This document shows, piece by piece, positions 1-38,916 of a DNA stretch of 38,916 bases. Positions within the stretch are counted from its first letter, which is position 1; the number at the start of each line of letters is the position of its first letter. The position numbers and the translations under genes were made by a program. The notes below the pieces were generated by a model, which saw nothing but the letters and a program-made list of their open reading frames with translations, had not been told where the DNA came from and searched no databases. Origin of the DNA: a virus. The stretch lies in IMG/VR virus record IMGVR_UViG_3300045988_113856. One strand, given 5' to 3'.

Positions 1-99
1 CAAGTTCCCAGCAGCCAGCATTGCTTTCTATGGCGATGATGACGAAGAGCCGCTGATGAATGCTTACGTCAACGGCTACACCGTGGCAAAGGAGAAGAA
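1..99. repeat. Terminal overlap, identical to 38818-38916
   Basis: Base-by-base identity of caagttcccagcagcc...ggagaagaa at both ends. Confidence 0.95.
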
Positions 100-313
100 G
101 TATCTTCTACCCATGGACGGAACACTGGAAGAGGGTGATGACAACGACAATTTTCAGCTATATGCGTATTGTTACAAAGGGCGATGGCTGGTAGATGAAG
201 TCGAGACAGACCCATCATACAAACACCAGACAGTTACCCAGAAAGAATTAGAGACCGCACCAGCATGGGTAAAGGCAATTAAGCCTTTGGAGGTGGATGA
301 CGATGACGACTAA
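2..313 (+). CDS. C-terminal part of a DUF1642-like early protein (continuation of 38582..38916)
   Basis: Same frame across the circular junction (56 minus (38582-38817) = 291, a multiple of 3). Acidic tail EVDDDDD. Confidence 0.6.
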   Translation, partial: KFPAASIAFYGDDDEEPLMNAYVNGYTVAKEKKYLLPMDGTLEEGDDNDNFQLYAYCYKGRWLVDEVETDPSYKHQTVTQKELETAPAWVKAIKPLEVDDDDD

Positions 314-479
314 AGCTGACATAGACGCGGCGCAAAAGGCTATCGATGCCGCGAATAATGCAATTGGCAAGCTTGATCTGTGTGGCCTGTATGATTGCGC
401 GTGGCAAGCAAACAACAATTATCAACGCATCATTGATTACAACAGGGAACAGTTGGAGGTGACTGACGATGAGCAATGA
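297..479 (+). CDS. Small acidic hypothetical protein (about 58-60 aa)
   Basis: ORF with GGAGGTGG just upstream (ATG at 297 or 303). Overlaps the stop of the upstream gene, consistent with translational coupling. Confidence 0.5.
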   Translation: MTMTTKADIDAAQKAIDAANNAIGKLDLCGLYDCAWQANNNYQRIIDYNREQLEVTDDEQ

Positions 480-533
480 AACGAAGCGGGAAGTGTTCGA
501 TGCAATTGCATGTGTGCTAGTGGAGGAAAATAA

Positions 534-755
534 ATGAAATCAAAAAGTAATCGCGTGTTTCAAAATAATGTTCGCAAGAATATCAGCGATAATCACATGC
601 TACAGAAGGATTACGCAAAAAGCATCGGCATTACGACACGTCAACTGGCGCATCTGCTTCAAGACAACAACGTTAGCTTGGCAAAACTTGATGACTTCGC
701 TGAACGCGTTGGGATTGACCCATGGGATCTCATTCGGCCTTCTGAAAGCAAATAA
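534..755 (+). CDS. XRE-family helix-turn-helix DNA-binding protein (73 aa)
   Basis: HTH core QKDYAKSIGITTRQLAHLLQDNN. RBS GGAGGAAAATAA precedes the ATG. Confidence 0.7.
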   Translation: MKSKSNRVFQNNVRKNISDNHMLQKDYAKSIGITTRQLAHLLQDNNVSLAKLDDFAERVGIDPWDLIRPSESK

Positions 756-885
756 AAAAGCGCGCCTAATGAGGGACGCGCCGGAGGCCAAACGTACGAT
801 TGAGAGTGAATGAAATCAAAGATTAGGAGTTGGCCTCCAATGACAGTATAGCAAACGCACATGTTGAACGCACGTTTAAGGCATC

Positions 886-912
886 AAAAAAGCGCACCAC
901 GAAGGCACGCTT
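886..912 (-). terminator. A-tract + hairpin on the plus strand, reading as an intrinsic terminator on the minus strand
   Basis: aaaaaagcg..cgctt: 5+2 bp interrupted stem. On the minus strand it is followed by T6. No minus-strand gene is evident upstream of it. Confidence 0.3.
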
Positions 913-963
913 ATCCCCAAAACTTTTACAAATTTAATTATACCATAAGGGGTGGCGCTTGTG

Positions 964-1392
964 ATGGAGCTTTTATCAATTAGCGATGAAAAGGATCGGG
1001 AAGCAGTCGAAAATATCCTAAATAAATACCGAGCAGAGCGTGGATTCATAAAGGCGCCAGTCAATCCAAAGATCACTAGTGCATGGGGAGACGGAACTTC
1101 TGCCAGCACTGTTCAGCGTCCGCTGTATGCACAGCAGCGTTTGGAAAGACAAGAATCGGCACGTAAGTTCTGTGAATGGTGCGACAGTTGTATTGCATCA
1201 ATGCCGAAACAATCACATCAGCGTTTATTAAGGGTGCGCTATTGCGATGGGCCAGAAACAGATACGCCAGACGGTGATGCAATGAATATTCTCGATATAT
1301 CTGCAGCAACCTACACACGCAGAAAGAAAAATGCGTTGTTAGCAGCGGCCTGGTACTTTGGCGTCACACCCAGAAAAAGTAGTGAGCAATAA
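964..1392 (+). CDS. arpU: ArpU-family late-gene transcriptional regulator
   Basis: About 142 aa, in the typical position just before the packaging genes. N-terminal pattern ..EAVENILNKYRA.. and C-terminal ..ATYTRRKKNALLAAAWYFG.. resemble the ArpU family. RBS AAGGGGTGG lies 8 nt before ATG 964. Confidence 0.65.
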   Translation: MELLSISDEKDREAVENILNKYRAERGFIKAPVNPKITSAWGDGTSASTVQRPLYAQQRLERQESARKFCEWCDSCIASMPKQSHQRLLRVRYCDGPETDTPDGDAMNILDISAATYTRRKKNALLAAAWYFGVTPRKSSEQ

Positions 1393-1550
1393 ATGATCGA
1401 TGAATGAGGACTATTTGAGGACTAATTGATTGATAAATGAGTGGCGAACTAAAAACGGAATCCCTTATGATTGTATTGTGCCAAAGGTGAGAAACCTGAG
1501 ACACCGCATTTTTCCTCCGAGCCTCAGTGATGATAAAGCTGTGGCAAGGC

Positions 1551-1605
1551 GTGGCAATGAGGACTGGCTGAGATAGTCAGGCGGGTTCGATTCCTGCATG
1601 CCACA
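1551..1605 (+). ncRNA. tRNA-like minihelix / tRNA 3'-half relic (not a canonical tRNA)
   Basis: Canonical T-arm GCGGG-TTCGATT-CCTGC (1581-1597). Acceptor 3' strand ATGCCAC (1598-1604) pairs 6/7 with GTGGCAA (1551-1557 or 1541-1547). Anticodon-like stem GACTG/TAGTC has the 7-nt loop GCTGAGA. No D-arm and only a 2-nt variable region. Confidence 0.3.
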
Positions 1606-1700
1606 TTGTCCAGTTTAGCGACCGGACACAGCTTGCGATGACCCTAGCTGACAATGGGCGAGCGAGCAGCAGACATGAAGCACAGATATCACCTCAATGT

Positions 1701-1733
1701 AGTATTCCAGTTTACGCTGGGGTACTATTTTTG
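1701..1733 (+). terminator. Intrinsic terminator/attenuator directly upstream of the RBS of ORF 1748
   Basis: agtattccag/ctggggtact 10-bp stem (2 G-U pairs), loop tttacg, then ATTTTT. The SD GAGGTG and the ATG follow within 15 nt. Confidence 0.55.
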
Positions 1734-1747
1734 TGAGGTGATACGAA

Positions 1748-2608
1748 ATGGACAAGAAAGCGGAAATTCGGGCCATGATTGAGCATCCAGAATATCTTTT
1801 GCATGCTGAGAAAATGAGCTTGGATAAGAGAATAGAGCAGAAAAAGCTTGATAGTAAGGATGTGAGGTCAGCAGTGGTCGATACTGCCAAGTCGAAAGGA
1901 AAGCAGCTGGCGGTAGACGTCTTAAACGGCAAATGGGGAGATCTGATCCTTGATCTTGTGGATACGGGGGATCATTTAAAAGACCGTTTGGATGACATGA
2001 AGAAGACTTTGCTTTTGGCAGAATATCTACAAAAGACCGATGATCAAGAGCAGGGCCTTCACAGGTTGAGTTCTCTCCTCACAAATCCGTACGGACTGAG
2101 TATCTATTCGAAAATAGTCTCCCTACTGTCAGATGCTCCATCAGATGATGATATGTTGGATATTATGTCTGATTATCTGGGTAATCTTGCAAATGAAAAA
2201 GATTGGGGAAGCACTTTTTCTAAGAACAAGAGCATTTTGAATTTAATAGACAGAAGTTCTCCGCTAGCTCTAACTCTGCTTCGGAATTCAGACCATTGGC
2301 CGTTAGTTCCAGGACCAAAAGCATTCATTGCTGTAGATGGTAGAGTGCAGGGAGACAATACTGGATGGGTAGCAACCGCATTTAGCAAAGTGCCAGTTTT
2401 TTCTAACATTGAGAAGACAAGCATCCAGATGGCAATCGTTGATTTAGAATCAAATAAGTTAGCTGAATTTATTTCGGGAACGCTGAATCCACCATACGCT
2501 AATCCCAATAATCCTTCAGAGTTAATTTATGCTGAACGTCCGACCGATGCTGGGAATATGCTTAAGGCAGCCGTTTCGAAATCTAGTGCTACAAACCAAG
2601 AGAGCTAA
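1748..2608 (+). CDS. Hypothetical protein, weak Abi-alpha (DUF4393)-like resemblance; moron candidate
   Basis: 286-aa ORF with RBS GAGGTGA. The segment SDAPSDDDMLDIMSDYLGNLANE...ILNLIDRSSPLALTLL resembles the acidic-...W/YxNLLAN...LSPxEAxLL core of Abi_alpha. Flanked by 355-bp and 540-bp noncoding regions. Confidence 0.7.
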   Translation: MDKKAEIRAMIEHPEYLLHAEKMSLDKRIEQKKLDSKDVRSAVVDTAKSKGKQLAVDVLNGKWGDLILDLVDTGDHLKDRLDDMKKTLLLAEYLQKTDDQEQGLHRLSSLLTNPYGLSIYSKIVSLLSDAPSDDDMLDIMSDYLGNLANEKDWGSTFSKNKSILNLIDRSSPLALTLLRNSDHWPLVPGPKAFIAVDGRVQGDNTGWVATAFSKVPVFSNIEKTSIQMAIVDLESNKLAEFISGTLNPPYANPNNPSELIYAERPTDAGNMLKAAVSKSSATNQES

Positions 2609-2640
2609 TATGACGCTTTGGCATCTTTTTATTTACTAAA

Positions 2641-2671
2641 GCACTCCGCCAAACGGTGAGGTGCTATTTTT
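2641..2671 (+). terminator. Intrinsic terminator of ORF 1748-2608
   Basis: gcactccgcc/ggtgaggtgc 10-bp stem (1 mismatch, 2 G-U), loop aaac, then TATTTTT. Confidence 0.65.
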
Positions 2672-2673
2672 GT

Positions 2674-3121
2674 GCAACAAAAAGGCCCTCTGAGCGATTA
2701 ACTGAGGGCCTAGCTACCGGTGTTTACTGAGGTGAAACAACGGTACCGAAAAAGAGTATAACACATGTAGCAATAAATCGGATTAAAAAAGCCCTCAGAG
2801 ACCAGTCCAAGGGCCAAAAGAATGAAAAAACGGAATACTTGTGTGAGCAGCAGCGGTTGACTTGGAGGAGAAAGGCCACTGCTCACATATATATATTAGC
2901 ACATTCCTTATAGAAGATACTAAAATAGCCCTCGGTTGGGGGCCGAGAGCCTAAAGAAAGGGTATTACAAAGGAGTGAAAATGAGTATCTGTTGGGAACA
3001 ATTTAATTCTAACTCATCGAAATTTTTTAAGCAACAAAAAAGCTTTCGGGGCCTAATCCGAGGGCTTAAGAACTCGGGAAGTTCTTCATGAGAATGTGAG
3101 CAGCGTCATCAAACTGCTCAC
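2674..3121. repeat. Array of related hairpins in a 540-bp noncoding gap
   Basis: A-tract-preceded GC hairpins at 2683-2711, 2791-2814 (weak), 2928-2950 and 3041-3066. Two hairpins share identical arms GTGAGCAG/CTGCTCAC (2843-2886 and 3096-3121). The motif gcaacaaaaaRg occurs at 2674 and 3031. Confidence 0.6.
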
Positions 3122-3148
3122 GGACATTATATTTTCGGAGGCGAGTAG

Positions 3149-4297
3149 ATGCAATGGACAGATGAACAGATCGGTGACATTAGGAAGCTCGCCTCTGAAG
3201 GCTTTACTAGACGAGAAACGGCCGACAAGCTCGGAATTAGCTACGACGCGCTTCAAGGTAAAGCAAGACGGCTTGGCATCGAGTTCCAAAAGCCATTGAA
3301 GAATGAATACGATTCAGACGGCACACAGTCCAGTGAAACCATTCTAAAGGTTGTCAGGGGTCACAAAATGACGCCTAGAGAGGTTCTGGAAGCTCACGGG
3401 TACGATTACACCAAATGGGAGCTTGTACGTGCCACAAGCAACTTCTGGAAGCAGACACCTGAAGCAACGCTCTTCCAGAGCAAGATACAAATTAGGCCGC
3501 TAGTCGAATCAGAACAATACGAATCATTAATGAATGACATCATCACACACAAGGAGCCATACCAAGCTAAGGCTCCTATTTTTGTGGAATCAGATCGCTA
3601 TTTGGTCATTCCGGCATTTGATACACATTTCAACGGTCACACGTTCGACATCTATGCTGAATCGCTTAAACGGCAACTAGAGATCATTCAACGCGGCCAC
3701 TACGCCAAAATATTGCTCATTCTGGGCGGTGATCTGGCTCATGTGGATAACATCAACTCGACCACAGCAAAGGGTACACAGCTCGAAACAACCGATCTGG
3801 GCGAGACTGTGAACGAAATGGAGCAATACTTCGAGACACTGATTGAAGCAATCATTAAGAACGCCAATGAGTGTGAGGTCATGTATGCGCCAGGTAACCA
3901 CGACCCGTCAGTTGGATATATGTTTGCACGTCTATTGAAACGTGCCTACAGCAACCAGTCGAACATCACTTGGGATATATCACTGAAGCATTACAAAGGC
4001 ACAATGTTAGGCCATAACTTCATTGGCGCCACTCATGGTGATAAAGGTAAGAACAACTACCTTGCAAAATATCTTGATGAGTTCGGCTTCATGTTAGGCA
4101 CAGCGCAGAATCGCGAACTGTTCACGGGGCATCTCCATTCAGAGATGAGCAAAGACCTAGGCGGATTCGTTCAGCGTCAAGTATCAACGCGGAAACCTAC
4201 GGATAAGTGGACAGATGATATTGGCGTGGTTGCTCACAAAACGTTTGAGCTGGTCGAATACAGCGATCATGATACGAGGGCGATCTACTATGTCTAA
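3149..4297 (+). CDS. GcrA-like HTH domain fused to a calcineurin-like metallophosphoesterase
   Basis: N-terminus MQWTDEQIGDIRKLASEGFTRRETADKLGISYDALQGKARRLGI matches the GcrA N-terminal pattern. All five MPE motifs are present: AFDTH, GGDLAHVD, GNHD, GATHGD, GHLH. RBS GGAGGCGAGTAG. Confidence 0.85.
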   Translation: MQWTDEQIGDIRKLASEGFTRRETADKLGISYDALQGKARRLGIEFQKPLKNEYDSDGTQSSETILKVVRGHKMTPREVLEAHGYDYTKWELVRATSNFWKQTPEATLFQSKIQIRPLVESEQYESLMNDIITHKEPYQAKAPIFVESDRYLVIPAFDTHFNGHTFDIYAESLKRQLEIIQRGHYAKILLILGGDLAHVDNINSTTAKGTQLETTDLGETVNEMEQYFETLIEAIIKNANECEVMYAPGNHDPSVGYMFARLLKRAYSNQSNITWDISLKHYKGTMLGHNFIGATHGDKGKNNYLAKYLDEFGFMLGTAQNRELFTGHLHSEMSKDLGGFVQRQVSTRKPTDKWTDDIGVVAHKTFELVEYSDHDTRAIYYV

Positions 4298-4613
4298 TGG
4301 AATGAAGCGAGTCGGTTACGGATATGTAAGCCACACAGAGCAAGCAATCATTGAGAAGCTATCGAGAGAAGAGAAACACATGAACGCAATTATCTACACA
4401 AAGCCGCACTGTCAAAAGTGTCGGCGAACAGTATTCAAGCTGTCACGTGTCATGTCAGTGCAAACCATCACAGCAGACGCGGACGACTACGAGCGGTTCC
4501 GCAAGCTGGGATATCGATCAATGCCAGTCGTAACAGTTTACAAGGCAGACGGCACACATGATGAATGGTGCGACTTGCGGGTTGACAAGATCAAACAATA
4601 TACGGAAGGCTAA
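4290..4613 (+). CDS. nrdH: NrdH-like glutaredoxin (CxxC redoxin); alternative start at 4380
   Basis: AIIYTKPHCQKC ... LGYRSMPVV ... W.DLRVDKIKQ follows the NrdH pattern. From ATG 4380 the product is 77 aa, typical for NrdH. ATG 4290 overlaps the upstream stop. Confidence 0.75.
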   Translation: MSNGMKRVGYGYVSHTEQAIIEKLSREEKHMNAIIYTKPHCQKCRRTVFKLSRVMSVQTITADADDYERFRKLGYRSMPVVTVYKADGTHDEWCDLRVDKIKQYTEG

Positions 4614-4649
4614 GAGCTTGTACAAATGCGGGAGGTGTGGTGATATGTA

Positions 4650-5222
4650 ATGCGACTGACAGCAAAACAGAAGAAGTTCGTTGACTCTTATATTGCTGAT
4701 AGCAATGCTACCAAAGCGGCACTAGAAGCAGGATACAGCAAAAGAACGGCTAGGTTTGTCGGTGCAGAAAACCTAACAAAACCTAACATTAAAGCTGCCA
4801 TCGATGAACGCATGAAACGCATCGAGTCTGACAAGATTGCCAAGGCTGCTGAGGTACTTAAATACTTCACCACAGTACTTCGTGGAGAGGCAAAAGAGAC
4901 AATTATAGTTAGCACTCCGGATGGCGCAGAGTCTGTTGAAAACAAGCCAAGCATCAAAGACCGCATGGCAGCAGGACGCGAATTGTTAAAACGTTACCCT
5001 AGTAATGATGAGCTGCTCAATGCTCAGCTAACGAAGATTATTACTGATATTGAGAAAACTAAGGCCGATGTTCGCAAGTCCAAAGCTGAGGCTGACATCA
5101 TGGAAGCAAAAGCTAGCGCTTACCGCACTCCAGAAGGCCAATGTGGAGGACTGAACAAGCTTTTGACAGCAATTGATGAGAGTATCCCAAAGGGTGGCGA
5201 TGTCAATGACAACTCCGATTGA
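4650..5222 (+). CDS. terS: Terminase small subunit (Terminase_2 type)
   Basis: MRLTAKQKKFVDSYI...NATKAALEAGYSKRTARFVGAENLTKPNIKAAIDERM is the classic TerS N-terminus. Confidence 0.9.
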   Translation: MRLTAKQKKFVDSYIADSNATKAALEAGYSKRTARFVGAENLTKPNIKAAIDERMKRIESDKIAKAAEVLKYFTTVLRGEAKETIIVSTPDGAESVENKPSIKDRMAAGRELLKRYPSNDELLNAQLTKIITDIEKTKADVRKSKAEADIMEAKASAYRTPEGQCGGLNKLLTAIDESIPKGGDVNDNSD

Positions 5223-6459
5223 TCAATTCAAAGGGAAACAGTTAGACATCATCAACTGGTGGCGCCGCTATCCAGACAAGCAGACAATCATTGCTGATGG
5301 TGCTGTGCGTTCTGGAAAGACGTTTGCGATGTCGATCAGTTATGTTCTGTGGAGCATGATTGTGTTTGACCGCGAGCAATTTGGCATTGCCGGCAAAACC
5401 ATTGGATCATTGCGTCGAAATGTTATCAGGCCACTCAAACAAACATTGCAACAAGTGGGGTTCTCAGTCGTGGATCGGCGTTCAGAAAATATGCTGGAAA
5501 TCAGCCTTGATGGAAGAACCAACCTATACTACTTATTCGGTGGTAAAGATGAAAGCAGCCAAGATCTGATTCAAGGGATCACACTTGCCGGAATGTTCTT
5601 TGATGAAGCAGCTCTCATGCCACAGTCGTTTGTCAATCAAGCGACAGCGCGTGTTTCCGTTACTGGCGGCAAATACTGGTTCAATATGAACCCAGAGGGC
5701 CCGTATCACTGGTTCAAGACTGATTGGATTGATCAAGCGGACGAAAAACGCGCATTGCGTCTCCATTTCGTGATGACGGACAACCCAAGCCTGAGCAATG
5801 AAGTTATTGACAGGTACGAACATATGTACTCTGGAGTGTTCTACCAGCGATACATTCTGGGACAATGGGTTCTGGCTGATGGGATTGTCTACGACAACTT
5901 CAATAAAGACGAGATGGTCAGCAATCCAAGCCAGCAGCCAAGCCGATACTATGTCAGTGTGGACTATGGTACACAGAACCCCACAGTTTTCTTACTTTGG
6001 GGTAAATGTGGGTCTGTTTGGTATTGCCTCAAAGAGTACTACTACGATGGACGGCATAGCAGCAGACAGAAGACAGATGATGAATACGCTCGGGATTTCA
6101 GCCAATTTGTCGGTGACATACGCTGTGAAGTGATTGTTGATCCATCAGCGGCTTCATTTATTGCCAAACTGAGAGAACGCCGGTATCGAGTTATTAAAGC
6201 TGATAACGATGTGCTAAACGGCATTAGAGAAACGCAAACAGCTATGAACTATGGCGAGATCAAGTTCACACCTGGGCTGACTAATCTGTTCAAGGAGTTC
6301 GCGTCTTATGTGTGGGATGACAAGGCCAGTCAAAAGGGTGAAGACAAAGTGGTTAAGGCACATGACCACGCAATGGACGCCATGAGATATTTTGTCATGC
6401 AGGTAATCAAACGAAGAAATACAGCTCGCACGTTCAAGAACACAAGCAAATACTTCTAA
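5200..6459 (+). CDS. terL: Terminase large subunit (PBSX/Terminase_3 type, headful packaging)
   Basis: Walker A GAVRSGKT and C-terminal nuclease region. Start chosen at ATG 5200 after AAGGGTGG. The longer 5173 start overlaps terS. Confidence 0.9.
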   Translation: MSMTTPIDQFKGKQLDIINWWRRYPDKQTIIADGAVRSGKTFAMSISYVLWSMIVFDREQFGIAGKTIGSLRRNVIRPLKQTLQQVGFSVVDRRSENMLEISLDGRTNLYYLFGGKDESSQDLIQGITLAGMFFDEAALMPQSFVNQATARVSVTGGKYWFNMNPEGPYHWFKTDWIDQADEKRALRLHFVMTDNPSLSNEVIDRYEHMYSGVFYQRYILGQWVLADGIVYDNFNKDEMVSNPSQQPSRYYVSVDYGTQNPTVFLLWGKCGSVWYCLKEYYYDGRHSSRQKTDDEYARDFSQFVGDIRCEVIVDPSAASFIAKLRERRYRVIKADNDVLNGIRETQTAMNYGEIKFTPGLTNLFKEFASYVWDDKASQKGEDKVVKAHDHAMDAMRYFVMQVIKRRNTARTFKNTSKYF

Positions 6460-6463
6460 GGAG

Positions 6464-7891
6464 GTGGCCATCATATTAACAGTTCAAGGTAAAGGCTCAA
6501 TTACAGATGGTGATGTGTTCATTTTTCCAGTAGACACAGCTATTACTGGGGACGATATCACCAATTTCATTAGTGCAAATGATGAACTAGCTCGCAGAAA
6601 ATATCTGCCTGCTAAAAAGATGTATCTTGGCAAGCACAAGATTCTTCATGAGGATGCCAAAGACCACGGGCCAGACAATCGTCTTGTCGGCAACTTGGCG
6701 CACTATATCGTGGATACCTACAACGGGTTTTACATTGGCATTCCACCGAAGATCACGCTCGACAACACACAGGACAACACTGTGCTGCAAGAGTGGAACG
6801 ATACGAACAGCGTTCAGGACAAATTAAGCGAAATCAGCAAGCAAGCAGCCATTTACGGACGGGCGCTTGCTTTTTTGTACCAAGACGAGAACAGCAATAC
6901 GTGTATTGCATACAGCTCGCCTATCAATTCATTCATTGTCTATGACGACACGGTAGCACACAAATCCATTGCGTTTGTCATGTATTGGCACGACGAAGAC
7001 AACAATCTAACTGGCAAGGTATATCTGAAAGACGGCGTATATTCCCTTGATATGGTTCGCTTTGAAGGAACGGCCGGATTCAATCCGTTTAACGAAGTAC
7101 CAGCAGTCGAGTTCTTCATGAATACCGAGCGTCAAGGCATCTTTGAGAACGTCGAGACGCTCATCAATGCCTTAGACAAGGTACTAAGTCAGAAGGCGAA
7201 CCAGAATGAATACTTTGACAATGCGTACTTGGTTCTAAAAGGCCTGAAACTCGATGAGGACGATGACGGCAACCCCAAACTCGACCTTAACGGCAACCAA
7301 ATCATCTATGCGCCAGACGCCGATTCTGCTCAAGGCGTAGCTGAGTTTCTTACCAAGCCTGATGGCGATGCCATTCAAGAGCACCTCATTGATCGTCTCA
7401 TCAGCATGATCTATCAGATCAGCATGGTTGCAAACTTGAACGATGAAGCGTTCAGCGGCAATAGCTCAGGCGTTGCATTACAGTACAAATTGCTACCAAT
7501 GAGGAACCTAGCGGCCAATCAAGATCGCAAGTTTACACAGTCACTCCGGTCACTTTACAAGATCGCGTTCAGTGTTGGAACAATCCTGCCAGAAAGTAAA
7601 TTTGATGACTGGAAAAAGCTTAACTTCGCATTCTCGCGAAATCTTCCGGATAACATTACCGACGAAGCAGACGCGGCTTCTAAACTCAAAGGCCTTGTAT
7701 CAGATCAGACTATGCTTAGCACCTTATCATTTGTCGATGATCCTAAGGCTGAAATGAAACGCATTGCTGATGAGACTGCCAAGAAAGCAAAAGATGCTGC
7801 TGCTAACAGTCCGTCAAGCCCGGACTTCCAGAAATTACTGAATGGTGGTGGCAATGATGACAACAACGACTCAACAACAGATAGCGAGTAA
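6464..7891 (+). CDS. Portal protein (SPP1 gp6-like)
   Basis: 475 aa immediately after terL, with an acidic/low-complexity C-terminus. The start is uncertain because GTG 6464 overlaps the SD AAGGAGG. Confidence 0.85.
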   Translation: MAIILTVQGKGSITDGDVFIFPVDTAITGDDITNFISANDELARRKYLPAKKMYLGKHKILHEDAKDHGPDNRLVGNLAHYIVDTYNGFYIGIPPKITLDNTQDNTVLQEWNDTNSVQDKLSEISKQAAIYGRALAFLYQDENSNTCIAYSSPINSFIVYDDTVAHKSIAFVMYWHDEDNNLTGKVYLKDGVYSLDMVRFEGTAGFNPFNEVPAVEFFMNTERQGIFENVETLINALDKVLSQKANQNEYFDNAYLVLKGLKLDEDDDGNPKLDLNGNQIIYAPDADSAQGVAEFLTKPDGDAIQEHLIDRLISMIYQISMVANLNDEAFSGNSSGVALQYKLLPMRNLAANQDRKFTQSLRSLYKIAFSVGTILPESKFDDWKKLNFAFSRNLPDNITDEADAASKLKGLVSDQTMLSTLSFVDDPKAEMKRIADETAKKAKDAAANSPSSPDFQKLLNGGGNDDNNDSTTDSE

Positions 7892-8849
7892 TTCTGCCTA
7901 CTGGAATAAGCGAACTGCCGCTGAACGTAAATGGATTGCCGAGAACCTTAAGAATGACGAGGCGTTCAATGCCCGAATTAAGGAATATTTTGACAAAGCT
8001 TTAAACAACATTCAAAAGGATATTGATTCAGAGTTTGCCAAGTATGCCGCATACAGCAACGACAGTATGGCCGGTGCGCGTCAAGCAGTGATGGCCACCG
8101 ATATTAAAGCATATCAAGCAGAAGCCAAGCGGATCGTCGATGATGCCAGAAAGATGTACAACGGCGAACCGCTCAAATATTCCGACTTCAGCAAGGATGT
8201 CAATGATCGTCTCAAGCTATACAACGCTACTATGCGCATTAATCGCTTAGAAATGCTCAAGAGTGAGATTGGTCAAGAAATGCTTGATGCACACATGAAA
8301 GTGAACGTCGATTTAATCTCAAAATTGAGTGATGATTATCAATCCGAGATCAAACGGCAAGCCGGAATACTTGGAGAGACGGTATCTAAGGGCGGCTACA
8401 CTAATTTAGCCAAGTTACTCTCCAAACGAGAGGGCGATTACACCTTCTCACAGCGCATCTGGATCAACCAAGACATTCTAAAGGCTGAACTGGATGAACT
8501 GCTGACATCCGCCACCATTCAAGGACAGAGTCCGCTAAAGATTGCTCGCAAGTTACGCGGTCAAGTGGCAGAAACGGTGAACAATCACCGCTATGTGACA
8601 GAACGAATTGTACGTACTGAGTCAGCTCGAATTCAAACACAGGCGCAATTAGATAGTTTCCACAAATTTGACTATCAGTACTGCAAATGGGTGGCTGAGC
8701 CAAGCGCGTGTGATGTGTGCAAGGAGATTTCAGAAGGTGGCAGAACTGGTGAAGGCATATACAGGGTTGATGATGTGCCGGATATTCCCGTCCACCCAAA
8801 TTGCCGATGCTCCATTGCGGCTTATGCACCGAGTGATGAAGCTGAATAA
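7842..8849 (+). CDS. Minor head protein (SPP1 gp7 / Mu F-like head morphogenesis protein)
   Basis: Position after the portal and C-terminal motif VHPNCRCS. The start may instead be ATG 7854. Confidence 0.8.
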   Translation: MVVAMMTTTTQQQIASNSAYWNKRTAAERKWIAENLKNDEAFNARIKEYFDKALNNIQKDIDSEFAKYAAYSNDSMAGARQAVMATDIKAYQAEAKRIVDDARKMYNGEPLKYSDFSKDVNDRLKLYNATMRINRLEMLKSEIGQEMLDAHMKVNVDLISKLSDDYQSEIKRQAGILGETVSKGGYTNLAKLLSKREGDYTFSQRIWINQDILKAELDELLTSATIQGQSPLKIARKLRGQVAETVNNHRYVTERIVRTESARIQTQAQLDSFHKFDYQYCKWVAEPSACDVCKEISEGGRTGEGIYRVDDVPDIPVHPNCRCSIAAYAPSDEAE

Positions 8850-8855
8850 TTTCTA

Positions 8856-8879
8856 AGCCGCAGCTAGCGGCTATTTTTA
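8856..8879 (+). terminator. Intrinsic terminator after the gp7-like gene
   Basis: agccgc/gcggct stem, loop agcta, then ATTTTTAT. Confidence 0.65.
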
Positions 8880-8973
8880 TGCCATCAAGTCCAAGCGTGA
8901 TCGACTATAAAAGCTCCGGTAAATTAAGACGCAAGCCTGATCCGTCTAAAAAGCTGTGGAAGGAGTTCTTAAC

Positions 8974-9630
8974 ATGATTCCCAAGATTTTAATGCCTATG
9001 AATTTGCAATTTTTCGCTGAAGATAACCCTCAAGGCGATCCGAAAGATCCAGTCGATCCGCCTAAGCCAAAAGATGGTGATCCGGTAGATCCACCTGAAG
9101 GTAAGAAGCAAGGAGAACCGGCTGACCCTGATCCTGATGGTAAGCACGTCTACACCGATGAACAGGTCAATGAAATCGTCAAGAAGCGTCTTGCTCGTGC
9201 CGAGAAGGAGAAGCAAGCTGCTGTTGACGAGGCTGCAAAGCTGGCCAAGATGAATGCCGACCAGAAGAAGGATTATGAGCTTCAAAAGGCTCAAAAAGAA
9301 CGAGACGAACTCAAGTCACAGCTTGCCACCTATGAGATGGGAAAACAAGCTCGATCAATGTTCGAAGATGCCAAGCTGTCGGTCACAGAGGACGATTTGA
9401 AGCATGTTGTAACGCCTGAGGCAGAATCAACCGAGACCAATGTTAAGTGGCTCATTGCGCACGACCAAGCCGTAGCAGAGCGCGTCCGTCAAGAACTGCT
9501 GAAAGGCAGTACACCATTGGACCCGTCCTCCAACCGCAAGACGAAGAGCCTCAAGGATATGACTTTGGTAGAGCGCAGCGAATTGCAACGAAAAGACCCA
9601 GAGATGTACAACAAATTACTAACAAAATGA
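8974..9630 (+). CDS. Capsid scaffolding protein (DUF4355-like)
   Basis: MNLQFFAE motif, Pro/Asp-rich linker, coiled-coil remainder. RBS GGAAGGAG lies 8 nt before ATG 8974. Confidence 0.85.
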   Translation: MIPKILMPMNLQFFAEDNPQGDPKDPVDPPKPKDGDPVDPPEGKKQGEPADPDPDGKHVYTDEQVNEIVKKRLARAEKEKQAAVDEAAKLAKMNADQKKDYELQKAQKERDELKSQLATYEMGKQARSMFEDAKLSVTEDDLKHVVTPEAESTETNVKWLIAHDQAVAERVRQELLKGSTPLDPSSNRKTKSLKDMTLVERSELQRKDPEMYNKLLTK

Positions 9631-9645
9631 AAGAGGTAAATAAAT

Positions 9646-10659
9646 ATGCCAGAATTTAGTGGTGCAACAGCCAAATTGAATTTGGTCGAACCTAAAGTAT
9701 TCGCGGATTATGTCTTGGAACAGCAAACTGCTACTAACCGTCTGCTTTCCAGCGGAATTCTCACTACCGACCCAATCATTCAAGCACAATTGCTCAAGGG
9801 CGGTACTTATGTAACTATTCCTACCCTGCACAGTCTGAGCGGGGAAGCTCAGACGTGGAACGACACTAGCGACATTACTGTCGGAAATGTTGACAGCTAC
9901 AGTGCCATTGCTCCACAGATGTACCAAGCCAAAGCGTTTGGTTACACAGACTTTGGTCAACTTTCCACCGGTGCTCCGGTTGCTGAACAGATCGCGGGGC
10001 AATTCGCATCCTTCTGGAACATCCAAGACAACAAGCTTCTGATCGCGGTATTGAAGAACGCGTTCCTCAATGCAGATTTGCAAGCGGTTAAGTCGTACGG
10101 TATGGGCACACCTGCTACGTTATCTGCTGGTGATTTCATTGCCGCATTGTCACGTATGGGTGACGTTGCCAGCCCTCAACTAACTAAGATTGTGCTTAAT
10201 TCTGCCGCTGTTGGTGCAATGCGCGATCAAAACTTGATTGACACTATTCAGCCATCTAATGGTGGTACGCCAATCAGCTACTACAACGGCATTGAGATCG
10301 TTGAAGACGATGCACTGCCAGTTGCAGCAGATGGTACCACGGACGCATTCATCATTGCTAACGGTGCTGTTTCTTATGGCTTGGCTAATCCAGAAAACAG
10401 CTATGAGGTCAAGCGTGACAGCCTTGGCAATGGTGGCCAAACTGCTGTTATCAACCGTCGCACGCTTGCAATGCAAGTTGCTGGTACGTCATTCACTGAC
10501 GTTACTAAAGTTGCTGGCCTTGGTTACAGCGCAATCAACGCTTCGGAAACATCTATGTACGATTTGGTTGGTGACCCTCGCAACATTGGCGTCGTTGACT
10601 ATCGCTTCAAGATTGATCCTAAGTTCGTCGTTGCTGGAATTAACGCCCCAAAAGCGTAG
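9646..10659 (+). CDS. Major capsid protein
   Basis: 337 aa directly after the scaffold gene, strong RBS, and codon usage typical of a highly expressed gene. Confidence 0.9.
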   Translation: MPEFSGATAKLNLVEPKVFADYVLEQQTATNRLLSSGILTTDPIIQAQLLKGGTYVTIPTLHSLSGEAQTWNDTSDITVGNVDSYSAIAPQMYQAKAFGYTDFGQLSTGAPVAEQIAGQFASFWNIQDNKLLIAVLKNAFLNADLQAVKSYGMGTPATLSAGDFIAALSRMGDVASPQLTKIVLNSAAVGAMRDQNLIDTIQPSNGGTPISYYNGIEIVEDDALPVAADGTTDAFIIANGAVSYGLANPENSYEVKRDSLGNGGQTAVINRRTLAMQVAGTSFTDVTKVAGLGYSAINASETSMYDLVGDPRNIGVVDYRFKIDPKFVVAGINAPKA

Positions 10660-10682
10660 CGCCGTCTGGAAATGACGACGGC
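10647..10682 (+). promoter_or_regulatory. -1 programmed ribosomal frameshift signal: C CCA AAA heptamer + stem-loop
   Basis: The heptamer is in the correct X XXY YYZ phase relative to the capsid frame (gcC CCA AAA gcg TAG). The gccgtc/gacggc stem (10661-10666 / 10677-10682) starts 7 nt downstream. Confidence 0.65.
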
Positions 10683-10826
10683 TTCGACCCTAGCGGAGAT
10701 GTAAAACCAACGAGTGCACAAACCGTTGATGAAATCAAAGCATGGCTGGATGCTCACAGCATTGATTATACCGGGAAGACCTTGAAGGCAGACTTGCTTG
10801 CGCTTGTCCCTTCAGACTAGCTTGAA
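10653..10826 (+). CDS. -1 frame C-terminal extension of the major capsid protein (57 aa, HeH/SAP-like motif)
   Basis: The -1 frame is open from 10644 to TGA 10824-10826 and has no in-frame ATG/GTG/TTG start. It encodes ...TVDEIKAWLDAHSIDYTGKTLKADLL... Confidence 0.55.
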
Positions 10827-10886
10827 CACCGTCGCTTATGAAAATCACAGTGCTGCGAAAGCAGGGCGGCGGAAAGGAGGCATGAC

Positions 10887-11261
10887 ATGGATAATGCTAA
10901 TCCGGTAACACTTGCGGATTTGAAGACGATGATGGAAATCAAAACTGACACACAGGATGATGTGCTCAATCTCATCATTACCAACACCACCAAAGCTCTC
11001 CGGTTTAAGCTCGGTTTAAAGCCCACAGAAGCCTTCCCAGAGGAGCTTTCATATATTGCCCTAGAAGTATGCGTCAGACGCTACAACAGGCGTAAGAACG
11101 AAGGAATGACGTCATACGAGCAAGAAGGACAGTCGTTCACGTTTAAGTCTAATGACTTCGATGATTTTGCTGACGACATCAATGACTGGAAAGAAGCCAA
11201 CGGGAAGAATGCTAAGTCTCTTGGCACCGTCAGCTTCATTCCCGGCTATCCAAAGAGGTGA
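10887..11261 (+). CDS. Head-tail connector protein (gp6-like)
   Basis: 124 aa, N-terminus ..VTLADLKTMMEIKTDTQDDVLNLIITN.., RBS GGAAAGGAGG. Confidence 0.75.
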   Translation: MDNANPVTLADLKTMMEIKTDTQDDVLNLIITNTTKALRFKLGLKPTEAFPEELSYIALEVCVRRYNRRKNEGMTSYEQEGQSFTFKSNDFDDFADDINDWKEANGKNAKSLGTVSFIPGYPKR

Positions 11262-11265
11262 TCAT

Positions 11266-11568
11266 ATGCGGTTAGATCATGAGGTTACATTCTGGCTTGA
11301 TGATGAAGAATATGATCCGCAAACACATCAATACGGTGATGTGAAAAAGGTTGCCACCGCTGTTGCCAGCGTCACCGACATGGGAACCGACAAGAGCGCT
11401 CAACTATTCGGAAACTATGCTCAAAAGGCAAAGGTGATCCGATTAGTTGAGCCAGTCACCGTCAATTGGAGCTATTTAACAATTGATGATGAATCGACTC
11501 ATTATGCCCTCAATACCGCCCGCGCTCCGCTTCAAAACGCTACTTTGATTGTGGGTGAGACGAAATGA
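11266..11568 (+). CDS. Head closure / head-tail adaptor protein
   Basis: 100 aa, RBS AAAGAGGTG before ATG 11266. The longer 11152 form overlaps the upstream gene. Confidence 0.65.
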   Translation: MRLDHEVTFWLDDEEYDPQTHQYGDVKKVATAVASVTDMGTDKSAQLFGNYAQKAKVIRLVEPVTVNWSYLTIDDESTHYALNTARAPLQNATLIVGETK

Positions 11569-11930
11569 GCAAAGCCAGCATCAGCTATAACATGCAGATA
11601 AAAGGCATGGACAAACTGGTCGCTGGCCTGCTGAAGCGAGCGAAGATGGACGTTGTCAAGCAAATCGTCAAACAGCAGACAGCACAGTTGCAAACTCGTG
11701 CTCAGCAAATGACCGGCGCCGTGTATGCTCATCCTACTGGTGCTACAAAGCGTGGCATCAAGTTATCGCTTGAAGATGGCGGTCTAACGGGCATAGTTGG
11801 CATGTCAATGGAATACAACCCATACACCGAAAATGGAACTCGATTCATGCGGGCACGTCCAGTTCTGAAGCCTGCGTTCCTTTATCAGAAAGTTCAGTTT
11901 ATTAATCAGCTTAAACAAGCAGCAAAGTAG
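11565..11930 (+). CDS. HK97 gp10-like tail component
   Basis: 121 aa, ATGA overlap with the upstream gene, pattern ..TGATKRGIKL....YNPYTENGT..ARP. Confidence 0.7.
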   Translation: MSKASISYNMQIKGMDKLVAGLLKRAKMDVVKQIVKQQTAQLQTRAQQMTGAVYAHPTGATKRGIKLSLEDGGLTGIVGMSMEYNPYTENGTRFMRARPVLKPAFLYQKVQFINQLKQAAK

Positions 11931-12335
11931 GTGATTCAAATCACATCACCAGAGCAAGAACTATACGATTACTTCTATGCGTTTTCTCAGTCGGCCGGTT
12001 ACAAGACTTACGACCATTTGCCCATGCAGCAGGAGAACGCCCCATATCCATTCGTCATTGTTGGGGATATTCAAGTTGTTCCTACTGCAACAAAGACGTC
12101 ACTCAATGGCAATGTGCTAATCACCATCGACATCTGGGGCGACAAAAAACAGCGTTTCACCGTATCTGATATGGCGGAGCGCTTTTTTCGTGCCGCGATT
12201 GGGCAAGTGCTAACAGATGATTACCGATTTTATGGACGTGTAGAAGATCAGTCAAAAGAGTTCACACAAGACCAGAGTGTCCCTGACACGGTTCTCAACC
12301 GAGCCACGCTGATACTCAATCTCAACATTTTATAG
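11931..12335 (+). CDS. Tail completion / tail terminator protein
   Basis: 134 aa, GTG start abutting the upstream stop, positioned before the major tail gene. Confidence 0.6.
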   Translation: MIQITSPEQELYDYFYAFSQSAGYKTYDHLPMQQENAPYPFVIVGDIQVVPTATKTSLNGNVLITIDIWGDKKQRFTVSDMAERFFRAAIGQVLTDDYRFYGRVEDQSKEFTQDQSVPDTVLNRATLILNLNIL

Positions 12336-12346
12336 GAGGCCATAAT

Positions 12347-12949
12347 ATGGCAAATGAATTAAAAGTGCTAGAAGGCATGGACGTTGTTGCCTTGGCTCGC
12401 AAACATAGCGATCAAGCAACGGTTAGCGGCCAAATTATCCCTTGGCAGACTTCGCTGTCCTTTGACCCGTCTGTTGACAGTGATTCCACTGTTACCAAGG
12501 ACGGCAATGTAGCAACAAGAAGCTCGGCAAGTACCGATCTTGAAGTCGAGTTCCTGAACAACACAGCCGCAATTGCAGACGTAATGTACGACTCGTTGTT
12601 TGACGGTGAATTGCTCGACTTTTGGATTCTCTACCGCAAACGCAAGAACGCTGAAGGTAAGTATCTTGCATGGTATATGCAGGTAACGGTGCAAGAAGAT
12701 AGCAGCGACAATGATCCTGATGATCACTCTACTCGCGATGTCACATTCTCAGTTAATGGCACGCCTAAACGCGGATGGACAACGCTAGACAACGCAACTC
12801 AGGAACAGGTTGATTACGTATTCCTTGGGGTTGGCAAGGTCACTGAAACCGATGCTACCGGTGGTGGCACTGTTTGGGACAAGGCTGTTGATCCGGGTAC
12901 TAATACCGCTGGCACTGAACCAGCTGGCGGAACTGGTACTGGAGCATAA
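12347..12949 (+). CDS. Major tail protein
   Basis: 200 aa, RBS TAGGAGG, positioned before the chaperone pair, Gly/Thr-rich C-terminus. Confidence 0.8.
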   Translation: MANELKVLEGMDVVALARKHSDQATVSGQIIPWQTSLSFDPSVDSDSTVTKDGNVATRSSASTDLEVEFLNNTAAIADVMYDSLFDGELLDFWILYRKRKNAEGKYLAWYMQVTVQEDSSDNDPDDHSTRDVTFSVNGTPKRGWTTLDNATQEQVDYVFLGVGKVTETDATGGGTVWDKAVDPGTNTAGTEPAGGTGTGA

Positions 12950-13035
12950 CAGCATAAGAGACTTGTCATCAGTCGCCTAAGAAAGTCATAGTACGGGTGA
13001 AACCCGGGCGGCTTTAAAAGAGAGGATTTTAAATC

Positions 13036-13368
13036 ATGCAATTAACCATTAACGGTAAAGAATACGAGCTCAACTTTGGCGTCCGCTTTGTTCGCGAAAT
13101 GGATAAGAATATGGGTGCCGTCATGCACGGCATTAACTTTGGCATGGGTGTTGCAAAGGCTCTAGCTGGTCTAAGCGCATACGATGCTGCTGTTTTAGCA
13201 GACACCATTTATTCAGCCACCGTGGCATCTAAGAAACGTCCGTCAGCCAGTGAAGTCGATGACTTTATTGACAGCAATTCAGACTTAGATTCGCTATTTA
13301 AGCAAGTTTCAGACGAAATGAACAGTGCTAACGCAGTAAAAGCAGTAGCAAAAAACATGAAGGCCTAG
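13036..13368 (+). CDS. Tail assembly chaperone (gpG-like)
   Basis: 110 aa directly upstream of the tape measure gene. Contains the slippery site A AAA AAC near its 3' end. Confidence 0.8.
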   Translation: MQLTINGKEYELNFGVRFVREMDKNMGAVMHGINFGMGVAKALAGLSAYDAAVLADTIYSATVASKKRPSASEVDDFIDSNSDLDSLFKQVSDEMNSANAVKAVAKNMKA

Positions 13369-13826
13369 ATGAGGACGAAAGCGTTCAAAAGAGTAGTGAA
13401 GAAACGTATCACGAAATTTTGTTAAACGCATTTGCCTATCTAGGCTTTTCTAATATTCGAGACATTGAACGTATGACACTTGTTGAGTATGAGCTGCGTA
13501 TGGAAGCCTATCAGCTGAAGCAAGTCGACAGACAGAACGAAATTGCACAGCAAGCATGGATGAACCAGCAAGTGCAGGCAACCACCGGTAGCAAGAATCC
13601 TAAGCCTAAGTTCAAGACATTTGATGATTTCTTTGATAAGAAAGCGGCTATTGATAGCGTGCGATCAAATTATGAGCCCAATTATGAAGTATCACAGATG
13701 AGCAAAACCGAGCTCAAACAAAAGAGAGCACAAGTGTTCGCAAAACGGATGGCCGAATTTCAGCGGTTGAAGCGCGAAGGCAAAATCATTCCGTTATCTG
13801 AAAGAAAGGAGGGAGCACATGGCTGA
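13350..13826 (+). CDS. Tail assembly chaperone -1 frameshift extension (gpGT-like)
   Basis: gcA AAA AAC (13350-13356) is in phase. The -1 frame is open from 13332 to 13826. The only start offered is a TTG at 13419 with no RBS. Confidence 0.7.
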   Translation, partial: KKHEGLDEDESVQKSSEETYHEILLNAFAYLGFSNIRDIERMTLVEYELRMEAYQLKQVDRQNEIAQQAWMNQQVQATTGSKNPKPKFKTFDDFFDKKAAIDSVRSNYEPNYEVSQMSKTELKQKRAQVFAKRMAEFQRLKREGKIIPLSERKEGAHG

Positions 13827-16800
13827 CAGTTTTAGCGTTGAAGCAATTTTATCTGCCGTTGACCGAAATTTTTCGGGTACTTTCAAGAACATCGCGAATT
13901 CTGCGTCAAAGGTCGGTGATAGCTTTGAAAAGTCAACAAAACCAGCGGGTAATTTTGTATCAACCGTGAGCAAAATTGCTGGAGCCATAGGCCTTACCAA
14001 AGTGGTAGGGGCTATTGGCGATGGTGTGAGAAGTATGGTAGGAGAACTAGACGAATCAAGCAAAGCTTGGCAGACGTTTGAGGGGAACATGAAGTTTCTG
14101 GGTAAGGCGCCTGCACAGATTTCGTCAATTGAAAAGTCACTGCAATCATATGCTCAGGAGACTATTTATAGCTCGTCTGATATGGCCTCTGCCTATGCGC
14201 AGTTTGCATCAGTAGGTGTAAAAGGAGTAGGTAGTCTTGTCAAAGGAATGGGTGGCTTAGCTGCTGCCACTGATGATCCAAAGCAAGCCATGAAGACGTT
14301 GATGGAACAAGGTACACAAATGGCCGCTAAGCCGATGGTACAGTGGGCTGACTTCCGCCTAATGCTTGAACAGACTCCAGCAGGCATGGCGGCTGTGGCG
14401 AAAGCAATGGGCATGAGTACCAAAGAACTGGTTCAGAATGTTCAAAACGGCAAAATAAGCACACAACAGTTCTTTGATGGTATCGAAAAGGCAGGCAACA
14501 GCAAGGCTTTCCAGAAGATGGCCACGAGTTACAAGACAGTCGGCGAGGCAATGGACGGCCTTCAGGAAACACTGGCAAACAAGCTTCAGCCTGCTTGGCA
14601 AGCAATATCTAAAGTCGCTGTCGGAGCTATTAGCGGAATCATTGATAAAATTGGCGCCATTAATTTTGATTCTGTTATAGCATCAATCGGCAACTTTTTT
14701 TCTCCGTTTTCGGCATTGATTTTGAACATCAAGACACAACTAAGCAGCTTGGGGAAGGGCGACTCGATGAGCGGGCTCAGTTCCGTTCTCCAAGGAGTCG
14801 GGTCCGTTTTACAAACCATTTGGAGCCTAGTTGGTAGCTTAGTCAATGTTGCATTTGTCAATCTGATTGGTATTGCTCAAAAAGTGGGTGATGCGTTTAA
14901 TTCGGTGTTCGGTGGTGGGCAGCTTTCGGGAGTTTTCGATGGTATCAAGCAAGCCGTCACTGACTTTGGCTATGCAGCCATGGGAGCCATCACAACTGTT
15001 AGTGATATTATTGCTAACTTACCGTGGAAAGCAATTTTTGAAGGTGTTAAGGCGTCTTTAACTGGTGTTGTTAACGTGCTGAAGCCAATTGCGGCACTCG
15101 TCAAGGCGGCATTTGCAAACGACATCGTTAAATCATTTGCTGCGGCGATCCTTGGAGCTGTCGGGGCCTTCAAAGTAATTGGATTAGCCATCGGCGGATT
15201 TTCTAGCGTTCTCGGTGTTTTTTCCAAAATGATTGGCCCTATTAGAGGCGTTATATCCGTTATCACTAACTTCGGGACTATCGTAAAAACGGCTGGTGGT
15301 GTATGGAAAGCGTTTGGATTGATCTTAGGCATGAATCCGTGGGTACTTTTGATTGCTGGGATTGCAGCAGTGGTTGCTGGTCTGGTGTATTTTTTCACTC
15401 AAACAAAAACTGGTCAAAAACTTTGGTCGGGATTTGTTTCGTGGTTACAAGGAGCTTGGCAAGGACTTGTAGGAGTTGCGCAAACTGTTTGGAATGCTAT
15501 ATCGGGTGCGTTTACATCTGCAATTAGCGGCATTCAGACAGCTTGGAGTGGCATTACTAGTTTCTTCAGCAATCTATGGACTGGGATTACGACCACGGCA
15601 TCAGCTGCTTGGACGGCATTCACAACCACTCTCTCAGCTATCTGGCAAGGTTCTGTTACCGCAGCAACGGCAGTTTGGAACGCGCTATCCACATTCTTCA
15701 CGACTCTTTGGAATGGAATAGTTGCAGTAGCCACTGCTGTATGGTCAACCTTTGGCGGTTCTCTGACGACAATTTGGAATGGGATTGTCCAAGTTGCTAC
15801 CGGTGTTTGGAACATGCTTAAAGCAGTTATTATGGGCCCCATTCTTATCGTCATTGATTTGCTTACTGGAAATTGGACACAGCTAGGCGCTGACCTCCAG
15901 CTGATCTGGAACAGCATTGTTTCCGCCGCTGGACAGATTTGGAATGGTCTTGTTACGTATTTCTCCGGTATTTGGAGCCTTATTCAAACTTATGCAATGA
16001 CTGTTTGGAATACTTTGGTTTCAGCTTTAGAGGGGCTTTGGAATGGCGCAGTATCTGCCGCTTCCGCTATTTGGAGTGCGCTTTCGTCATTTTTCAGCGG
16101 ATTATGGAGCGGTATTGTGTCTACCACTGAGGGCGTATGGAACAGTGTTGTTTCATTCTTATCAGGACTATGGAGCGGAACAGTCAGCACAGCCGAGGGA
16201 ATTTGGAACGCACTTCCCGGATTCTTTTCCGGATTGTGGAACAGCATTACATCATTTTTTTCATCAGCTTGGAGCAATATAAAGTCTATTGTGATTGGAG
16301 CTGCTACTAGTATTTTTAATGGTGCAAAGGCTGTATGGTCTGGTTTTACTGGCATGGTAAATGGTGTGGTTAGCGGTATCAAAGGAGCCTTCGATGCGCT
16401 TAGACACATTGATTTAATGGCTGCCGGTAAAGCAATCATGGACAGTTTCTTAAAGGGGCTTAAGAAAGTCTGGGAAGGCATCAAGAAGTTTGTTGGCGGA
16501 ATAGCTTCTTGGATTCGCAAGCATAAAGGCCCAATCAGCTACGATGCCAAGCTGCTCATACCTGCTGGTAACGCCATCATGAACGGCTTAAATGCAGGGC
16601 TTACTGACAAGTTCTCAAATGTCCAAAAGAACGTTTCGAGCATGGCACAAGCTATTGCTGACAGTGCTGCTGTTACGATGCCGGAAGTGAATACTTCTCC
16701 CTTTGATACATCATTGCAGTCGCTTAATAACAGCGTCCAGGGTACGGCCTTGTCTTCAAATCTTGATGTCAACTACACTCGCAAGCAAACGATTGAGGTT

Positions 16801-16908
16801 CCACTGTACATTGACGGCCGAGAGGTTGCTCGTGCAACCGCAAACCCAATGCAAACAGAGCTTAATCGTTTGACAAAGGTAAGCAATTATCGAAAGGGGC
16901 TAGTCTAA
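13819..16908 (+). CDS. Tail tape measure protein
   Basis: 1029 aa, Ala/Gly-rich helical N-terminus, central transmembrane-like stretch, 11-residue Trp repeats. Confidence 0.95.
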   Translation: MADSFSVEAILSAVDRNFSGTFKNIANSASKVGDSFEKSTKPAGNFVSTVSKIAGAIGLTKVVGAIGDGVRSMVGELDESSKAWQTFEGNMKFLGKAPAQISSIEKSLQSYAQETIYSSSDMASAYAQFASVGVKGVGSLVKGMGGLAAATDDPKQAMKTLMEQGTQMAAKPMVQWADFRLMLEQTPAGMAAVAKAMGMSTKELVQNVQNGKISTQQFFDGIEKAGNSKAFQKMATSYKTVGEAMDGLQETLANKLQPAWQAISKVAVGAISGIIDKIGAINFDSVIASIGNFFSPFSALILNIKTQLSSLGKGDSMSGLSSVLQGVGSVLQTIWSLVGSLVNVAFVNLIGIAQKVGDAFNSVFGGGQLSGVFDGIKQAVTDFGYAAMGAITTVSDIIANLPWKAIFEGVKASLTGVVNVLKPIAALVKAAFANDIVKSFAAAILGAVGAFKVIGLAIGGFSSVLGVFSKMIGPIRGVISVITNFGTIVKTAGGVWKAFGLILGMNPWVLLIAGIAAVVAGLVYFFTQTKTGQKLWSGFVSWLQGAWQGLVGVAQTVWNAISGAFTSAISGIQTAWSGITSFFSNLWTGITTTASAAWTAFTTTLSAIWQGSVTAATAVWNALSTFFTTLWNGIVAVATAVWSTFGGSLTTIWNGIVQVATGVWNMLKAVIMGPILIVIDLLTGNWTQLGADLQLIWNSIVSAAGQIWNGLVTYFSGIWSLIQTYAMTVWNTLVSALEGLWNGAVSAASAIWSALSSFFSGLWSGIVSTTEGVWNSVVSFLSGLWSGTVSTAEGIWNALPGFFSGLWNSITSFFSSAWSNIKSIVIGAATSIFNGAKAVWSGFTGMVNGVVSGIKGAFDALRHIDLMAAGKAIMDSFLKGLKKVWEGIKKFVGGIASWIRKHKGPISYDAKLLIPAGNAIMNGLNAGLTDKFSNVQKNVSSMAQAIADSAAVTMPEVNTSPFDTSLQSLNNSVQGTALSSNLDVNYTRKQTIEVPLYIDGREVARATANPMQTELNRLTKVSNYRKGLV
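15421..16345 (+). repeat. In-frame 33-nt (11-aa) periodic Trp repeats within the tape measure protein
   Basis: ...VWNAISGAFTS AISGIQTAWSG ITSFFSNLWTG ITTTASAAWTA FTTTLSAIWQG... continues for more than 25 units. Confidence 0.85.
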
Positions 16909-18894
16909 TTGTACGATTTCAGAGAAACGACACCCTTCACGGGTGCAGATGATAATCAGCTTCCAGCAGAAGCGATGCTAATCGATGGACAATACATTGA
17001 GAATCTTGTGCCCGGATATAGGACGCTGCAAGTTGGTGGACGAGAGCTTCTTAAGCAATCTGCTACTAGCAATCCTATAGGCATATCTGATGGGGAAACA
17101 CTTGAATACGTTCGCAACCCATCTCGCGAGATAACTGTTGGCTATCAGCTTATTGCTGATGATGATGAGGCATTTCGCACCGCCTTCTATAAGCTAAGTG
17201 GCATCTTGCACGGTGACACTCATCAGGTTTCGTTCAATGATGACTTGTCTGTGTATTGGAATGCCGTGCTCACAGATGTTGACGATGTTCCTAAAGGCCG
17301 GAATGCGATCACTTCTTCATTTACTTTGTTTGTTCCCGATGGCATTGCGCACTCGGTAGCCACGAAGACGTTTGACAACATGCCATACAAGGACGTGCCA
17401 GTGAACCTGCTTAAAGGGACATCATCGAACAACACTGGCGTTGTTAAGGCGAATGCTCACGGAATTGATGGTATCACTCTGAAGAAAGCACCAGTCGATG
17501 GTGGCCAGACATATGTTTACACCATTACTTTTGGCGATATGGGACACACTGGTCATTCGTCAGTTAGTTGGTATGATGCTTCCAATAACTGGATATCTAG
17601 CCAAGCTGGTCCGGATATACCTTGGGTCTCTGAAGGGGGACGGTTCTCAACCGTATTTACGGCTCCTAGTAATGCTGCTTATGTTGAGCTAACCCCAAGA
17701 TACTTTAGCCAAACTTTCCCCACAGACACGTCTGTGTCTTGGACGCATGAGAAACTCGAACTAGGCACTTCTGCTTCTCCTTGGTCGCCTAACCCAGCTG
17801 ATCCTGAATACTATGCCGACACCATCACGGTACACAATGGTGGTACCTATCCTGTTGAACCGGTTATTACGGCAACTATGCACGCTGATAATGGCATGGT
17901 TGGGCTTGTTAATGATCGCCCGGGTATTCTCCAATTCGGCACGCAAGAAATTGATGGTTTCATCACCGAAGAAAGCGAAGTAGCACTTAATTTGGCAGCC
18001 GTGCAAGGCTCACATATGGATAATCAAGCCGCCACAAACAATCCCTATTGGGGTGGTGATCCTAGTATGCCTAATGAACAGGTTGGCAACGCGATTTGGA
18101 CTCATGACGATTATGATGGCTGGAAGGTTGAGCCTAATTGGCCCAGTATTACTGGCGACCACAAGTATTGGAACGGTCCTTCAATCAAGCACAATCTCGT
18201 CCAGACGCATAACGGTAACTTCAAGAGCAATCTGACTTGGGACGTTATGACACGTTTTCAAACTGGTGTCTCAAAGGTTGGTGCGCTCGAAACAACGTTA
18301 GAGAGTGACGGTAAGCCAATTTTCCAGATGATACTGAAGGATAATAGCGCATTGTCCGATCAGCTTTGGTGGATGTGTTACTACAAAGATCAGCTAGTCG
18401 TCAATGAACGGTTGGATCGCAGCATTTTCACTAATGACAAGTTCATTCAGTTGGAATTACAGAAATTTGGTAATTCAGTTGTTTTCCGAGTGTCCCCATG
18501 GGTTGGCAATCAAGGACGAGAGACGACTATTACCCGTCAATTCACTTTTGCGGACGCTGCTAGTGTCGAGACTAAGCAATTTTCAGCATGGTTTATGCGA
18601 GATAAGACATGGGGAGAGTCGACTATGTATCTGATTGCGTCCACCGTCAAATGGCAAAACGTTAGCTGGTATACAAATATAAAAAATAGATTTAGCAATG
18701 GTGATGTTCTCAAGATTGATGTGGCGAACGCTAAGACGTACTTGAATGGTTCTCTTGACCCAACCATGCACACGTTAGGTAATCAATGGGAGCAATTTGA
18801 ACTGCCACCCGGTGATACTGAGATTACTATCACGCCCTCGAGCTGGGCACAACCATTTGCATGTGAAGTCGAGATAAGGGAGGCCTGGCTATAA
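16909..18894 (+). CDS. Distal tail protein (Dit), enlarged/evolved form
   Basis: Follows the TMP stop (TTG start). 661 aa versus roughly 250-300 aa for a minimal Dit. N-terminus typical of siphovirus tail component proteins. Confidence 0.75.
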   Translation: MYDFRETTPFTGADDNQLPAEAMLIDGQYIENLVPGYRTLQVGGRELLKQSATSNPIGISDGETLEYVRNPSREITVGYQLIADDDEAFRTAFYKLSGILHGDTHQVSFNDDLSVYWNAVLTDVDDVPKGRNAITSSFTLFVPDGIAHSVATKTFDNMPYKDVPVNLLKGTSSNNTGVVKANAHGIDGITLKKAPVDGGQTYVYTITFGDMGHTGHSSVSWYDASNNWISSQAGPDIPWVSEGGRFSTVFTAPSNAAYVELTPRYFSQTFPTDTSVSWTHEKLELGTSASPWSPNPADPEYYADTITVHNGGTYPVEPVITATMHADNGMVGLVNDRPGILQFGTQEIDGFITEESEVALNLAAVQGSHMDNQAATNNPYWGGDPSMPNEQVGNAIWTHDDYDGWKVEPNWPSITGDHKYWNGPSIKHNLVQTHNGNFKSNLTWDVMTRFQTGVSKVGALETTLESDGKPIFQMILKDNSALSDQLWWMCYYKDQLVVNERLDRSIFTNDKFIQLELQKFGNSVVFRVSPWVGNQGRETTITRQFTFADAASVETKQFSAWFMRDKTWGESTMYLIASTVKWQNVSWYTNIKNRFSNGDVLKIDVANAKTYLNGSLDPTMHTLGNQWEQFELPPGDTEITITPSSWAQPFACEVEIREAWL

Positions 18895-21330
18895 ATGAAG
18901 TATTACTTTTCAGATCGAAAATTAAACATTTTGGGTGTTGGTTCGACCGATGGCAAAGGCGAATGGCGAATTGACAACGATATAGAAACACAAAGTGTTG
19001 ACAATCGTCCTGCGGTCGAGCTTTCTCTTGATATTCACTTCACGACTGATCAGGAACAAGCAGTCAATGAGATGGCTAAAGCAACCAACTTCATTCTTTA
19101 TCAAGATGAAGAAGGCAACGGCCACCAAATGGTAATCGAATCGGTTGAACATGATTCACTAGGCCACATTCACTCAATTGTTGCCAGCGATGCTGGTAAT
19201 GATTTAATTAACGAAACCGTTGGCGCCTTCAAGGCCGACAAGCCATATACCATCGCTGACTACATCACAAGGTTTACAAATGATTCTGGCTGGGAGATTG
19301 GCATCAACGAATTTCCTGACAATGTTCGAACACTCGAGTGGACTAGTGAAGAATCATCGTTGGCTCGCATTATTGCCGTGGCAAAAGATTTTGATGCAGT
19401 GCTTAGTTTTGGCTTTGAGTTTGTTGGAACCAACTTGGTTAAGCGTGTCATTAACATTCGGCATGAAACGGCCGGTGACAGCTTAATTTCCTTTGAAATG
19501 AATAAGGACATCAACAATATCGTCACGCATCTCGATACCTATGACATGGAAACATCGATTAAGGCTTATGGAGCGGTGCCAGAAAGCACGGATGGATCAA
19601 CTAATCAGGATCCAATCAACTTGATCGGCTACAAATGGACTGATCCAACGGGACAGTTTGTGCTTGATCAGTACGGGTTCTTGCACGATACCATTGCTGT
19701 GCAGAAATATTCACGTTTGTTAAGCAACAGCAACCCTAACCCAACACAGTCTGACTGGAATCGGGTTAAAACGTTTGATTCAAAATCGCAGGCGGAACTT
19801 TTGCAAGCGGCTTTGGCAGACTTGAAAAAGTATAACCACCCAAACGAAACGTACGATATTGATTTGGTTAATTCACCATACGTACCGTTGAATCAAACCG
19901 TCCACATTGCCGATGAGAATCAACAGCTATTCCTGTCTGCCAAAGTGTTGAGCATTCAGCGCAGCCGTGCTAACCATTCTGTCAAGCTTACTTTGGGTGA
20001 GTTCGCTCATGAAACAGTCAGCTTTGACCAACGGCTCAGCGATCTTGCCAATAAGATGGCCAACATGCCCAAGACTATTCAGTTTTATCCGTGGCTTCGT
20101 TATGCCGATGATGATAAGGGCACCAATATGAGTGCTTTGCCAGCTGGTAAAAAGTATATGGCAATCGTTTGGTCAAATAAGTCATCCGTTCCAAGTGACA
20201 ATCCGGCTGATTACGCTGGCAAGTGGGCATTGATTCAGGGCAAGGATGGTGCTGACGGTAAACCGGGGCCTAAAGGTGCCGACGGTACCAGCAGCTATCT
20301 TCATACTGCATATGCCAATAGTATCGACGGCAAAACTGATTTTTCAGTTACAGATGCCAGCGGTAGATCTTACTTCGGGCAGTACGTTGACGAAACGCAA
20401 GCTGACAGTACCGACCCGACACGCTACTTGTGGGCATTATTTAAAGGCGCCGATGGGCGCGATGGTAAAGACGGTAGTGACAATGTTCCGGTTGTGACGG
20501 TTGGCCCGAGTTACCCTGCTAAACCAAAGGCTGGGGACCAGCACTGGTTAACCGACGAGGACGGAAATCTTGCCGCTTTTGCCATATTTGATACCACAAG
20601 TGGTTGGGATTCAAAACCAATTGCAGCCAAAGCATTAAATGTCGAAACCTTTAATGGCATGATTTTTAATGGGGTCACTTTTAACGGATCTACCTTTATC
20701 TCATCTTTCAACCACATCCAACCGGATGGTTTTCCAAATACGATCAGTGGGACGACAAAAATTAGTGGTGGCAGCATGGTCACGAATGCAACGCTGGATA
20801 GTAATAGCAAGCAAACGTATCAATCTAAAGTTGATCAGTTGGGGTTGGTTAGCAAGTCAATGTACGACGGTAAGGAAGTTAGTTCCGTTGATGCACGCCA
20901 AGGCATGCTCACACTAAAATCTTTGTATAATCCATCTGGGCAAGACGTCACACTTGTATCAACGTTTACGGCGGCTGATTCGGTTTTATATCAGCACATT
21001 GATAGTGGCCTTGAAACCAATGACGTTAGAAGTATGAAAATTGGATATTCAAGAAAAGGCCCAAATGTCACCATTGGGATTGCGTTTGAAATGAAAACTA
21101 GCAACGGGTGGGTCAAAATTGCCAACATTCGACCAGGATATAGTCCATTCAATAATGATGATGCAGCAAGATTGCTCGGTAGCATGTCGTATACGGGCGC
21201 AGCCTGTCAATTGTATGTTTCAGCGGGTGGAATTTATATCATTCCATGGCGTGGACAAGGCAGGTATGCTGGCAGCTTGGGTTTCATTACGCGTGATGCG
21301 TATCCGATTAATGATGCGGTGGTGAATTAA
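18895..21330 (+). CDS. Tail-associated protein (Tal) / receptor-binding tail fibre with collagen-like repeats
   Basis: 811 aa after Dit. G-X-Y runs at 20239-20286 (GKDGADGKPGPKGADG) and 20446-20481 (GADGRDGKDGSD). Confidence 0.8.
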   Translation: MKYYFSDRKLNILGVGSTDGKGEWRIDNDIETQSVDNRPAVELSLDIHFTTDQEQAVNEMAKATNFILYQDEEGNGHQMVIESVEHDSLGHIHSIVASDAGNDLINETVGAFKADKPYTIADYITRFTNDSGWEIGINEFPDNVRTLEWTSEESSLARIIAVAKDFDAVLSFGFEFVGTNLVKRVINIRHETAGDSLISFEMNKDINNIVTHLDTYDMETSIKAYGAVPESTDGSTNQDPINLIGYKWTDPTGQFVLDQYGFLHDTIAVQKYSRLLSNSNPNPTQSDWNRVKTFDSKSQAELLQAALADLKKYNHPNETYDIDLVNSPYVPLNQTVHIADENQQLFLSAKVLSIQRSRANHSVKLTLGEFAHETVSFDQRLSDLANKMANMPKTIQFYPWLRYADDDKGTNMSALPAGKKYMAIVWSNKSSVPSDNPADYAGKWALIQGKDGADGKPGPKGADGTSSYLHTAYANSIDGKTDFSVTDASGRSYFGQYVDETQADSTDPTRYLWALFKGADGRDGKDGSDNVPVVTVGPSYPAKPKAGDQHWLTDEDGNLAAFAIFDTTSGWDSKPIAAKALNVETFNGMIFNGVTFNGSTFISSFNHIQPDGFPNTISGTTKISGGSMVTNATLDSNSKQTYQSKVDQLGLVSKSMYDGKEVSSVDARQGMLTLKSLYNPSGQDVTLVSTFTAADSVLYQHIDSGLETNDVRSMKIGYSRKGPNVTIGIAFEMKTSNGWVKIANIRPGYSPFNNDDAARLLGSMSYTGAACQLYVSAGGIYIIPWRGQGRYAGSLGFITRDAYPINDAVVN

Positions 21331-21331
21331 A

Positions 21332-21622
21332 ATGAAGATTAAGATTTGGCTAGATGAGCAAAACCGACTAACCAACTGGGCCTATGAAGCAGAAGATGCT
21401 AAATTGGGCCCAACAGAGGACGGTCAACAAATCATAGAAGCAGATGACGTGTCTCAGTTTTTTGAGGGTCACGCATCTCTTGTAGACGGCAAAATCGTTG
21501 CCGATGAGGGTTACGATCCGGCTAATGATCATCCACTCCCCGGACCGTCACCTGAACAGCAGATGATTGCCGCGCTGTATGCCCGTGTGACAAAGCTTGA
21601 GGATGGTGGAAAAAATGAGTGA
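21332..21622 (+). CDS. Hypothetical protein at the XkdW-like position
   Basis: 96-aa ORF between the tail fibre gene and xkdX. Confidence 0.55.
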   Translation: MKIKIWLDEQNRLTNWAYEAEDAKLGPTEDGQQIIEADDVSQFFEGHASLVDGKIVADEGYDPANDHPLPGPSPEQQMIAALYARVTKLEDGGKNE

Positions 21623-21746
21623 CTTTGAATTTTACAGTATGCTCCATTCTTGGGGGTGCCCGATAGAGCAGTACGTGGGGCGGCAAATAACGGAGGACCA
21701 ATACAAACAAATCACAGGCAGTAACTATGTCGCCAGCAAAAGCTAG
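21615..21746 (+). CDS. xkdX: XkdX-family small protein (43 aa; below the ORF-track cutoff)
   Basis: Hand translation gives MSDFEFYSMLHSWGCPIEQYVGRQITEDQYKQITGSNYVASKS. The ..ITeeqYkqITG.. motif is typical of XkdX. Start overlaps the upstream stop. Confidence 0.6.
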   Translation: MSDFEFYSMLHSWGCPIEQYVGRQITEDQYKQITGSNYVASKS

Positions 21747-21757
21747 CGGCTATTTTT
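21731..21757 (+). terminator. Possible terminator after xkdX
   Basis: cgccagc/gctagcg stem (1 mismatch), loop aaaa, then GCTATTTTTA. Shares a 20-mer with the terminator at 8862-8881. Confidence 0.4.
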
Positions 21758-22066
21758 ATGGAAGAAAGTGAGAAAGTGACATTTTTGGGATACACGATTG
21801 GTGACTGGGCAGAGGTTATATCAATCATTGGGGTAGGCGTGAGCGCGGGCAGTTGGCTGTTCAAAAAGATTGCCTTAGATCCATTACGCTCTGATATTCA
21901 AGCTCTGTCAGATACGATTAATCGTCAGCTTAAGTTGCATGAACAGTCGTTGGCAGACTTGGGACAACATCTGAGGACACATGATGACGAGCTTGGCAGT
22001 CACTCGGTTAGGATTACTCGATTGGAAGACCATGTAGGCATCAAAGGAGATAATGATCATGAATAA
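21758..22066 (+). CDS. Membrane + coiled-coil lysis-cassette protein (XhlA-like)
   Basis: One TM segment (WAEVISIIGVGVSAGSWLF) followed by a heptad-like region. Positioned before the holin. Confidence 0.5.
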   Translation: MEESEKVTFLGYTIGDWAEVISIIGVGVSAGSWLFKKIALDPLRSDIQALSDTINRQLKLHEQSLADLGQHLRTHDDELGSHSVRITRLEDHVGIKGDNDHE

Positions 22067-22505
22067 CTGGACAGAACTTTTGGTATCACTTGCAGTAGCG
22101 GCAGTCCCAATCATTGGGGCTTGGATTTCCAAACAGCTGCTGGCTAACAAACAGGCACTCACTTTGGTAAAGGTATTAGGTCCATTGGCAAACGCAGCCG
22201 TAACGGCGGCAGAACAGCTTGGTGTGACACAGGCGATTGACGGTGCGGTCAAGAAATCTACTGCCATTCAAGCAGTTAAAGATGGTTTGAAGTCGCTTGG
22301 TTTCACCAGCACAGACGAGCGGACGATTGCCAACGCAGTTGAAAAAGCTTACGCGGACTTGAAAGACAGCCTAGCAGAGACCTATCCGCAAAAGACAGTC
22401 GATCAGGAAGCATCTAATCAAGACAAGGTAGCTGCCGCAGCTCAGGCGACCGCAGATGCAGTTAAGGCTCAACTGGCACCATCATCTGTTGCTCCGCAGC
22501 AATAA
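22059..22505 (+). CDS. Holin, LL-H family type
   Basis: N-terminal TM (LLVSLAVAAVPIIGAWI) followed by a long hydrophilic Ala-rich tail. RBS AAGGAG lies 9 nt before ATG 22059. Confidence 0.7.
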   Translation: MNNWTELLVSLAVAAVPIIGAWISKQLLANKQALTLVKVLGPLANAAVTAAEQLGVTQAIDGAVKKSTAIQAVKDGLKSLGFTSTDERTIANAVEKAYADLKDSLAETYPQKTVDQEASNQDKVAAAAQATADAVKAQLAPSSVAPQQ

Positions 22506-22519
22506 AAAGGGGAAAATCA

Positions 22520-22792
22520 ATGAACGATTTAGATTTTAGAAACACGTGTCAGCGTTTAGTTGCTGATTATACAAATGACCACATGGATAAGACCGATGGA
22601 AACTCAATCACTCCAGATGATGTATATATCGTTTGGTCGTGCAAAGCGCTTCAAAACTCAAAGGCACTGGCTAGTACAAACGTAAGCGACGGCATGTACT
22701 ACGAGATAACGTACAATGGTGATAAACACGAGTTGTACCTTGATGCGTACAAAAAATTTGAAAATCGTGCAATCCAAATTGATAAAAAATAA
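22520..22792 (+). CDS. Hypothetical protein between holin and endolysin
   Basis: 90-aa ORF with RBS AAAGGGGAAAA. Confidence 0.6.
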   Translation: MNDLDFRNTCQRLVADYTNDHMDKTDGNSITPDDVYIVWSCKALQNSKALASTNVSDGMYYEITYNGDKHELYLDAYKKFENRAIQIDKK

Positions 22793-22802
22793 GGAGGGCA
22801 CC

Positions 22803-23984
22803 ATGAAATTTAAAACTAAACTCATCACCTTGGTAGTCGCCTTCTTGGCGGCTATTTCTTTTGCCTTGCCATCGCAGGCCAATGCGGCCAAGGGAGATCA
22901 GGGACCTGATTGGTCAAAGTATCAGGGAGCAAGTGGACGATATGGAACAGATCAAGACAAGTTCGTCATAGCTCAGATTGGCGGCACTTACGGTGGCACT
23001 TACATCGATCAGTGGACGTATGATAGCCAAATTGCTAGTGCCAAGGCGGCAGGAAAACGTGTGCATAGCTACATCTGGTATGGTGTTGGTGCAAGTAGCC
23101 AGTTGGGGTTGGAAGCACTTGACCGTTATATGCCTCGTATCAAAGCGCAGACACCAAAGGGAAGCATCGTTGCTTTGGACTACGAAGATGGTGCTTCTGG
23201 CAATATGGCAGCTAATACGGATGCAATTTTAGCTGGCATGCGCCGCATTCGTTCAGAAGGCTACACGCCAATGTATTACAGTTACAAGCCATATACATTG
23301 GCACACGTCGATTATCAGCGTATCCTGAAAGAATTTCCTAACAGCCTTTGGATTGCTGCTTACCCTGATTATCAGGTGCGTTCGGTACCAGACTACAACT
23401 GGTTCCCAAGCATGGACGGAGTTGCTATTTGGCAGTTTACCTCCATGCATGTCTTAGGCGGCTTAGATGGTAACGTTGATTTGCTTGGTGTCACCGATAA
23501 TGGATACTCGAAGCAGCCAGAAACTCCGTCAGTGCCTGTAACACCGGCACCAAGCCAGCCAGCAAAATCAAATGCAGCCAGTGATACTGACTATGCGCAA
23601 ACTGGTGTTTTCAAGCCTTCCACGACTGTTAACATCCGCACTGGTGCCGGCACCGGTTATGCATCCGTTGGTAGCTATGCACCCGGTGAAAGTGTGATTT
23701 ATGATCACGTGTATATCCGTGGCACATATGTTTGGGCACGTTATCTCAGCTACTCAGGCAGGTATCATTATGTTGCCTTGGGCGTAAATGGTGGTGAGAG
23801 CTATGGCTCGCGTTCGTCTGGATACACCTCACCGGTAAGCCACACGTATTATACGGTCCGCTCTGGTGACAGCTTCTGGAGCATTGCCAGAAAGTATGGC
23901 ATCAGCATGTACACGTTAGCCGCTAACAACGGCAAATCAATCTACAGCCTGATCTATCCGGGCGAAAGCCTGTATATCAGGTAA
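22803..23984 (+). CDS. lys: Endolysin: Sec signal peptide + GH25 muramidase + SH3b-like + LysM
   Basis: MKFKTKLITLVVAFLAAISFALPSQANA signal peptide. GH25 pattern (DWSKYQG... IWYGV... LDYE... WQFTS). PST linker. C-terminal LysM YYTVRSGDSFWSIARKYGIS. RBS AAGGAGGG before ATG 22803. Confidence 0.9.
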   Translation: MKFKTKLITLVVAFLAAISFALPSQANAAKGDQGPDWSKYQGASGRYGTDQDKFVIAQIGGTYGGTYIDQWTYDSQIASAKAAGKRVHSYIWYGVGASSQLGLEALDRYMPRIKAQTPKGSIVALDYEDGASGNMAANTDAILAGMRRIRSEGYTPMYYSYKPYTLAHVDYQRILKEFPNSLWIAAYPDYQVRSVPDYNWFPSMDGVAIWQFTSMHVLGGLDGNVDLLGVTDNGYSKQPETPSVPVTPAPSQPAKSNAASDTDYAQTGVFKPSTTVNIRTGAGTGYASVGSYAPGESVIYDHVYIRGTYVWARYLSYSGRYHYVALGVNGGESYGSRSSGYTSPVSHTYYTVRSGDSFWSIARKYGISMYTLAANNGKSIYSLIYPGESLYIR

Positions 23985-23989
23985 CAAAT

Positions 23990-24027
23990 AGTCCTCTGCT
24001 CGCTAATACGGGTGGAGGGCTTTTTTT
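23990..24027 (+). terminator. Intrinsic terminator after the lysis module
   Basis: agtcctc/gagggct stem followed by T7. Confidence 0.6.
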
Positions 24028-24057
24028 ACTTATGCAATAATATAAATATAAGTAATT

Positions 24058-24078
24058 CGTGGTGAAGTTGTGGTGAAG
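24058..24078 (+). repeat. attP arm-type repeat copy 1 (cgtggtgaagttgtggtgaag)
   Basis: Internal tandem GTGGTGAAG x2. A near-identical 21-mer lies at 24322-24342. Confidence 0.7.
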
Positions 24079-24115
24079 TGAATCCGAAATTGTGAAACCT
24101 AAGAAATTGATATAG

Positions 24116-24256
24116 AGCTATTTTTGCTTTTACACCGGCGATTTGAAACCCTATGAAATCAGTGCTCAAGCAAATCACAACAAGAAGAACATGTTCGCAC
24201 TGCTTGGTCGTCCGGGCTATGAGGATATGACTAAGGAATTAAACGCACGCCTTTAA
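24116..24256 (+). other. Start-less 46-codon 3' fragment of a cellular-type gene inside attP (candidate core/overlap region)
   Basis: Frame open only from a TAG at 24113. Reads ...[41 protein letters not shown]. No start codon or RBS. Followed by a strong terminator. Confidence 0.4.
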
Positions 24257-24291
24257 TCACAAGGGTTTGCGCGATTTGAAATAAGGTAAAT

Positions 24292-24376
24292 AAAGAGCTC
24301 CAGAATCATGTTAGAAAAGTCCGTGGTGAAGTTTTGGTGAAGGCTTCGGACTTATACACAGGTTCTGGAGCTCTTT
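24292..24376. terminator. 14-bp perfect inverted repeat (aaagagctccagaa / ttctggagctcttt), bidirectional terminator candidate
   Basis: Arms at 24292-24305 and 24363-24376. T-rich flanks on both strands. Lies just downstream of the int stop and of the gene fragment. Confidence 0.55.
24322..24342 (+). repeat. attP arm-type repeat copy 2 (cgtggtgaagttttggtgaag)
   Basis: 20/21 identity to 24058-24078. Located in the loop of the 14-bp inverted repeat. Confidence 0.7.
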
Positions 24377-24382
24377 TTGTAT

Positions 24383-25567
24383 TCACTGATTTAGGTATTT
24401 TTCGAATTGTTGATGGTTTTCTTTCTTTTTTGCCGGAGAGATTTCAGCATAGATTTGAGTGGTTGAAATGTCTTTATGCCCAAGATCATCTTTGATGTCA
24501 TCAAGGCTTAATCCTGCCTCACGCATTAAAACGGCATGCGTGTGTCTTAAATCATGGATACGGATGTGAGGAAGTCCAGCCCGATTGGTGATGCGATTAA
24601 AAGCACCGGTAGTTGCTCGAGATCGGAGCGGTTGTCCAAACTTGGCATCAGACGAATAGGTGAAGACAAAATCGTTATTGTGGCTAGTAGAAAACCGAAA
24701 ACCTTGTACATTGCCGTGACTGAAATGGCGCTCATATTGTTGTTGAAGAAGATCATTTACTCGAGCGGTCATGTATTCGGTTCTCTTAGAGCTTAATGTT
24801 TTGGGACGATCAAGCGCTATTTTGCCAGCGTTTGATCCAGTTTCAGCACGATAGATTCGTGTTGCATTGACTGATAAGGTATTTTTGTTGAAGTCAATGT
24901 CTGACCAGCGAAGAGCCATGGCTTCACCCACACGAAGCCCGCAGTCAATCAGCGTCACAAAGAATGATAGCCACATGGGCTCTTTATCTTCTTCAGCTGC
25001 TTCTATAAAAGATCCAACTTGATCTTTTGTCCAAAAGTGAAGTTTTTTGGAATTGTCTTTAGCATACGCACTGAACTCGACACCAACGGTAGGGTTTTTG
25101 GTAATGTAACCAATTGCAACGGCTTTTTTTAACGCATTGTGCAATGTTCCATTGATGAGCTTTACTGTGTTAAGAGACAAGCCATCATTGAATAGACTGC
25201 TGATGAACTCCTGATGTTCCTTAAGCGTGTATTTGGCCAGTCGAATATCCCCAATTTTGGGGATAATGTATTTCTTGAGGTTATATCGATAGATGATCAT
25301 GGATCCCTCTTTTACATTAACCTTAAGCTTGGTGATCCACTGATTAAGATAATCAGCCATTAAAATTCTTTCAGTTTGGTAGTGAGAGTGGCCTCTGATT
25401 ATTTCGGACTCAGCTAAAGTTGCTTCTTGCTGGGCTATTTTTTCGGTTGGAAAACCGCGCCGATGGATCTTTATTTCTTTTCCTGTCTGCGGATCAACAC
25501 CAGCGAATATATAGAATTCCCAGGCCTTTTTGCCATCTTTTAGTTTATATGAGCTAATTGATGCCAT
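24383..25567 (-). CDS. int: Tyrosine integrase
   Basis: 394 aa. ALRWSDI (Arg), HDLRHTHA, LGHKDISTTQIYAE (catalytic Tyr). N-terminal SAM-like arm-binding region. Confidence 0.95.
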   Translation of the reverse strand: MASISSYKLKDGKKAWEFYIFAGVDPQTGKEIKIHRRGFPTEKIAQQEATLAESEIIRGHSHYQTERILMADYLNQWITKLKVNVKEGSMIIYRYNLKKYIIPKIGDIRLAKYTLKEHQEFISSLFNDGLSLNTVKLINGTLHNALKKAVAIGYITKNPTVGVEFSAYAKDNSKKLHFWTKDQVGSFIEAAEEDKEPMWLSFFVTLIDCGLRVGEAMALRWSDIDFNKNTLSVNATRIYRAETGSNAGKIALDRPKTLSSKRTEYMTARVNDLLQQQYERHFSHGNVQGFRFSTSHNNDFVFTYSSDAKFGQPLRSRATTGAFNRITNRAGLPHIRIHDLRHTHAVLMREAGLSLDDIKDDLGHKDISTTQIYAEISPAKKKENHQQFEKYLNQ

Positions 25568-25737
25568 GATATCGCACTCCTTTTGAACTCTTAGAGCTTG
25601 TAATTCAAACGTATGTTCGTTATGTCCTTAAAATAAAAGCCTCATTAAAAACAAGGCTCCGTTGGTTCTAAATGGATAGATTCTTTTGGTAGACCGTTTG
25701 CAACTTTTATATTATGATTGCATGGAAAGGTGGTGGC

Positions 25738-25944
25738 ATGATGAAGGCTTTCAAAATCCAAGACGCGGTTAAACTTTATTCGTCGCTTAAAAAAACTTAC
25801 GAACGTGAAGACTCTAAAATTCAGAAAATGCAAGAAGAGATTGATCGTGAAATGAAGAAAGCTTCTCTGATCACCAAACCAAGTGCGGAACACCAAGGAC
25901 CTAAACGACATTTAAAAATACATAGAGATAGGCCGAATTCTTAA
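25738..25944 (+). CDS. Possible small coiled-coil ORF (68 aa)
   Basis: RBS GAAAGGTGG before the ATG. The 3' end overlaps the 3' end of the convergent 338-aa gene by 33 nt. No recognisable motif. Confidence 0.3.
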   Translation: MMKAFKIQDAVKLYSSLKKTYEREDSKIQKMQEEIDREMKKASLITKPSAEHQGPKRHLKIHRDRPNS

Positions 25945-26928
25945 AGAATCCTCTTTTTGTGAAATGCCAAAGTTAGTCAATGCGATTGATGACAAGTAAC
26001 TTGCAATCGCACCAATATCACGGGGTGCCAATTGAGAATTTGTAAGAGTTTGGTGTTTCCAATTTGTATTATCTGATTTGTTTTCCACGATTCCCATTAT
26101 ATAAAGGGTTCGTGGATTTTTTTGTAGCATTTGAAGTTGTGATGGGCTTAATCTAAAAAGAGACTTTTGTGCAAAAACAACGGTTTGCTCAGTGGAAACA
26201 ATGACACTATTCGGCATACTTTTTGAAAAGAAGTTCACCATTGCATAAACACTTCTAAAATTCTCTTGCGAGCTTTTGTCCTCTGTTATCTTTTGTTCTG
26301 CTTTTTGGATTTTCTTCTTCATGTCATCTATTTGCATTTTCGCGTTGCTGGCATTCCTTGTCCTTGCTTGGATAACTCTCAGCTGTTTTTTGTAACCATC
26401 TAACTTTTCTTCTGAAACATTATCTGTAGACAATCTCAGCACTGGATCAATAATTTCAGGGTTGGTACCGGCTTCAAGAGAATCGAAGTCGTATAAGGAA
26501 AAGCTATCTTTGTAAAGTACCAAGTCTCCTGGTTCCGCATTCTCAACAGGAACAAATTGTTTTTTTAGATAGCCTTCAAGGATCTCGACCCCGTAATCAC
26601 CGTATACTATATTCTCTGAATACTGATGCCTATTATGTGTTGAACTTTCGTCTGCCATAGAGTGGCTATCTTCGGCCGATCCTGAACCATTTGCTATCCC
26701 TGGGACTCCGCCGCTAATTTTTGCGGATTTTCTTCCACCTTTAGTTGCGACCTGAGTCAGTATGGAGGTTTTCTCATTCATACGCGTAGTCAGGGTGCTC
26801 AAGCCTTCGTCAAACTGGGCTAATAAGGAATTCATTAAGTCGGTGTCAACATAGATATACTCTCTCAGTTTCTTTTCGGCTTCAGCCTCATCATGCAGAT
26901 TATGGTCTTCCATTTTATTCTCCTTCAA
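25912..26928 (-). CDS. 338-aa orphan protein, no recognisable catalytic motif (defence candidate by position)
   Basis: RBS GAAGGAGAAT. AT-rich. N-terminal REYIYVDTDLMNSLLAQFDEG, Gly/Ser-rich linker, central coiled-coil (KMQIDDMKKKIQKAEQKI), conserved-looking C-terminal beta-rich part. Confidence 0.8.
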   Translation of the reverse strand: MKENKMEDHNLHDEAEAEKKLREYIYVDTDLMNSLLAQFDEGLSTLTTRMNEKTSILTQVATKGGRKSAKISGGVPGIANGSGSAEDSHSMADESSTHNRHQYSENIVYGDYGVEILEGYLKKQFVPVENAEPGDLVLYKDSFSLYDFDSLEAGTNPEIIDPVLRLSTDNVSEEKLDGYKKQLRVIQARTRNASNAKMQIDDMKKKIQKAEQKITEDKSSQENFRSVYAMVNFFSKSMPNSVIVSTEQTVVFAQKSLFRLSPSQLQMLQKNPRTLYIMGIVENKSDNTNWKHQTLTNSQLAPRDIGAIASYLSSIALTNFGISQKEDSLRIRPISMYF

Positions 26929-26964
26929 ATAGTTTAATTTTTAGTTTTGCTTCATCGCCCACGC

Positions 26965-26990
26965 AGCCTTCCGCGGAAGGCTATTTCTTT
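26965..26990 (+). terminator. Perfect 18-nt palindrome agccttccgcggaaggct + T-rich tail
   Basis: Lies between two minus-strand genes, but the U-tract is on the plus strand. Confidence 0.35.
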
Positions 26991-27023
26991 GTCTGAAAAC
27001 TAGCCCCCCTTTATGAAGTCGTA

Positions 27024-27227
27024 TTATTGCATCTCTCTAACCATCATCATGAGCACGCCGATAATGATGAAAACGGCTGCCAACCAGAGGCTGCTGCCGG
27101 GTTTGTCTGGGTCAATGAGCCAATATACCCAACGGTGTTTGTGGCCAAATAAGGCTAAGTAGACGCCTATAAGAACAATGATGAGGCCAATGAAGTGTGC
27201 CTCACTTAATGTAACTGGACCATTCAT
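27024..27227 (-). CDS. Small two-TM membrane protein (67 aa)
   Basis: Two hydrophobic spans (FIGLIIVLIGVYLALF, LWLAAVFIIIGVLMMMV). RBS GGAGA. Starts 23 nt after the upstream stop. Confidence 0.65.
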   Translation of the reverse strand: MNGPVTLSEAHFIGLIIVLIGVYLALFGHKHRWVYWLIDPDKPGSSLWLAAVFIIIGVLMMMVREMQ

Positions 27228-27250
27228 AAGTGCATCTCCAAGAACTGAGC

Positions 27251-27676
27251 TTAGATTTCGTTTAGCTTGCTGAACTCGATGTCATTGTTGTATCTGATCT
27301 TGACGGTTAGTGGGTTGCAACGGATGATGACGGGTCGATCATACTGTAACGATTTTTGAAAAGAATTGAGGCTTTCCGTAAAGCTTGGTATGGCCTCCTC
27401 AGCGGTCAATACAACGGCCTTTGCACGCAATAGCAACGATGAGTGGTGTAGCTCATTGAAGCAGTAAACAGCCACCACAGGCTTCTCTAGGACGTTTTGA
27501 ATGGTAGTAGTGTCGCGATCAGTGTAAAAAAGGATTTCTTTCAGCGATCGGTGTGATTTAAGTGGTGTTAGCGAAACTATATTAGGAAAACCGGTATCGG
27601 TATCAAGCGTAGCTACCTGCATAACGGTACACTCTCTTAACAGTATATCGGCCTGCCTGATCGTAGAATTTGCCAT
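27251..27676 (-). CDS. PNPOx-like / general-stress-protein-26-like split-barrel protein (141 aa)
   Basis: MANSTIRQADILLRECTVMQVATLDTDTGFPNIVSL...ILFYTDRDTTTIQNVLEKPVVAV fits the pyridoxamine-5'-phosphate-oxidase-like pattern. RBS TAGGAG before ATG 27676. Confidence 0.65.
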   Translation of the reverse strand: MANSTIRQADILLRECTVMQVATLDTDTGFPNIVSLTPLKSHRSLKEILFYTDRDTTTIQNVLEKPVVAVYCFNELHHSSLLLRAKAVVLTAEEAIPSFTESLNSFQKSLQYDRPVIIRCNPLTVKIRYNNDIEFSKLNEI

Positions 27677-27756
27677 AAGTAATACTCCTATCTTAACTAT
27701 TAATTTGATACGAGTAGCTATGTTTTTAACCGTTGATGGTGAATCAAATTCATTTT

Positions 27757-27765
27757 TGCTATAAT
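27757..27765 (+). promoter_or_regulatory. Extended -10 promoter element TGCTATAAT
   Basis: Match to TGnTATAAT, 45 nt upstream of ATG 27810. Confidence 0.4.
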
Positions 27766-27809
27766 TAGATGAATATTGTTCATTAGCGACTAGAAGGGCA
27801 GTGACTAAA

Positions 27810-27977
27810 ATGGAAAATCGTGTTGAGATAAAAGAAGGACATGTTTTTGTAAATGGAACCGAAATTAACCTGGTCAATGATATACAGCTTCATCCTGCGC
27901 TGAACGACACAACGCAAGTTCAACTGAGTTTTAAAGCTACGAGCCTGGATGTAGTTTATCCCGGATCTCGGCGGTGA
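27810..27977 (+). CDS. 55-aa ORF, paralogue of ORF 35747-35935 (below the ORF-track cutoff)
   Basis: Hand translation gives MENRVEIKEGHVFVNGTEINLVNDIQLHPALNDTTQVQLSFKATSLDVVYPGSRR. Aligns with MNSLRIQNGKVFVNGIEVGQVEKIHFKAEANDPVEVEMKW..GLDVSVY. Confidence 0.5.
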   Translation: MENRVEIKEGHVFVNGTEINLVNDIQLHPALNDTTQVQLSFKATSLDVVYPGSRR

Positions 27978-28010
27978 TGACGTTCTGATTGATTAGTACG
28001 AAATTCTTTA

Positions 28011-28019
28011 TGATATAAT
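28011..28019 (+). promoter_or_regulatory. Perfect extended -10 promoter element TGATATAAT
   Basis: Lies 37 nt upstream of ATG 28056. TTGATT -35-like hexamers sit upstream. Confidence 0.5.
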
Positions 28020-28055
28020 CAGTGAAAGATAACTAGACATTCACATAGAGGAGCG

Positions 28056-28280
28056 ATGATGATGAATGAAGACAAGCTAGGTTATAGTTATTCATATGAT
28101 TTGAAAGATGGAATTGTCAAGGTGAAGGATTTTGTGAAATATTTAGAGTCTTTACCCAGTGATTCCACAATCAGAATTCAGGGTATTTCAGATGATCGTC
28201 CGGCTGTTATTGATGACAATGTCTATTTTGAAAAAAGTAGTGGGCAATTGGTTATCCAACCTGATTCATTATCTATATGA
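28056..28280 (+). CDS. 74-aa hypothetical protein, convergent with and abutting the HEPN-like gene
   Basis: RBS AGAGGAG. Its stop TGA (28278-28280) is directly adjacent to the stop of the minus-strand gene. Confidence 0.6.
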   Translation: MMMNEDKLGYSYSYDLKDGIVKVKDFVKYLESLPSDSTIRIQGISDDRPAVIDDNVYFEKSSGQLVIQPDSLSI

Positions 28281-29036
28281 TCACCAAAAAACTCTGTGGT
28301 GGATATCCATGATTATTTTGAAGCTTCGATTGAATTCTACGTCTAGTTCTTTATCCTTATGTACCACTTGTATAGCTGACAGAGTGTAAAGTTTTCCTAC
28401 AAGAACTGCGAGCTCATGCTCTTTTTTGTTGCTAATAATTGCCTCATAGTTATCCGTGGCAATCGCATCCTGATAATTTGAGATGGGACAGTACCCATCG
28501 TCGTCAATCCAGCTAATTTGGAAAAACTTGACGACTTGGTAAACATTCTTAATTACTTCTTCGCAAAGACCTTTTGTTGGGATTAAAGTCCCGTGAATAA
28601 CTCTGTTGCGTTTTTCTGTGGAATCGTACATTTTGTTCAACATAGGAATTGCTGATTCTCCAAATAGTAGTAGGGAAATCGTTGCAAACGAAGCAATAGA
28701 TCTTTCTGAATACTTGATAGCGTGTGATTTATCAATGATTTTGTCCATTGGTTTGTGGTTGTTTGTTGACCAAAAGTAAGCTTTGATAGCTGTGTTTCTG
28801 AATTTTTCCAAGCTCGTAACTGCGCTTAGATAGCACTCATAGTATTCTTCATCATCATACGCTCGTAAAGCATTTTCAAATATCGGAACATACAGAGGGG
28901 TGCGTAATACTGCATGAAATGTATGACCCCTAGGACATATAAATTTCAGTGATTCGTCATCAGTTACTTCCGCGACAGCACTAGATTTATAATCGCGGCA
29001 TTCGGCACACATTGTTTCAATTTTCGTGTCAGACAT
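28281..29036 (-). CDS. Zn-ribbon + HEPN-like (R-x4-H) protein; candidate abortive-infection RNase/toxin
   Basis: C10xxC13...C34PRGH38 knuckle. EKRNRVIHG motif (R143..H148, nt 28593-28610). All-helical-looking remainder. AT-rich. Confidence 0.75.
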   Translation of the reverse strand: MSDTKIETMCAECRDYKSSAVAEVTDDESLKFICPRGHTFHAVLRTPLYVPIFENALRAYDDEEYYECYLSAVTSLEKFRNTAIKAYFWSTNNHKPMDKIIDKSHAIKYSERSIASFATISLLLFGESAIPMLNKMYDSTEKRNRVIHGTLIPTKGLCEEVIKNVYQVVKFFQISWIDDDGYCPISNYQDAIATDNYEAIISNKKEHELAVLVGKLYTLSAIQVVHKDKELDVEFNRSFKIIMDIHHRVFW

Positions 29037-29077
29037 CTCCTTACATTGTACTGACCGTGTTTACTTGGTTTGCTTAT

Positions 29078-29103
29078 TAGCCCTCGCCACCGGGGCTATT
29101 TTT
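29078..29103 (+). terminator. Plus-oriented intrinsic terminator between two minus-strand genes
   Basis: tagccc/gggcta stem, 9-nt loop, then T5. Confidence 0.45.
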
Positions 29104-29112
29104 GTGCCCAGC

Positions 29113-29131
29113 AAAAGCCCCAAGTAGGGGC
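29113..29131 (-). terminator. Terminator of the cI-sie operon
   Basis: gcccc/ggggc stem, loop aagta, followed on the minus strand by TTTT. Lies 12 nt after the stop of the 29143 gene. Confidence 0.5.
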
Positions 29132-29142
29132 CTGTAAAAGGG

Positions 29143-29844
29143 CTATTTCATATTGGACTGGGTTTTCCCGCTTAAAGCATCATTTGTAAAGGTCACGTTG
29201 AAGTTGGAACCCAGATCACCTTTTACACCAGATGTATAACCGGCCACAACATTCTTTTGACCGCCGATAAGGCTTTCATTGTAGTAGTCGGGTTGTCCCC
29301 ATTTTGAGGTGAAGTCAGCGTATTTTGTACCGTCCTGGAACGCGTTGAAATCTGCCAAAGTAATCTTTTGCTTGCGGCCTAACTTGAAGCCAGTAAGATT
29401 CTTGCTGAACGCATTTCCGTCGGTAAAGGAAACAATTACGTTAGCTCCCCAGCCACCCTCAACATTAGTCCACGTTACAAGATCAGTCTTAACTCCATTT
29501 GTGGTACTGCTCGAGGTAGAGGACGGGTTCCCAAACTGGGCTTTTAAATCATCTAATTTGGCACCACCATTGCCGTTTTCCATCAAATCACCCAATTTGA
29601 TGCTGTCAAAGTCTGCGCGAGTAATCTTGCCGCTTTCCTTTTTTGATGTGTTTGAGGACGTTTTGTCTGTCTTGCTAACTGTGGTTTTTTCTGTGGATTC
29701 GCTGCTTGATTTGCCCTTATTGTTGAGGCCACCACCAATTGCTGCTACCACAACAATAACTAATAGCCAAAACCATACGCGCTTGTAAAAAGGCTTCTTT
29801 ACCTTATATTGCTTGCCGTCTGTACCCATTACCTTTTTTGCCAT
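29143..29844 (-). CDS. Membrane-anchored extracellular protein with two DUF3862-like repeats (superinfection-exclusion candidate)
   Basis: N-terminal TM (VWFWLLVIVVVAAIGGG), Ser/Thr-rich linker, two repeats KIT(R/L)ADF..... ending in ..N(V/F).V.FT(D/N). Confidence 0.8.
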   Translation of the reverse strand: MAKKVMGTDGKQYKVKKPFYKRVWFWLLVIVVVAAIGGGLNNKGKSSSESTEKTTVSKTDKTSSNTSKKESGKITRADFDSIKLGDLMENGNGGAKLDDLKAQFGNPSSTSSSTTNGVKTDLVTWTNVEGGWGANVIVSFTDGNAFSKNLTGFKLGRKQKITLADFNAFQDGTKYADFTSKWGQPDYYNESLIGGQKNVVAGYTSGVKGDLGSNFNVTFTNDALSGKTQSNMK

Positions 29845-29899
29845 TTTTGATTTCCTCCGTCCAATTCAGCTTTTATAGTCGTCAGTATTTGGACTGATT

Positions 29900-30478
29900 T
29901 TATTTAACAGTCGGTAAGTCATTGCGTTGCCAATATTTCGTGGCAAAGGCAGGAACATTGCCATCAGAGAATCCTTCCAAATTCAAATCATTCAGTCTTG
30001 ACCCGTCTAGGTCGGCTGTCATGGCCTTTAGCTGATGTGTATTACCTCCTGCGTCATCGAATGGGTAAGTCACCATGACAGCTATATTTGCAAAATCATT
30101 GCCTTTTGATTTCTTGAATGCCTTCCATACTGAAGCAATATCCTCATGCATTAATTTAACCGCTGATTTGTCGTCCCAACCGCTGTCTTCTTTAATGGTT
30201 ACAAGAACGGTTTTTGATTTGGGGTCATCATAAACACCGCCTACTTCAGTGACTTTCAAATCAGGCTCATAGTGCTTCAACATCGCCTTTACTGATCTGT
30301 CACTATTCAGCTTATATATTCTTGTAGACGGAGAAGCTGATTCTTTTTTGAACTCATTGACACAACTTGAAATGCCAACAACTAGTAGAACAATGACGAC
30401 AAATACTGTCCAAAACTTCCATCTTTTCCAAAAAGGCTTTTTAATATCTCGATGAGATCTCCTAGTTTCGTGTTCCAT
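29900..30478 (-). CDS. Lipoprotein-like / membrane-anchored protein (superinfection-exclusion candidate)
   Basis: TM followed by the lipobox-like VGISSC. Starts 15 nt after the cI stop, so co-transcribed with cI. Confidence 0.8.
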   Translation of the reverse strand: MEHETRRSHRDIKKPFWKRWKFWTVFVVIVLLVVGISSCVNEFKKESASPSTRIYKLNSDRSVKAMLKHYEPDLKVTEVGGVYDDPKSKTVLVTIKEDSGWDDKSAVKLMHEDIASVWKAFKKSKGNDFANIAVMVTYPFDDAGGNTHQLKAMTADLDGSRLNDLNLEGFSDGNVPAFATKYWQRNDLPTVK

Positions 30479-30493
30479 TTTTAATCCTCCAAT

Positions 30494-31177
30494 CTAAATG
30501 CACTCGCTTGTTGCGTATAAAAACTTCCCAATTATTTTGAAGTCTTGAATCCCGTCTTTGGGGAATACATATGGTTTAAAAGATGGGTCCCATGATGATG
30601 GCTCAAACAGAACTGCGAGCGACGTTTCCCTATATCGCTTGATCGTAGCGCTTTCTGAGTCGATCATAACGGCAACTATATCACCGCTTTCTGGTTCTAA
30701 ATCTTTCGAGAAGACCGCTATATATCCGTTGGGGATTTCTCGATTCATGGATTCGCCGTTAACTTGAAGCGCGAATAGGTTCTTTGCTCCGTATCTTTTA
30801 GCAAAGCTCTTGGTAACATTTATCTGACCGATAATATCTTGTTCAGCCCATTTTGCAACGCCAGCTTGGATTTCTCCATAAACCATAACCGGCTGGTCGG
30901 CCACTTCGCTTGATACGGGAATAGCATTGCTAGGAATATCGCTTGACTTTTGAATGTAACCAGCCATTTTCATCAATTTAGTAGTGCTGACATTGTAAAG
31001 TTTTGCGAACTCTTTTAATGTTTCAGCAGATGGCGTGAATGGCTTGCCATGACTATTAATACCTTTTTCGGCTTGAGCTATTGCCGCATGGCTGATTCTC
31101 CCGTGTGAACGTTGGGAGGCTTCACGAAGCGACATGGTACCGCGCAACTGGCGCAAATAATCGCCTAATTCTGACAT
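30494..31177 (-). CDS. cI: CI-type repressor (XRE HTH + S24 LexA-like autopeptidase)
   Basis: N-terminal HTH MSLREASQRSHGRISHAAIAQAEKG. C-terminal VNGESM (Ser) ... ATIKRY (Lys). RBS AGGAGGTTT. Confidence 0.9.
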   Translation of the reverse strand: MSELGDYLRQLRGTMSLREASQRSHGRISHAAIAQAEKGINSHGKPFTPSAETLKEFAKLYNVSTTKLMKMAGYIQKSSDIPSNAIPVSSEVADQPVMVYGEIQAGVAKWAEQDIIGQINVTKSFAKRYGAKNLFALQVNGESMNREIPNGYIAVFSKDLEPESGDIVAVMIDSESATIKRYRETSLAVLFEPSSWDPSFKPYVFPKDGIQDFKIIGKFLYATSECI

Positions 31178-31198
31178 GACTAAACCTCCTTGTGATTA

Positions 31199-31276
31199 TT
31201 GTATATCTAACTATACAAAAAAACTTTTGATTTTATGTATATATTGGTTGACATCGTGTATACCTCGGTATATTAT
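31199..31276. promoter_or_regulatory. Genetic switch: three TGTATA-N6-TATACA-type operators and the rightward promoter
   Basis: O1 ttgtata-tctaac-tatacaa is a perfect palindrome (31199-31218). O2 lies at 31236-31253 and O3 at 31257-31274, each with an imperfect second half-site (4/6). -35 TTGACA (31248-31253), 17-nt spacer, -10 TATTAT (31271-31276). Confidence 0.55.
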
Positions 31277-31306
31277 TAATTCATAAGCAAGAAGGGAGGA
31301 ACAGAC

Positions 31307-31552
31307 ATGAGCAACAACTTGCGTCATTATCGCCGAGAAAAAGAGATGTCTCAGTTAGAACTAGCAAAGCAAGTTGGCGTCACTCGCTTAACCATATCCA
31401 ATATTGAAACAGGAAAAACAAAGGATCCGGCGACTTCAATTACGTTGAGAATTTCTGAAATTTTGGGTCATAGCGTTGATGCTATTTTTGGTAGCGAAAA
31501 TGTAAACCTTGATAAACACATTTCCGCCCAGCGAGAGGAGGCAGTCAAATGA
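31307..31552 (+). CDS. cro: Cro-like XRE HTH regulator
   Basis: Divergent from cI. HTH MSQLELAKQVGVTRLTISNIETGK. RBS GGGAGGAA. Confidence 0.8.
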   Translation: MSNNLRHYRREKEMSQLELAKQVGVTRLTISNIETGKTKDPATSITLRISEILGHSVDAIFGSENVNLDKHISAQREEAVK

Positions 31553-31671
31553 ACGAAAACGAGCGCAAACAAATAGCTAAAACAGCCGATGCACTTTTGG
31601 AAGAGGCAGCCCAGCTGATTGCGCTATCCAACAAACTATCAAGGCTCATCGGTAACATCCACAACGACTGA
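31549..31671 (+). CDS. 40-aa small ORF (below the ORF-track cutoff)
   Basis: ATGA overlap with the cro stop. RBS GAGGAGG 8 nt upstream. Helical-looking MNENERKQIAKTADALLEEAAQLIALSNKLSRLIGNIHND. Confidence 0.4.
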   Translation: MNENERKQIAKTADALLEEAAQLIALSNKLSRLIGNIHND

Positions 31672-31806
31672 GTCCGGGTGAATCCCGTTCCGAGTTGACG
31701 AATGGCTAGCAGAAGACGCTGATCAGCTTGCTATGGGTTAATCATAGCCCTCTCTAGCATGAATCAATATCCACCAATATTTCATCTTTTAAAGGAAGTG
31801 GAACGT

Positions 31807-32355
31807 ATGAAAGCAACAATTAGTAGCCCTTTGAATAGATTCGCTACTAGAACCAACACGCCACAGAAGGTGATCGCTTATGCAGCAAAATTAGGGCGCT
31901 CAACGATCAACAATTATTTTCATGGAACCCCCATTAGAGCAAATGAGGCTACTGACATTGCCAATTCGATGAATGACAGCGAACTAAGCTATGAAATGGC
32001 TAACTTGTTTCTAGGAATCCCTAAACTGTTTAGCGGTGACGGAATATACCACGATTTACGAGGTCTTTTATTCACCGATAAACGAGAAGAAGACGAGGAG
32101 AAAGCTTCTTTCATCAAGTACGACATCGAGGGCCTTGCTAATGACCCCAACTTTACACGCGATGACGCTAAAAACTTGAAAGCATACGCATTCGAAAAAA
32201 TGGATAGCACAGTCGCAGATCTAACCGAACTAAATGCTATTTGCAAAATGCTAGGCATCTCAATCATGGATCTTTTCAGTGAAAGGCTCCCGCATTACCA
32301 GAAACTTCATTATATGAGGAAGGATGAGCAGGCATGGAACAAGGATTCACATTGA
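31807..32355 (+). CDS. Early HTH-domain protein (regulator or antirepressor-like)
   Basis: RBS AAAGGAAGTGG before ATG 31807. HTH-like QKVIAYAAKLGRSTINNYFHG. Confidence 0.6.
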   Translation: MKATISSPLNRFATRTNTPQKVIAYAAKLGRSTINNYFHGTPIRANEATDIANSMNDSELSYEMANLFLGIPKLFSGDGIYHDLRGLLFTDKREEDEEKASFIKYDIEGLANDPNFTRDDAKNLKAYAFEKMDSTVADLTELNAICKMLGISIMDLFSERLPHYQKLHYMRKDEQAWNKDSH

Positions 32356-32564
32356 TTGATGTCGCTAAACCAAAAAAGCAGCGTAAGCCATTCAAACCCA
32401 AGGAGTGGTGGGCGCCCAAGGATGTTATGGAACATTATCAGGTTTCAGCGGCAACAGTTAGTCGCTGGAAGAAAAAAGGTGCTCCATTTGTCGGTCCCGG
32501 TAAGACACAACGTGTTGAGCCAGAAAAGATGGAACGTTGGTTTGCACGTCAGCAGGGGGTATAG
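32334..32564 (+). CDS. Small DNA-binding protein, excisionase-like HTH
   Basis: VMEHYQVSAATVSRWKKKGAPF resembles Xis/MerR-type winged HTH. RBS GAGGAAGGA. Confidence 0.5.
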   Translation: MEQGFTLIDVAKPKKQRKPFKPKEWWAPKDVMEHYQVSAATVSRWKKKGAPFVGPGKTQRVEPEKMERWFARQQGV

Positions 32565-32567
32565 GCA

Positions 32568-32696
32568 ATGATAGAAGCAATCATGTCAGTGCTGCTCGAT
32601 CCAACATCAGCGTTTTGGAAGTATCTGCTTGTAGCTATGGCTGGCGTCATGATCGGTGCCACGGCGGTGGGCGGATGGAAGCAATGGATTGAATAG
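32568..32696 (+). CDS. 42-aa single-TM ORF (below the ORF-track cutoff)
   Basis: Hand translation gives MIEAIMSVLLDPTSAFWKYLLVAMAGVMIGATAVGGWKQWIE. Confidence 0.35.
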   Translation: MIEAIMSVLLDPTSAFWKYLLVAMAGVMIGATAVGGWKQWIE

Positions 32697-32707
32697 GAGG
32701 ACAGCAC

Positions 32708-32926
32708 ATGCGAGATACAAAAGAGTATTGGCAAGACATTCACGATCAGGTCGAGAACCTCATTTACAAAGGGCATGCAGATCGTGGCTGGGATTGGATG
32801 TTTCGACTTAGCTTGATCATGCTCACCAAGAGCGCACAAAAAAATCCCGCGGCTGCAACCACGGGAAATAAGGAACAAAGCAAATTAATTTATAGCCCAA
32901 GTTTATCACGAAAGGCGGCAAAGTGA
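32708..32926 (+). CDS. Hypothetical protein (72 aa)
   Basis: RBS AGGAGGACAGCAC before the ATG. Confidence 0.5.
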   Translation: MRDTKEYWQDIHDQVENLIYKGHADRGWDWMFRLSLIMLTKSAQKNPAAATTGNKEQSKLIYSPSLSRKAAK

Positions 32927-32927
32927 A

Positions 32928-33098
32928 ATGGCTACCACGATTGTAAAGCTTGATTGGAAGGGAGATCCCATTTATTCAGGCGAAGCAGTTATCACGAATA
33001 TCGGGCCTGAAGGTGACACGATCAAAGATGATCCAGATGAAATCCGCGAATATATATTGAACGAACTTGGCGGTGTAGCAATTGCCGCCGACTACTAG
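32928..33098 (+). CDS. 56-aa hypothetical ORF (below the ORF-track cutoff)
   Basis: Starts 1 nt after the upstream stop. Ends at a TAG overlapping the strong RBS of recT. Confidence 0.45.
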   Translation: MATTIVKLDWKGDPIYSGEAVITNIGPEGDTIKDDPDEIREYILNELGGVAIAADY

Positions 33099-33109
33099 GA
33101 GGAATTGAA

Positions 33110-33985
33110 ATGGCAAATGAAATTGTAGCAAGTGTCAACAACCGCATCGCAGAGATGCAGAAGCATGAAGGCTTGAAACTTCCGGCGAACTATAGCCCTA
33201 GCAATGCGCTAAATTCGGCTTGGCTCACGCTATCAGATAACAGCAAAGGGCCATCACTGTTAGATAAAACTACCCCGCAATCGCAAGCTAAAGCATTGCT
33301 GAATATGGTGATTCAGGGTCTCAGCCCAGCTAAGAATCAGGTTTACTTCATTCCTTACGGCAAAGACCTGACCCTGATGCGCTCGTACTTTGGTAGCCTG
33401 GCGATCCTAAAACGATTGGACAATGTTCAGGATGTTTGGGCCGAGGTTGTTCGGGAAGGCGATAAATTCCAAATTGGCTCTGATCGAGGCCGGACGGTCG
33501 TCAAAGTATTCGAGCCGCGTATTGAGAATCAGGACAACGCTATTGCCGCAGCATTTGCTGTCATCGTCGATAACAATGGCGTTGAGAACTTCACCATCAT
33601 GACCAAGAAGCAGATTGATCAAAGCTGGAGTCATGCCAAAACCAAAAAGGTTCAGCAAGAGTTCCCCGAGGAAATGGCTAAGCGAACGGTGCTCAACCGG
33701 GCTGCCAAGTTCTTCATCAACTCAAGTTCTGACAACGACCTTTTACTGGGAGCGGTCAATGAAACCACTGCCGATGAGTACGACAACGCGGAACCTAAGG
33801 ACGTGACACCAAACTTTGATGATCTGATTGATAGCAAGCCGAAGGAGGAGTCGAAACATGCTGCAAATACCAAAGAAGCCAAGGAAGCCAAGCCAAAAGA
33901 AAACAGTCAAGCAGACCGAGCTGAACATCGTCCAGTTACCGACAAAGAAGTTGCGAACCTCTTCCAGAACCAAGTTAACAAGTAG
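33110..33985 (+). CDS. recT: RecT-family single-strand annealing recombinase
   Basis: 291 aa. Pattern ..ALNSAWL....QVYFIPYG..L.L..SY.G......V.A.VV.EGD.F.. with a Lys/Glu-rich tail. Confidence 0.85.
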   Translation: MANEIVASVNNRIAEMQKHEGLKLPANYSPSNALNSAWLTLSDNSKGPSLLDKTTPQSQAKALLNMVIQGLSPAKNQVYFIPYGKDLTLMRSYFGSLAILKRLDNVQDVWAEVVREGDKFQIGSDRGRTVVKVFEPRIENQDNAIAAAFAVIVDNNGVENFTIMTKKQIDQSWSHAKTKKVQQEFPEEMAKRTVLNRAAKFFINSSSDNDLLLGAVNETTADEYDNAEPKDVTPNFDDLIDSKPKEESKHAANTKEAKEAKPKENSQADRAEHRPVTDKEVANLFQNQVNK

Positions 33986-34769
33986 AAACTATTACAGCAA
34001 TCGCATGGATTGGCAGTATCAGTCCCCAACTTGGTTCAAAAAGTTCATGGCTTGCGAGGCCGAGGCTTTGGCGGAATTGAAAGACGAGTGGAAGCCCAAG
34101 CGCGACCCAACGGCTTTGTTGGTCGGCAACTATCTTCACAGCTACTTCCAAAGCCGCTATGCGCACAACAAGTTTAAGCAGGAACATCCAGAGATTATTT
34201 CAACTCGCGGTGCAACAAAAGGACAGCTCAAAAGAGAATATCAAGTTGCTGACAACATGATTAGAACTTTGCGAACAGATCCTAAGTTCAAAGAGTTCTA
34301 TCAAGGAAAAAAAGAAGTCATTGTCAAAGGCGAGATCGGTGGGGTGGCTTGGAAAGGCAAACTTGACTGCTTAGCGGATAACCATAAATACTTCGCTGAC
34401 TTGAAAACCACCATGGACATCAACAAGCGTTTTTATCTACCAGAAGAACATCGCTATGGTTCTTTCATTGAGGCTTACAACTACCCACTGCAAATGGCCG
34501 TGTATCAGGAGCTAATTAGACAGCAATATGGCGTTCAAGCCGTGCCTGTCATCATCGCAGTATCGAAACAAGACCCTCCAGATAAGGCGGCTGTCTCAAT
34601 TCCGCAAGACTTACTCGACTATTGGTTGGAACGGGTTAAGGAACTACAGCCACGCATTGAAGCCGTTAAGAACGGCGAAGAAGAACCAAAACGGTGTGAA
34701 CACTGTGATTATTGCCGGGCGACTAAACACCTGACTAAGATCATCAGCCTCTACGATCTGGTTGAGTAG
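33858..34769 (+). CDS. PD-(D/E)XK nuclease, Cas4/RecB-like with a 4-Cys cluster (RecT partner exonuclease)
   Basis: LTSRNYYS...FMACEAEALAEL (Cys1), DLKTT (D/E-x-K region), C-terminal CEHCDYC. Strong RBS GAAGGAGGAG lies 7 nt before ATG 33858, which overlaps recT by 128 nt. Alternative starts are TTG 33951 and ATG 34005. Confidence 0.8.
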   Translation: MLQIPKKPRKPSQKKTVKQTELNIVQLPTKKLRTSSRTKLTSRNYYSNRMDWQYQSPTWFKKFMACEAEALAELKDEWKPKRDPTALLVGNYLHSYFQSRYAHNKFKQEHPEIISTRGATKGQLKREYQVADNMIRTLRTDPKFKEFYQGKKEVIVKGEIGGVAWKGKLDCLADNHKYFADLKTTMDINKRFYLPEEHRYGSFIEAYNYPLQMAVYQELIRQQYGVQAVPVIIAVSKQDPPDKAAVSIPQDLLDYWLERVKELQPRIEAVKNGEEEPKRCEHCDYCRATKHLTKIISLYDLVE

Positions 34770-34784
34770 GAGGTGAGTCACCGC

Positions 34785-35750
34785 ATGGATTTATTTAAGC
34801 TAATTCGAGAGTTCTACATTCAGCAAAGCGTTAATCCGCTAAGCACAGGACAGATAGCATTATGGCATGGGCTGGTTTACCAATGTAACCAGCTAGGCTG
34901 GCCAAGCGAATTCAATATGCCGAATCGAACACTTGAAACGTTGACTGGTTTAAGCCGTCAGGGCATCGTCAAATCCCGTAACGCGCTAAAGCAGTCAGGG
35001 CTGATAGATTTTCAAACTAACGGTGTTAAGGCAACGACCTACTCAGTCATCGATATTTCACGAAAACTTAGTACGTCAGATAGTAGGCAACCTAGTGGTC
35101 AAGATGATGACAGTGTGTCAAATAGTAGGCAACACAGTAGGCAACCTAGTAGGCAACACAGTTTACAAGGTAGTTTACAACCTAGTAGGCAACACAGTAG
35201 CACATACACTAAACAAGACGAGACTAGACTAGACAAAACTAAACGACAACAGACTACTGCTCCAGTCAAGGCAGCAGAGAGGCCTGCTGAAGAACCGTCA
35301 TCGTCGTCATCATCAATTCTTGATATTTGCAATTTCTGGGAAGGAAACGGGTTTGGACAACTGTCACCGTTCACCAGAGAAAGCCTTGTTGATTGGGTTG
35401 CTGACATGCGAAAAGCAGGATCACCTGAACCTGAGAAGCTAGTCCTAAATGCGCTGCGGACTGCGGTTGAAAGCAATGTCAGAAACTACAAGTACGTCAA
35501 CGGCATATTGAAAAACTGGGAAAGCAAGCGTCTTCTCACGGTTGCTGCTGTCGAAGCAAACGATAGTGAACGCAAAACTAATCAGCCTCAGCGCCGTTAC
35601 GGCAATCCAGTTCGAAATGAGAAACTACCAGTCTGGGCGCAGGACGGTTACAAGCCCAAGCATAAAAAAGTATCTGAGGAAGACAGAGCTAAACTAGCCG
35701 AGCAGATGGAGCAGTTAAAGGCACTTGGAAAGAAAGAGGACTCGAAATGA
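34785..35750 (+). CDS. Replication initiation/organiser protein with a C-terminal DnaD-like domain
   Basis: N-terminal wHTH-like region (LTGLSRQGIVKSRNALKQSGLI). C-terminal ..VRNYKYVNGILKNWESKRL.. is typical of DnaD/phage replisome organisers. ATG 34785 lies 11 nt after AGGAGG. Confidence 0.8.
   Translation: MDLFKLIREFYIQQSVNPLSTGQIALWHGLVYQCNQLGWPSEFNMPNRTLETLTGLSRQGIVKSRNALKQSGLIDFQTNGVKATTYSVIDISRKLSTSDSRQPSGQDDDSVSNSRQHSRQPSRQHSLQGSLQPSRQHSSTYTKQDETRLDKTKRQQTTAPVKAAERPAEEPSSSSSSILDICNFWEGNGFGQLSPFTRESLVDWVADMRKAGSPEPEKLVLNALRTAVESNVRNYKYVNGILKNWESKRLLTVAAVEANDSERKTNQPQRRYGNPVRNEKLPVWAQDGYKPKHKKVSEEDRAKLAEQMEQLKALGKKEDSK
35082..35207 (+). repeat. 12-bp iterons AGTAGGCAACMY (candidate origin of replication inside the replication gene)
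   Basis: Copies at 35082, 35124, 35136, 35148 and 35184, with diverged units at 35160, 35172 and 35196. Seven contiguous 12-nt units span 35124-35207. Confidence 0.7.
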
Positions 35751-35935
35751 ATAGCCTACGAATTCAAAACGGCAAAGTTTTTGTGAATGGCATTGAGGTT
35801 GGACAGGTTGAAAAGATCCACTTCAAAGCTGAGGCGAATGACCCTGTAGAGGTTGAAATGAAGTGGTTAGTTCCTGTCAGAGGCCTAGATGTTTCTGTAT
35901 ATCAGCCTGAACCACGCCAGCAGCAGCCTGAGTAA
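35747..35935 (+). CDS. 62-aa hypothetical protein, paralogue of ORF 27810-27977
   Basis: ATGA overlap with the replication gene stop. Shares the VFVNG..E...V..I......ND...V......LDV.VY pattern. Confidence 0.55.
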   Translation: MNSLRIQNGKVFVNGIEVGQVEKIHFKAEANDPVEVEMKWLVPVRGLDVSVYQPEPRQQQPE

Positions 35936-36257
35936 TCGCAGAAATTGAAAACGAACCAACTTTTTTCAAAATAGACTTCACTTTATTCCAGTTGGTGTCT
36001 TCACGAATGTCCGCCAAGAACTGGTGCCCACTAGGCGTCAAGTCTTTGATTAGAAACCCTTCGTCCATAAACCAATTAACTTCAGCTAAAAGTCCTGCCC
36101 AATTTGCTTGGCGTACATGGTAAGCGATCTCTTCGTAAGAATAAGAGCTCATTCTAGGATCATCTAAAAGTGTTTTTGCTTCTACCCATTGGCTGGTAGA
36201 GGCATTGGTTTCCACAACTAAAAGCACATCACGTAAACAGTCTGGATTGAGTTTCAT
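35877..36257 (-). CDS. DUF2513-like winged-helix protein (126 aa)
   Basis: MKLNPDCLRDVLLVVE... and LTPSGHQFLADIREDTNWNKVK match the DUF2513 pattern. RBS AAAGGAAA. The longer 36383 start was rejected. Confidence 0.65.
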   Translation of the reverse strand: MKLNPDCLRDVLLVVETNASTSQWVEAKTLLDDPRMSSYSYEEIAYHVRQANWAGLLAEVNWFMDEGFLIKDLTPSGHQFLADIREDTNWNKVKSILKKVGSFSISAITQAAAGVVQADIQKHLGL

Positions 36258-36348
36258 GATTTTCAATTTCCTTTCGTTGTTAGTAAATAAAATCTCCCTC
36301 AGGGAAACCTTATACCCTGAAGGAGGAGATTCTAAAGACTGTTGAAGA

Positions 36349-36468
36349 TTAGTTTGGCGTTGAACGCCGGTGACCGCCGACACGAGTTCCGTTTGACTTA
36401 GTGTACGGTTTTACAACAACGATCTTCTTAGTTGGGGTTCCGCGAACACTAGTTTTCGTTTTTGCCAT
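36349..36468 (-). CDS. 39-aa highly basic ORF
   Basis: MAKTKTSVRGTPTKKIVVVKPYTKSNGTRVGGHRRSTPN with a G-rich RBS upstream. The longer 78-aa form lacks an RBS. Confidence 0.4.
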   Translation of the reverse strand: MAKTKTSVRGTPTKKIVVVKPYTKSNGTRVGGHRRSTPN

Positions 36469-36493
36469 CAATAGTCCCCCCCCATCTAATTTA

Positions 36494-36526
36494 TTACAGG
36501 TCATTACAGTAGCCTGTAAATTTAGT
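36494..36526. promoter_or_regulatory. Divergent promoter region with inverted repeat TTACAGG-N12-CCTGTAA
   Basis: IR arms at 36494-36500 and 36513-36519. Plus-strand -35 TTACAG, 17-nt spacer, -10 TAAATT. Minus-strand TTTACA, 16-nt spacer, TGTAAT. Confidence 0.4.
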
Positions 36527-36586
36527 ATATCAAAAATGCATGCGCCATACAACATGCTGTACTTAAACATATAGAGGTGACACAAT

Positions 36587-36802
36587 ATGTGGGATTCTGT
36601 TCAAAAGATTTTAGATGATCGATCAATTAGCATCCCAGAATTAGCTGATTTAGCAGGATACAACAACCCATCAACTTTATACATGATTAGATCCGGTGGC
36701 ATCAAAGATCCGTCATTTTCAACGATGATACGAATTGCAGACGCTCTAGGCGTTAGCCTTGACGAACTGAGGCCTGATAAGCAAGGAGAGAAGAAAGCAT
36801 GA
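36587..36802 (+). CDS. XRE-family HTH protein (71 aa)
   Basis: ISIPELADLAGYNNPSTLYMIRSG..DPSFSTMIRIADALGVSLDEL. RBS AGAGGTGA. Confidence 0.75.
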   Translation: MWDSVQKILDDRSISIPELADLAGYNNPSTLYMIRSGGIKDPSFSTMIRIADALGVSLDELRPDKQGEKKA

Positions 36803-37248
36803 CACAAGTAACAGTCCGTTTATACAAGCAAGGCGACAAAGTGTGGCGCGACTTCAAAGCTGAATTGATTACGCGCTACGAAAATGCAGCAATGCTAGGC
36901 ATTTCTGAAAGCGAAGCATTCTCAAAAATCGAAAAGCAAGCGTTCAACAACCGGATCGTTGTATCAAAGAAAGCGATTGTCGAGAAACGTGCGGTAGCCG
37001 GTGTTGATAATCGAGATATGCCTTCAGTCGCACTGATCAGCAGCATCAAGGCTGTAAACAAACGCGGGGAAGCTAACCGTAAGAAGTATGCAGTACAAGT
37101 TTCTGAGGCGGCAAGCAAGAGCAAAACACTAACAGAGGTTGCAAAACAGATCGGGAAGTCAACAACGTTCGTGAGACGAGTGGCAAGCGAGTTTGATATC
37201 AAGTTGCCCCGCCGCAACAACGGCCATGAAGAGATTGCGAGTCGTTAG
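36799..37248 (+). CDS. Hypothetical protein with a C-terminal HTH-like segment
   Basis: ATGA overlap with the upstream gene. KTLTEVAKQIGKSTTFVRRVASEFDI. Confidence 0.6.
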   Translation: MTQVTVRLYKQGDKVWRDFKAELITRYENAAMLGISESEAFSKIEKQAFNNRIVVSKKAIVEKRAVAGVDNRDMPSVALISSIKAVNKRGEANRKKYAVQVSEAASKSKTLTEVAKQIGKSTTFVRRVASEFDIKLPRRNNGHEEIASR

Positions 37249-37294
37249 ATATTTAGCGAGGAATAATACAAGAAACTACAGGAGGAATCTTCAA

Positions 37295-37549
37295 ATGCAA
37301 GCAATTAAAACGAAAATGATGGTTGGTGATCTGGTTATGGTTCCTGATCGAGTATTCATGGGCGTGCGTGATATTGACGGTGTGGCACGAATCATCAGAA
37401 TCGAGCGATACAACGCCAGAGGTGAACGTCAAGACATCAACAAGCCAGTTGCTTTTGATGGCAAGGCACCCAAAGAGCTAATCACAACGGTTGAAATGGT
37501 TGATGGCAAGCAACATCAATACTATCTGAAGGACGTGAAACCAGCGTGA
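37295..37549 (+). CDS. Hypothetical protein (84 aa)
   Basis: RBS CAGGAGGAA lies 8 nt before ATG 37295. The longer 37193 form overlaps the upstream gene. Confidence 0.6.
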   Translation: MQAIKTKMMVGDLVMVPDRVFMGVRDIDGVARIIRIERYNARGERQDINKPVAFDGKAPKELITTVEMVDGKQHQYYLKDVKPA

Positions 37550-37911
37550 ACAGGATCATTATTCCATTGCCCCTCATGACTCTTAATCAGTACATCAAGG
37601 TTGAACGAGGCAATATGTTCGGCGGAGCAAAAGTCAAGAAACAAGCAACGGAAACGGTAATGTTGGCTGTTAGAAAAGCGATGAATCAGGGCGTGAAATT
37701 TCAATGGGGAAAACCTCTAAGTTTCGACTGGTACTGGTATGACAAGCGAACAGACCCGGACAACATCGCGTTTCAGCACAAGTTTATCTTCGACGGCATG
37801 CAAAAGGCTGAATTTTTAGAAAACGACAACTGGGATCACATTGTAGAACTGCGAGATCGGTTCTTTATTGACAAAGCTAATCCGAGAGTTGAAGTCGAAG
37901 AGATCGATTAA
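37546..37911 (+). CDS. rusA: RusA-like Holliday junction resolvase
   Basis: LMTLNQYIKVERGN....KVKKQ....DPDNIAFQHKFIFDGMQKAEFLENDNW fits the RusA pattern (acidic DxDN and K..D motifs). GTG start overlaps the upstream stop. Confidence 0.7.
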   Translation: MNRIIIPLPLMTLNQYIKVERGNMFGGAKVKKQATETVMLAVRKAMNQGVKFQWGKPLSFDWYWYDKRTDPDNIAFQHKFIFDGMQKAEFLENDNWDHIVELRDRFFIDKANPRVEVEEID

Positions 37912-37923
37912 GGAGAAAAAATC

Positions 37924-38388
37924 ATGAATAAAAAATTGACATTTACAGTAACTGTTTTAGCAGGACTTATGTTTGGGGCCGGTGCAACCACCATTGCCGA
38001 CAATGTTTGGCAAGGTCACCAGAACATCGTGGAGACCAAAAACAATATCGACAAGCTGACGGCTAAGATTCACGCTTCAAAATCTAGCTTGTCCGATTTG
38101 CAACATCAGTTGTCTGACGCGCAGGCACAGTATGCGGCCCTAAAACAGCAATATGGAAACGACATGGCAAACAAAGATGCCCAGATTCAGCAAAAGATCG
38201 TTGAAGGCCAGCAAGCAGTTGCCCAGAAACAGGCTGAGGTCGATGCTAAGCAACAGACAATCAACGACCTTACATCACAGTTAGAAGCCGCCAAACAGGC
38301 AAACAATGAATTATCACAGGCAATCAAAGACGCGCAGAGCATCAAGGACTATTCAGATCAGGCTGTGAAGTCAGTCAGCGCGAAATGA
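37924..38388 (+). CDS. Signal-anchor/secreted coiled-coil protein
   Basis: N-terminal hydrophobic segment LTFTVTVLAGLMFGAGATT followed by a Gln/Ala-rich coiled coil. RBS AAGGAGAAAAA. Confidence 0.65.
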   Translation: MNKKLTFTVTVLAGLMFGAGATTIADNVWQGHQNIVETKNNIDKLTAKIHASKSSLSDLQHQLSDAQAQYAALKQQYGNDMANKDAQIQQKIVEGQQAVAQKQAEVDAKQQTINDLTSQLEAAKQANNELSQAIKDAQSIKDYSDQAVKSVSAK

Positions 38389-38585
38389 GAGGCACACAAA
38401 TGTACGTAGTAGCAGGATTAAACACAGAAACCGAGTATTATCGAGCCAAGTATCAATCTCAGTGTATCCGATGGATAAACGAGAACATGGCCAAGCACAC
38501 GGAATCGCACAACACCCGTGGCGATGACATTAAGGTAGATATTCCGGAACCACTGATTATCAAGAAAGTGGAGGACGAAAAATGA
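38385..38585 (+). CDS. Hypothetical protein (66 aa)
   Basis: Start and stop overlaps on both sides indicate a translationally coupled chain. Confidence 0.55.
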   Translation: MRGTQMYVVAGLNTETEYYRAKYQSQCIRWINENMAKHTESHNTRGDDIKVDIPEPLIIKKVEDEK

Positions 38586-38916
38586 GCGAAGAAAAAATGT
38601 ACGCGGTAAAGAACCGCAGTGGTGAATTTTGGGACTTTTCGGATAGTTCCGGTTTCTGGTCATTAGCCATCTCGGATTTCCCTACAACGCCTAATAAGAA
38701 ACAGGCTGAACTAGCGGCTAAAGATCATGGCGGTCACGTTGTCACGTTCGTTGAGGAGCCTAAAAAGGTAGTCCTAACCAAGGAGCAAGCCGAAATCGTT
38801 GAACGTGCACATAGCGGCAAGTTCCCAGCAGCCAGCATTGCTTTCTATGGCGATGATGACGAAGAGCCGCTGATGAATGCTTACGTCAACGGCTACACCG
38901 TGGCAAAGGAGAAGAA
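38582..38916 (+). CDS. N-terminal part of the DUF1642-like early protein (continues at 1..313; 183 aa in total)
   Basis: ATGA overlap with the upstream stop. Open to the window end and in frame with 56..313 across the circular junction. Confidence 0.65.
   Translation, partial: MSEEKMYAVKNRSGEFWDFSDSSGFWSLAISDFPTTPNKKQAELAAKDHGGHVVTFVEEPKKVVLTKEQAEIVERAHSGKFPAASIAFYGDDDEEPLMNAYVNGYTVAKEK
38818..38916. repeat. Terminal overlap, identical to 1-99
   Basis: See feature 1-99. Confidence 0.95.

Follow-up and report, generated by a model that had tools for sequence, protein, structure and literature searches.

The locus lies on the plus strand of IMG/VR virus record IMGVR_UViG_3300045988_113856, a stretch of 38,916 nucleotides that is referred to here as the window. 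Its main gene encodes a protein that matches the PHROGs profile of major head protein family phrog_247 over residues 5-328 (E 9.5e-76), which bears out the initial annotation, made from the letters alone, of this ORF as the major capsid gene. Major head proteins of phrog_247 presumably adopt the HK97 fold; no Pfam or NCBIfam match was obtained for the capsid body. The neighbors of the head gene are a DUF4355 scaffold gene and a gp6-like connector gene, and neither a promoter nor a terminator was predicted between the capsid and connector genes. The capsid protein is 97% identical to that of phage R10.1 and 38-47% identical to capsid proteins of Lactobacillus phages. The features at the locus are:

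9646-10659, plus strand: major head (capsid) gene, 0 frame; short product of 337 aa, 35.5 kDa, ending ...GINAPKA before the stop
10641-10643, plus strand: -1-frame TAA stop, just 5' of the slip site
10647-10653, plus strand: slippery heptamer C CCA AAA, in X XXY YYZ phase with ORF 9646-10659
10647-10663, plus strand: conserved 17-nt cassette CCCAAAAGCGTAGCGCC, comprising the heptamer, an Ala codon, the 0-frame stop and CGCC
10653-10820, plus strand: predicted -1-frame extension of 55 codons (SVAPSG...ALVPSD) plus its TAG stop at 10818-10820
10653-10703, plus strand: acidic Gly/Ser/Asp/Pro-rich flexible linker SVAPSGNDDGFDPSGDV, 17 aa
10657-10659, plus strand: 0-frame TAG stop of the short capsid form, in the -1 frame part of GTA GCG (Val-Ala)
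10661-10682, plus strand: predicted stimulatory hairpin GCCGUC (10661-10666) / GACGGC (10677-10682), 6 bp with a 10-nt loop, about -8.8 kcal/mol
10704-10817, plus strand: helix-extended-helix (HeH) domain KPTSAQTVDEIKAWLDAHSIDYTGKTLKADLLALVPSD, 38 aa, with predicted helices at 10725-10754 and 10776-10805

The capsid ORF terminates as ...GCC CCA AAA GCG TAG, so that the heptamer stands two codons ahead of the capsid stop and in the phase that the initial annotation had given it. At this position tRNA-Pro and tRNA-Lys could re-pair on CCC AAA, and the resulting long form would give up Ala337 alone, the capsid body being otherwise common to both products. The -1 frame opens at 10644, directly after the TAA at 10641-10643, and reads (RPK)SVAPSGNDDGFDPSGDVKPTSAQTVDEIKAWLDAHSIDYTGKTLKADLL...; this upstream stop and the 0-frame TAG at 10657-10659 together confine a productive shift to the 13 nt at 10644-10656, most of which are occupied by the heptamer. 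In the -1 frame the 17-nt cassette encodes (P)K-S-V-A-P. In relatives, its closing CGCC lies at the foot of the hairpin's 5' arm; pairing in the window begins at G10661. Across the window's 25 plus-strand ORFs (7258 codons), 19 in-phase X XXY YYZ heptamers were counted, or about one per 380 codons, and only two of the 19 lie within five codons of a stop and lead into a -1 ORF of more than 44 codons, namely the capsid site and the tail-chaperone site at 13350.

The stem that the initial annotation drew downstream of the heptamer is present, with a spacer of 7 nt. Each of the 16 HeH contexts examined has a hairpin 5-7 nt past the heptamer, and the arms covary among cassettes (CGCCGUC/GACGGCG, CGCCAUC/GAUGGCG and CGCCACC/GGUGGCG), with compensatory changes at stem position 5 (G:C and A:U) and position 6 (U:A and C:G). 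Shuffling gave p values of 0.002-0.03 for several hairpin variants. The window hairpin taken alone was not significant: the fold of 37 nt contains it at z -0.46, 368 of 5000 shuffles (7%) of the window sequence alone formed 6 bp or more at the correct position, and in the fold of 81 nt around the site (z -0.50) the local hairpin was absent from the MFE structure. Given these z values, single-sequence thermodynamics do not constitute evidence for the hairpin.

A shift at the heptamer would produce a capsid form with a computed length of 391 aa and a mass of 41.2 kDa, whose predicted tail includes the peptides SVAPSGNDDGFDPSGDVKPTSAQTVDEIK and AWLDAHSIDYTGK. The window tail matches HeH, not Big_2, in Pfam (PF12949, E 1.7e-4), although its 21.7 bits fall below the gathering cut-off of 28.9 bits; 13 of 16 diverse homologous tails match HeH at E<0.01, with a best E of 7.5e-12. 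AlphaFold2 modeling of the tail (mean pLDDT 75.9, with 87-90 over residues 11-40 and 52 over residues 1-10) predicts two helices, at tail residues 25-34 and 42-51, separated by a 7-residue connector. The profile matches and the predicted model support assignment of the tail family to the HeH/LEM type, preceded by a flexible linker as had been proposed from the sequence; in homologous tails the linker ranges from about 10 to about 80 aa. A Foldseek search with the tail model returned 0 PDB hits and none below E 2 in BFVD because the HeH domain is too small, and a protein word-index search with the tail retrieved only seven gene-caller fragments.

Several details of the initial annotation required revision here. 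Its opening of the -1 frame at 10644 stands; its end at 10826 does not, since the frame closes at the TAG at 10818-10820, and the extension adds 55 new residues, not 57. The annotation had read GG at 10800-10801 and an ending in GACPFRLA, and had suspected an indel or sequencing error near the C-terminus. Only one G stands at 10800 in the window (cttGcgc), and the tail actually ends ...KADLLALVPSD, the very correction that had been proposed; as this single G already gives ALVPSD, no indel or sequencing error is needed, and none exists. The tail frame was also said to lack ATG, GTG and TTG. The first two are indeed missing, whereas TTG codons occur at 10782 and 10794, both inside helix 2. Translation from these codons would yield no more than 12 and 8 aa, leaving the HeH domain without a usable start, and the annotation was right that the tail cannot be started independently. 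No Shine-Dalgarno sequence was found upstream of the tail frame in the window.

The substitution pattern points to translation of the tail. In the tail frame pN/pS is 0.18, while the two alternative frames give 1.4 and 2.4, and among 20 unique tail DNAs the variable columns at the three codon positions number 18, 14 and 37 of 39. Judged by this comparison, the tail is evolving as a protein in its own frame, under purifying selection. HeH cores are acidic, with net charges of -4 to +1 and pI values mostly of 4.5-6, which argues against binding of DNA or other polyanions and fits poorly with the usual SAP/HeH/LEM role; DNA or teichoic-acid binding was considered as a function of the tail and was down-weighted on account of this acidity.

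To assess conservation, 27 relatives with 67-99% capsid identity and a recovered gene end were drawn from IMG/VR and GenBank on the basis of the capsid and not of the motif. All 27 keep both C CCA AAA and the open -1 frame, the latter as the initial annotation had expected of close relatives, and the heptamer-to-stop spacing is identical across these relatives and phage A2. The samples of tails and of 17-mers were partly chosen on sequence motifs, and the apparent motif conservation in them is inflated by this choice. Among the more distant relatives, L. brevis phage 3-SAC12 (47% capsid identity) is without such a tail, which implies that the capsid fold does not need it.

The junction itself is far more widespread than this capsid family. 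The 17-mer CCCAAAAGCGTARCGCC was found in at least 119 IMG/VR contigs, where the major head genes that it closes fall into seven or more PHROG families (phrog_247, 422, 10, 544, 29, 840 and 267); it also closes major tail genes of phrog_88. The phages are those of Lactobacillaceae and Enterococcus. The alignment of the cassette took in A2, L017, L028 and L. pabuli. In a scan of genome contigs, about 101 of 124 matches to the 17-mer were attributable to chance (about 139 are expected from database size), and the real cassettes were the Lactobacillaceae and Enterococcus matches only. Past the 17-mer lies either a Big_2 Ig-like tail or an HeH tail, sometimes both within one capsid family. In 14 relatives of the window family with 93-97% capsid identity, a Big_2 tail (PF02368, E 2.6e-14) replaces HeH; homology between the two groups stops precisely where the 17-mer ends and restarts at the tail stop codon. 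Capsids without detectable sequence similarity to one another carry HeH tails that are 65-82% identical. The best explanation of these sequence relationships is that the tails downstream of the junction, Big_2 Ig-like or HeH, are exchanged by recombination. In the sample examined, HeH tails were carried by head proteins only, and Big_2 by head and tail-tube proteins.

HeH tails are also reached by other routes. The sequence of P7.1 encodes an in-frame fusion, and LF1, phiPYB5, phiAQ113, KC5a and Lj771 are annotated as in-frame capsid-HeH fusions, known from annotation alone. L. plantarum phage H1-Guo would attach its HeH tail via G GGA AAA and a hairpin, JNU_P1 via a -1 site in an A-run, and Streptococcus Javan393 via a CCC-TAA +1 arrangement. 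We consider it about an even proposition that CCCAAAAGCGTARCGCC and its hairpin form a portable recoding cassette, a shared recombination and translation junction through which phages of Lactobacillaceae and Enterococcus can fit any head or tail-tube protein with one or another sub-stoichiometric display domain, and that HeH represents an unrecognized capsid-specific class of such domains, acidic, probably not DNA-binding, having its own ligand or role in assembly, and reached independently by -1, +1 and in-frame routes. The frameshift mechanism itself is already known, being of the A2 type. In the literature searchable here, no description of an HeH cargo or of HeH/Big_2 exchange was found, and the literal string "C CCA AAA" gave no match.

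Taken together, these data favor the view that the major head gene ends in a phage A2-type site for programmed -1 ribosomal frameshifting, which adds the 55-aa HeH tail (probability about 0.85). Most ribosomes would read ...CCA AAA GCG TAG and release the 337-aa capsid protein. A fraction would pause with tRNA-Pro and tRNA-Lys on CCA AAA, delayed by the hairpin 7 nt downstream, slip one base back onto CCC AAA, and translate past the former stop in the -1 frame. Their product would be a 391-aa protein consisting of the capsid body, the 17-aa acidic linker and the 38-aa HeH/LEM-type domain. By analogy with Ig-like tails and T7 gp10B, the HeH domain would most likely sit on a flexible tether outside a minority of capsid subunits. 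The anatomy and conservation of the site, its identity with that of A2 and the coding character of the tail are direct observations; from them we infer that slippage occurs in the window's phage.

Two alternatives to ribosomal slippage concern the status of the tail as a gene. If HeH were a small independent gene, it would be translated from its own start as a stand-alone head-associated protein, and gene callers do call pieces of it: seven "hypothetical proteins" of 57-77 aa match the tail, stand-alone pieces have a PHROGs family of their own (phrog_12526, 53 positions, E 4e-17), an 84-aa HeH/LEM protein is annotated directly after the gpE-like capsid gene of a Streptococcus agalactiae phage, and an annotated 42-aa ORF of Javan129 spans the HeH domain. 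The one such gene inspected, L. pabuli PQ472_07745, proved to be part of a longer -1 ORF, uninterrupted from aaC CCA AAA GCG TAA of the capsid gene onward, with its annotated start at a TTG. In the window, the only start codons of the tail frame from 10644 onward are the two TTGs within helix 2, no Shine-Dalgarno sequence or promoter precedes the frame, and the strict conservation of the heptamer/stop junction would be left unexplained, which makes a separate gene highly improbable. Slightly less probable again is a broken in-frame capsid-HeH fusion, in which an indel of 1 nt, either genuine or introduced by sequencing, would have left the tail untranslated and decaying. In-frame fusions do exist in other phages (P7.1 as read, others as annotated), and the initial annotation suspected an indel near the C-terminus; that indel, supposed at 10800, was a misreading. 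Every relative shows the same offset, heptamer and stop, as do over 100 independent contigs, and the relatives, with 67-99% capsid identity and different tails, are not clonal copies of one defective prophage. Decay is likewise at odds with a tail under purifying selection, and the identical junction is experimentally established as a frameshift site in A2.

The long form could also come from a slip during transcription, with RNA polymerase stuttering on CCCCAAAA; the site does contain short runs of a single base (C4, A4). Polymerase slippage typically becomes appreciable at six or more A/T, and runs of four are well under the usual lengths. Moreover, the exact X XXY YYZ phase and the hairpin at 5-7 nt, a distance typical of stimulators of ribosomal -1 shifts, are conserved; both are needed for ribosomal and not for transcriptional slippage, and their conservation argues against polymerase stuttering. 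Such slippage is a known alternative route to products of this kind in some bacterial and phage genes (review), but the A2 case is described as ribosomal, and we regard a transcriptional origin as very unlikely, if somewhat less so than the two readings above. The least credible reading is that heptamer, hairpin and open -1 frame came together by chance and that 10660-10886 is plain intergenic spacer. The hairpin is indeed thermodynamically unexceptional, and in-phase heptamers are met every 380 codons or so in the window; the joint chance is nevertheless roughly 1e-3 or less per gene, and coincidence cannot account for codon-position-specific conservation, for Pfam HeH matches, or for the fact that unrelated capsid genes end in the same junction.

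In every record examined, the long capsid form is missing. The tail region is left blank in the records of R10.1, H1-Guo, JNU_P1, Javan393 and phiMH1, and a tail fragment is called a "hypothetical protein" in those of L. pabuli and Javan129. An annotation rule that looks for an in-phase CCCAAAA-like site at most two codons from the head-gene stop, followed by a shifted-frame HeH or Big_2 ORF, would be expected to recover a virion component in hundreds of phages and prophages of lactic acid bacteria, including probiotic and dairy strains. The promiscuity of recoding-borne accessory domains, known for Ig-like domains, would extend to a second, structurally unrelated domain. Capsids that are 93-97% identical and differ only in carrying HeH or Big_2 provide a natural experiment on the role of the domain. 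For engineering, the cassette may mark a tolerated site for sub-stoichiometric display on the capsids of Lacticaseibacillus phages.

Among known systems, the closest is Lactobacillus casei phage A2, which, together with the A2-like phages BH1, Lrm1, J-1 and PL-1, belongs to the same host group as the window's Lacticaseibacillus phage. In the A2 genome sequence, ORF5 ends acC CCA AAA GCG TAA cgcc, identical to the window over 17 nt, so that the initial annotation was right to place the same heptamer at the same position in A2; the -1 tail of A2, however, is an 87-aa Big_2 Ig-like domain and not HeH. The shared junction, C CCA AAA GCG TAR CGCC, lies two codons before the stop in both phages, both -1 tails start S-V-[A/T]-P, and in both a short and a long form would come from one head gene, as predicted from sequence for the window. 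For A2, the -1 frameshift yielding gp5A and gp5B is documented, and the long product is reported to be essential (Garcia, Rodriguez & Suarez 2004). In the BH1 paper, CCCAAAA is given as the slippery sequence at which head genes of the A2 type shift, and the Ig-like piece downstream of the head gene is reported from BH1 virions by LC-MS/MS. The protein-level evidence thus comes from A2 and BH1, both of which bear Big_2 tails. The two capsids are unrelated in sequence: that of A2 is of the HK97/protease type, with 400 aa and a cleaved propeptide, whereas that of the window belongs to phrog_247, has no protease and is paired with a DUF4355 scaffold. Downstream of the A2 site, prediction gave no simple hairpin of the window type.

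A second -1 frameshift site in the window, at 13350-13356, belongs to the lambda-type G/GT tail assembly chaperone, which likewise uses an X XXY YYZ heptamer near the end of a short ORF. It differs from the capsid site in gene and in role, which is tail assembly, its long form is absent from the virion, and it carries no exchangeable display domain. As a domain, the tail shares with HeH/LEM, SAP and Rho_N (PF12949, PF02037) a predicted topology of two helices and an extended connector, and a conserved G-K-T-x-K-A-D-L-L, but classical HeH/SAP members are basic binders of nucleic acid or chromatin and the capsid tails are acidic. The best match of solved structure is FluMu gp35 / HI1507 (PDB 2OUT), whose C-terminal TVEQLKAQLTERGITFKQSATKAELIAL aligns to the tail profile at E 0.001; it is a separate 131-aa phage protein of a Gram-negative Mu-like prophage, made without a frameshift.

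Major capsid genes that are recoded close to their end are also known from T7 (gp10A/10B), T3 and the Listeria phages A118 and A500 (-1) and PSA (+1), in which a minority of subunits gain a C-terminal extension (review). These sites have other slippery sequences and host ranges, and their extensions are Ig-like or uncharacterized, not HeH; the HeH tail of Streptococcus phages follows a PSA-like CCC-stop +1 arrangement. According to Fraser et al. (2006), as represented in the Atkins review, Ig-like (Big_2/FN3) accessory domains are added in frame, by -1 or by +1 shifts without apparent preference and move between unrelated structural genes. Weak carbohydrate binding has been proposed for Ig-like domains, with no obvious counterpart for HeH, and HeH is a two-helix domain whereas Big_2 and FN3 are beta-sandwiches. 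In their in-frame, -1 and +1 routes and in their attachment to unrelated structural genes, the HeH tails repeat the Ig-like pattern.

The window derives from a Lacticaseibacillus phage or prophage whose nearest GenBank relative, phage R10.1 (genus Pleetrevirus), shares 91.7% nucleotide identity across the capsid region and a 97% identical capsid protein. The head gene ends AAC GCC CCA AAA GCG TAG, which places C CCA AAA in phase. The region comprises the following features:

8956-9630, DUF4355 scaffolding gene, upstream neighbour of the head gene
9646-10659, plus strand, major head gene, 337 aa (phrog_247, E 9.5e-76)
10641-10643, TAA in the -1 frame, upstream limit of the open -1 frame
10647-10653, heptamer C CCA AAA, in-phase X XXY YYZ, two codons before the stop
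10661-10666 and 10677-10682, hairpin GCCGUC / GACGGC, 10-nt loop, 7-nt spacer after the heptamer
10818-10820, TAG stop in the -1 frame, end of the tail
10887-11261, gp6-like head-tail connector gene, downstream neighbour of the head gene

Crossing from the head frame to the tail frame is possible only within 13 nt (10644-10656), most of which is occupied by the heptamer. The predicted -1 product reads ...GINAPK-SVAPSGNDDGFDPSGDVKPTSAQTVDEIKAWLDAHSIDYTGKTLKADLLALVPSD, giving a long form of 391 aa and 41.2 kDa versus a short form of 337 aa and 35.5 kDa. Both the in-phase heptamer and the gccgtc/gacggc stem-loop (10661-10682) 7 nt past it had been proposed in the initial annotation, and the head-gene ending, the stem arms and the spacer agree with it. 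Its open -1 frame of 10644-10826 begins as described and stops earlier, at 10818-10820, and the tail adds 55 residues, not 57. The GG reported at 10800-10801, with the ending GACPFRLA*, was a misreading of a single G at 10800; ALVPSD*, which had been offered as the product of a one-base correction, is the real ending and is already present in the window, so neither an indel nor a sequencing error has to be assumed.

The 25 plus-strand ORFs of the window (7258 codons) contain 19 in-phase heptamers, of which only two are no more than five codons from a stop and lead into a long -1 ORF, namely the 10647 site and A AAA AAC at 13350. The latter (13350-13356) is in phase, four codons ahead of the stop in a 110-aa ORF (13036-13368), and gives access to a 156-codon -1 ORF (to 13826) that finishes where the 1029-aa tape-measure gene (13819-16908) begins; this is the tail assembly chaperone frameshift in its canonical G/GT form, the second part of which is annotated as a separate CDS in R10.1. 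The window hairpin is not significant by itself (z-score -0.46 against dinucleotide shuffles, 7% of which form a stem of 6 bp or longer at the right place), and the case depends on comparison with other sequences. In all 16 contexts examined for tails with the helix-extended-helix (HeH) domain, a 5-8-bp hairpin begins 5-7 nt past the heptamer; its 5′ arm opens with the CGCC of the junction in most of them, and one base later, with GCC, in window-type contexts. Compensatory changes occur at stem position 5 (G:C or A:U) and position 6 (U:A or C:G), and several variants are individually improbable under shuffling (p 0.002-0.03).

An IMG/VR search by capsid, without selection on the slip site, yielded 30 loci; with R10.1 added, 27 retain the gene end. 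In 27/27, C CCA AAA lies two codons ahead of the stop and an open -1 frame follows. The same HeH tail is carried by nine close relatives (95-99% capsid identity), and four loci at 67-68% capsid identity combine an HeH tail and the heptamer with another hairpin, CGCCACC/GGUGGCG, at the same position. The other 14, at 93-97% capsid identity, encode a 90-aa Ig-like Big_2 tail in the -1 frame (PF02368, E 2.6e-14); the IMG/VR loci L013-L023, L026 and L033 belong here. When HeH carriers are compared with Big_2 carriers, homology at the nucleotide level ends at 10664, the end of the junction motif, and restarts at the tail stop codon at 10818; thus, the tail has been cleanly swapped, and the exchanged unit is exactly the tail. 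Conservation is high in the 66-nt spacer from the tail stop to the connector gene, even across these two groups; 10843-10886 comprises a small hairpin, CUGC-GAAA-GCAG, and after it a strong Shine-Dalgarno sequence, GGAAAGGAGG, and no terminator was predicted there. Beyond the L. casei group, the closest capsid homologue comes from L. brevis phage 3-SAC12 (locus L157, 1480-2517; 47% identity). It has neither slip site nor tail, and the next gene begins 20 nt past its stop; the tail is therefore an acquired accessory and does not belong to this capsid fold.

The tail behaves as protein-coding sequence under purifying selection. Across 20 distinct HeH-tail DNAs read in the tail frame, 18, 14 and 37 of 39 columns vary at codon positions 1, 2 and 3, and pN/pS is 0.18, the other two frames giving 1.4 and 2.4; the sample was chosen by its C-terminal motif, which inflates the conservation of that motif but does not give rise to the pattern at third positions. 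The proposed composition of linker plus HeH-like motif is supported: the window tail matches Pfam HeH/LEM at E 1.7e-4 (21.7 bits, below the cut-off of 28.9), 13 of 16 diverse homologous tails match HeH (best E 7.5e-12), and AlphaFold2 with an 8-sequence alignment predicts an unstructured linker and then two helices (25-34 and 42-51) with a 7-residue connector between them, at pLDDT 87-90 for tail residues 11-40. The best profile match among solved structures was the C-terminus of Mu-like prophage FluMu gp35 (PDB 2OUT, E 0.001); Foldseek with the tail model gave no significant match. The HeH cores carry a net charge of -4 to +1, and pI is 4.2 for the whole tail; this acidity argues against binding of nucleic acids, the typical role of SAP/HeH domains. 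From slip site to HeH domain, the linker measures about 80 aa in L100, L127 and L232 (the last from Loigolactobacillus bifermentans) versus 17 aa in the window, the long versions being Ser/Ala/Gly/Asp/Pro/Glu low-complexity sequence; this range suggests that tether length may be tunable.

The 17-nt junction (10647-10663: heptamer, Ala codon, 0-frame stop and CGCC) recurs in at least 119 IMG/VR contigs. Of 136 occurrences among the matches listed, about 120 close a long 0-frame ORF, and the -1 frame continues with S-V-[A/T]-P, a low-complexity linker and then a Big_2-like (90) or HeH (32) domain. The upstream proteins form at least 10 clusters unrelated by blastp, with families including major head phrog_247, 422, 10, 544, 29, 840 and 267 and major tail phrog_88; both tail types occur within four of these clusters, and HeH tails are 65-82% identical across capsids without detectable similarity. 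Among the matches listed (32 contigs, 20 unique tails), HeH is attached only to major head proteins and Big_2 to head and tail-tube proteins, a distribution that hints at a capsid-specific role of HeH. In a one-genome-per-species collection, about 23 real cassettes were found among the matches listed, all in Lactobacillaceae or Enterococcus; the other ~100 matches there equal the chance number for a 17-mer in 596 Gb. Some contigs carry the 17-mer twice (L115, 5846 and 8240; L145, 5418 and 7812; L149, 3401 and 6124), once closing the head gene and once closing a second structural gene of ~200-230 aa, with a Big_2 tail after each; the second gene in L115 is a major tail protein by PHROG, and the two tails in L149 are nearly identical 214-aa double-domain extensions. 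At L080 2874 and L102 4394, the 17-mer ends ORFs of 626 and 644 aa with -1 extensions of 102 and 141 aa. These extensions are not HeH and not obviously Big_2; they may be further cargo types, or the ORFs may be other structural genes.

We assign a probability of roughly 0.85 to the reading that some of the ribosomes slip into the -1 frame at 10647-10653, thereby producing the 391-aa capsid form with its HeH tail. That the tail is an independent small gene is highly improbable; the tail frame, described earlier as free of TTG starts, does contain TTG at 10782 and 10794, and both lie inside the second helix and would yield peptides of only 12 and 8 aa. A broken fusion of head gene and tail is just as hard to credit beside an open -1 frame in every relative that retains the gene end. 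Slippage during transcription at the same run of bases has a similarly slight chance, and a coincidental pairing of heptamer and open frame, with the purifying selection on the tail and the recurrence of the junction on unrelated head genes in view, is no less implausible. The layout of the site, its conservation, the selection acting on the tail, the covarying hairpin arms and the match to an experimentally established site are shown directly; for the ribosomal shift we infer its occurrence here, its efficiency and the incorporation of the long form into virions. External display of the tail would be expected from its interchangeability with Big_2, its flexible acidic tether and the example of T7 gp10B, whose extension is externally displayed.

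Used as a tblastn query, the tail matched 60 phage records from Lactobacillus, Streptococcus and Leuconostoc. The head protein of P7.1 carries the HeH domain as an in-frame fusion, and by annotation this domain lies within the head gene in LF1, phiPYB5, phiAQ113, KC5a and Lj771. Elsewhere the tails follow HK97/ClpP-type capsid genes through putative recoding signals and are unannotated or called tiny ORFs in GenBank:

L003, L. plantarum phage H1-Guo, 2478-2617, acG GGA AAA TAG with a CCCCGG/CCGGGG hairpin and a -1 HeH ORF
L004, L. fermentum JNU_P1, 1849-2131, GCA AAA AGC TAG with a -1 HeH ORF
L005, Streptococcus Javan393, 1979-2117, CCC TAA T with a +1 tail and a hairpin, a PSA-like arrangement
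L006, phiMH1, 1961-2123, tail in +1
L160, Javan129, 1773-1923, tail in +1

In Lacticaseibacillus pabuli (CP117884; locus L158, 2910-3234), the -1 ORF runs continuously from aaC CCA AAA GCG TAA of a PF05065 capsid gene, with a linker of ~60 aa. PQ472_07745, a 77-aa 'hypothetical protein' of this species, was rejected as a gene of its own, being a TTG-started fragment of this ORF; phrog_12526 ('unknown function') probably consists of such gene-caller fragments. The HeH tail, reached in frame, by -1 or by +1, resembles Ig-like domains, for which a review describes the same indifference to the mode of access.

In the searchable literature, with much subscription literature lying outside it, we found no A2-type site on an unrelated capsid family, no HeH domain as alternative cargo and no HeH/Big_2 allelic exchange at a conserved junction; the sole related mention was a stand-alone HeH/LEM gene listed beside a capsid gene in an annotation table. 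Both the mechanism and this very slip site are already known from A2-type phages. According to sources citing the 2004 A2 study, the slip site of Lactobacillus phage A2 is experimentally established and its long capsid product is reportedly essential; in A2-like BH1, CCCAAAA has been named as the head-gene slippery sequence, and an Ig-like piece just downstream of the head gene was detected in virions by LC-MS/MS. A2 also has a second CCCAAAA site, followed by a different sequence. ORF5 of A2 ends acC CCA AAA GCG TAA cgcc, matching the window over 17 nt (CCCAAAAGCGTARCGCC) at the same position; this identity and the BH1 data make the comparison with A2 in the initial annotation sound, cargo apart, as the -1 frame of A2 encodes an 87-aa Big_2 domain instead of HeH.

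Follow-up and report, generated by a model that had tools for sequence, protein, structure and literature searches.

Prophage defence hotspots, such as the P2/P4 hotspots and the central regions of mycobacteriophages, have conserved flanks and swapped cassettes, with defence systems in some variants. Three S. aureus prophages, 80alpha, phi11 and phiNM2, encode Tha/Ith (Rostol et al. 2024, PMC11087260). In 80alpha, the cI operon includes tha-1, which encodes a HEPN protein and overlaps an antisense gene, ith-1; ith-1 is transcribed from a constitutive promoter, and its protein product was demonstrated experimentally to inhibit Tha (PMC11087260). The same tha-1/ith-1 layout was seen in the 80alpha record. 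A DUF6414 domain has been reported in a review for one protein of the Dodola system (10.1101/2024.10.26.620412). The lactococcal and streptococcal superinfection-exclusion (Sie) proteins Sie2009 and Ltp are encoded between int and the repressor gene (PMC7693887, PMC3952083).

The viral DNA analysed here (IMG/VR record IMGVR_UViG_3300045988_113856; 38,916 nucleotides, hereafter the window) carries between int and cI a 4.9 kb interval (25568-30478) with nine ORFs in both orientations, at the positions given by a first-pass annotation that had counted eight or nine. The left boundary is a 394-aa ORF encoding the tyrosine integrase (int, 24383-25567, minus strand; identity of 98.7-99.7% across six sequenced relatives). 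The right boundary is the cI repressor gene (30494-31177, minus strand), whose product has an HTH and an S24 LexA-like peptidase domain (TIGR00498 lexA, 5e-14), with cro (31307-31552) divergent from it and preceded by a TTGACA-17-TATTAT promoter. This interval is best explained as the part of the lysogeny (cI-side) arm in which the cargo of a Pleetrevirus-type Lacticaseibacillus prophage varies, and as a recombination hotspot that exchanges self-contained cassettes at hairpins between genes. To our knowledge, no earlier analysis of this kind has dealt with the int-repressor slot in Pleetrevirus of the L. casei group.

The interval was compared in 35 loci (34 IMG/VR prophages and the window) whose integrases are at least 94% identical, and at least 98% identical for all but one. 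No two of these loci share a gene order, and their proteins fall into 69 clusters; the intervals measure 1.1-7.4 kb and hold 2-10 ORFs (median 7). Turnover is extreme, with no single gene set common to all loci, and the statement that zero to two genes are usual at this position is wrong for the present phage group. Breakpoints relative to the six sequenced relatives are sharp and lie at intergenic hairpins (25641, 26967/27006 and 29105-29113). The left breakpoint (25641/25644) is common to all cargo variants; in JNU_P10 and R10.1, where the DUF6414 cassette is missing, 25641 is joined to 27006, and the plus-strand terminator at 26965-26982 is a recombination breakpoint relative to PLE3 and iLp84. 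The same slots of relatives hold recognised defence systems, namely PD-Lambda-1 (3e-137), PD-Lambda-5 (2e-91), PDC-S25/SIR2-like (4e-115), PDC-M24B, PDC-S47 and a SngA-like protein. The defence-system search proposed for the island itself, done with PADLOC, matched none of the window's own proteins.

Relative to 32 backbone ORFs (mean GC 46.0%, minimum 41.0%), two low-GC cassettes stand out, at 25568-26964 (38.6%) and 27701-29100 (37.6%), and the large genes of both lie 3.4-3.8 sd below the backbone ORFs. The AT-rich stretch noticed by eye at about 25.9-29.0 kb therefore corresponds to two cassettes but is not continuous, as the 2TM+PNPOx segment between them has a backbone-like GC content (44.4%). 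Likewise, of the two deviations that the first-pass annotation had proposed to compute, GC deviates in the two cassettes whereas synonymous codon choice does not discriminate between cassettes and backbone. Because cargo turnover is extreme and GC deviates in two cassettes, the interval is not a fixed and compositionally unremarkable gene set; together with the defence systems in the slots of relatives, these data support its earlier reading as defence or fitness cargo. A search for transcript, protein or phenotype data on the island genes returned none. In the present phage, the content is best explained as five units: DUF6414+orf68, 2TM+PNPOx, ZnR-HEPN+orf74+orf58, a DUF3862 anchored protein and a second anchored protein.

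The 251-aa protein encoded at 28281-29036 (minus strand) had rightly been called a Zn-ribbon-HEPN (ZnR-HEPN) protein and is predicted to be a metal-independent RNase effector. The family has 195 representatives, and its R143-N-x3-H148 motif is invariant in 72 sequences. C34, H38 and E77 are invariant as are R143, N144 and H148, and C10 and C13 are present in 99% of sequences, making the C-x2-C...C-x3-H knuckles invariant or near-invariant. The AlphaFold model (pLDDT 91.3) has HEPN proteins as its best structural matches, with AbiV at the top, then 2q00 (prob 0.97, TMt 0.69), 2hsb, Csx1 and Csm6', all with weak E-values (at least 0.65). Family members also match HEPN_RiboL-PSP and Csx1/Csm6 models (Pfam, PADLOC). 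The gene has a GC content of 38.2% and lies in the low-GC cassette of about 27.8-29.1 kb.

This gene is convergent with orf74 (28056-28280, plus strand), which abuts its stop codon and is a candidate for an Ith-like cognate inhibitor. An HMM built from five partners from outside the window retrieved orf74 as the sole match among 651 six-frame ORFs (E 0.001), and the independent partner from lineage L069 scores 3e-11. According to tblastn, homologues are present in 10 of the 11 hotspot loci that carry a family HEPN gene and in none of the 25 others. An antisense small ORF accompanies the HEPN gene in 10 of 12 ZnR-HEPN lineages, from Lacticaseibacillus and Enterococcus prophages and in both int-cI and post-lysin slots. 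These ORFs are homologous, and protein comparison recognises relatives of orf74 across genera. The dN/dS of orf74 (0.15-0.35, the range also quoted for the small ORFs) indicates purifying selection; the protein has no match in Pfam or PDB. Two lineages (L012 and L068) have no partner ORF at all, which implies that the HEPN protein, like Tha-1, is not constitutively toxic. The neighbouring orf58 (27801-27977, plus strand; 55 aa if translated from the ATG at 27810; phrog_8265, 2.6e-9) is confined to the four loci with the 251-aa HEPN subtype and is not seen apart from the ZnR-HEPN cassette of the window type.

The 338-aa protein encoded at 25912-26928 (minus strand) had been described as an orphan, a status rejected here as it belongs to DUF6414 (Pfam 1.3e-14, 55 bits against a cut-off of 25; phrog_16607, 4e-144). 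Its gene has a GC content of 39.0% (z -3.4), in a low-GC cassette that the breakpoints delimit at 25642-27005. No DolB partner is adjacent to it, and the PADLOC DolA models match none of the prophage DUF6414 proteins, that of the window included. The antisense gene orf68 (25738-25944, plus strand; phrog_24244, 1.8e-47), a candidate cognate inhibitor or regulator, overlaps its 3' end by 33 nt and has a ribosome-binding site, GGAAAGGTGG, and a sigma70-like promoter at 25686-25718. Both genes co-occur in eight of eight loci, and orf68 is found nowhere else. Positional equivalents lie beside DUF6414 relatives of 47-55% identity. The DUF6414 gene invariably comes with an overlapping antisense ORF of about 68 aa, and the pairing with a small antisense ORF is kept down to 23% identity, in the pneumococcal phage IPP24 and in phage LR1 of L. 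reuteri. For orf68, dN/dS comes to 0.22 (0.32 when the overlap is left out); the overlap contains the conserved C-termini of both proteins. Neither orf68 nor orf74 is a member of the Ith family DUF7938.

The extended -10 promoters attributed to the units of the island are evident for orf58 and orf74 only, no clear sigma70 promoter being found for the minus-strand genes. A perfect extended -10 (TGCTATAAT, 27757-27765, plus strand) lies 36-45 nt upstream of orf58, and another (TGATATAAT, 28011-28019, plus strand) lies 37 nt upstream of orf74 and is followed by a GAGGAG ribosome-binding site; the window has only three TGNTATAAT sites, two of which precede these genes. A generic promoter/terminator scan did not rise above shuffled sequences. 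Terminators do occur in both orientations, as had been claimed. On the minus strand, an intrinsic terminator separates cargo from int (25660-25636; 11-bp stem and T run, dG -10.2, z -2.9), and a hairpin with a U-tract follows the DUF3862 gene (29133-29112; dG -12.8 for GGCCCCUACUUGGGGCUUUUG, z only -1.0), which is possibly a partial terminator within the lysogeny-direction transcript and could block read-through from cI. On the plus strand, terminators lie just past the 5' ends of the DUF6414 gene (26965-26982; 7-bp stem and ATTTCTTTG, dG -10.9, z -2.0) and the ZnR-HEPN gene (29078-29098; 7-bp stem and TTTTTGTGC, dG -10.7), oriented so as to suit stopping antisense transcripts from orf68 and from the orf58 and orf74 promoters, respectively. 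In L007, L015, L016, L017 and L061, equivalent antisense-oriented terminators precede the large gene; the rule fails in L010, L013, L062 and L064.

The PNPOx-like, two-TM and two membrane-anchored proteins had also been correctly recognised. The 67-aa 2TM peptide (27024-27227, minus strand; hydropathy segments 3-31 and 42-67; phrog_10368) is encoded by 27 of the 35 loci, and the 141-aa PNPOx/FMN-binding split-barrel family protein (27251-27676, minus strand; PNPOx_N 2e-7, 31.9 bits against a Pfam cut-off of 28.1; phrog_12237; gene GC 44.1%) by 29. This pair represents near-core genes of the lysogeny module rather than cargo. The 233-aa protein (29143-29844, minus strand; Pfam DUF3862 1.8e-31, PDB 3d4e 3e-12; 11/35 loci) comprises an N-terminal TM segment (18-43 by hydropathy), a Ser/Thr-rich linker and a DUF3862/BLIP-like ectodomain. 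Its residues 1-70/80 match PHROG Sie families, a similarity limited to the anchor, which shares 90% identity with the anchor of the iLp84 DUF4352 protein. The 192-aa protein (29900-30478, minus strand; gene GC 39.9%; phrog_8263, 1e-66; 9/35 loci) combines an N-terminal TM segment (18-44 by hydropathy) with an uncharacterised ectodomain. Position, topology and anchor-only PHROG matches make both proteins Sie-like candidates.

Taken together, the island is probably a lysogeny-operon defence hotspot that combines two Tha/Ith-like pairs of effector and inhibitor with two Sie-like membrane proteins. The following model is proposed by analogy with the 80alpha Tha/Ith system. In the lysogen, the minus-strand effectors would be expressed at a low level, and the ZnR-HEPN protein would be a latent RNase that halts the cell upon a trigger from a superinfecting phage. 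The small plus-strand genes would encode cognate inhibitors from their own strong promoters, and their antisense transcripts would cross the effector gene up to the dedicated terminator. After prophage induction, or infection by a relative with the same small gene, the inhibitor would win and self-targeting would be avoided. The two anchored ectodomain proteins would act as superinfection-exclusion factors at the envelope.

The effector/small-gene pairs could instead be toxin-antitoxin (TA) addiction modules that stabilise the prophage, with the HEPN or DUF6414 protein as toxin, the small protein or its antisense RNA as antitoxin and an incidental anti-phage effect, but we regard this as unlikely. 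The 3' overlap is like that of type I TA pairs, and an antitoxin excess would fit strong small-gene promoters opposed to no clear effector promoter. HEPN RNases are also common as TA toxins, and AbiV uses an RNA antitoxin (bioRxiv 10.1101/2024.05.05.592566). However, the partnerless lineages L012 and L068 argue that cells tolerate the ZnR-HEPN protein by itself. Its partner is convergent and not co-transcribed, unlike in type II TA pairs, and, in contrast to the antitoxins of types I and III, it codes for a protein and evolves under purifying selection. Moreover, the module slots hold bona fide defence systems in relatives. It is more doubtful still that the island is mainly host-fitness cargo (stress/redox, envelope/cell wall, RNA turnover) whose turnover reflects neutral moron shuffling. 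The PNPOx-like protein does resemble relatives of general stress protein 26 (2hq7, a weak match), a putative beta-lactamase-inhibitor protein is a relative of DUF3862, and PADLOC is silent on the window proteins; against this, relatives have known defence systems in these slots, the catalytic motif of the HEPN family does not vary, and an effector with an antisense small gene is the design of an experimentally proven defence/self-immunity switch (PMC11087260). Finally, it is very improbable that orf68 is an excisionase and that the remaining small plus-strand ORFs either are spurious or only mark regulatory antisense RNAs. In many Gram-positive phages, a small gene in this classical position, adjacent to int and convergent with cargo, carries the annotation xis (PMC11087260), and the conserved C-terminus of orf68 falls in its overlap with that of DUF6414. 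However, orf68 is present in just eight of 36 same-integrase loci and always with DUF6414, even in L043 and L046, where DUF6414 occupies another slot that is not next to int. An excisionase-like HTH gene also exists elsewhere, at 32334-32564, and the dN/dS values of the small ORFs and the cross-genus homology of orf74 speak for proteins.

The favoured reading, a defence hotspot with Tha/Ith-like pairs, can be set against known systems. Like P2/P4-type hotspots, the interval has conserved flanks and swapped cassettes, and here the junctions coincide with terminator hairpins. The two anchored proteins share with Sie2009 and Ltp their genomic position, a hydrophobic N-terminus with an extracellular C-terminal domain, membrane association and variability among related phages, but are larger (192-233 aa), with one BLIP-like (DUF3862) and one uncharacterised ectodomain; their similarity to PHROG Sie families is restricted to the anchor, and exclusion is putative. 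The 338-aa protein carries DUF6414 as in Dodola, but an antisense ORF of about 68 aa replaces the adjacent ClpB-like DolB, the family is prophage-borne between repressor and int, and the PADLOC Dodola models do not match. AbiV (abiV1/abiV2, Lactococcus; bioRxiv 10.1101/2024.05.05.592566; PDB 9bj6/9bj7), the top Foldseek match of the ZnR-HEPN protein, is likewise an abortive-infection HEPN RNase (defence role and RNase activity being predicted here) of a lactic acid bacterium that needs a small adjacent genetic partner. However, abiV2 precedes its effector gene in the same orientation and functions as an RNA, whereas the partner here is downstream, antisense and protein-coding; AbiV also has no Zn-ribbon, and the PADLOC models miss the window's ZnR-HEPN protein. 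In Tha-1, the HEPN domain is C-terminal and follows an unknown N-terminal domain, whereas the ZnR-HEPN protein has an N-terminal Zn-ribbon, a middle HEPN domain and a variable C-terminal part of 75 aa; homology between them is undetectable beyond the catalytic motif (hhalign probability 4%), and the Ith partner is a DUF7938 protein, which the partner here is not. Nevertheless, both systems have a prophage HEPN protein encoded on the cI strand between int and cI, an R-N-x3-H catalytic motif, an opposite-strand gene of about 66-74 aa with its own promoter that overlaps or abuts the HEPN 3' end (a "noncontiguous operon") and, as predicted here, a logic in which defence operates in lysogeny and is switched off on induction.

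The island, the int–cI interval at 25568–30478, is a variable cargo hotspot in which conserved flanks enclose a gene content that differs among close relatives. By megablast, the region 24383–31177, from int (24383–25567, minus strand) to cI (30494–31177, minus strand), matches temperate Lacticaseibacillus and Lactobacillus phages only. The best match is R26.26 (99%), followed by R24.2, JNU_P10, R10.1, R9.1, PLE3 and iLp84, and most of the phages matched are classified as Pleetrevirus. Six sequenced relatives encode integrases that are 98.7–99.7% identical, yet they match the interval in parts only. Viral contigs were also scanned with the integrase and 9 kb of upstream sequence was taken from each; 35 prophage loci were analysed (L019–L054 without L053), with an integrase identity of at least 98% in 34 and 94% in one. 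After ORF calling and clustering, all 36 gene orders (35 loci and the window) differ. The distance from the repressor, or its ImmA partner, to int could be measured in 35 cases (the window and 34 loci, L047 having no integrase cluster call); it ranges from 1142 to 7394 bp (median 3734) and holds 2–10 ORFs (median 7), giving 69 protein clusters (28 singletons). The first-pass annotation had regarded the gene number of the island as unusual, which it is not against this median, and its 4.9 kb lie unexceptionally in the upper third of the interval lengths. Only the PNPOx-like protein (29/35) and the 67-aa peptide with two transmembrane (TM) segments (27/35) are near-constant and they are therefore better counted with the lysogeny backbone.

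Aligned by BLASTN with each of the six sequenced relatives, the interval shows sharp recurring breakpoints at 25641/25644, 26967/27006, 27773/27824, 29105–29113 and about 29895, which coincide with hairpins of the island. In R9.1, position 25641 is joined directly to 29113 and 3.5 kb are gone. The variable hotspot suspected in the first-pass annotation is thus borne out by conserved flanks, by the differing gene content of close relatives and by sharp breakpoints. The cassette junctions lie inside or beside terminator hairpins (25634–25644, 26965–27006 and 29105–29117) and the R9.1 junction (25641/29113) falls within a shared microhomology, AAAAGCC, pointing to recombination at terminator-like linkers. 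Phages with the same integrase have also swapped the immunity region itself (30494–31177 compared with the relatives): the LexA-type cI of the window (Pfam, PHROGs and NCBIfam) is one of eight single LexA/S24-type repressors, and others of these phages carry an HTH repressor and an ImmA/M78-like metalloprotease. A prophage with this integrase adjoins pgi, encoding glucose-6-phosphate isomerase, in a complete genome (locus L017, 6365–7705), which indicates the attB neighbourhood.

The stretch previously described as AT-rich by eye resolves into two cassettes separated by a segment of ordinary composition. Relative to 32 backbone ORFs (46.0% GC, sd 2.0, minimum 41.0), low GC is confined to 25568–26964 (38.6%) and 27701–29100 (37.6%), and the segment between them, encoding the 2-TM peptide and the PNPOx-like protein, reaches 44.4%. 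GC is 33.8% and 36.7% in two small plus-strand genes, orf74 and orf68, and 38.2% and 39.0% in the genes of the Zn-ribbon-HEPN protein (ZnR-HEPN) and of a DUF6414 protein; the DUF3862 gene is at 43.9%. The codon-usage profile proposed earlier was uninformative, synonymous codon-usage likelihood not separating cargo from backbone.

All the ORFs of the first-pass annotation were recovered in place by ORF calling. The PNPOx-like protein, for which a 141-aa reading from 27676 is preferred, matches Pfam PNPOx_N (31.9 bits for a cut-off of 28.1) and is assigned to the PNPOx/FMN-binding split barrel family, with putative cofactor binding. The 338-aa protein (25912–26928, minus strand), formerly considered an orphan, is instead a DUF6414 protein (PF19952, 55.1 bits for a cut-off of 25). 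Hydropathy agrees with the membrane assignments: the 67-aa peptide has two TM segments, and the 233-aa and 192-aa proteins have a single one each, at the N-terminus. The 68-, 67-, 141-, 338-, 233- and 192-aa products match existing PHROG families and orf74 matches none; PADLOC and NCBIfam searches returned no match for the island proteins of the window.

The 233-aa protein is DUF3862/BLIP-like (PDB 3d4e, 3e-12). Like the 192-aa protein, it is encoded between int and the repressor, their TM segments spanning residues 18–43 and 18–44, respectively. Both fit the position and topology of lactococcal Sie: Sie proteins of LAB phages (Sie2009 type) are membrane-associated, have a hydrophobic N-terminus and are encoded between int and the repressor (PMC7693887). 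Matches to the 'superinfection exclusion' families phrog_8545 and phrog_4980 (3e-12 and 4e-10) cover residues 1–70/80 only, i.e. the anchor alone. Over its first 61 residues, the DUF3862 protein (29143–29844) shares 90% identity with the iLp84 DUF4352 protein gp31 (locus L002, 8910–9515) and the ectodomains differ, which suggests a shared anchor with swapped ectodomains.

The Zn-ribbon-HEPN call on the 251-aa protein (28281–29036, minus strand) is upheld by an invariant catalytic motif, zinc knuckles and a HEPN-fold model. A word-indexed search found only two clusters of homologues and an exhaustive HMMER search 195 representatives. In a 72-sequence alignment, C34, H38, E77, R143, N144 and H148 are invariant and 99% of the sequences have C10 and C13; the knuckle pair C-x2-C...C-x3-H is followed by K-R-N-R-V-I-H-G, in which R143-N-R-V-I-H148 satisfies the HEPN Rx4-6H catalytic motif. 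AlphaFold gave a pLDDT of 35 from the single sequence and of 91.3 with the 72-sequence alignment, the latter model consisting of four N-terminal strands followed by a helical bundle. HEPN proteins head the Foldseek matches in the PDB (AbiV 9bj7/9bj6, 2q00, 2hsb, Csx1 and Csm6'), with weak E-values (at least 0.65); 2q00 has a probability of 0.97 and a TMt of 0.69, and 2hsb a TMt of 0.68. Pfam HEPN_RiboL-PSP is matched by 5/72 family members and some members match the PADLOC Csx1/Csm6 HEPN models. PDB sequence searches with the protein and the family profile gave nothing informative, and a BFVD fold search gave no meaningful match. By its motif and all-alpha fold, ZnR-HEPN is thus placed in the HEPN superfamily, with a predicted metal-independent RNase activity. 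Residues 176–251 are poorly conserved (occupancy 0.65) and may form a specificity or partner-binding region.

The stop codon of orf74 (28056–28280, plus strand) is adjacent to that of the HEPN gene. Relatives of ZnR-HEPN (about 20–40% identity) are found in other prophages at two positions: after the lysin gene, on the strand opposite the lysis genes, in Enterococcus gallinarum and metagenomes (L007–L012 and L015), and in the repressor–int interval (L013, L014, L016–L018, L068 and L069). The post-lysin site, at the opposite end of the prophage, forms a second cargo hotspot, where ZnR-HEPN and its partner are present as a module. An opposite-strand ORF of 52–85 aa abuts the HEPN 3' end or overlaps it by 0–16 nt in 10 of 12 lineages, L012 and L068 being those devoid of a small partner. 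An HMM built from five of these ORFs, all from outside the window, retrieved orf74 as the single match among 651 six-frame ORFs (E 0.001, the next at 1.8), and it matched the partner in L069, which did not belong to its building set, at 3e-11. Similarly, tblastn with orf74 matches 10/11 hotspot loci that carry a HEPN gene of this family and 0/25 of those that do not. These small ORFs are homologous to each other. Their consensus is L(I/V)xxLxxLPxxxx(V/I)x(V/I)xG...D(R/G)P...(V/I)Y(F/Y)(D/E)K, and their dN/dS is 0.15–0.35 (pN is 0.11 against a saturated pS of 0.74); therefore, the partner ORFs encode proteins. Pfam and PDB searches, including those with the small-partner profile, found no relatives of this family. 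Another small plus-strand ORF, orf58, was rejected as a conserved member of the module, being present with one HEPN subtype only. In L043 and L046 (about 7.6–8.0 kb in the loci), a 68–75-aa ORF weakly similar to the partner family (E 0.02) adjoins the DUF6414 gene and orf68, the HEPN gene being absent; it may be a remnant of cassette replacement.

The other low-GC cassette, that of DUF6414, has the same layout. The plus-strand gene orf68 (25738–25944) overlaps the 3' end of the DUF6414 gene by 33 nt and accompanies it in all eight hotspot loci that have DUF6414, in two of them in a different slot away from int. DUF6414 relatives with 47–55% identity, in other lactobacilli prophages (L060–L064), are each encoded by the last gene before int and each have an abutting or overlapping antisense ORF of 54–68 aa. 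This arrangement extends to DUF6414 relatives of about 23% identity in the Streptococcus pneumoniae phage IPP24 and the L. reuteri phage LR1, whose large proteins were confirmed as DUF6414 by Pfam. The conserved C-terminus of orf68, PKRxLK(I/V)H, falls in the overlap with that of DUF6414, RPI(S/A)MYF; outside the overlap, the dN/dS of orf68 is 0.32. That orf68 might encode the excisionase was rejected, since the integrase is the same in 36 loci and orf68 is present in 8/36. The true Xis is likely encoded at 32334–32564 (plus strand), in the early region far from int, where a 76-aa excisionase-type HTH protein is the positional homologue of the iLp84 'excisionase and transcriptional regulator'. 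In the LR1 record (MH837542.1, 1787–2644), the DUF6414 protein is labelled 'recombinase', probably in error, and no annotation is given for the 54-aa antisense ORF that abuts its gene. In an unrelated prophage (L069, 1796–3884), one cI–int interval carries a 209-aa DUF6414 protein together with ZnR-HEPN and its partner; therefore, DUF6414 and ZnR-HEPN effectors co-occur more than once.

The first-pass annotation had also proposed that these transcription units have their own promoters and terminators. This stands for extended -10 promoters of orf58 and orf74 and for hairpins in both orientations, and it does not for the minus-strand effectors, directly upstream of which no convincing promoter was found. 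A generic promoter and terminator scan of the window did not rise above shuffles and gave way to a targeted analysis of motifs and hairpins. Perfect extended -10 sites (TGNTATAAT) number only three in the whole window, two of them preceding orf58 by 36–45 nt and orf74 by 37 nt; orf74 is also preceded by a GAGGAG ribosome-binding site. The sigma70-like promoter of orf68 is weaker, and its ribosome-binding site is strong. Plus-strand hairpins lie just past the 5' ends of both effector genes, at 26965–82 (DUF6414) and 29078–98 (ZnR-HEPN), and both are oriented to stop transcripts begun at the small genes. On the minus strand, a hairpin precedes int (25660–36) and another, with a U-tract, follows the DUF3862 gene (about 29133–29112), the latter having less statistical support (z-score only -1.0). 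An antisense-oriented terminator upstream of the large gene is found in L007, L015, L016, L017 and L061 and absent from L010, L013, L062 and L064; such a terminator, proposed as a rule, is thus present in most but not all related modules.

PADLOC was run on representative cargo proteins from the relatives. In the same slots, they carry PD-Lambda-1 (3e-137; also PLE3 gp32), PD-Lambda-5 (B subunit at 2e-91, next to an OLD/PtuA-like ATPase), PDC-S25 (SIR2/STALD-like, 4e-115), PDC-M24B (8e-58), PDC-S47 (2e-22) and a SngA-like protein (7e-18). As the window's own proteins have no PADLOC match, their assignment to defence comes by association and from the other evidence. The island itself is real, and the comparative evidence supports the earlier proposal of accessory or defence cargo in the lysogeny arm. 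In seven loci (L024, L028, L030, L031, L035, L039 and L051; clusters c56/c60/c62 with c30), proteins that are PDC-S47-like or related to these, about 256–323 aa long, are followed by a convergent 52–62-aa ORF with a TM segment, which would make them a third effector type in the same small-antisense-gene layout.

Taken as a whole, the island contains two conserved, undescribed pairs of a presumed effector and a small antisense gene, one based on ZnR-HEPN and the other on a DolB-less DUF6414 protein. For both, function, expression, trigger and inhibition are inferred. A broader proposal, which we hold tentatively and with some doubt, is that a lysogeny-strand effector combined with a small antisense protein gene is a general portable self-immunity switch, independently adopted by unrelated defence effectors of Firmicutes prophages. 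Candidates are the ZnR-HEPN family, the DolB-less DUF6414 proteins and perhaps those PDC-S47-like proteins that have a small antisense ORF with a TM segment. If this is correct, ZnR-HEPN/orf74 and DUF6414/orf68 would each form a new defence/anti-defence pair, with the small partners as a fresh source of anti-defence proteins. Dedicated antisense-strand terminators would then confine interference to one cassette, making the cassettes plug-and-play. Strains of the L. casei group serve as probiotics and as dairy starters, and the prophages that they carry partly determine how sensitive they are to phages. The int–repressor hotspot of this widespread prophage lineage is a direct place to seek new resistance genes, and its 35 isogenic-flank variants provide a natural comparison panel. 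Defence effectors and their cognate inhibitors alike might be found by a simple genomic signature that the pairs suggest: a small ORF that has a strong promoter and converges on the 3' end of a cargo gene.

Literature on related phages contains no analysis or expression data for the island genes. Among known systems, HEPN-MNT toxin–antitoxin systems of types II and VII do not fit, as Pfam detects a nucleotidyltransferase domain in no island ORF. Dodola has been described as a DUF6414 protein and the ClpB-like DolB (10.1101/2024.10.26.620412). The 338-aa protein shares DUF6414, but its neighbours are orf68, int and the 2-TM peptide, without a ClpB-like domain, the same being true in L060–L066, and PADLOC models match neither this protein nor its prophage relatives. 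AbiV, a lactococcal HEPN RNase whose antitoxin, abiV2, is a non-coding RNA encoded upstream on the same strand (bioRxiv 10.1101/2024.05.05.592566), is the best structural match to ZnR-HEPN but differs in architecture: the partner here lies downstream on the antisense strand, with a ribosome-binding site of its own and a dN/dS of 0.15–0.35. The closest arrangement is that of Tha/Ith in the Staphylococcus aureus phage 80alpha. There, the cI promoter drives transcription of tha-1, which encodes a HEPN RNase (R-N-x3-H) activated by a minor tail protein; ith-1, once annotated xis, is antisense to tha-1, overlaps it and has a constitutive promoter, and the Ith protein inhibits Tha, preventing autoimmunity on induction (PMC11087260). 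In the 80alpha record, int is followed by ith-1 (plus strand, 66 aa) and tha-1 (minus strand, 301 aa), which overlap by 64 nt. Direct homology of the island proteins to Tha-1, Ith and DolA was tested and rejected: hhalign of the ZnR-HEPN family with Tha-1 gives a probability of 4% with the motif alone aligned, and Ith-1 belongs to Pfam DUF7938, which neither orf74 nor orf68 matches. The likeness lies in the design, which the window contains twice, orf74 abutting the HEPN stop codon in a prophage lysogeny region with its own extended -10 37 nt upstream. Both pairs are spread across Lactobacillales prophages in this Tha/Ith-like arrangement and, if they work as proposed, the Tha/Ith principle would extend beyond Staphylococcus and beyond one protein family.
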